Shown: piece after piece, positions 1 through 34,262 of the stretch
Layout: the number at the start of each line of letters is the position of its first letter
How positions within the stretch are numbered: position 1 is the first letter of the stretch
From: Archaeoglobaceae archaeon
GTDB lineage: Archaea > Halobacteriota > Archaeoglobi > Archaeoglobales > Archaeoglobaceae
Direction of reading: 5' to 3'
Assembly (NCBI GenBank): GCA_038893835.1
Contig: JAWAQR010000013.1
Span: 1-34,262, forward strand
DNA length: 34,262 bases
Notes under the pieces: generated by a model
The model's input: the letters and a program-made list of their open reading frames with translations, nothing else
The model's database searches: none
What the model was told of the DNA's origin: nothing
Position numbers and translations under genes: made by a program

Positions 1-221
1 CTTATTCTTTGAGGTAGTAGCAAAAGGACAGCATTTTTGAAATCTGGCTTTAGATTTTCTTTTTGGATTTTTTGGGCATTTTTATGATGGTTTCGGGCAT
101 GCGTCCTTTTAATTAAATTCATTAATTTTGAAATTATCTAATATTAATATTTATTAATATTGCAGCTAAAACCGATTTTGATAGAAAAATTCATACTATT
201 TAAGCATCATTCGTGATTAAA

Positions 222-229
222 TTTAAATA
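222..229 (+). promoter_or_regulatory. Putative TATA box (TTTAAATA) of the RHH regulator gene
   Basis: Archaeal TATA consensus match ending 33 nt before ATG 262, within an AT-rich upstream region. Confidence 0.5.
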
Positions 230-261
230 CTTGTAACAATCTATTAAAAATTAGGATATAT

Positions 262-792
262 ATGGTTGAGAGACTTAGTATATCGCTGGATGAGGAAAGT
301 AAGGAAAAAATAAATTCATTGTGCTTAAAAACAGGCAAATCTGCGAGCCAAATAATTAGAGAGTTTATTGAACTGGGTTATGAAATCCTCAATCTTGGTA
401 TAGACGTTGAAACTCTAAAAATTTGGATAGATTATTTAGCAAAGAAACAGCATATAATATTGGACATCGAGCATTGGAGAGTTATTTTTTCTGAGATTGA
501 AAAAGTGAACAGCGACGAATTCTGGGAAAAGATGGAGGAAATTGGATTAAGCCATGCGATGCAGTATAAACTGAAAGGTATAGATACAGTAGAAAAAATT
601 TTGAGTTACGTTGAGAAAGCGAACTGGTATGAAATAAAAGTCGAAAAAAAGGGTATTTACACACTGGTTTTAAACGATTTGAAAGTAAAGAAATTTGTAA
701 AGACTTTTCTTGAGAAGGTTTTTGAGGGTCAAAAAATAAAGGCTGAGATAAAGGAAGGATTTGGTAAACTCATCGTCGTAGCACACTCTTAA
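262..792 (+). CDS. Ribbon-helix-helix (CopG/NikR-like) transcription regulator with C-terminal putative ligand-binding domain
   Basis: N-terminal ERLSISLDEESKEKINSL...SASQIIREFI is a typical RHH strand-helix-helix; about 125 aa globular C-terminus. Confidence 0.75.
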   Translation: MVERLSISLDEESKEKINSLCLKTGKSASQIIREFIELGYEILNLGIDVETLKIWIDYLAKKQHIILDIEHWRVIFSEIEKVNSDEFWEKMEEIGLSHAMQYKLKGIDTVEKILSYVEKANWYEIKVEKKGIYTLVLNDLKVKKFVKTFLEKVFEGQKIKAEIKEGFGKLIVVAHS

Positions 793-1925
793 ATTATTAA
801 AGCAAGGATTAATAAAATTAAGATGCTGGGAAGGGTTAGTTTTATCAGCATTTTATAGCAATTCATAAACTTTGCTTTGAAATATTCAACTGTCAATGCG
901 TAGCAGAGATGGAATGGAGAAAGCATGACTCCAAAGAAGCCTGCGGAGATTAAAAGGAGTAGATTTCCAGGATCTTTTGCAAATTCGTGAAATATTGGTA
1001 GAGAAATTGAAGAATAACTCACTTCTATACCAGTTGAAAAGCCAACGAGAAATGAAACAAGAAGAGCTGAGATCTCTAATGGTACAAAGCTCATTTCTTC
1101 GTAGAGAATTCTTGCAGAATTGCTGAGCTGTATTATGTTCTTATAACCCATAACAGCAAAAACCAGGATTAAGACTCTGAAGTCCAGAGATTTTTTAATA
1201 ACTCTTCTAAAATTTCTCAGTTTTTCCTTTTCCAAAATTATTACCATTAATAAGGAAACTGCGATTGATAGCAAGAGAATCTTAGTTATAAGGTAAAGGG
1301 CTAGAAGGATGAAGATTGGGTAAAGACTTGATACCATCTTTCTCAGTCCACTGATTTTAAGGTTAAAACTCAGACCTCTGAGCAGAGTAAAACCCAAAAT
1401 AAAGGAGACCAATGCAATTGGAAGAGTTGCAAAAAGGTAGTGTTCATATTGTACGCCAAGAACTGCTAAAGCTATGATTACTGAAGGATAGAGAGGCCAT
1501 ACCGGTGTCCATACATGCCGGAACCAGTAATTTATTACAGTCAATTTTTCTGGAGAAATTTTGGAATCTTTTGTTATTGGTAAAAGCATGGAAGCTGAAA
1601 CCAGAGCTCCGGCGGGCATTGGGATTAAGCCGATGAGTAGTGGGATCAATGCTATGCTCAGTGAGCCAAAAGACTCGTTAAGAGATTTTGAAAGTTTTTC
1701 CAGCATTCCAGTGTTATCCATGGTATTGGCTAAGGTGTAAGTTAGGAAGACAACGAGCATTAGTTCAACACTCTGAAGCTGGAGATAGCAGTTTATTAAG
1801 CCATTAAATCCTACTGTGAAAATTCCTAAGATAAAGGATGAGATAAGGAGGGAAATTCCGATTCCAAGTTTCCTCGCAAGAATTAGGGTGATAGCTATTG
1901 AAATAAATAACTGAAGACTTTGCAC
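789..1925 (-). CDS. DUF401-family multi-pass membrane protein (putative ion-transporter superfamily permease)
   Basis: Many TM segments; motifs IGLIPMPAGALVSA, NYWFRHVW..WPLYP, GVMLSPFHLC; GTG start. Confidence 0.8.
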   Translation of the reverse strand: MQSLQLFISIAITLILARKLGIGISLLISSFILGIFTVGFNGLINCYLQLQSVELMLVVFLTYTLANTMDNTGMLEKLSKSLNESFGSLSIALIPLLIGLIPMPAGALVSASMLLPITKDSKISPEKLTVINYWFRHVWTPVWPLYPSVIIALAVLGVQYEHYLFATLPIALVSFILGFTLLRGLSFNLKISGLRKMVSSLYPIFILLALYLITKILLLSIAVSLLMVIILEKEKLRNFRRVIKKSLDFRVLILVFAVMGYKNIIQLSNSARILYEEMSFVPLEISALLVSFLVGFSTGIEVSYSSISLPIFHEFAKDPGNLLLLISAGFFGVMLSPFHLCYALTVEYFKAKFMNCYKMLIKLTLPSILILLILALII

Positions 1926-1987
1926 GCAACTCTTTTCTTCATAGCTTTATAAGGATATCTAATTAATTCCCTAAACGTTTTCTCTTC

Positions 1988-2656
1988 ATGAAACCCTATG
2001 TGATCGTTAACGTTGCAGCGAGTATAGATGGTAAGATAAGCGATGAAAGAAGGGTACAGATGAAAATATCTTGCAGGGAAGATTTAAAAAGGGTGGATGA
2101 GCTCAGGGCTAGTGTTGATGCGATAATGGTAGGGATAGGAACGATTCTATCAGACAATCCGAAGCTGAATGTTAAAAGCGAGGAACTCAGAAAAAAGAGG
2201 ATTTTAGAAGGAAAGAGTGCAAATCCGTTAAAAGTTGTGGTGGATAGTAAGTGTAGAATTCCGGAAAATGCTGAAGTGCTCAGTGGAGATGTGATTGTTG
2301 CAGTTGCGAGAATTGCGGATAAGGAAAGGGTTTATAGAATATCGAAGAAGGCTGAAGTTGTGGTTTTTGGTGATGAAAGAGTGGATTTAAGAGCCCTGCT
2401 TGAATACCTTTATGCTAAAGGTGTGAGAAAAATTCTAGTTGAAGGTGGTGGGACTCTGATTTCTTCCTTGTTCCTAGAGGATTTGGTAGACGAGCTCTTC
2501 ATCTATTACGCCCCGATCATAATTGGGGGAGCAAATTCGCCAACGATATGCGATGGGAGGTCTTTTGAAAAGCCGAAAGAAATGGAATTAATTTCTTTAA
2601 CGAGATTTGGTGAAGGTTTTTTGGTCCATCTTAAGAGAAAATCTAAAAACCTTTGA
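1988..2656 (+). CDS. arfC: 2,5-diamino-6-(ribosylamino)-4(3H)-pyrimidinone 5'-phosphate reductase (RibD-C/Rib7 type)
   Basis: PYVIVNVAASIDGKI, DAIMVGIGTILSDNPKL and VEGGGTL motifs; no deaminase domain. Confidence 0.92.
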   Translation: MKPYVIVNVAASIDGKISDERRVQMKISCREDLKRVDELRASVDAIMVGIGTILSDNPKLNVKSEELRKKRILEGKSANPLKVVVDSKCRIPENAEVLSGDVIVAVARIADKERVYRISKKAEVVVFGDERVDLRALLEYLYAKGVRKILVEGGGTLISSLFLEDLVDELFIYYAPIIIGGANSPTICDGRSFEKPKEMELISLTRFGEGFLVHLKRKSKNL

Positions 2657-2670
2657 ACTTTTTTTCAACC

Positions 2671-3267
2671 ATGAAACTGAACATCTTAGTTCTAGGAGTT
2701 GGAGGACAAGGGGCGATTACTACAGCTCATTTAATTGCGAGGGCTGCACTTAAGGCTGGGTTGAATGTAATATCTGCTGAAACCCATGGGATGGCTCAGC
2801 GTGGAGGAAGTGTTGAAGTACACGTCAGAATAGGAGACGTCTTTGCCCCTCTAATCCCTGAAGGCTCTGCGGATATAGTTTTAGCACTGGAACCTGTTGA
2901 GGCTTTAAGGTATGCGAAGTATATAGGTAAAAGAACTACGGTAATCTTAAATTCAAGGAAAATAATTCCTCCATCCGTTACAGTGGGTCTTGGAAAGTAT
3001 CCTGAGCTGGAAGAGATTGTAGAGAACTTGAGAAGAATAGCGAAGAAAGTCTATGTTGTCCCCGCTTCCGACATAGCTCTGAAGCTCGGAGATGTTGTTG
3101 CGACAAACGTAGTGATGGTGGGGATTTTACTCTCTCTTTTTGAAATGCCTTTTAAGCTCGAGCATGTTGAAGAAGTGATAAGGGAGACTATGAGGAATGC
3201 TGAGATGAATATAAAGGCGCTGAAAATGGGATACAACTTCAGATCAGCCCAGCTCTTTGTAGTATGA
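2671..3267 (+). CDS. iorB: Indolepyruvate:ferredoxin oxidoreductase beta subunit
   Basis: GVGGQG and ETHGMAQRGGSV motifs; ATG 2671 preferred to TTG 2653. Confidence 0.9.
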   Translation: MKLNILVLGVGGQGAITTAHLIARAALKAGLNVISAETHGMAQRGGSVEVHVRIGDVFAPLIPEGSADIVLALEPVEALRYAKYIGKRTTVILNSRKIIPPSVTVGLGKYPELEEIVENLRRIAKKVYVVPASDIALKLGDVVATNVVMVGILLSLFEMPFKLEHVEEVIRETMRNAEMNIKALKMGYNFRSAQLFVV

Positions 3268-4117
3268 GGAGGTCTTCCGTGTCTATCTTTTCTCCTCTCT
3301 TGAACATTTCGTAGATCTCCTTCGCCTTTCTTATTAGCTCTTCCCTTTCCAGTTGCTCCTTTGTCTTATACTGTCTTGACTTCAGCGTCTTTATAACTTT
3401 CTCCAGATCTCTTATATCTCTCTTTCTCTTCAAAGCCTCTTCATGGCACTTATCAGCCTCTTTTCTGCTCTCCGTGAATTTTGCATGCATTTCATCTGCC
3501 AACTTTCTTTTTTCATCCAGTTGACTGACTATTGCAGTGATTTCTGCATGATATCTGTCAGCTTCATCACCATAAGCCTTTATTTCTGAATTCAAAACCC
3601 TTACTTTGTCTTTAAGCTCTCTAATTCTAGCTATCAATTTTCTGAACTCCTCATGTTTTTCGAGCTGGGCTTTTCTTTCTTCCAGCTCTCTCTTCAGCTT
3701 TGATATTCTTTCTATTAGAGCCCTCTCCTTTTCTATCGTCATTACAGTAGTCTGTTGTTTGAACTCGAGTCTCCTGATTTCCCTCTCTATCTCTCCTAAC
3801 GGTCTTCCTCCTTTGTCTATGTTCTTTCTGAGATCATCGAGCTCCTTATAGAGTTTGTCTATCTCTTTGTAAAGCTCATTCTTCATCGATTTCAATTCCC
3901 TCACTTTGTTGTTTAATTCATCTCTCTTCGTTCTAAGCTCTCTTACTTTATTCACTAGCTCTTTGACTTCCTTGTTCAATTCATCCCTCTTCTTCGCACT
4001 TTCTCTCGCAATCTGGTTCAGCTCATCCCTCCTCTTTATGAATTCTTGCAGTTCCCTTTCAAGCTGTTCTTTTCTTTCCTCCAGTTTCTCTATCATCATA
4101 ATCTCACAACAGCTCAA
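3239..4117 (-). CDS. Archaeal coiled-coil protein (COG1340-like)
   Basis: Long K/E-rich heptads with repeated KRDELN, LEFKQQT, C-terminal FKRGEKIDTEDLLILQ. Confidence 0.85.
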   Translation of the reverse strand: MSCCEIMMIEKLEERKEQLERELQEFIKRRDELNQIARESAKKRDELNKEVKELVNKVRELRTKRDELNNKVRELKSMKNELYKEIDKLYKELDDLRKNIDKGGRPLGEIEREIRRLEFKQQTTVMTIEKERALIERISKLKRELEERKAQLEKHEEFRKLIARIRELKDKVRVLNSEIKAYGDEADRYHAEITAIVSQLDEKRKLADEMHAKFTESRKEADKCHEEALKRKRDIRDLEKVIKTLKSRQYKTKEQLEREELIRKAKEIYEMFKRGEKIDTEDLLILQRAGLI

Positions 4118-4185
4118 CTTCTTGAGATATGCTCAGCACACATCATCTGGATTTAAATTTTTCTCTACATCACTTTCAAAATTTT

Positions 4186-4524
4186 TCAGCTTAAATTTTC
4201 CAATACACATTCTTCAGGACTTTTATCATCTCTAAGTCTTAGAAAAACCGGTGCGCGAAGTTTTAAATCATTTGTAACTTCTAAATATTCCACTTCGCAA
4301 ACATAAATTGGTTTGCACCGGTGCGCAGCTGTTTTAGTTTCAATCTCAAAATGTGGCTCTTTTATTTCAATTTCCAATAATTTTTTATAGAACCAATAAA
4401 TAAAATCTGAAGAAAAACCTGTACCAAATTGTCCTTCTTCTTCACAATCACGCCTTCAATTCCTAGCTTTGTAACTTTCTCGTATAATTCTTCTCCTTTC
4501 TCTTCAACAAAATCGACAACTCAT
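4186..4524 (-). pseudogene. ligD: Degraded LigD-type ATP-dependent DNA ligase
   Basis: 4520-4431 translates VVDFVEEKGEELYEKVTKLGIEGVIVKKKD (ligase motif IV). After a frameshift, 4428-4186 gives FGTGFSS...KPIYVCEVEYLEVTNDLKLRAPVFLRLRDDKSPEEC (OB domain). Motifs I, III, IIIa and V are missing. Confidence 0.88.
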
Positions 4525-4806
4525 TTTATTGCCTCCAAACTAGCTCTAAGAGCATCTTTGCCAGCTCAAGTTCCTCTTCGCTTATCTCAACCTCCACTCC
4601 CCAATTCGGAATCCTTCATCGCTTCCCTAAGCAAGGCATAAGCCTTTTCCCCCTTAGTCTGGCACGTAAAAAGCCGCTGTAATATATTTCCCTTAGTTCC
4701 ATTGGATCAAAAATCTCTTTATCTCTATTTTCTTGGCACTTTTCAGCAAAATCTTTTCCAGAATTTCATAACCTCTCACGATCTCTTCATCAGAAACATC
4801 TTCCTT
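4521..4806 (-). pseudogene. ku: Degraded prokaryotic Ku (NHEJ end-binding protein)
   Basis: Collinear minus-strand fragments in shifting frames: KEDVSDEEIVRGYEI / LEKILLKSAKKIEIK / FDPMELREIYYSGF / YVPD*GG / GEKAYALLREAMKDS / PNWGVEVEISEEELELAKML / DALRASLEAIK*. Confidence 0.88.
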
Positions 4807-4835
4807 ATTATTAGTTAATGATGGTAGGTACAAAT

Positions 4836-6179
4836 TTAATTTTCTTCAATCATCTTAGCAAAGCTAAGTAATTTGTTCTCCTCGAAATAGTTACCAATCA
4901 CTTGCATACCAACTGGTAGACCTTTTACAAAACCTATCGGAATGCTTAAGGCAGGAAGACCTGCGAGGTTTACTGGTACAGTGTTCACGTCCATTTTGTA
5001 CATTGTAAGTGGATCTTTTAGCTCCCCAATCTTAAACGGTAAGGATGGCATCGTTGGAGACACTAGTACATCGAACTTGCTGAAAGCTCTTCTAAAGTCC
5101 TCTATTATCAGCGTCCTCGCTCTAAGAGCTTTGAGATAGTATTTGCCATAATAACCAGCTGAAAGTGTATAACTTCCAAGCATGATCCTTCTCTTTACTT
5201 CCATTCCAAAACCTTCTGCTCTAACTCTCGAGCAGTAATCGCTCCAGGATGATAGCTGGGCTGAATGATGACCGTATCTAATTCCATCGTATCTCGCCAG
5301 ATTTGAAGAGGCTTCGCTCATCGCTATGATGTAATAAGCTGCGAGAGCGTATTTCAAAGAAGGTAATTCCACTTCTTCGTATTCAAACTTGTTTATTTCT
5401 TCGTAAAATCTATCCATAACAACCTCTTCAGCACTCATGTTCTTTATAACTCCAATTCTTTCAACTTTTTCCCTTCTGAAAAAGAAACTCCTTCCAGAAT
5501 TCGTCGAATCCCTCTCATCCCTTCCCGCGATCACTTCAAGTAAAAGGGCCAGATCTTCAACGCTGCTAGCCATTGGGCCTATTTGCTCAAGCGAATTCGC
5601 ATATGGAATTAATCCATATCTTGAGACAAGTCCATAGGTTGGTTTTAATCCATAAATCCCGCAAAAACTTGCAGGACATCTTATGCTACCACCAGTATCA
5701 CTTCCCAGTGCGAGGACAGTTTCATCATTTGCAATTGCCGCAGCACTTCCTCCACTACTACCTCCAGCCACCCTAGTTAAGTCATAAGGATTTCTAACGA
5801 CTCCGAAGTAAGAAGTCTCAGTTGTGGTGCCCATTCCAAACTCGTCCATGTTCGTCTTTCCAATTATTATTGCTCCCTCAGCCTTTAGTCTTTCAACTAC
5901 ATGTGCATCGAAGACGGGAATATAATTGGCCAACATCTTTGAGGCACAGGTAGTTCTTATTCCCTTAGTGGTTATGTTGTCCTTGACAGCAACGGGGATA
6001 CCTGCAAGTCTACCCTTCAAATTCCCTTTGTCGAATTCTTCAGCAAGCCTTAGAGCCTCTTTTTTGCAAACAGTTATGTAAGCGTTCAGTTCGCTTCTTT
6101 CTATTCTTTCAAGAAGCTTGTTTACAGCCTCAAAACAACCTTTTTCCTCAACTATTTTCATCCATTCAGATATCCTCAC
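4836..6179 (-). CDS. gatA: Asp-tRNA(Asn)/Glu-tRNA(Gln) amidotransferase subunit A
   Basis: VKDNI, GKTNMDEF, GGSSGGS, SDTGGSIR, EASSNLARYDG and EVKRRIMLG motifs; GTGA overlap with gatC. Confidence 0.96.
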   Translation of the reverse strand: MRISEWMKIVEEKGCFEAVNKLLERIERSELNAYITVCKKEALRLAEEFDKGNLKGRLAGIPVAVKDNITTKGIRTTCASKMLANYIPVFDAHVVERLKAEGAIIIGKTNMDEFGMGTTTETSYFGVVRNPYDLTRVAGGSSGGSAAAIANDETVLALGSDTGGSIRCPASFCGIYGLKPTYGLVSRYGLIPYANSLEQIGPMASSVEDLALLLEVIAGRDERDSTNSGRSFFFRREKVERIGVIKNMSAEEVVMDRFYEEINKFEYEEVELPSLKYALAAYYIIAMSEASSNLARYDGIRYGHHSAQLSSWSDYCSRVRAEGFGMEVKRRIMLGSYTLSAGYYGKYYLKALRARTLIIEDFRRAFSKFDVLVSPTMPSLPFKIGELKDPLTMYKMDVNTVPVNLAGLPALSIPIGFVKGLPVGMQVIGNYFEENKLLSFAKMIEEN

Positions 6180-6457
6180 TCTACCACCTTTGGTCCGACA
6201 AAAAATCCCTCCTCTTTCCTCGGACTATTCAACAATGCTTCGCTCTGGTCCAAACCTTTTTTGGGATCGTCTTCTCTGAAAATATTGCTTATTTCGAGAA
6301 CATGAAATGTGGGCTTAACGTTTTCATCTATCTCATCTAGGATGTCAAAATAGGCGAGTATCTCTTCAAACTCTTTTTTTAACTGCTCTGCCTCATCTTC
6401 AGAAATCAGCAACTTTGCAAGTCTTGCAACGTGGTACACGTCTTCAACTGAGACCAT
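6176..6457 (-). CDS. gatC: Amidotransferase subunit C
   Basis: VSVEDVYHVARLAKL...FREDDP...GFFVGPKVVE; ATG 6457 preferred to the ORF-track start 6508. Confidence 0.93.
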   Translation of the reverse strand: MVSVEDVYHVARLAKLLISEDEAEQLKKEFEEILAYFDILDEIDENVKPTFHVLEISNIFREDDPKKGLDQSEALLNSPRKEEGFFVGPKVVE

Positions 6458-6491
6458 AAAATTCCTAGGCTTTTTGCAAATAAACTTAATT

Positions 6492-7013
6492 CTACCTTTG
6501 GGATACAACTTTTTGTGCTGCGAGTTCTATTGCTCTCATTAAGTCTTCCTTCGGAATTATTGTAACTATTGGAATTTTAACTAGCTTTTCAAGCGTCGGA
6601 CTCAATATTGGGGCACAAACTATCGCTTTGGCACCATCTCTTTCAGCCTTTACAGCCGAAACTATGGCATCCTCAAAAGAATTGGCAGGATACTCTCTGA
6701 TCGTAATCTTTTCTCCATCGATTTCAATACTGTAGTTCAGGAGTAAGTTGAGCACGGGTCTGGAAGCTATCACTGCAATGAATTTTTTGTCTTCACCAAA
6801 AATCCTCTTCATACCTTTAATTATCTGTCTCAACGTCCTCAAATTTGGCTCTCTTTTACCAGAGATCAACTTGTAGATTGTACTCTCAGAAATCTTTGCC
6901 CTTCTCGCAAATTCCCTTACATCCATCTTTAAATCTTCTCTAATAATTTTTTCCAACGCCTTTCCAAAATCTTCAGCTAGGATGAGGAATAAAATCATTT
7001 CCATGACGTTCAT
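6492..7013 (-). CDS. XRE-family HTH transcription regulator (COG2522-like) with C-terminal effector domain
   Basis: DVREFARRAKISESTIYKLISGKREPNLRTL HTH; C-terminal AERDGAKAIVCAPI; true start may be 7004 or 6998. Confidence 0.8.
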   Translation of the reverse strand: MNVMEMILFLILAEDFGKALEKIIREDLKMDVREFARRAKISESTIYKLISGKREPNLRTLRQIIKGMKRIFGEDKKFIAVIASRPVLNLLLNYSIEIDGEKITIREYPANSFEDAIVSAVKAERDGAKAIVCAPILSPTLEKLVKIPIVTIIPKEDLMRAIELAAQKVVSQR

Positions 7014-7019
7014 AATACT

Positions 7020-7091
7020 ATTGGGAAAAATTGTATTTAAATTTTTCCGAACTAGGAAAAATTTTTGTATAATTGGGAAAAATATTTATAA
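7020..7091. promoter_or_regulatory. Divergent promoter region with GGAAAAAT repeats and a 10-bp inverted repeat
   Basis: AAATTTTTCC-N6-GGAAAAATTT at 7039-7064; GGAAAAAT also at 7024 and 7076; TATA-like TTTAAATA on - (7034-7041) and TTTATAA on + (7085-7091). Confidence 0.65.
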
Positions 7092-7111
7092 CTCTGCTCA
7101 AAATTTTGAAT

Positions 7112-8116
7112 ATGAAAAGGTTGCTACTCCTAGTATCTATCATCCTTCTTTTTCTAGGATGCATGCAGGAAAGGGAAGTAACAGAGATTAAAGTTAGCTA
7201 TCAGCCAGGATGGCATCATGTAGCTCTCTTTGTTATAATCGAAAAGGGATGGGATGAGAAAGTTCTTGGAAAAAAGCTTATAACAACCTCATTTCCTTCT
7301 GGGCCACCACAGATGGAAGCCTTTTCTGCAAGACAACATGAAATAGCTTATGTAGGCGCAGCACCGCCACTTTCAATAATATCTAGGGGTTTTGATGCGA
7401 AAATAGTTGCAGTCGCAAACGTTGAAGGTTCATCTCTCGTAGCTCTACCTAATTTGGACTTCAGAGGTTTTGAGTCGATAAATGGGAAAAAAATAATGAC
7501 TTACCCTCCAGGTTCAATTCAGTGGACTGTTTTAAACAGCTGGCTGAATGAAAATGGGATAAAAGCTGAAATAATTTCAGCAAGTGGAGCAGCAGAAATA
7601 AGAGAAGCTCTGAAAAGCGGAGGAGTCGACTTTATTTTCGTACCAGATCCGACTCCATACATAGCTGTTAGGGAAGGTTATGGAAAGATTGTAATGAATT
7701 CCAGCGAAATGAAACCTATGCATCCATGTTGCGTTGTGTTGATGAGGGAGGACTTCATAAGACAGCACTACGATTTGGCAGTAAAATTCGTTGCATTACA
7801 TATAATAGCTAGTGAATATGCGGTAAAGGAGGAGAATCGGGATGAAATCGTGCAAATTTTAATTAAATGGCTTAAGATAGATGAAGAGATCGCAAGAAAG
7901 TTTCCTGGAACCACGAATTTCCACACAGATCCAAGAAATGAAACTTGGATTAGGGGTCTTGAAGAGCTTTGTAAAGCTCAATATGAGCTTGGAGTGACTA
8001 GGGATCAAAGTGGAAATGTAATAAAGTTGAGTGCAAGAGAAGTCGTGGATACAACGATTTACGAAGAAGCCATTAAAATTCTGCCAGAAATTAAAGTGAG
8101 GCTGGGAATTTCATGA
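7112..8116 (+). CDS. NitT/TauT/SsuA-family ABC transporter substrate-binding lipoprotein
   Basis: Signal peptide MKRLLLLVSIILLFLGC (lipobox); FPSGPPQMEAF, YVGAAPP, PPGSIQ, HPCCVV; ATG 7112 preferred. Confidence 0.88.
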   Translation: MKRLLLLVSIILLFLGCMQEREVTEIKVSYQPGWHHVALFVIIEKGWDEKVLGKKLITTSFPSGPPQMEAFSARQHEIAYVGAAPPLSIISRGFDAKIVAVANVEGSSLVALPNLDFRGFESINGKKIMTYPPGSIQWTVLNSWLNENGIKAEIISASGAAEIREALKSGGVDFIFVPDPTPYIAVREGYGKIVMNSSEMKPMHPCCVVLMREDFIRQHYDLAVKFVALHIIASEYAVKEENRDEIVQILIKWLKIDEEIARKFPGTTNFHTDPRNETWIRGLEELCKAQYELGVTRDQSGNVIKLSAREVVDTTIYEEAIKILPEIKVRLGIS

Positions 8117-8883
8117 ACATGAAGTTCACGTTCATTTCCATATCTATTTTTTTGATAGTTTGGGAAATCTTTTATTGGCTCGTAATACGTAATCCATTTC
8201 TTCTCGCTCCTCCTTCAATTGTAATCCCTACTTTCTTCAAACTGTTAATCGGCCAAGATCCAAGCTTTTATATGCCCCTAGATATCCTCTACAGCCTATA
8301 TCATTATGCATTTGGTTTTTCAATCGCAGTAATTCTTGGAGTACTTACGGGGCTTTTGATGGGATACTCAAAGACTTTTGAGAGAATTTTATCACCAATA
8401 GTTGAACTTCTAAGACCAATTCCGCCAATTGCTTGGATACCTATAGCGATTCTTTTATTAAAGCTTACACATACGGCTGCAGCATTCATAATATTTATAG
8501 GTGCTTTCTTTCCGGTTTTGCTGAACACAAGACATGGTGTTGCGAATGTTGAGATAAAATATATCGAAGCGGGAATGACGCTTGGTGCGAATAAAGTAGA
8601 GATTATCAAAAAGATCATAATCCCCGCAGCAATGCCATCGATATTGACTGGAATAAGGGTTGGTTCGGGAGTTGCTTGGATGTGTGTTGTGGCAGCTGAA
8701 CTCTTCGGCGTTTCAGCATATGGGCTCGGTTATCAGATAGAGATGGCGAGACTTTATCATGCTCCAGAAATAGTGATTTCCTACATGCTCTGCATAGGTC
8801 TTGTTGGTTTTTTGCTCGATGGGATATACAGGTTAATAGAACGCAAAATTTTGAAATGGCGGAGGGGACTTGTAGTTGAGTGA
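8113..8883 (+). CDS. NitT/TauT-family ABC transporter permease
   Basis: LRPIPPIAWIP, EAA-like loop EAGMTLGA, WMCVVAAEL; ATGA overlap with the binding-protein gene. Confidence 0.92.
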   Translation: MNMKFTFISISIFLIVWEIFYWLVIRNPFLLAPPSIVIPTFFKLLIGQDPSFYMPLDILYSLYHYAFGFSIAVILGVLTGLLMGYSKTFERILSPIVELLRPIPPIAWIPIAILLLKLTHTAAAFIIFIGAFFPVLLNTRHGVANVEIKYIEAGMTLGANKVEIIKKIIIPAAMPSILTGIRVGSGVAWMCVVAAELFGVSAYGLGYQIEMARLYHAPEIVISYMLCIGLVGFLLDGIYRLIERKILKWRRGLVVE

Positions 8884-9625
8884 AATTCTTAGGGTTTCGG
8901 AGTTGAGGAAGAAGTTTGGAGATCTTCTGGTACTAGACAATATAGATTTTTCTGTAAAAGAGGGTGAATTCTTCTGCATCCTTGGCCCCAGCGGTTGTGG
9001 AAAAACAACGCTGCTACGAATTCTTGCAGGCTTAGAAAGTTATGAGGGTGAAGTTTTACTTAGAGGCAAAATCATTCGTAAACCTAGTGCAGATAGGATT
9101 ATGGTTTTCCAAGATTATGCACTTTTCCCTTGGAGAGACGTGATCGGTAATGTGATATTTGGACTAGAAATGAAACGAATTGCGAAAGATGAAGCTCTAA
9201 GATTGGCCAAGGAAATGCTAAAAGTAGTTGGACTCGAGGGCTTCGAAAAAGCTTATCCACACGAGCTTTCCGGAGGAATGAAGCAAAGAGTTGCGCTTGC
9301 AAGAGCTCTTGTTTGTGATCCGGAACTCCTCCTCATGGATGAACCACTAAGCGCGCTAGATGCGCAAACAAGGATGGAAATGCAGGGCGAGCTTGTAAAG
9401 ATATGGCAAAAGACGAGGAAAACAATAATCTATGTGACCCACAGCATAGAGGAGGCAGTTTTTTTAGCTGATCGCATTCTCGTTTTATCGAAGAGACCTG
9501 CAAGAGTTAAGGAGATCGTTGAGGTTACCTTGTCTAGGCCAAGAAATAGATTTGACAGGAATTTTGTCGACCTCTGCCTTAAATTGTACGATTTGTTGAA
9601 AAATAGCGGGCTCGGCGGGATTTGA
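8876..9625 (+). CDS. NitT/TauT-family ABC transporter ATP-binding protein
   Basis: Walker A GPSGCGKT, VFQDYALFPW, LSGGMKQR, LLMDEP, VTHSIEEA. Confidence 0.94.
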   Translation: MSEILRVSELRKKFGDLLVLDNIDFSVKEGEFFCILGPSGCGKTTLLRILAGLESYEGEVLLRGKIIRKPSADRIMVFQDYALFPWRDVIGNVIFGLEMKRIAKDEALRLAKEMLKVVGLEGFEKAYPHELSGGMKQRVALARALVCDPELLLMDEPLSALDAQTRMEMQGELVKIWQKTRKTIIYVTHSIEEAVFLADRILVLSKRPARVKEIVEVTLSRPRNRFDRNFVDLCLKLYDLLKNSGLGGI

Positions 9626-9681
9626 ACCCGCGACCTGCAGCTTAGGAGGCTGCCGCCATATCCGTGCTAGGCCACGAGCCC
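9607..9681 (-). tRNA. tRNA-Arg(CCT)
   Basis: Cloverleaf GGGCTCG...CGAGCCC-G; anticodon arm GCAGC-CTCCTAA-GCTGC; T loop GGTTCAAATCC; CCA not encoded. Confidence 0.95.
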
Positions 9682-9704
9682 TAAAGAATGTAAATTTCTA
9701 GGTT

Positions 9705-10310
9705 TTATGAGCTTTTTGGTTTTAACTTTTCGGATTCTCTTAGAACATAGGAAGCATAGAGCAGGAAAAAGGCTACCATCATTAGAAAAAGATTGAAACG
9801 CCATTCGGCTGAAAGTTCAACTTCGAAGGGGCGAGGATGGAGGGGGGAAAAGAAGGCAGCAAAATAGCTTAGAGGGACAGTTAAGTATGCTATTATCAAA
9901 TAAATGGCTGAAATCCTCGCTTTATCAACTTCAACAAGGTTTCGAAGCGAAAAGTAAATGGCATAAACGAAGAGCATCAGTAGAACTATGACTTCCCGTA
10001 TCTCATACCATGTAAAATAAGCTCCCCAAGTTTCCTTTGCCCAAATAGCTCCACTTAGAAATGCGATTGCAATCATTATAAAGCCAAATTTTGCGGAAAT
10101 GTTTGCCATCGCATCCTTTTTTAAATCGCCGCTCCTCAAATAGGATATTGAATAGAAGAAGGAAACTGTAAATGCTAGGTAAGAGGTTATTGCAGAAGGA
10201 ATATGCAGAAAAGCGATTCTGTATATCTCTATTTTTGCTGGCAGCGTCAAAGCGTTATAGATTCCAAATGCGAGCATTAGAAGTCCAATTGGAAGAATAA
10301 GTTTGAACAT
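9705..10310 (-). CDS. ccmC: Cytochrome c biogenesis heme-handling protein (CcmC/CcsA family)
   Basis: About six TM helices; FLHIPSA, Trp-rich SGAIWAKETWGAYFTW and LHP motifs. Confidence 0.82.
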   Translation of the reverse strand: MFKLILPIGLLMLAFGIYNALTLPAKIEIYRIAFLHIPSAITSYLAFTVSFFYSISYLRSGDLKKDAMANISAKFGFIMIAIAFLSGAIWAKETWGAYFTWYEIREVIVLLMLFVYAIYFSLRNLVEVDKARISAIYLIIAYLTVPLSYFAAFFSPLHPRPFEVELSAEWRFNLFLMMVAFFLLYASYVLRESEKLKPKSS

Positions 10311-10367
10311 GAAATGAGTGATCTCGAAGATTAAAAAATTTTTTAAATTGAGAAGACAATAAACTTT

Positions 10368-10901
10368 GTGCTGAAACTTATATACTCTCTGCTAACGTTT
10401 CTTTTTCTAATCTCCTGTTATCTTGGATATTATTTGGCAGAAACTTATCCGGAAGTAACTAAAAGAGAGATGAAGAATTTAGAAGAGTTCTTCAGAAGCT
10501 TCGCACAGGCAAAATTATCCTTTATCGAGATCTTTGCTCTTATATTCATAAACAATTCTGTTAAATCTTTCTTTGCCATGCTCCTCGGAATTTTCTTTGG
10601 GATAGTTCCAGTTCTTTTTCTATTCCTCAATGGCCTCATAATCGGTTTATTTGCAAAGTTCATCGGCGAAAAAATTGGGCTTTTGAAGTTCATACTTTTA
10701 CTCTTACCACATGGAATTCTGGAAATACCTGCTGTAATTTTGGCCTGTAGTTACGGTTTTCAGCTCGGTGTCGAATTCGCAAGGAATAGAAAGGGGATAG
10801 TAAAACACGTTAAAAAAGCAGTAAAGAATTTCTTCAAATTCGTCATTCCAATGCTGCTCGTAGCTGCGATGATAGAAACTTTTCTAATCTCCATTAGCTA
10901 A
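10368..10901 (+). CDS. SpoIIM/DUF95-family membrane protein
   Basis: IFINN, NGLIIG, LPHGILEIPA and AAMIETF motifs. Confidence 0.88.
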   Translation: MLKLIYSLLTFLFLISCYLGYYLAETYPEVTKREMKNLEEFFRSFAQAKLSFIEIFALIFINNSVKSFFAMLLGIFFGIVPVLFLFLNGLIIGLFAKFIGEKIGLLKFILLLLPHGILEIPAVILACSYGFQLGVEFARNRKGIVKHVKKAVKNFFKFVIPMLLVAAMIETFLISIS

Positions 10902-11292
10902 TTTTTGATTGCGAAAAATTTTTTAAGCCTAGGATGTCTCTTCCATTTGCATAAACTTCCTCATCTATTCTAAAACCTCTGTTAGTTTCCTTTAAATCCT
11001 CAATTCTAAGAAACCTCCAATTCTTTCTCGGAAGTTTCAGAGCTATGTAGGCCTTTGCTCCAAAACTTTTGGAAAATTCTAGGAGCTTTTTAACTTCATC
11101 TGAGGAAATATAGAAGGGCAAAGAGCTCCTCATCTTTACTTCGAAAGCGAAGAACTCATCACCATTTCCTGCGACAACATCTGGACAGGGATAGCGTGAT
11201 GCCCCGCTGCCAGCAACTCTTACCGCGGCAAAACCATTTTTCCATAACTCCTCTATTAGCTCCCTCTCAAACCTTGAACCCTTCCCCTTCAT
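10894..11292 (-). CDS. hjc: Holliday junction resolvase Hjc
   Basis: KGSRFEREL, VRVAGSG, PDVVAG and FEVK (PD-(D/E)xK); ATG 11292 preferred. Confidence 0.95.
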   Translation of the reverse strand: MKGKGSRFERELIEELWKNGFAAVRVAGSGASRYPCPDVVAGNGDEFFAFEVKMRSSLPFYISSDEVKKLLEFSKSFGAKAYIALKLPRKNWRFLRIEDLKETNRGFRIDEEVYANGRDILGLKNFSQSKIS

Positions 11293-11374
11293 CAAAAAAA
11301 TTTTAAATTCCCCCACTTATCTCTTTCCAAAATAGACCGAAAAGCTAATATCGTAAGAAACTCAAAACCTTTGA

Positions 11375-11457
11375 GCGGGGGTTGCCGAGTGGCCAAAGGC
11401 GCTGGATTCAGGGTCCAGTCCCGTAGGGGTTCGAGGGTTCAAATCCCTCCCCCCGCA
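11375..11457 (+). tRNA. tRNA-Leu(CAG)
   Basis: GCGGGGG...CCCCCGC-A; anticodon arm CTGGA-TTCAGGG-TCCAG; long variable arm. Confidence 0.95.
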
Positions 11458-11479
11458 TGCTTGGATCAAATCTTTCTTT

Positions 11480-12037
11480 ATGATCAAAGTTGATCAAAAC
11501 TTGAATTCCAGGGTCAGGAAAATACCTATATGGCTCGGAAACGTAATCGAAATTATTGGAATCTCTATTGCTTTCTATTTTCTCTTTCTTTCCCTAAATT
11601 TTGTTTCTTTCAAAAAGCTTCTGTTTCTTCTTATCTCATGGACCTGCTTTTGGTATTTTACTCACTGTCTAGCGCATTACGTTGTAGGAAAACTCTTTGG
11701 CATAGAGTTTCTTTATTACTATATCGGAAAATCTGCAATTTTAAAACTTAAAATTCCAATTTTTAAACCTTTCAAACTGATTCCCGTTCTTGGTTTGAAA
11801 ACAAAACCCGAAAGTGTAAAAAGAATTTCAAAAAAGAAAGTTGCGATTTTCTACGCCTCAGGTGCATTATTTTCAATGTTTTCTCCTGCAATTACTCTCT
11901 TATTTGCAACCGAGTTTTTTGTTTTTCTTTTTCTGCTTATTCTAACGCTTTCAAACATTTTTTTCACTTTAATTTTTAGCCCTAAGATAGGGGATTTCTG
12001 GAAGGTAAAAAACATTAGAACTCCTGAAAAATCATGA
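11480..12037 (+). CDS. Membrane protein resembling peptidase M50/site-2 protease, with HCxxH in place of HExxH
   Basis: Four hydrophobic segments; THCLAHYVVGKLFGI, FYASG and SPKIGD fall in M50 motif order. Confidence 0.5.
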   Translation: MIKVDQNLNSRVRKIPIWLGNVIEIIGISIAFYFLFLSLNFVSFKKLLFLLISWTCFWYFTHCLAHYVVGKLFGIEFLYYYIGKSAILKLKIPIFKPFKLIPVLGLKTKPESVKRISKKKVAIFYASGALFSMFSPAITLLFATEFFVFLFLLILTLSNIFFTLIFSPKIGDFWKVKNIRTPEKS

Positions 12038-12039
12038 AA

Positions 12040-12113
12040 AGCCACGGCCGGGATTTGAACCCGGGACCACTTGCTTACCAAGCAAGTGCTCTTCCAGGCT
12101 GAGCTACCGTGGC
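12040..12113 (-). tRNA. tRNA-Thr(GGT)
   Basis: GCCACGG...CCGTGGC-T; anticodon arm CTTGC-TTGGTAA-GCAAG. Confidence 0.95.
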
Positions 12114-12182
12114 ATAAGCTAATTTCATCATTCTGGATTTAAAGATTTCCTTTTTGTTGGACATTTATAAAATTTAAAAATA

Positions 12183-14441
12183 CTATCCAATCTCCAAGGA
12201 CTTATCTTCCTGTTTTTTAATGAGATTCTCAACATCGTATTTTTCCGCCTCGCTGTACGGTGTTGTCATCAGAAGTCTTATACGTTTTGCTGTTTTTTCC
12301 CCAACTTTCGGTACTTTCATCAGCTCTTTTTCATCTGCAGTAGCTATTCTTTCGATTGTCTGGAAATACTCGAGTAAGTTCTTTGCTATAATCCCTCCAA
12401 CTCCGGAAATCGCGGATACAACGTATTCCTGTTCATCCTTCAAGCTTCTCTTTGTCTTTCCATAGTGCTCCACCACTACTCTTTTCCTTTCCTCCTGTTC
12501 TCTTCTAGCTATCGCCATCAGAAATTCTGCAGTCTCCCTTTCATCTCTTGTCCTTATTATTGGAATTCCGAAATCCACCGCTATCGCAGCTATTGCTCCA
12601 CGAATCGCATTTGGATGTAGACGTTGATATAAATTATCTCCTTCAACTATGATCACTGGTCTCTGATACGTTTTTAATTTCACCAGTTGTTGGAAGAGTC
12701 TGTCCTCTATTATGCTTTCGCTGAAATCCTCAACAGTCTTTCTTTCCACAGCAACTCTGTCACTTAGAACGTAATCTGCTACATCTAGATTTTTAACCTC
12801 TATCATCGCACCCATGTCGCGTAAAAGCTTAACGACTTCACTCCTCAATTCCCTAGAATCTACAATTATCTTCACTCCAGAGACCTCCGTCAGCTTTAGC
12901 TGTTCTATAGATTTTTTCTGCTTTTCCAGCATCGCCTTTACTTCTCTAACTCTCTCATACATCATTCTTTCCTTCCTCAGACTTATGAAGTAGTATGCTT
13001 CATCTCTTGTCCCTTTAGCCATTAGGACAACAATTCTCCCTTTCTTTCCTCTTCCAGTTCTTCCCTTTCTCTGTATGGCCCTGATTTCGGAGGGAATCGC
13101 TTCATAGAATACGACGAGATCGGTTGCAGGTATGTCAAGTCCCTCTTCGCCAATTGAAGTTGCGACTAGTATTTTATAGATACCATCTCTAAACTTTTCC
13201 AGAACTTCTATCTGTTCTCTCTGCCTCATACCCCTCTCCTCTTCCCTATCCGCTTGTCCAATGAACTTTGAAGTCGGGGCAATCTTTGATAACTCGGAAA
13301 CCAAATAATCGGCGGAATCTCTATAGTTTGTGAATACGATTATTCTAGAATCTGGATTGCTTTTAATTTGCTCAGCAATTATCTCCTTTAGTTTTACAAT
13401 CTTCGGATGTTCTCTGTTTATCCTAAGAGAGAGCATCAAAGCATCTCTGAAGTTCGAATCGTTGGCGATGTTTTTTGAAGCCCTGCTACAACCTCTAGAT
13501 GTCCCCTCTTTCAGTATTTTACTCGCATAACTCCTAAAACTTTCGATACTCTGCGTCTCTATGAGCTCTATAGCATGTGAAAGCTTTAGAATTTCAGCAA
13601 GAATTGAAATTGCTTCGAACAATTCTGTTTTTTGTGATTTGGCAGCTTCTTCCTGAATTAACTGCTGGAATTCCAACAACTCTCTTTTAGTCGCCTTTTC
13701 AGGAATTTCGAATCCGAGTTCTTTTAACTTCTTCAGCCTGATCTTTATACTCGTCTCCAACTTTTCTCTAATCGCAATTATTTCCTTAGGGACTTCAATG
13801 CTGATCCACTCAATTTCTTTTTCACTTATATACGGTTTTACGTCTTCATCAAACTCTGTTCTGAGTTCAATCCCTTCTATGTATAAATTTTTCACTATCT
13901 CCATTATTCTTTCCGGATCGCTGCCGGGTGAGGCTGTTAGGGCCAATATTAATGGTTTTTTAGCTTTTTGCATGTATTCTTTGGCGATGAACACGTAGCT
14001 GTAATTTCCAACAGCTCTATGCGCTTCATCAAAGATTAGAAGGACGAAATCTTCGAAAGAAAATCTGTTCGCTATGATGTCGTTTTCGACAACCTGAGGT
14101 GTTGCAACCACTATCTTTGCAGATTCCCACATTTTAACTCTCTTTTCTGGCTCATCATCTCCACTCATTGCCACTATCTTTCTTTCATCAATCTTCAAGA
14201 TTCTCTTTAAGAAATTTGCATGCTGCTCGACCAGAGGTCTCGTTGGAGCAAGAAATAAAGCTTTCCCCTCTTCGTTTAAAAGTCTTGAAGCCAAAACCAA
14301 AGCGGCAATTGTGGTTTTTCCAAGTCCAGTGGGAATTACAACGAGTGTGTTCTTGAGTAAAGCATTCGTAGCTATCGCTAGTTGATAAATTCTTCTCTCT
14401 ATTACTCCTTCTTTGATGAGAGGATGTGTTACACATTCCAC
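12183..14441 (-). CDS. hef: Hef helicase/nuclease (FANCM/Mph1-like SF2 helicase + ERCC4 nuclease + HhH2)
   Basis: PTGLGKT, DEAH, TASPG, QRKGRTGR; ADY...ERKTVEDF nuclease motif; ISGVG and VPKVG HhH pair. Confidence 0.95.
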   Translation of the reverse strand: MECVTHPLIKEGVIERRIYQLAIATNALLKNTLVVIPTGLGKTTIAALVLASRLLNEEGKALFLAPTRPLVEQHANFLKRILKIDERKIVAMSGDDEPEKRVKMWESAKIVVATPQVVENDIIANRFSFEDFVLLIFDEAHRAVGNYSYVFIAKEYMQKAKKPLILALTASPGSDPERIMEIVKNLYIEGIELRTEFDEDVKPYISEKEIEWISIEVPKEIIAIREKLETSIKIRLKKLKELGFEIPEKATKRELLEFQQLIQEEAAKSQKTELFEAISILAEILKLSHAIELIETQSIESFRSYASKILKEGTSRGCSRASKNIANDSNFRDALMLSLRINREHPKIVKLKEIIAEQIKSNPDSRIIVFTNYRDSADYLVSELSKIAPTSKFIGQADREEERGMRQREQIEVLEKFRDGIYKILVATSIGEEGLDIPATDLVVFYEAIPSEIRAIQRKGRTGRGKKGRIVVLMAKGTRDEAYYFISLRKERMMYERVREVKAMLEKQKKSIEQLKLTEVSGVKIIVDSRELRSEVVKLLRDMGAMIEVKNLDVADYVLSDRVAVERKTVEDFSESIIEDRLFQQLVKLKTYQRPVIIVEGDNLYQRLHPNAIRGAIAAIAVDFGIPIIRTRDERETAEFLMAIARREQEERKRVVVEHYGKTKRSLKDEQEYVVSAISGVGGIIAKNLLEYFQTIERIATADEKELMKVPKVGEKTAKRIRLLMTTPYSEAEKYDVENLIKKQEDKSLEIG

Positions 14442-14522
14442 AGCCTTTTTTTTCCTTTTTAAATAAATCGTTTTCTCTCGATTTAAACGATACCTTTATT
14501 TGCGAAAAAACTAAGAAATTCT

Positions 14523-14798
14523 ATGTCTGGTCAGTTTGGTAAAGAAGAAATTGTACATATACATCTCCTGCTTTTCCAGATTAAAAAGTTTTTAGAGAGT
14601 TTGGGTGTCGAGAATGAGTATTTCAGGGAGTATGAAATGATGAACATATCTCCAGTCCAGATCTTCAAGCAGAAGATAGAACACAGGGAAGCGATAATAA
14701 AGCTATGTTATGGAATAATGAAGGCAATAGGCAGAGAGGAGGAATTGGAAAGAATCTGTTATATGGTTAAGGGATTGATGAAAGAAGAGGAAAGTTAG
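14523..14798 (+). CDS. UPF0058-family protein
   Basis: KEEIVHIHLLL...F.EY....ISP..I.K.K.EH..AI..L pattern. Confidence 0.75.
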   Translation: MSGQFGKEEIVHIHLLLFQIKKFLESLGVENEYFREYEMMNISPVQIFKQKIEHREAIIKLCYGIMKAIGREEELERICYMVKGLMKEEES

Positions 14799-17067
14799 AA
14801 TAATATCTGAATCCTCCCTTTTCCTTATACTTCTCCCACTCAGTCCTTCTCTTTTCTCCACCTATGATCTTACTTAAAACTTCTATCGCTCCATCCTTTC
14901 TCAGCGGTCTGTTGTTGTTGCCACACTGATAACTATAGGTACATTTGGGACAGCCATCTATTCTTTTGCAGTCGCAATTTTTCAAAATCTCATAGGAAAT
15001 TCTGAAGGCTTTTTCCAGTCTTTTAAATAGCAGTTTACTTAAGCCACTACCACCTATTATACCATCGTATACAAAAATATCTCCTTCAGCTGTAGAAATT
15101 CCACCAATTTCCCTGCTACCACCACCAGTTAATGCATTGGTCGACTCGATCAGAACGTGCTCTACAGCATGAAAGCTTCCAGCATAAAATTCTTCATCAC
15201 CCTCATCTGGAAATGGACATGAAAAAATGAACCCCTTTGTGCGGAAGGAGAAATTTATCGGCTTTTCAAGGTAGAAAATTTCCTTTCTTTCTCTGAAGAT
15301 ATCTCTTTTTACATAACCATGAACAGAAATCGATATCTCAAGCGTTGTATAATATGCTTCCACAGGATTGCAAATAGAATCTTCAACGCTGACTATCTTC
15401 GGAATCGATGTGTAAAGGGGATCCGTTATCTCTTCCCCCTCATCCGCAACCTCAACCTCTGCACGCAAACTCTCAAGGTCGAGTTCTTTGCACCTGTATC
15501 TAACACCATTGTGTATTATTACAGCCCCAGGAAATAGCTCTTTCACAGCTATTGGCAAAACTCTTTCCCCAATTTCCTTTCCATTATGAAAAATTTTAAT
15601 TCTTTCCCCAATTCCTCGCATCGAGAATTGCTCTAAGTATTTCAGCCCTTTCTCGGTTAAGTTGAGAAATATTCCAGTTTTCACAAGTCCCTCATCAATC
15701 AGTTGTTTTAAAACTTCAGACCTTAATTCCTCAGGTTTAGTGCTTTTTTCAGCTATCATAGAAAGGAACTGATACTTTCTAACTTCTTCATTCTCCTTCT
15801 CAACGTATCCATTTGTCTGATCTTTGAAGTAATCTTCTGGATTTCTTTTGTAGTAAGCGGAAATTGGATCATCGGTTCTCAGCAAAAGAATTCCAATGCT
15901 CTCCTGTCCTCTTCTCCCCGCCCTTCCAACTCGCTGCAAAAATTGAGAATACGGAACAAGCTCGGATATAACGATGTCTACATCCCCTATGTCAATGCCA
16001 AGTTCCAGTGTTGGTGTAGAAACAACAACTTTTATTTTCCCTTCTCTAAAATTCCTTTCAACCTCATTTCTCAATTCTTTTGTTAATCCGCTTTTATGCA
16101 CTGCAGAAGGAATCTTGGATTTTCTGAGAACCCAATTGATTGTCTCGACAACCTTGTAACTGTTTCCAAAGATCAGAATTTTTTTGTTTGGAAAGGCGGT
16201 TACGATTTCCTTCACCGCAGAATAGATGTTGCTACACTCTCTCATTACAAAGTTTAAAACTGTTTTTCTGTGCTCTCCATGTACATGTACGAATTCCCTT
16301 TCAAATAGCTCTTCTGCAAACTCCTTTGCATTTGCAAGCGTAGCAGAGGCGCATGCAATTTGAAAATCGGAAAATCTGTCAAGTCTTTTAATGAGATAGT
16401 GCATGTTGGAGCCAAAAAAGCCAGTGTAAACATGTAGTTCATCGATTGCTATGAAAGACACTTCTCTTACAAAGTTTCTGAAAGCGGGAGTATTTCTCAA
16501 ATGATAATCGACCATATCTGGATTTGTTAGAACAATATCGGCTTTCCCAGACAGTACAGCTGTTCTTTCTTCTAAGCTTGAATCTCCGTCAAATCTCACT
16601 ACTCTGATTCCCAAATCTTCTGCATAGTCCTTTATTTTTAACTCCTGATCCTTTGCTAAAGCCTTTGTAGGGTAAAAAACTATCCCTTTCCCCTCTTTAA
16701 CCTTTTCAAGCATAGGTATAACGAAGGCCTCAGTTTTTCCAAAGCCTGTTGGAGCTGTGATCACAACGTTTTTTCCAGCGATTAGTAGCTCCATTGCTTC
16801 TTTCTGAAACGGATATAGCTTTTCTATCCCTCTTTTTCTGAGCACAGATGCGAGTTCTTTTGGAAGAAAATCCAATGACTCAGTAGGGACTTCGTTGAAA
16901 GGTTCGAAGACGCAAAAGTAGACTATTTCATCCTTGGTTTCAAAGATAGGTCTTAGGAATTCCTTGTAATTTTGCATTAGAATCTTTAGGTTTTTATCCA
17001 ATGTACTGCTGCATGAGCATCTTTTTCTGAGCCTTTTGCATTTGGGACAGAAAAGATCTTCAAGCAC
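14767..17067 (-). CDS. SF2 DExH helicase with C-terminal DUF1998 Zn-binding domain (Hrq1/MrfA/SftH-like)
   Basis: APTGFGKT, YPTKALAKDQ, TNPDM, DELH, SAT, LELGIDIG, QRVGRAGR; C-terminal HAVEH...CDC..GCPKC...CGNNN; N-terminal CPKC...CSC. Confidence 0.9.
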   Translation of the reverse strand: MLEDLFCPKCKRLRKRCSCSSTLDKNLKILMQNYKEFLRPIFETKDEIVYFCVFEPFNEVPTESLDFLPKELASVLRKRGIEKLYPFQKEAMELLIAGKNVVITAPTGFGKTEAFVIPMLEKVKEGKGIVFYPTKALAKDQELKIKDYAEDLGIRVVRFDGDSSLEERTAVLSGKADIVLTNPDMVDYHLRNTPAFRNFVREVSFIAIDELHVYTGFFGSNMHYLIKRLDRFSDFQIACASATLANAKEFAEELFEREFVHVHGEHRKTVLNFVMRECSNIYSAVKEIVTAFPNKKILIFGNSYKVVETINWVLRKSKIPSAVHKSGLTKELRNEVERNFREGKIKVVVSTPTLELGIDIGDVDIVISELVPYSQFLQRVGRAGRRGQESIGILLLRTDDPISAYYKRNPEDYFKDQTNGYVEKENEEVRKYQFLSMIAEKSTKPEELRSEVLKQLIDEGLVKTGIFLNLTEKGLKYLEQFSMRGIGERIKIFHNGKEIGERVLPIAVKELFPGAVIIHNGVRYRCKELDLESLRAEVEVADEGEEITDPLYTSIPKIVSVEDSICNPVEAYYTTLEISISVHGYVKRDIFRERKEIFYLEKPINFSFRTKGFIFSCPFPDEGDEEFYAGSFHAVEHVLIESTNALTGGGSREIGGISTAEGDIFVYDGIIGGSGLSKLLFKRLEKAFRISYEILKNCDCKRIDGCPKCTYSYQCGNNNRPLRKDGAIEVLSKIIGGEKRRTEWEKYKEKGGFRYYSNFPLLSSIP

Positions 17068-17131
17068 AAAGTTAATCTGTCTGGTAAAATAAGAGTTTTG
17101 TAAGTTGCAAAGCTTGAATTACTTTGAAAGA

Positions 17132-17833
17132 CTAGAGATCATCTATGCTTAACTCATCCATGCTAAAAACTGGACCATCTCTACAAACTCTCATGCCATT
17201 TTCAAGAACACAAGACCCGCATACACCAAATCCGCAGCGCATATATCTTTCCAAAGAAAATTCAACAATCTTTTTCTCTAATCTTTCTTTAAAAATTTTA
17301 TATAGCTTTTTCAAAAACTCACTTTTTCCACAGCAGTATATAGCTGAATATGTTTCCAGCGGTTCTTTTTCAACCAAGTCAACTGCAGTTCCTTTAAACC
17401 CAAAGCTACCATCTTCTGTTGCATATGCTGCGTTTTTGAAATCTTTCCATACTAGTTCATCAGAACTCCTTGCCCCATAGATAACTCTAGCACTGTAGCC
17501 ATTTTCTAAAATCTTTTTATACAGGAATCTTAAAGGGGCAATTCCTATACCTCCCGCGATTAAAAGCGCGTTATCTTTAATTCTAAAAGGTCTTCCAAAA
17601 GCTCCTCTAACTCCAATCATATCCCCTCTTTCCAATGCTACAAGAGCCCTTGTAGTTTCACCAACGGCTTTAACTGTGAAGGAAGATTCAGAGGAAAAAC
17701 TAAGCGGAATTTCTTCATAGCCGGGAACATATACCATTGCAAATTGTCCGGGAAGAGCGTTGAATTTTGCATTTATGTGTATTGTTGCAACATCTTTGGC
17801 AGCTTTTTCAACTTTCAAAACTTTCACGAACAT
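17132..17833 (-). CDS. pyrK: Dihydroorotate dehydrogenase electron-transfer subunit (FAD, 2Fe-2S)
   Basis: PGQFAMV, EIPLS, AGGIGIAP, TEDGS, CGFGVCGSC...VCRDGPVF. Confidence 0.88.
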   Translation of the reverse strand: MFVKVLKVEKAAKDVATIHINAKFNALPGQFAMVYVPGYEEIPLSFSSESSFTVKAVGETTRALVALERGDMIGVRGAFGRPFRIKDNALLIAGGIGIAPLRFLYKKILENGYSARVIYGARSSDELVWKDFKNAAYATEDGSFGFKGTAVDLVEKEPLETYSAIYCCGKSEFLKKLYKIFKERLEKKIVEFSLERYMRCGFGVCGSCVLENGMRVCRDGPVFSMDELSIDDL

Positions 17834-18160
17834 GATGTTTAGTATACTTTTTGATATAAAATTTTTGCTATTATTGAAAAAAGATTTAAATTTATAATTT
17901 AATTAAAAAATAAAACTTTTTCATATATTAATTTTTTAAGATTAATAGACATTGGTTTTCTTAATAACATTTAATTAAATTTATGAATAAATTTATTACA
18001 GAAATCTCGTAATGAATCGATTTAGATTAACCTAAAACCTTGAGATTTAGCGACTCGATTATTCCAAAAATTATATGAATAAAGCGATTTTCGTGAAAGC
18101 AAGGAGGGTGAATTGCGAAAAAATCGTTGGGAGTTGGAGGTCTATTTTAACAAAATTCTC

Positions 18161-18185
18161 TTTGTTACATTAATTTTGTAACAAA
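18161..18185. promoter_or_regulatory. Perfect 9-7-9 inverted repeat, candidate operator
   Basis: TTTGTTACA-TTAATTT-TGTAACAAA. Confidence 0.45.
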
Positions 18186-18345
18186 TAAGATTCAACGAAA
18201 TATTAAAAATTTAAAAATTAAATTTAATTTTGAAATTGATTATATTTTATCAAAAAATTTTTTATTTTCAAAATATTTCTTAAATAATATAAAAAAGAAA
18301 ATAAAACATCATTAAGTTTTATTAAAAATAAAATTAAAATTCTCC

Positions 18346-18376
18346 TCACAATTTTTTAACCTTCACAATTTTTTAA
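18346..18376. repeat. Tandem direct repeat TCACAATTTTTTAA x2
   Basis: Copies at 18346-18359 and 18363-18376, 17-nt period. Confidence 0.6.
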
Positions 18377-18432
18377 AAAGTGAGTAAAAGATCTCCCTGG
18401 AAAAGTTTAAAAAAAGACTTTTCGTTAAAAAT

Positions 18433-19854
18433 TCACTTTTTTATAACCGGAAAAGTTCTAAGCCAATTTATGTCCGGCAAATAAAGTTTTCTTAGGTCCT
18501 TCAGCCCCATTTTGAGCATTGCAAGTCTTCCAATTCCAAGTCCCCATGCAAGGACTTTTCCCTTTATGCCAAGTGGTTCTGTAACTTCTTTTCTGAAAAT
18601 TCCTGCCCCTCCAAGTTCTACCCAGCCAAGATCTTCGACGTAAACTTCAGGTTCTACACTCGGCTCCGTGTATGGGAAATAGCCTGGTCTAAATCGAACG
18701 TTTTCAAATCCCATCTTTGTGAAAAAAGTTTTGAGCAGACCTAAGAGATGCTTAAAACCAACTTCTTTATCTAGAACAACTCCCTCAAGTTGGTCGAATT
18801 CTGGTAAATGTGTTGCATCGATACTCTCTCTTCTATACACTCTATCTATACAAAAGGCCTTTTGTGGCGGATCAGGATTTTTTGCCAAATATTTAATTGT
18901 TATAGCAGTTGTATGGGTCCTCATAACAAGTTGTTTGGCCTTTTCTAAACTCCATTCCCCTCCCCACCCTGTTGAACCCGTGATCCAGCCATTTTCATGT
19001 GTCTCCTTTACTCTCTCAACACCATCAAAATCTATCTCCTCGTAACGATTTAGATAGAAAGTATCCTGCATATCCCTTGCTGGATGATCCTGTGGCTGGA
19101 AGAGAGCATCGAAATTCCAGAAAGCAAGCTGGACGTAATTTCCCTTTATTTCTTTGAAACCCATGTCTAGAAAGATTTTTCTACACTCCTGAATTATTCT
19201 CTCATATGGATGGCTTTTTCCACCATAAATTTCAGTCGAAGGAACTTGGATGTCGTATTTTGCAAACTCCTTCCCTTTCCATGTACCGCTTATTATCAAA
19301 TCTTTTGTTAGATCACCTATAATTTCCTTCAATTCGAATTCCGGTTTTTTCTTTATCCTAAAATTCAGCGCTTTTTCTTCCACAACTTCAATTAACTTTC
19401 TCCTTTCCAGAACTTTTTCAATTTCTTCATTTATTTCCATTCCTCTATCAACGGAAATTAACGCATCCTTTTCTTCCAAAAAAACTCTTCCAAGCAACTT
19501 TAATTTACCATTCGATATCTCTAGCAACCCCTTCTTTTTTAACCAGCCAACAGCTATTTCAAACTCTTTTCCCAACTTTTTTCTCAGCTCATTTATTTCG
19601 TTTGTTTCCGAAAGAATTCTGATTAGTTTTTCCTCAGGAAATCCTTCTAAAAGATATCTTTTTCCTTCTGGGGTCACTTTTAACCTCTTTTTCTTTCTTT
19701 CAAATACCTCTGCAAATCCCTTTTCCTTTAGCAAAAAGATAGCCTTCATAACGGCATCTCTGTTCATTCCTTTAGCCTTTGAAAACTCGTCTAAGTCATA
19801 GATGACTCCAACTTCAGCGTTTCTAAGCACTTCCATCTCGATCCTCGAAAGCAT
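18433..19854 (-). CDS. pheS: Phenylalanine--tRNA ligase alpha subunit (archaeal long form)
   Basis: WNFDALFQPQDHPARDMQDTFY, RTHTT, THLPEFDQLEG, YFPYTEPS, WGLGIGRL; start 19854 or 19869. Confidence 0.97.
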   Translation of the reverse strand: MLSRIEMEVLRNAEVGVIYDLDEFSKAKGMNRDAVMKAIFLLKEKGFAEVFERKKKRLKVTPEGKRYLLEGFPEEKLIRILSETNEINELRKKLGKEFEIAVGWLKKKGLLEISNGKLKLLGRVFLEEKDALISVDRGMEINEEIEKVLERRKLIEVVEEKALNFRIKKKPEFELKEIIGDLTKDLIISGTWKGKEFAKYDIQVPSTEIYGGKSHPYERIIQECRKIFLDMGFKEIKGNYVQLAFWNFDALFQPQDHPARDMQDTFYLNRYEEIDFDGVERVKETHENGWITGSTGWGGEWSLEKAKQLVMRTHTTAITIKYLAKNPDPPQKAFCIDRVYRRESIDATHLPEFDQLEGVVLDKEVGFKHLLGLLKTFFTKMGFENVRFRPGYFPYTEPSVEPEVYVEDLGWVELGGAGIFRKEVTEPLGIKGKVLAWGLGIGRLAMLKMGLKDLRKLYLPDINWLRTFPVIKK

Positions 19855-19903
19855 GATTGCACTTTGCAAAACTTTTAAAAAAATTTTTACTTAAGGTGAT
19901 GAT

Positions 19904-20840
19904 ATGGAAAGTGCTGTTGAACTGATTGAAAAGCTTCGTGGTGGAGAGATAAGAGCAGAAGAGCTCGTTGAAATTTGCTTTGAGAGAATAAAGGAACTAA
20001 ATCCGAAGATAAATGCATTTGTAACACTAAATCCAAATGCTATTAAAGAGGCGAAAGAAGTGAAGGGAAAGCCTTTAGCTGGACTTCCCGTCGCTGTTAA
20101 AGACAATACAGATACGAGGGGGTTAAGAACGACTTACGGTTCAAGATTGAAGCTGCTGCAGTTGCGGCTGAAATGGTTCCAGTTGCAACTGCGAATGATG
20201 GAGGAGGAAGTATAAGAATACCTGCTAGTTTTTGTTCGCTTTACGGATTTAAACAAACTTTTGGGGCATTCATTCTTTACCAGACGATGGATTCAGTTAT
20301 CTGAAAGGAATTTGAAGAAGTTGTCAGAAGGACTGCCTTTAAACTTGAAAGGTTTGGAGAGGTTGAGGAAGTTAAATTGAAGGTTCCATGTCTGGAAAGA
20401 GAGCTAACTATTAAGGTTGTTTTGGAATTCACTTCTTTCATCTCGGATAAACTTAAAGAGTGGAAAAAAGTCACATATCTTCCTTATCTTGGATTTCTAC
20501 CGCTTTCAGAGATGTTAAGTTATAGGGATTACATAAGGATAGAGGAAAGGAGATTAGAACTTTGGAGGGCTTTAAGGAAAGTCTTCGAGAAATACGATTT
20601 CCTAATAACTCCTACCACGGCTGTAAAGCCATTTGAGATAGGAAAAATAAGCCCTGAAGAAATCGATTAACTTCACTGGACAGCTATCTGCTTCAATTCC
20701 CCGCTGGTTTCAGCAGAGATGGTCTGCCAATTGGGATGCAGATAACTGGTAGAAAATACGAGGATCTAAACGTGCTCAGAATTTCCAAGACTTTTCAAGA
20801 AGTCTCCCCTTGGCAAAAAATGAAACCAAAGATCAAATGA
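19904..20840 (+). pseudogene. Amidase-signature family pseudogene
   Basis: RBS AGGTGA, then fragments in shifting frames: [17 protein letters not shown] / [23 protein letters not shown] / YDFLITPTT / [27 protein letters not shown]. The GKTN..GGSSGG segment is deleted. Confidence 0.92.
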
Positions 20841-21954
20841 TGAGTCTCAAAATTGGATATATTATTTTGATCTTCCAAGGAATCTCACAGTGCAGGATTT
20901 TTTCCAAATCTTTTGCACTTGCGAATTTCATCAGTTTTAAAAATATTTCCTCTCTTTCAGCTAAAAGATCCCAGAGTTTTCTGAAGAAATAAGAAGTCAA
21001 AAGACGACTCCTCAAATATCTCTTCCAAAGCTCATCGTACTCTTCCAACCTACCGTTCTCTAATAAATATCTGCTCACGACCTTTCCGGCTAGATCTCCT
21101 GCTATCATCGATATTGGAATCCCACCTCCAGTATGGCTTATTATCATGCTCGCAGAATCTCCTGCAAAGACGACTTTATCATAAACGGCTTTCTCAAAAG
21201 GCTTATCAATGGGAACGATTGCCCCAACTTTGCTGACAACTTCTGCCCTCCTCAAAAACTTTGAGGAATGTGGATATTCCTTTACAAACCTATCAAGGAC
21301 TCTATGCACACTCTCACTCGAGAATTTTGCCCTGAATCCAACGCCAACGTTTGCAATTCCATTTCCCTTTGGTATTATCCAAGCATATGCTCCGGGACTG
21401 ATTTTTTTTCCAAGGAACATGTAAACTGTTTTTTCATCGCATTCAACATTTCTCATCACATACTGCTTCGCGGAGGAAATCTCATAGTTCCATATACCGA
21501 GAGATTTTGCAATTCTCGAATTTGCACCATCGCTCGCTATTATAACTTTTGAAACTCTCTCCCCTCTGTTCGTAATTAGCTTTCCATTTCGGTAATCTAG
21601 TATAACTTCTCTCTCTATCCTATGCCCCGATTCTTTGGCAATCGTTTGGATCATTTCATCCCTTCTCACAACGTGAAATTCAAATTCTATTTCGTAGCTT
21701 TTTCCATTTGGAAGGTTAAAGGAAATGATATTGGTCCTGTTGCTTTCAAATCTCTTTGGTATTTCGAATAGATCGTAATCGTAGAGGTTTGGAAGAAGTC
21801 TTTTCATTTCCTTCCTACTAGGAACGATTTCTCCACATTTAACAGGGTATCCCAACTTTTCCCTCTTATCTATACCCAGAACTTCTAGAGATCTGGACAA
21901 ACTTCTCAGCGCGAAAACACCTGCAATTCCAAGTCCTGCAACGATTACGTCCAC
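20833..21954 (-). CDS. Geranylgeranyl reductase-family FAD oxidoreductase (DGGGPL reductase-like)
   Basis: [40 protein letters not shown]. Confidence 0.88.
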
Positions 21955-21975
21955 GCTAGAAATCGTATTTAGATT

Positions 21976-22305
21976 TTAAATTTTCTGGAATTCAGTGTAG
22001 TATGCATTTATCTCATCGTAGCACTTCAAAAGCTTTGCAACTTCTACCGCTATTATATGTGCGCAGGGCATTCTGCCTTTTAAGTTTATTTGAAAATCTG
22101 GACAAGTGCAAAAGAACTCTTCAACCAGATACTCGTTCCTTCCGACGACGATGAAGAAGTCCAAATATCTCTTAACTCTATGCTGCTGGAGATAAAAGAA
22201 GGCTTTCTCACCCCTTTTACCATAGTTTAAGAAAAGAGCTTTGTATAGCTCGTAACCCAATCCCTTCTTTGCCGCCTCGATGACTTCATCATTCAGAATC
22301 TTCAT
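21976..22305 (-). CDS. SWIM zinc-finger protein, Shu2/SWS1-like
   Basis: CTCPDF-x9-CAHIIA SWIM motif in a stand-alone 109-aa protein. Confidence 0.85.
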   Translation of the reverse strand: MKILNDEVIEAAKKGLGYELYKALFLNYGKRGEKAFFYLQQHRVKRYLDFFIVVGRNEYLVEEFFCTCPDFQINLKGRMPCAHIIAVEVAKLLKCYDEINAYYTEFQKI

Positions 22306-22861
22306 CAGTTTCTTGGGGAGAATCTATTTTGGATAATTCCACAATCATCGAAATCGCATCAATCCCATCGAGCCAATTGAGCACGATTCCATCCTCAGGC
22401 GGATTGAAGTCTGGCAATTTTTCTCCTTTGATTACCTTTGCACCTATTCTTGCAACCGTGTCAAAAGCTAAGTCTAGCTTACCCCTTTTCTCATTCTCTA
22501 TCGCATCTTGTATTAGCTCTTTAATGCTTTTCTTACTCAACTTTCCTTCCAAATAATACTCAAATGAGGCGAGAACAGCTTTGATAGATTCCAGTGTCAG
22601 GAAAAACACGTCTTCTTTTATATCAGAATTAAACTTATAATCTTTATTAAAAATATTTTTTATCTTTTCTATCTCTTTCAAAGCCTCCGCTTTTCTTATC
22701 TCTCTATCCTTTACCGCATTTACGATGTTGAAGCAGGCGATTATGACGTCTTCAAGCATTTGGTCGAAGACGATCAAAGTGGTTGGATCATCTTCACTAA
22801 CTTTGCTCTCGTTTATCTTGTTGATCCAGTTCTGGAGTCTTGTCTCGCTATAAAATTCCAT
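22289..22861 (-). CDS. DUF2150-family protein
   Basis: FYSETRLQNWI N-terminus, GAKVIKG and WLDGIDAI motifs, acidic tail. Confidence 0.8.
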   Translation of the reverse strand: MEFYSETRLQNWINKINESKVSEDDPTTLIVFDQMLEDVIIACFNIVNAVKDREIRKAEALKEIEKIKNIFNKDYKFNSDIKEDVFFLTLESIKAVLASFEYYLEGKLSKKSIKELIQDAIENEKRGKLDLAFDTVARIGAKVIKGEKLPDFNPPEDGIVLNWLDGIDAISMIVELSKIDSPQETDEDSE

Positions 22862-22911
22862 AAGTCTAACTCAAAAACAAAAATATAGGTAAGTATTTAA
22901 GTATTTCCAAT

Positions 22912-23880
22912 CTACTTCGCATCCTCGATTCCCTTTTCAGTCACCCTGAAAACAACCTCGCCTTCAGGCAAATGTGGGGAGTCGACAAGTCTGGCAATTC
23001 TAAGATCCCCTTTACTCTTTTTTAAATAAATTCTGTAAGTAGCCGTGTGAGCAACTATATGCCCTCCAACAGGTTTTGTTGGATCCCCAAACATTATATC
23101 TGGTCTAGCCATTACTTGGTTTGTAACGACGATGGCAGCGTTGAAAAGTTCTCCGAACTTCATTAGATCATGCATATGTCTGTTCAATTTTTGCTGTCTG
23201 TCTGCCAAAGTACCCCTGCCAACGTATTCGGCACGGAAATGAGAAGTTAGAGAATCTACGATGAGGAGTCTTACATGCTTTCCTTCTTTTCTCAGCTTCT
23301 CCGCAAGCTCTCTAGCATTGTCCACAAGAAGCATCTGATGGTTGGAGTTGTAAGCTTGGGCCACGTAAATGTTTTTGAGAACTTCATTTGGATCGAGATT
23401 TTTCGCTATGGCCATCTGTATTATTCTCTCAGGTCTAAAAGTGTTCTCAGTGTCTATCACTATAGCACAGCCGCCTAAACCTCCTTTATCTTCAGGTAAC
23501 TGAACATTCACAGCCAGTTGATGACAGAGTTGAGTTTTTCCACTTCCAAATTCGCCAAACAACTCTGTAATAGCCTGCGTTTCAACTCCGCCTCCTAAAA
23601 GATTATCTAGTTCTTTACTTCCAGTACTTATCTTTTTTACATTCCTTCTCCTTTCAAGAACCTTATCCCCACTTTCAAAACCGCCAATGCTCGCCATTTT
23701 CCTTGCATGCTGTATGATCTTCATAGCACTGGATTCTCCAATTCCAGCAATGGATGAGATTTCGGCTGGAGATGCAATTGCTATTGCTTCAATTGTTGTA
23801 AATCCAGCCTCTCTTAGCTTTCTAGCAGTTTCCGGACCAACTCCGGGAATATCTTCGAGGTCTAGCACTTCATCTTTCAT
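22912..23880 (-). CDS. radA: DNA repair and recombination protein RadA
   Basis: HhH N-domain IPGVGP, FxxA-like [35 protein letters not shown]; no intein. Confidence 0.98.
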
Positions 23881-23903
23881 GTCAACACATCTCTATATAA
23901 GAA

Positions 23904-24893
23904 TTAAACTTTTTGCTTCGCCAGTTTACCTTCGAGTGACTCTCTTACAGACTTGTTCAATGCAATCTCCCCAATCGACTTCATATGTCTACAAATACTG
24001 AGAAGAGCTTCAAGGCTCAGATGATATTGTGAACTTGTCTCAATTTTTTCGATCATCTTTTTCTCTATCTCTTCAAGCAACTGGATCGAATCTTCAGACA
24101 TTTCCAGATTCGACTCAAAATAGGCCTTGGAGACCATATCAAAGGCGAAGTTTAGCTCTATCAGAAAAGTCTTTAGAACTTCGAGCTCTTCTTTCTTCTC
24201 CAATTTCGACACGTAAACTGCAAAGTTTTCAAGATTGTCGATTATTTCCTCAATTAGCTTTGCCACAGTCCTTATTCCAAGGATAAGTCGAAGCTCATTC
24301 CACTTCGCTGGACTGGAAAATTCTCTCACAAGCCTATGCTCCTGTCTTACGGCTAGTAAATAAAGTCGGTCAGTATCGTCTTCCAAGTTCTTTAAATCTG
24401 AAAGTTGAGTAAGATCGGATTTGTTTATGGCTTCTATTATGTTCTCTATCATCGTTTGCACTATCTGGCTCATTCTCCTTACAACTCCATACACGTCAAA
24501 GTCCGTTACAGTCAGGCATCTTAGAACGACTTTATCTCTAGCATCGACTATTTCAACTCCTATGAGCGTTTTTACAATCTCACTTATTTTTGCTATAAGT
24601 CTGGGGGTTATGTTTTTGTCCGTTATAACGATCTCGTCAACTCCCTGTATGTAAAGTGCATATAGAAATCTTCTGAGAAATCTTTCATCATATCTCTTGA
24701 AGTTTGAAATCTCAACTTTTGATATTTTTATATCCTCCTTAAATCCCTTCGGATACAGAGTTATCACACTATCTTCCACTTCTAAGATTATCTCATCACC
24801 CTGTTTTAACTTGTTCGCCCTCACCCAATCCTTTGGGAGGCTAACCATGTAGCTTGAACCCCCTATAAGCTGAAGTCTTCTCGTTTCCATCAT
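23904..24893 (-). CDS. PhoU-family regulator with N-terminal AbrB/SpoVT DNA-binding domain
   Basis: RRLQLIGGSSYMVSLPKDW AbrB motif; two helical PhoU repeats (EDDTDRLYLL). Confidence 0.88.
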   Translation of the reverse strand: MMETRRLQLIGGSSYMVSLPKDWVRANKLKQGDEIILEVEDSVITLYPKGFKEDIKISKVEISNFKRYDERFLRRFLYALYIQGVDEIVITDKNITPRLIAKISEIVKTLIGVEIVDARDKVVLRCLTVTDFDVYGVVRRMSQIVQTMIENIIEAINKSDLTQLSDLKNLEDDTDRLYLLAVRQEHRLVREFSSPAKWNELRLILGIRTVAKLIEEIIDNLENFAVYVSKLEKKEELEVLKTFLIELNFAFDMVSKAYFESNLEMSEDSIQLLEEIEKKMIEKIETSSQYHLSLEALLSICRHMKSIGEIALNKSVRESLEGKLAKQKV

Positions 24894-25013
24894 ACAAAGA
24901 AATCTATATGAAGTAAAAATAACTTTCGATTGTGGATCAAGGAATACAAAAAAATTCTTAATTCTACGATTGTTTTCGGCGAAGTTTTTTTAATTGGGAG
25001 AAGATTGGAATCT

Positions 25014-25991
25014 GTGATCGTAACGTATTCAAAAAATGTCTTTCTACCTTTAACGAGAAATTGTAGAAATAAATGTTGGTATTGTGGATTTAGAAGTGAT
25101 GAGATTTATCTTATGAAAAAAGATGAAGTTGAGAAACTTTTGTCGATGGCAAAAAATGCAAAAGAGGCTCTTTTTACATTTGGAGAAAAACCCGAAGTTT
25201 ATCCGGAAGTAAGAGAAATGCTTAAAGCCTGGGGTTACGATACATTCTTGGACTATGTCGTGGAAATGAACAGGCTCGCAATAAAACATAAACTTCTTCC
25301 ACATACAAATGCCGGAGTTTTGAGTAGAGAGGAATTGAAGAAATTGAAACCTTTTAATGCAAGCTTGGGTCTTATGCTCGAGCAGGCCGTAGAACTCGAA
25401 TGCCATTCTGAAAGTCCAGGAAAAAAGCCTGAGAGAAGGATAAGGACAATTAAAGATGCTGGAAAGCTTCAAATTCCATTTACGACAGGTATACTCATCG
25501 GTATTGGGGAAAGGGAATATGATAGAGTGTACTCGCTTGAAGTGATTGCTGAAATACATGAGCAATATGGACATATTCAGGAAGTTATAATCCAGAACTT
25601 TAAACCAAAAAAGGGTACAAAGATGGAAAACTGGAAAGAACCGACAATGGATGAAATGCTCAGAATCGTTAAGATTGCGAGGAAAATTTTACCCAAAGAT
25701 GTAGCAATTCAAGTGCCGCCAAATCTCGTTGCAGATGTTTACCCATTCTTAAAAGCTGGAGCAAACGATCTCGGTGGAATTTCTGAAGTTACACCAGACT
25801 ACATAAACCCGGAAGCACCTTGGCCATCTTTGGAAGAGTTAAAGAGAAAATTGAGTGGTGAATTCACACTTAGGGAACGTCTGCCTGTCTATCCAAAATT
25901 CGTAAAGCTTAAATTGTTTGGGAGTGCTGTGAATGAGCTAATAGAGGTGTATTCTGATGAAAATGGATACGCTCGCTCTGGATCCATTTAA
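25014..25991 (+). CDS. cofG: FO synthase subunit 1 (radical SAM)
   Basis: VTYSKNVFLPLTRNCRNKCWYCGF, PHTNAG, GLMLE, QVPPNL, DYINPEAPWP; GTG 25014 (or TTG 25005) more plausible than 24930. Confidence 0.93.
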   Translation: MIVTYSKNVFLPLTRNCRNKCWYCGFRSDEIYLMKKDEVEKLLSMAKNAKEALFTFGEKPEVYPEVREMLKAWGYDTFLDYVVEMNRLAIKHKLLPHTNAGVLSREELKKLKPFNASLGLMLEQAVELECHSESPGKKPERRIRTIKDAGKLQIPFTTGILIGIGEREYDRVYSLEVIAEIHEQYGHIQEVIIQNFKPKKGTKMENWKEPTMDEMLRIVKIARKILPKDVAIQVPPNLVADVYPFLKAGANDLGGISEVTPDYINPEAPWPSLEELKRKLSGEFTLRERLPVYPKFVKLKLFGSAVNELIEVYSDENGYARSGSI

Positions 25992-26979
25992 GCTTGTGGC
26001 AAATCCTTACGAAACCTTTAAACTTGCAGATGAACTCAGAAAGAAGGTTGTTGGTGATATTGTAACCTTCGTCGTTAACAGAAATATAAATTTCACCGAC
26101 ATCTGCGTCAACGATTGCAAGTTCTGTGCTTTTAGAAACAGCAGAGGATTTAAACTGTCTATTGAGGAGATAAGGAAAAAGGTAGAGGAGGCTGTGGATT
26201 TTGGTTGTACGGAAGTCTGCATACAAGGAGGATTATTGCCAGATGCAAACGTGGATTTTTATGTATCGATCCTTGAAGCTGTTAGGGAAGTCTCGAAGAA
26301 GATTCACATTCATGCCTTTTCACCAATGGAAGTCTACCACATGGCAAGAAATAGTGGAATAACGACTTTGGAAGCTCTAAAAATTTTGAAAAGAGAAGGT
26401 CTAAATTCAATGCCCGGAACGGCTGCGGAGATCCTAAATGATTGTATTAGGAGTAAAATATGTCCAAAGAAGCTGAAGACAGATGAATGGGTTAGAATAA
26501 TAAAGGAGGCTCATAGCATTGGTATTCCAACAACGGCTACAATGATGTATGGACATGTGGAAAGCTGGAAGGAGAGGATAGAGCACATTCTTCTAATAAA
26601 GAAGATCCAGCAGGAGACTGGTGGATTTACGGAATTCATACCTCTTTCCTTCATGTGGAAGAACAACGAACTTGGTCAGAAAGTGAAGGGGGCGAGTGGA
26701 TTTGAGGATTTACTCGTTATAGCTATAGCGAGGGTTTTACTTTATCCAGAGATAAAGAACATCCAAGCTTCTTGGGTCAAATTGGGTATTAAATTAGCCC
26801 AGGCTGCCCTTGGATTTGGAGCAAACGATCTTGGTGGGACTTTGATTGAAGAAAATATATCCAAATCTGCTGGTGCAACTTCTGGAGAATTTTTGAGTCC
26901 AGAAGAGCTTAGAGAACTGATAATAAGGGCTGGAAGAATTCCAAAACAAAGGGATACTCTTTACAGGATATTGGACTAG
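25963..26979 (+). CDS. cofH: FO synthase subunit 2 (radical SAM)
   Basis: NRNINFTDICVNDCKFCAF, SMPGTAAEIL, NIQASWVKLG, GGTLIEENIS; overlaps cofG. Confidence 0.93.
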   Translation: MDTLALDPFKLVANPYETFKLADELRKKVVGDIVTFVVNRNINFTDICVNDCKFCAFRNSRGFKLSIEEIRKKVEEAVDFGCTEVCIQGGLLPDANVDFYVSILEAVREVSKKIHIHAFSPMEVYHMARNSGITTLEALKILKREGLNSMPGTAAEILNDCIRSKICPKKLKTDEWVRIIKEAHSIGIPTTATMMYGHVESWKERIEHILLIKKIQQETGGFTEFIPLSFMWKNNELGQKVKGASGFEDLLVIAIARVLLYPEIKNIQASWVKLGIKLAQAALGFGANDLGGTLIEENISKSAGATSGEFLSPEELRELIIRAGRIPKQRDTLYRILD

Positions 26980-27584
26980 ATTCTTTTGAAAAAAATCAAG
27001 ATGCAGAAAAAGAGGAGAGAGAAAATAAGAATAAAAACTAATAAAAAAGCTGTGAAACTCTTTAGCCAAGTTTTGAAATCTACAACTTCAAAACTTATTT
27101 TTTTAGAAATTTTTCCCTCCACGAATCTAACTTCAGCCAAATGTCTTCCCTTTTTTAAATTTGGAAATTCGAAGCAGAATTGACCTTTCACTTTATACTT
27201 ACCAACACATCTTTCGTCTAAAAAAAGGAGAATCGTTCCCTCAATCGGTTCAAATCTCTTGTTTATTCTCTTCCTCAATTCCCCTTTCAATTTTACCCGA
27301 TTTCTTAAACCGAAAATTCCTCCATGTGCTGCTAATGAAACTTTAAAACGCTCTTCTTTAACTCCTTTTTCTTTTTCCTTTATCGATAATAGGGACTTTT
27401 TGATGAGAATCCATCCAAGAAGAACTAGTGTCAAACCTGCATAAACGAAATTAAGGGCAATCGATGGTTTACCTATAGCTAAAAAGATTCCTGAAGCGAT
27501 GATCATATATCCCAGGGTTTTTATGATCACTCCAATTGCCAAACTTCGCCTTTTCCTAAATTCATCCGCAATATCGGTTCTCAT
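26976..27584 (-). CDS. Hypothetical basic membrane protein (2 N-terminal TM, beta-rich domain, C-terminal TM)
   Basis: Hydrophobicity pattern; fills the gap between cofH and tRNA-Tyr. Confidence 0.6.
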   Translation of the reverse strand: MRTDIADEFRKRRSLAIGVIIKTLGYMIIASGIFLAIGKPSIALNFVYAGLTLVLLGWILIKKSLLSIKEKEKGVKEERFKVSLAAHGGIFGLRNRVKLKGELRKRINKRFEPIEGTILLFLDERCVGKYKVKGQFCFEFPNLKKGRHLAEVRFVEGKISKKISFEVVDFKTWLKSFTAFLLVFILIFSLLFFCILIFFKRI

Positions 27585-27614
27585 AATTTTTTAAAAAAAA
27601 CATAAAAAATGAAG

Positions 27615-27711
27615 TCCCGCCTCCCGGATTTGAACCGGGGACACCGGGATCTCCGCTTGCGCGGAGGCGCAAACTACAGTCCCGCGCTCTCCCAGGCTGA
27701 GCTAAGGCGGG
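27615..27711 (-). tRNA. tRNA-Tyr(GTA) with a 23-nt intron at 37/38 (intron 27651-27673)
   Basis: C1:G72 acceptor CCCGCCT/AGGCGGG-A; CGGGA-CTGTAG[TTTGCGCCTCCGCGCAAGCGGAG]A-TCCCG; a bulge-helix-bulge can be drawn. Confidence 0.94.
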
Positions 27712-27789
27712 TTTAATTGTATTCTTACTTTTTGCTTAAAAACATTGCGGTTCAAATTGTGGGAGCGAGGTAGGGAGAAGTACTGCAAA

Positions 27790-27864
27790 TAGCGGGGCGT
27801 GGATTTGAACCACGGATCTGCGGGTTATGAGCCCGCCGGGATTACCTGACTACCCCACCCCGCT
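27790..27864 (-). tRNA. Initiator tRNA-Met(CAT)
   Basis: A1:U72 pair; anticodon arm GCGGG-CTCATAA-CCCGC with three G:C pairs next to the loop. Confidence 0.94.
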
Positions 27865-27940
27865 CTGTAACATCTTTCTCGTCTCGATATTTCAACTTTT
27901 CTCTCCACAAAAGATTTAAATTTCAGGATTAATTTGAGTT

Positions 27941-29800
27941 ATGAAGATTTTGGAGGAGGGAAGGATTGGAGATTTGAGAATTCCAAACAGAATAGTCCTT
28001 CCCGCGATGGCTTTAAATCTAGCAAGGGATGGATATGTGACGGATGAATTAATACAGCATTATAGAAAGTTTGCTAGGAATGGAGTTGGCCTTATCATAG
28101 TTGAAGGTGCAGCCGTTGATAGTAGGGGAAGAGATTTGCATGGAGGTCTTGGAATTTATTCTGACAAGTTTTGCATAGGGCTGAACGAATTGGCTGAAGA
28201 GATAAAGTTCAATGGATCAGTTGCAGGAATTCAGCTTTTGCATCCAGGAGGTTGTGCAAGTCCAAGAATTGAGGGTAATGAGCCGATGGCACCATCTCCT
28301 GTAGAATTCACGATGTTCATGCATGGAAGGCACAGCTTTAAAGTGAAGGCGAGAGAGTTGAGTAAAGAGGAGATCAAGAAAATAGTAGAGATGTTTACAG
28401 AAGCTGCTGGAAGAGCAAAAGATTGTGGATTTGATTTAGTTGAAATAAACGCAGCTCATGGCTGGCTTTTCAGTCAGTTCCTTTCTCCGAATACAAATAA
28501 GAGAAACGATGAGTACGGTGGAAATTTTGAGAATAGGATTAGATTATCGTTAGAAGTTTTGGAATCCGTTAAAAATGTTGGAATAAATGTGATTTTCAGA
28601 ATCGATGGTTCATTTCCATCATATGGAGGCGTTTCTGATCAGGAAATTCTGAAATATGCTTTAGAACTGGAAAAGGCTGGAGCAGATTGTTTGCATGTTA
28701 GTGGAAGTTTTGCAATTACTCCAATGCTTATTCAGAGAGGTATTTTGCTTGAAGGAGCTTTTAAGGTTAAATCGGTCGTCAGGATTCCAGTAATAGGCGT
28801 TGGAGGAATTTCGCCAGAAATGGCGATCAAGTTAATTGAAGATGGAAAGATAGACTTTGTAGCTCTGGGCAGGGCGTTGATTGCTGATCCGGAGCTGGTG
28901 ATAAAGATAAGGGAAAATAGAATCCAGGATATCCGTCCCTGCACAAGATGTAATGACTGCATCGACAGACTTTTCAGTTTAAGGCAATTCAAGGCGAAGT
29001 GTTCTCTGAATCCGGAAGTTGAAATAAAGAAAGCGGAAAAAGGAAAGAGGATTGTAGTCATTGGTGGAGGAGTTGCAGGAATGGAATTTGCAAGAGTTGC
29101 GAAGCAGAGGGGACATGATGTAATAATCTTGGAGAAGAATTCTGAACTTGGTGGCAATTTAATTGCCGCTTCAGCCCCATCTTTCAAGGCTGATTTGAGA
29201 GACTATCTTGAATGGCTCAAAAGGCAAGTGAAAGACGTGAAGGTTTTTTTGAACTGCTCTAACGTTATGGAGAAAATAGAGGAGTTGAAGCCAGATGCAG
29301 TAGTTATAGCCATTGGTGCGGAACATGAGATGCCAAATTTGGTTGGAATTGAAAAAGCAGTCACAGCTGTGGATGTTTTGATGGGGAAGGTAGAAGTTGG
29401 TAGGAGAGTTGTAATAATCGGAGGAGGGAGAATAGGTTGCGAGACCGCATTGTATTTGGCTGAAAAGGGTAAAGACGTCACAATTTTGGAGATATTACCA
29501 ACAATAGCTTCCGATGTCGAAAGGAACTATGGATTTGCCTTGATGAGGGAGCTGAAGAACAAAAACGTTAAATGGATCTGCAACTTCAGAACTGAGAGAA
29601 TAGAGGATGGAAAAGTTGTGGGCTTTAGCGATGGGAAAATGGAAATCGAGTGCGACAGTGTCGTAATTGCCACTGGAATGCGCTCGAGAAAGATTGAATT
29701 AAAATTAAAAGTTCCCTGCTACTACATTGGAGATTGTGTCAAGCCCAGAAAAATAAGAGATGCCGTATACGAAGCTGTTTACTTGGCATCAAAGATTTGA
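27941..29800 (+). CDS. OYE-family NADH:flavin oxidoreductase with 4Fe-4S and FAD domains (dienoyl-CoA/enoate reductase architecture)
   Basis: PNRIVLPAM, NAAHGWLFSQFLSP.TNKRNDEYGG, CTRCNDC...C, two GGGxxG dinucleotide motifs. Confidence 0.9.
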   Translation: MKILEEGRIGDLRIPNRIVLPAMALNLARDGYVTDELIQHYRKFARNGVGLIIVEGAAVDSRGRDLHGGLGIYSDKFCIGLNELAEEIKFNGSVAGIQLLHPGGCASPRIEGNEPMAPSPVEFTMFMHGRHSFKVKARELSKEEIKKIVEMFTEAAGRAKDCGFDLVEINAAHGWLFSQFLSPNTNKRNDEYGGNFENRIRLSLEVLESVKNVGINVIFRIDGSFPSYGGVSDQEILKYALELEKAGADCLHVSGSFAITPMLIQRGILLEGAFKVKSVVRIPVIGVGGISPEMAIKLIEDGKIDFVALGRALIADPELVIKIRENRIQDIRPCTRCNDCIDRLFSLRQFKAKCSLNPEVEIKKAEKGKRIVVIGGGVAGMEFARVAKQRGHDVIILEKNSELGGNLIAASAPSFKADLRDYLEWLKRQVKDVKVFLNCSNVMEKIEELKPDAVVIAIGAEHEMPNLVGIEKAVTAVDVLMGKVEVGRRVVIIGGGRIGCETALYLAEKGKDVTILEILPTIASDVERNYGFALMRELKNKNVKWICNFRTERIEDGKVVGFSDGKMEIECDSVVIATGMRSRKIELKLKVPCYYIGDCVKPRKIRDAVYEAVYLASKI

Positions 29801-29809
29801 GGTGAGAAA

Positions 29810-30838
29810 ATGATAAAATTTGGGCAGCTTTTACCAATCCCAGTTTCACCGGTGGATTCTCTGATAAAAATAGGTGTGAGGACCGAGAAGGTTGGTTTTG
29901 ATTCTGTTTGGGTTGCAGATCATCTTCTTATGATCCCAACTGGAATAGTCCCAAATGTATGGCCTTTGCTTTCAGCCATAGCCTCACAAACAGAAAAAAT
30001 TGAAATAGGAACCTGTGTCTCAGATCCTCATAGAATTCATCCAGCAGTTTTTGCCCAACTTTCAGCAACACTTGATCAAATTTCAAATGGCAGACTGATT
30101 GTCGGCCTTGGTCCTGGAGAGGCGATGAACGTTGAGCAATTTGGAATCAATTGGAATAAACCTGTAGCTAGGATGGCTGAATTCACGAAGATTTTGCGAG
30201 AATTTTGGTTAAGAGACAGAGTCGACTTTGATGGAGAATTCTGGAAGTTTAAAGATGCCTTCTTACAAATAAAGCCAAAGAGAAATCCTGTACCAATTTA
30301 TTTTGGAGCAAATGGAAAAAGAACTCGTAAAATCACCGCTGAACTTGCTGATGGCTGGTTACCAGTTTCTGTTGGTCCTAAAGTATATAAAAAGCATTTG
30401 GAAGAGATCAAAGAACACGCAAAAAAAGTTGGAAGGAATTTGGAAAAATTTGAACCTGGAATATACGTTTACGTTGCCGTTTCGGAAAAGTATGATGAAG
30501 CTTTTAATCAGCTTAGGAAAGTGAAACATCAGGTTGCTTTTTCTCCAAAAATGGTAGAAGAAGCTGGCTTCGAAGTTCCGGAGAAATTCTCTAAGAATCT
30601 CTATTCGGAAATTCTTGTAACAAATGATGGAATAAAGTTTTATGAGGAATTCGGAAAATTCGTCCCGGACGAAGTTGTAGAGGAATTTGCAATTGTTGGC
30701 ACGCCGAAAGATTGCGAAGAAAAGGTTGAAGAGTTTGTTAAGGCAGGAGTTAAACATTTCGTTCTCATAAACATGGGTCCAGATCCAAAATTTGTGCTAG
30801 AATTTTTTGCAAAGAAAATAATACAATCATACAAATAA
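29810..30838 (+). CDS. LLM-class oxidoreductase, probably F420-dependent
   Basis: GFDSVWVADH, GTCVSDP, ATLDQISNGR...GLGPGEAMN, ADGW; RBS GAGGTGA overlaps the upstream stop. Confidence 0.88.
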   Translation: MIKFGQLLPIPVSPVDSLIKIGVRTEKVGFDSVWVADHLLMIPTGIVPNVWPLLSAIASQTEKIEIGTCVSDPHRIHPAVFAQLSATLDQISNGRLIVGLGPGEAMNVEQFGINWNKPVARMAEFTKILREFWLRDRVDFDGEFWKFKDAFLQIKPKRNPVPIYFGANGKRTRKITAELADGWLPVSVGPKVYKKHLEEIKEHAKKVGRNLEKFEPGIYVYVAVSEKYDEAFNQLRKVKHQVAFSPKMVEEAGFEVPEKFSKNLYSEILVTNDGIKFYEEFGKFVPDEVVEEFAIVGTPKDCEEKVEEFVKAGVKHFVLINMGPDPKFVLEFFAKKIIQSYK

Positions 30839-30841
30839 TTT

Positions 30842-31924
30842 TTAAATTATTCCTATTTCTGAAAGTTTTTCAGGTAGATAAACATCTGTCACATAATCCA
30901 GCCCGTATTTGGCCAAAGCCTGTTGTTCTGATTTTTTATTAATCTCAAGCTGCAGCTTTACTTCTTTTTTCCAAAAATCTGTATTAAACCTTGGATCCGA
31001 AAGAATGGAATAGAGAGCTTTTATATCTTCATCGTTTAGCTTGTCAGCGGGCAAATCGTAGCGAATTATGTCAGAAGGTGTTATGCCTAAGAACTTTGCA
31101 TCGGGGGTTGCTAAGTATTCTGAAAGGTGGGCAGACTTTATGCTCCCATAAGCGATGCTTGCATAGATTCTGTAACTCCAGGGATCTCCATCTGTAAATA
31201 CGACGACAGGTAAACCTAGCTCAGTGTTTAACCTTTTCAGCAACCTCCTAGTACTTCTCGCCGGTTGACCTTTTAGATGCACTATTATGGCATCAAATTT
31301 CTCATCAAAACCATTCTCCACAAGCCTGTCCCTCATACCACCAGTCTCTATTGCTATAACGAACTCAGCATCGCATTCGATGAATTCAAGTTTGTCAACG
31401 TTCACGGGAATCTGGTAACCACCTTCTCCAACATCGTCTTGGCAATGAATTTCTTTATACCCTCTTCTAGTTTCCTCACGAATCTTTATAGGACCAATTA
31501 TTGTTGCCCCATCTTCTTCAGGACGAATGTGAAAGTGCTCTCTTTGAAAATTTGACAGTATTTCAAGATCCTCAATTAACCTGTCACTCTCATCCTGATC
31601 CTCAAACTTCGCAAATCCCCAACTCTCGCTGATGTAGTATAGCTCCCTTAGCGTCGAAGATTTATTTGCTAAAAGCTGTTCTTTCAAAAAACCTATTAGA
31701 TATGCAATTTTTAGTATTTTAAAAGCACCTTTGATCGTTTTTGCAGAAGTTGTTGACTTTCTATCTCCATAAACCCAAACTCCAGAATTTTCGTCGAATT
31801 CTATGTTTTGTTTTGTCCTCGTGGATATATCTATCTCAGGTATCTTTCCAGCTTTCATCTGCTCGTATAAATTCTCCAGAATTCCAAGCAGAGATGAAAG
31901 ACATTTTTTATCCACTTCATTCAT
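30842..31924 (-). CDS. top6A: DNA topoisomerase VI subunit A
   Basis: STLRELYY (catalytic Tyr), [35 protein letters not shown]. Confidence 0.96.
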
Positions 31925-31998
31925 AAAGACTCTAAAAGTTTGAAAAATTTTAAAAGATTTGCCGCTAAATTTTAAATAGTTTCAAATCGAAAGACTTT

Positions 31999-32385
31999 AT
32001 GCGAAAATCGATAATCCTCATTGGCAGAGAAAATTCTAAAATAGCGGAGGAGGTTGCTAGAGATTTTGGATTCGATCTGTTCTTCATTGACATAAATACA
32101 GACTTGGAAAGCTTTACAGAATCGCTTGGGGAATATGAAAAGCTTATAGTAATCGCAACTCTAGGTTCTTGGGAGGGAGAATTATTGATAGAATTTGTAA
32201 CGAAATGCAAGTCAAAGTTGATTCTATTTTGCTTTTTGAGATCTAGAACTATTCAGGAGATTATGATTAGCAGAAATCAGGCTGATGAAATCCTGAATTT
32301 ATTTCCGGATTTTCAGGGTGCGATGATAAGTAATGAAATGCCTCCAGATGTGAAAATAGAAGCTTTAAAACTGCTGATGGATTAA
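31999..32385 (+). CDS. Hypothetical alpha/beta protein
   Basis: 128-aa ORF filling the gap, with a TATA-like TTTAAATA about 20 nt upstream and a 4-nt convergent overlap with fttA. Confidence 0.6.
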   Translation: MRKSIILIGRENSKIAEEVARDFGFDLFFIDINTDLESFTESLGEYEKLIVIATLGSWEGELLIEFVTKCKSKLILFCFLRSRTIQEIMISRNQADEILNLFPDFQGAMISNEMPPDVKIEALKLLMD

Positions 32386-34262
32386 AGGAATCTTATAGTT
32401 TCCATATTAAGCGGAGCTCTGGTCTCTATTTTGTATGTTTTGTATATAGCTGAAGCTAGTTCAACGCACTTCGATTCATCTCCATGGACTGTGATTATCT
32501 TTGAGGGTTTGGGATTTAGGAACTTCACATAATTTAATAGCTGTTTTCTATCAGAATGCCCTGAAAATCCATCTACAGTTTCAACCCTCATTTTCACATC
32601 TATCACTTCTCTTCTACCCTCTATAGTGAACGGGATCTCTCTCCATCCCTTCTGAATCTTCCTTCCCAGAGTACCCTCAGCCTGGTAGCCGACGAAGATC
32701 ATCGTATTCTTTTCATCTTCTGCAAGATGTCTGAAGTACTCCATCACAGGTCCACCGTTGAGCATTCCGGATGGAGAAAGGATCACGGCTGGAGATGGAT
32801 CGTTTATAACGCTCTCCCTTTTATCAGCTGAGTCTACTCTGACAAAGCTCTCGCTTATAAATGGATTTATTCCGTTGTAGAGTATCATATCCCTAAGTTC
32901 GGCGTTTAAGTATTCAGGATATGCCGTGTGTATTGCCGTAGCCTCGTAAATCATTCCATCGATGTAAACGGGTACTTCTTTCAACTTCTTTTCTCTTATC
33001 GCCTCCTCTAGAACTATCATTACCTCCTGACTCCTTCCAACGGCAAATGTTGGAATCAAAACTTTTCCACCTTTTTCTATTGTCTCGTTTATTATTTCTA
33101 TTAACTTCTGTTCAGCCTCAGCTCTTGATGGCTGTAAATCGTTTGCACCGCCATACGTTGCTTCCATAACCAGAGCTTCAAGTCTGGGAAAGTTTGTTGA
33201 AGTCTTATCGAATAGCCTGGTTTTCTCGAACTTGAAATCCCCTGTGAATGCGATGTTGTAAAGACCTTCCCCAACGTGGAAATGGGCGATTGCTGATCCA
33301 AGGATATGGCCAGCGTTGTAAAAAGTCAGCCTCAAATCCGGGCTTATGTCTGTGACTTCTCCATAGTTTAGGGTTATTGTGTGCTTTAAAGCTTCTCTAA
33401 CCATAGCAGAGTTATAAATAGCTTCCTTTTCTCTTCCAGTAACTTCTATGAAGTCCAGCTGTAAAAGAATCATTAGATCTCTTGTTGGTGGGGTTACATA
33501 GATCGGACCCCTATAGTTGAACTTGTAGAGTAGCGGAACGAGTCCGCAGTGGTCTAGATGGGCATGCGTTATTACGACCGCATCCAGAGAATCGATGGGT
33601 TGAACTTCGGGAAGGTATAGATAAGGTGTTTCGGAAACATTGCTAACGTTTACACCACAGTCGATTAAAACTTTGCTGTACCTCGTTTGTAAGAGATAGC
33701 AGCTTCTTCCAACTTCCCTGCAACCACCCAAAAATGTCACTCTTACCCAGTTCCCGTCGGGAAGAATTTTTCTGTGAATTCTATCTCCTATTCTCCTCAA
33801 TTCATTTTGCCTCTCCTCTTTTACACTTGTTAAATAAGTTCTTATGCTCTCTATCGTCTTTGACTTTATCGGTGGAGTTCTTATAACTCTCGGACTCCAT
33901 CCAGTCTCTTTCATTATTTCTCTGAAAGTGATACCCTGTCTACCTATCACAATTCCCGGCTTCTCCGCCTCTATTATTACTTCTCCATTTTCCTCATCGA
34001 ATTCTATGCTCGATATCTTTGCCTCTTCAGGCACTATTTTCATTATTATCTCTTTAGCCTCTGCTTTTGGCTTCAAAATCTTGGGGTCTGGTCTGATTAC
34101 TATTCTCTTTCTGAGCTCTTTAGCCAGCTTCTTTACTATATCTATTCCAACTAGTTCCTGTGGATTTTCGATATAAACAACTAACAATGGCCCTTCAAAT
34201 TCAACGTTTTTAATCCTTATATTGGGAGGAACGAGCTCCTTAACTCTCCTCTTTATCTCATC
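32382..34262 (-). CDS. fttA: aCPSF1/FttA KH-domain beta-CASP ribonuclease (5' end beyond the window)
   Basis: KH motif PGIVIGRQG, THAHLDH, AGHILGS, GFSGHSD, VHGD; frame stays open to the window edge (DEIKRRVKELVPPNIRIKNVEFEGP). Confidence 0.96.
   Translation of the reverse strand, partial: DEIKRRVKELVPPNIRIKNVEFEGPLLVVYIENPQELVGIDIVKKLAKELRKRIVIRPDPKILKPKAEAKEIIMKIVPEEAKISSIEFDEENGEVIIEAEKPGIVIGRQGITFREIMKETGWSPRVIRTPPIKSKTIESIRTYLTSVKEERQNELRRIGDRIHRKILPDGNWVRVTFLGGCREVGRSCYLLQTRYSKVLIDCGVNVSNVSETPYLYLPEVQPIDSLDAVVITHAHLDHCGLVPLLYKFNYRGPIYVTPPTRDLMILLQLDFIEVTGREKEAIYNSAMVREALKHTITLNYGEVTDISPDLRLTFYNAGHILGSAIAHFHVGEGLYNIAFTGDFKFEKTRLFDKTSTNFPRLEALVMEATYGGANDLQPSRAEAEQKLIEIINETIEKGGKVLIPTFAVGRSQEVMIVLEEAIREKKLKEVPVYIDGMIYEATAIHTAYPEYLNAELRDMILYNGINPFISESFVRVDSADKRESVINDPSPAVILSPSGMLNGGPVMEYFRHLAEDEKNTMIFVGYQAEGTLGRKIQKGWREIPFTIEGRREVIDVKMRVETVDGFSGHSDRKQLLNYVKFLNPKPSKIITVHGDESKCVELASAIYKTYKIETRAPLNMETIRFL

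Follow-up and report, generated by a model that had tools for sequence, protein, structure and literature searches.

In this study, we found that the gene order radA-DUF2150-SWIM in this Archaeoglobaceae contig (hereafter the window, meaning the whole analysed stretch of 34,262 nucleotides) is the product of a local rearrangement. The link of radA to the two genes behind it is a local accident, and no conserved recombination operon is present. Taken as a whole, the locus is probably best explained without assuming a single module: radA would have arrived by rearrangement, and the SWIM protein would be a pan-archaeal adaptor with the fold of the yeast recombination accessory protein Shu2. The basis of this explanation is the gene structure, the family membership, the phyletic and synteny patterns, and the fold prediction together with its match to Shu2.

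All three genes lie on the minus strand, and their common orientation agrees with the preliminary description of this DNA. The first gene, radA (22912-23880), encodes a canonical archaeal recombinase of 322 aa with an N-terminal HhH and a RecA-fold ATPase core. Its product reaches 546 bits against TIGR02236 (equivalog cut-off 361), contains the Pfam domains Rad51 (PF08423, E 1.5e-91) and HHH_5 (PF14520, E 2.4e-16), and shares 82-93% identity with the RadA proteins of five genomes from its genus. A spacer of 50 nt on the same strand (22862-22911) separates the radA stop from the start of the DUF2150 gene (22289-22861), whose product of 190 aa matches PF09920 with an E-value of 7e-53 (179.8 bits, cut-off 28) over profile positions 1-184 of 189. 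The DUF2150 stop overlaps the start of the SWIM gene (21976-22305) by 17 nt (22289-22305); both this overlap and the 50-nt gap were found as had been claimed. The SWIM gene encodes a stand-alone SWIM zinc-finger protein of 109 aa (PF04434 at residues 61-90, 27 bits, cut-off 19.6), and all the motifs quoted for it earlier, LFLNYGKRGEKAF, VVGRNEY, CTCPDF and CAHIIA, were recovered. The genome to which the window belongs (G000; 1.17 Mb, 97% complete) has a single DUF2150 gene and a single gene with a SWIM domain.

The preliminary description had proposed a candidate Shu-like recombination module, radA-DUF2150-SWIM. However, in one genus radA abuts DUF2150 in only 9 of 14 loci, and the five loci from other Archaeoglobales genera all lack this adjacency. 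No strong RadA match was detected in the 4-kb flanks of six further loci of the family that carry the DUF2150-SWIM pair; one of these loci (L115) has only weak RecA-fold matches (E 4e-06). Among the 70 loci of the phylum, proximity of radA was observed once, in L041, where radA is divergent to a NIF3-SWIM pair. In 41 TACK/Asgard loci (39 unique), neither radA, radB nor a paralogue adjoins the SWIM gene. The synteny check on DUF2150, SWIM and radA/radB that had been suggested was run here, and conserved linkage of SWIM with radA, radB or a paralogue was not observed.

The origin of the junction could be traced within the genus. A second radA copy, broken across three frames, is present on another contig of the same genome (C10), and the sequences flanking it correspond to the radA locus of another genome of the genus, one that lacks the radA-DUF2150 adjacency. 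The genes upstream of radA in the window match that same locus. Since both the flanks of the C10 copy and the upstream genes of the window match one locus of a genus-mate, the breakpoint lies directly after radA. With the junction at a rearrangement breakpoint and a decaying radA duplicate elsewhere in the genome, the proposal that the radA linkage represents a functional module is not sustained. The radA of the window would be an ordinary recombinase gene, brought beside DUF2150 by a rearrangement inside one Archaeoglobaceae genus. Any role of the SWIM protein together with RadA is hypothetical.

The spacer holds two TATA-like elements, CTTAAATA and CTATATTT, plus a T-tract. The second element, CTATATTT, is located about 21-28 nt before the ATG and aligns with an element of related genomes. 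When the 19 Archaeoglobales loci were inspected by eye, about 17 showed a TTATA(T/A)-type element some 20-40 nt ahead of the DUF2150 start, among them loci with radA upstream and loci without it. From these elements, it is likely that the spacer comprises a radA terminator region and a DUF2150-SWIM promoter. The earlier caveat that DUF2150 and SWIM may be transcribed separately is strengthened by this predicted promoter, which precedes DUF2150 irrespective of radA, and the two genes probably form a separate, translationally coupled unit, served by a TATA-like promoter of its own near the start codon. A TATATT hexamer was also flagged by a scan for sigma-70-type promoters and hairpin terminators, a bacterial model that is inapplicable to archaea.

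The SWIM protein belongs to a pan-archaeal family that covers Halobacteriota, Thermoproteota (Nitrososphaeria and Bathyarchaeia) and nearly all sampled Asgard genomes. It is present as a single copy in 125 of the 201 genomes of its own phylum (Halobacteriota). For the Asgard phylum to which a Promethearchaeota MAG belongs, the count is 69 of 81 genomes. The members with names derive from eight Asgard lineages plus Bathyarchaeia and Nitrososphaeria, and alignment of the Halobacteriota branch with the Asgard/TACK branch by hhalign gave 99.5% (E 1e-22, 108 columns). The proteins are about 110-150 aa in size; no fused or longer forms (348 aa or more) were found, which is weak evidence according to the search tool.

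The SWIM motif of Shu2/SWS1 has the form CxC...Xn...CxHxxA, in which the three cysteines and the histidine are invariant and an alanine stands three residues after the histidine (PMC6316741). The SWIM protein of the window carries the same CxC...CxHxxA motif. Across 25 orthologues, C66, C68, C81 and H83 never vary; across 50 more remote homologues, the same four residues and G55 are constant. Conservation of A86 reaches at least 90% in both sets, and most of the listed distant homologues likewise have the alanine after the histidine. Such an alanine is common in SWIM domains generally and is therefore not discriminating.

The structural model of the SWIM protein (pLDDT 94.3) was compared with 48,161 PDB representatives using a Z-score aligner. 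Two solved Shu2 chains were the top matches, 6dex_B (Z 7.5, rmsd 2.8 A, 104 of 109 residues) and 5xyn_D (Z 7.4, rmsd 2.8 A, 105 of 109 residues), and these scores should be read with the aligner's own note that models lacking a clear match commonly reach a best Z of 7-8. ZSWIM8 (PDB 9rwz, a substrate receptor of a cullin-3 ligase) followed with Z 4.2-5.1 over 77-78 residues, which take in the SWIM site and some of the helical part; it differs in having about 1,000 residues, of which SWIM is one small part, and its match is weaker and shorter than that of Shu2. All remaining matches were unrelated folds at Z 2.9 or less. Foldseek also ranked Shu2 first, at E 0.27, and the match was clear only with the Z-score aligner. 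The model has the N-terminal helices, the beta-sheet and the zinc site followed by helices that characterize the SWIM domain of Shu2, a predicted structure matched at a moderate Z. The predicted fold is that of a minimal Shu2: three helices at the N terminus, a sheet of three strands and a CxC/CxH zinc site. Because Shu2 and ZSWIM8 were the sole SWIM-containing chains among the matches, the Shu2 match may reflect the shared SWIM superfamily fold only.

Two profiles of the family were also searched against all PDB sequences, Shu2 entries included, and gave no real match at E up to 10; two matches at E 0.8-1.7 were rejected as coiled-coil noise. No eukaryotic protein was named among the best 120 of 214 matches in the search with the Asgard/TACK profile, and neither of these searches provided a profile link to Shu2 or eukaryotic SWS1. 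The protein atlas, queried with the SWIM protein, returned archaeal SWIM clusters only. Of the earlier assignment to the SWS1 family, the Shu2/SWS1-like layout stood, with its motif and a whole-length Shu2 match of the predicted model, whereas a sequence tie to eukaryotic SWS1 was not obtained. Shu2/SWS1 (ZSWIM7) and the archaeal protein are both small proteins built around one SWIM zinc site, share the motif, and superpose in their folds (predicted for the archaeal protein; PDB 5xyn and 6dex for Shu2). On the other hand, the archaeal protein lacks the insertion domain of 59 residues that PMC5727457 describes for Shu2, gave no profile-level sequence match to it in the PDB searches, and has NIF3, DUF2150, metallophosphoesterase, Lhr and RPA-like genes as neighbours instead of Rad51 paralogues.

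We examined these neighbours in the TACK/Asgard loci, where the SWIM gene is divergent to a calcineurin-like phosphoesterase and lies beside an Lhr-type helicase (DEAD, DEAD_assoc, WH_Lhr). A metallophosphoesterase adjoins SWIM in 9 of the 11 loci obtained with the SWIM protein P0237 as query and in 18 of the 30 loci of a second set. The corresponding numbers are 6/11 and 13/30 for Lhr nearby, and 8/11 and 6/30 for an RPA-like OB-fold protein. Two loci of the 30-locus set repeat genomes of the 11-locus set, and a search with the Heimdallarchaeaceae SWIM protein P0128 as query gave no locus. Ribonucleotide reductase is also among the neighbours. In bacteria, Lhr helicase and the MPE metallophosphoesterase form a described repair operon, which resembles this Asgard/TACK arrangement of phosphoesterase and Lhr-type helicase. 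However, we know of no SWIM component in the bacterial system, and in the genome of the window the two Lhr-type genes are located on contigs other than that of SWIM.

A different neighbour recurs within the phylum of the window. NIF3 lies immediately upstream of SWIM, overlapping it, in 34 of the 70 loci (eight further families), and both genomes of the sister family have the order DUF2150-NIF3-SWIM. Only one of 19 further congeneric genomes has NIF3 (DUF34), and the genome of the window lacks it. A parallel was noticed elsewhere, with MoaA-NIF3-SWIM in one family versus MoaA-SWIM in another (one genome searched, NIF3 missing). SWIM is retained in the absence of NIF3 in the genus of the window and in one or two further families (genomes searched for both), and one large family shows the reverse, NIF3 without SWIM, so the two are not obligate partners. 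From these gene orders, the ancestral coupled pair in the phylum was probably NIF3(DUF34)-SWIM, which the sister family would keep as DUF2150-NIF3-SWIM; in the family of the window, NIF3 would have moved away or been lost, leaving DUF2150 fused onto the SWIM start. Coupling of a NIF3 gene to a small zinc-binding protein is likewise a feature of bacterial NIF3/DUF34 (YbgI, YqfO), and the DUF34 review ranked a COG1579 zinc-ribbon protein as the commonest NIF3 neighbour. The zinc protein in bacteria is a zinc ribbon with a coiled coil, whereas here it is SWIM, and the window's genome differs in having no NIF3. The word SWIM does not occur in the text of that review.

Like Shu2, the SWIM protein may serve as a zinc-stabilised protein-protein adaptor that docks onto a nucleic-acid enzyme. 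Judged by the neighbours, its clients would be NIF3 in methanogen-type lineages and the metallophosphoesterase/Lhr/RPA group in Asgard/TACK; we infer this adaptor function and these clients, as we would any effect on RadA. It is also conceivable, and we propose it tentatively, that SWIM is an archaeal forerunner of SWS1/Shu2, a minimal zinc adaptor, found in most Asgard genomes, that would bring in or control DNA-repair machines: metallophosphoesterase-Lhr-RPA in Asgard/TACK, NIF3 in methanogen-type lineages, and possibly RadA/RadB. If this were true, the eukaryotic Shu complex would have arisen by re-targeting of a SWIM adaptor to Rad51 paralogues, and the universally distributed NIF3/DUF34 would be tied to DNA/RNA end processing via its SWIM partner. 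The family gives a concrete handle on both the origin of eukaryotic recombinase helpers (the Shu complex) and the function of NIF3/DUF34: a single-copy protein of predicted Shu2 fold, with the genome counts in Asgard and Halobacteriota given above, coupled to NIF3 in one lineage and, in other lineages, neighboured by genes for a metallophosphoesterase, Lhr and RPA-like proteins. In the literature examined (Godin 2015 and Martin 2006 lie outside it), no paper linked the archaeal SWIM family to NIF3, Lhr or SWS1.

An unlikely alternative is that SWIM works with NIF3 in RNA/tRNA metabolism (e.g. as a tRNA- or protein-binding accessory) and not in recombination, with radA as a chance neighbour. 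Besides the frequent overlap with NIF3, several neighbours in the phylum that encode tRNA enzymes and not repair enzymes are consistent with such a role and count against the main explanation: AlaRS is directly downstream of SWIM in 18 of the 70 loci, Trm1 adjoins SWIM in five haloarchaeal-type loci (L062, L083, L095, L098 and L101), and a TiaS-like gene and a TrmO gene (TrmO_N) overlap SWIM in one class-mate (L033). A further point concerns COG2384, which we take to be the tRNA methylase TrmK. Bacterial NIF3 fusions and clusters with COG2384 are described in the DUF34 review. However, the metallophosphoesterase, Lhr, RPA-like and ribonucleotide reductase neighbours in TACK/Asgard include no tRNA enzymes, the SWIM family persists in lineages without NIF3, and related methanogen-type families may have inherited the AlaRS adjacency as shared synteny.

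It is similarly doubtful that the family is the true archaeal SWS1/Shu2 orthologue, binding RadB or RadA paralogues that are encoded elsewhere, in which case gene linkage would be uninformative. The whole-length match of the predicted model to Shu2, the motif with its extra alanine, the size of 109-148 aa and the near-universal presence in the Asgard sample all agree with orthology. RadB is indeed encoded on another contig of the window's genome (263 bits), and PMC5727457 describes Shu2 orthologues as conserved 'from archaea to humans'. Against orthology, none of the 39 unique TACK/Asgard loci has a RadA/RadB-like neighbour, L041 is the only one of the 70 phylum loci that does (the weak matches at L115 change nothing), and no sequence link to the eukaryotic members was found. 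In addition, the SWIM family was not detected in two large families of the phylum (0/28 and 0/23 genomes), which we assume to be RadB-bearing.

With regard to DUF2150, the preliminary description had suggested that it is the partner of the SWIM protein in a Shu-like pair. Its model (pLDDT 91.5) is a seven-helix bundle with a disordered acidic tail and no sheet; a RecA-type alpha/beta ATPase core was not found, nor was any Rad51/RecA match in Pfam or NCBIfam. A Rad51 paralogue, which would be the expected Shu partner, is excluded for DUF2150 by this all-helical model. Structure searches returned generic helical bundles and designed proteins only, with no assignment (translin at TM 0.31; Z up to 9.6 over about half of the model), and the protein atlas, with the protein's own family excluded, gave no usable match. 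Prediction of a DUF2150-SWIM complex, with each protein supplied as an alignment, scored 0.00 in both runs and is uninformative on binding.

Only in Archaeoglobales are the DUF2150 and SWIM genes paired. All 19 loci from this order have SWIM within 1.5 kb of DUF2150, versus 0/11 loci elsewhere, and in 18 of them the two genes overlap or directly adjoin; in the family of the window, they are adjacent in 29 of 33 genomes (three not adjacent, one undecided). Among 30 families of the phylum, 16 have both genes and eight only one: DUF2150 occurs without SWIM in six families (e.g. 28/28 and 7/7 genomes), and SWIM without DUF2150 in two. Outside Archaeoglobales, the DUF2150 neighbours in 11 loci were UPF0179/CbiX, argG, TatD, deoxyhypusine synthase and a DHH/DHHA1 protein, with no recurrent repair context. 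No DUF2150 match was found in the flanks (1.5-6 kb) of the 41 TACK/Asgard loci. An all-helical DUF2150, the separate occurrence of the genes in eight families and adjacency only in Archaeoglobales argue against the Shu-like pair. The 17-nt overlap and the frequent adjacency within the family are compatible with a real DUF2150-SWIM partnership, and in the organism of the window DUF2150 may be either a partner of the SWIM protein or a mere neighbour.

That a DUF2150-SWIM heterodimer works in the manner of the Shu complex, modulating RadA filament formation, with the gene order reflecting this function, is quite improbable. It would fit the co-orientation, overlap and short spacer, the Shu2-like fold and motif, the contrast between an acidic DUF2150 protein (pI 4.6) and a mildly basic SWIM protein (pI 8.3), the adjacency in 29 of 33 family genomes, the co-occurrence in 16/30 families and the second, independent proximity of radA and SWIM in L041. 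It is opposed by a radA adjacency that was limited, among the loci examined, to part of one genus, the promoter-like element that is independent of radA, the rearrangement breakpoint with its decaying radA duplicate, the all-helical fold of DUF2150 in place of a RecA-fold paralogue, the 8/30 families with one gene only and the TACK/Asgard loci that have SWIM and no DUF2150 match in their flanks. In the window itself, hjc, hef and a DEAH helicase are also present within about 11 kb, and because of these genes the region may constitute a loose repair neighbourhood.

Three genes run in the same direction on the minus strand of the window. Of these, radA (22912-23880) encodes 322 aa, scores 546 bits with TIGR02236 (cut-off 361) and has Rad51 and HHH_5 domains; the DUF2150 gene (22289-22861) encodes 190 aa and scores 179.8 bits with PF09920; and the SWIM zinc-finger gene (21976-22305) encodes 109 aa and reaches 27 bits with PF04434, whose cut-off is 19.6. 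The preliminary description had taken them for a candidate Shu-like recombination module in which the DUF2150-SWIM pair modulates RadA. Its observations were correct, as the shared orientation, the 17-nt overlap between the DUF2150 and SWIM genes, the 50-nt gap between radA and DUF2150 and all motifs quoted for the SWIM protein were found, whereas its interpretation held only in part. The genome of this archaeon (1.17 Mb, 97% complete) has a single DUF2150 gene and a single SWIM-domain gene. Among candidate close homologues of the SWIM protein, 78 of 79 were significant and all named ones came from Archaeoglobi.

A confident structural model of the SWIM protein was built from a 50-sequence alignment (pLDDT 94.3, pTM 0.87). 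It starts with three N-terminal helices and three strands; the CxC/CxH site comes next, accompanied by two helices, and a last helix forms the C-terminus. The best-scoring of 48,161 PDB representatives was the Shu2 chain of the Eremothecium Shu1:Shu2 complex, which aligned over 104 residues with a Z of 7.5, an rmsd of 2.8 A and 15% identity; ZSWIM8 followed (Z 4.2), and no remaining match scored above 2.9. A second comparison gave Z 7.4 over 105 residues for yeast Shu2 (5xyn) and 5.1 for ZSWIM8; the aligner's own notes rate values of 7-8 as moderate. PMC5727457 describes a 59-residue insertion domain in Shu2; the archaeal protein is predicted to lack it and to be a pared-down Shu2. Profile searches of the PDB sequences found no sequence-level link between the archaeal SWIM family and Shu2. 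Since Shu2 and ZSWIM8 were the only SWIM proteins among the structural matches, the modelled fold shows a common extended-SWIM architecture rather than Shu2 orthology. Judged by its predicted structure, the protein is a real and interesting member of the Shu2-fold family.

The family is widely distributed in archaea. An exhaustive profile search yielded 140 representatives at E 1e-3 or better, with named members from Halobacteriota, Nitrososphaeria, Bathyarchaeota and Heimdallarchaeaceae, among others. Using a profile of the TACK/Asgard branch, named matches were obtained from Promethearchaeota, Thor-, Hod-, Hel-, Odin-, Jord-, Njord- and Heimdall-archaea and Bathyarchaeia, and no eukaryotic protein was named among the best 120 of 214 matches. 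The two branches, Halobacteriota-side and TACK/Asgard, aligned with each other over 108 columns (hhalign 99.5%, E 1e-22). Of 81 genomes from the phylum to which a Promethearchaeota MAG belongs, 69 carry the family, each in one copy.

The linkage to radA was scanned in 30 DUF2150 loci with 1.5-kb flanks. Directly 5' of DUF2150, radA was found in nine of the 14 loci from the window's own genus, in none of five from other Archaeoglobales genera and in none of 11 beyond this order. Six further loci of the window's family carrying the DUF2150-SWIM pair gave no strong RadA match within 4-kb flanks; one of them (L115) had weak RecA-fold matches (E 4e-06). A further copy of radA lies on another contig of the same genome (C10, about 33.8-34.6 kb, locus L064). 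Its sequence closely resembles the window's gene, but it is broken into three frames and carries an internal deletion; this copy is probably a pseudogene. The flanks of this copy show synteny with the locus around radA in a genus-mate (G015) that lacks the radA-DUF2150 adjacency, and this same locus is matched by the window genes upstream of radA, namely cofG and, directly upstream, an AbrB/PhoU-like gene (23904-24893) whose AbrB/MazE-type DNA-binding domain is fused to a PhoU domain. The radA/DUF2150 junction is therefore a rearrangement breakpoint with a decaying radA duplicate, and has little of the look of an operon kept by selection. The three genes are not a conserved unit.

A TTATA(T/A)-type element lies 20-40 nt 5' of the DUF2150 start codon in approximately 17 of 19 loci (read by eye from the printed sequences), in genus-mates with and without upstream radA alike. 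The aligned TATA-like element of the window, CTATATTT (minus strand), is located 21-28 nt before the DUF2150 ATG, which, given the usual archaeal TATA-to-start spacing, implies that DUF2150-SWIM would be transcribed separately from radA as an almost leaderless transcript. This agrees with an earlier caveat that the pair may have its own transcript.

The suggestion that DUF2150 is the SWIM partner is also doubtful. The two genes were close together in all 19 Archaeoglobales loci; within the window's family they were adjacent in 29 of 33 genomes (three not, one undecidable), and in the sister family both genomes carry the series DUF2150-NIF3-SWIM, all on the same strand. Elsewhere in the phylum they were neighbours in none of 11 loci searched with a broad HMM and the CxC...CxH pattern, and in 15 other families with both genes they were distant or on separate contigs in every genome pair compared. 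Across the same 201 genomes of the phylum, SWIM was present in 125 and DUF2150 in 161; 16 families have both and six neither, and eight have only one gene, either DUF2150 (six families, for instance one with it in all 28 genomes and one with it in all seven) or SWIM (two families). The confident DUF2150 model (pLDDT 91.5) bundles seven helices and has an acidic tail, matching the helical, acidic protein described before; no informative structural relative was found for it. The predicted bundle also led us to reject DUF2150 as a RecA-fold paralogue.

When neighbours were counted with Pfam checks at 70 SWIM loci of Halobacteriota, a NIF3/DUF34 gene was immediately 5' on the same strand in 34 (eight families plus the sister family), its stop typically overlapping the SWIM start by 1-17 nt. 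Alanyl-tRNA synthetase directly followed SWIM in 18 of the 70. The conserved NIF3-SWIM array (L034-L059, L078, L090-L094, L105-L109) often takes the form NIF3-SWIM-alaS. DUF2150 was the upstream gene in nine loci, all from the window's family, and neither NIF3 nor DUF2150 adjoined SWIM in 27. Trm1 adjoins SWIM in high-GC, haloarchaeal-type families, and in a class-mate without NIF3 (L033:549-2687) a TiaS-like gene, SWIM and an ORF with TrmO_N and dCTP-deaminase domains overlap in series. A dCTP deaminase gene also lies 3' of SWIM in three Archaeoglobaceae loci (L052, L060 and L061), and in one genome an IS605-type TnpB/Cas12f-like gene is inserted between SWIM and alaS (L038:712-1470).

No NIF3 was found in a search of the window's genome, and only one of 19 other genomes of the genus has it. 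One family has MoaA-NIF3-SWIM and another, with NIF3 not found in the one genome searched, MoaA-SWIM, the same pattern as DUF2150-NIF3-SWIM versus DUF2150-SWIM. In the simplest history, NIF3-SWIM would be the ancestral pair; DUF2150 would then have arrived upstream of it in Archaeoglobales and come to abut SWIM once NIF3 was lost or moved elsewhere. COG1579 is a zinc-ribbon protein. The DUF34 review names it as the commonest cluster partner of bacterial NIF3; the word SWIM occurs 0 times in the text of the review, which has no mention of the NIF3-SWIM array.

For TACK and Asgard archaea, we analyzed 11 loci (flanks up to 6 kb) and 30 further loci (1.5-kb flanks; two repeat genomes of the first set). 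A calcineurin-like metallophosphoesterase of about 280 aa, mostly divergent to SWIM, occurred in 9/11 and 18/30 loci, an Lhr-type helicase in 6/11 and 13/30, and an RPA-like OB-fold protein in 8/11 and 6/30; all three were absent from six of the 30. RadA/RadB, NIF3 or DUF2150 matched in none of the 11 and 30 loci. In one Asgard phylum (L123-L138, L145-L147), SWIM lies between a divergent metallophosphoesterase and a convergent Lhr gene, with the RPA-like gene past Lhr; in some genomes, Lhr and the phosphoesterase share an operon that is divergent to SWIM. Records titled Nitrososphaeria, Hecatellales, Bathyarchaeota and Promethearchaeota all include loci with the phosphoesterase-SWIM pair, a spread that inherited synteny by itself can hardly account for. 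On a Bathyarchaeota chromosome (L119:3746-6291), the start of SWIM shares about 13 nt with a ribonucleotide reductase gene, whose product has barrel and ATP-cone domains, and an RPA-like OB-fold gene comes next. Near Asgard SWIM genes, A-type ATPase catalytic subunit genes contain LAGLIDADG-domain inteins (L123:1635-3506, L127:139-3537).

The context of SWIM has a clear DNA-repair flavour in TACK/Asgard and is mixed in Halobacteriota, split between NIF3 and tRNA enzymes. Nothing found links the family specifically to RadA. Most plausibly, the family would be a zinc-stabilised, Shu2-style adaptor attached to nucleic-acid enzymes. Weak hints come from a minus-strand run of repair genes in the window, within about 11 kb, made up of hjc for the Holliday junction resolvase (10894-11316), hef for the nuclease-helicase Hef (12183-14441) and a DEAH-box helicase gene (14767-17067), and from one haloarchaeal-type locus in which ligN is nearby and roughly 2 kb separate SWIM from hef. 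The window also encodes topoisomerase VI subunit A (30842-31924) and an intact gatA (4836-6179). Two short ORFs lie on the plus strand at 19904-20215 and 20377-20670; a match of the first to the N-terminus of amidase/GatA-type enzymes suggests a broken amidase gene.
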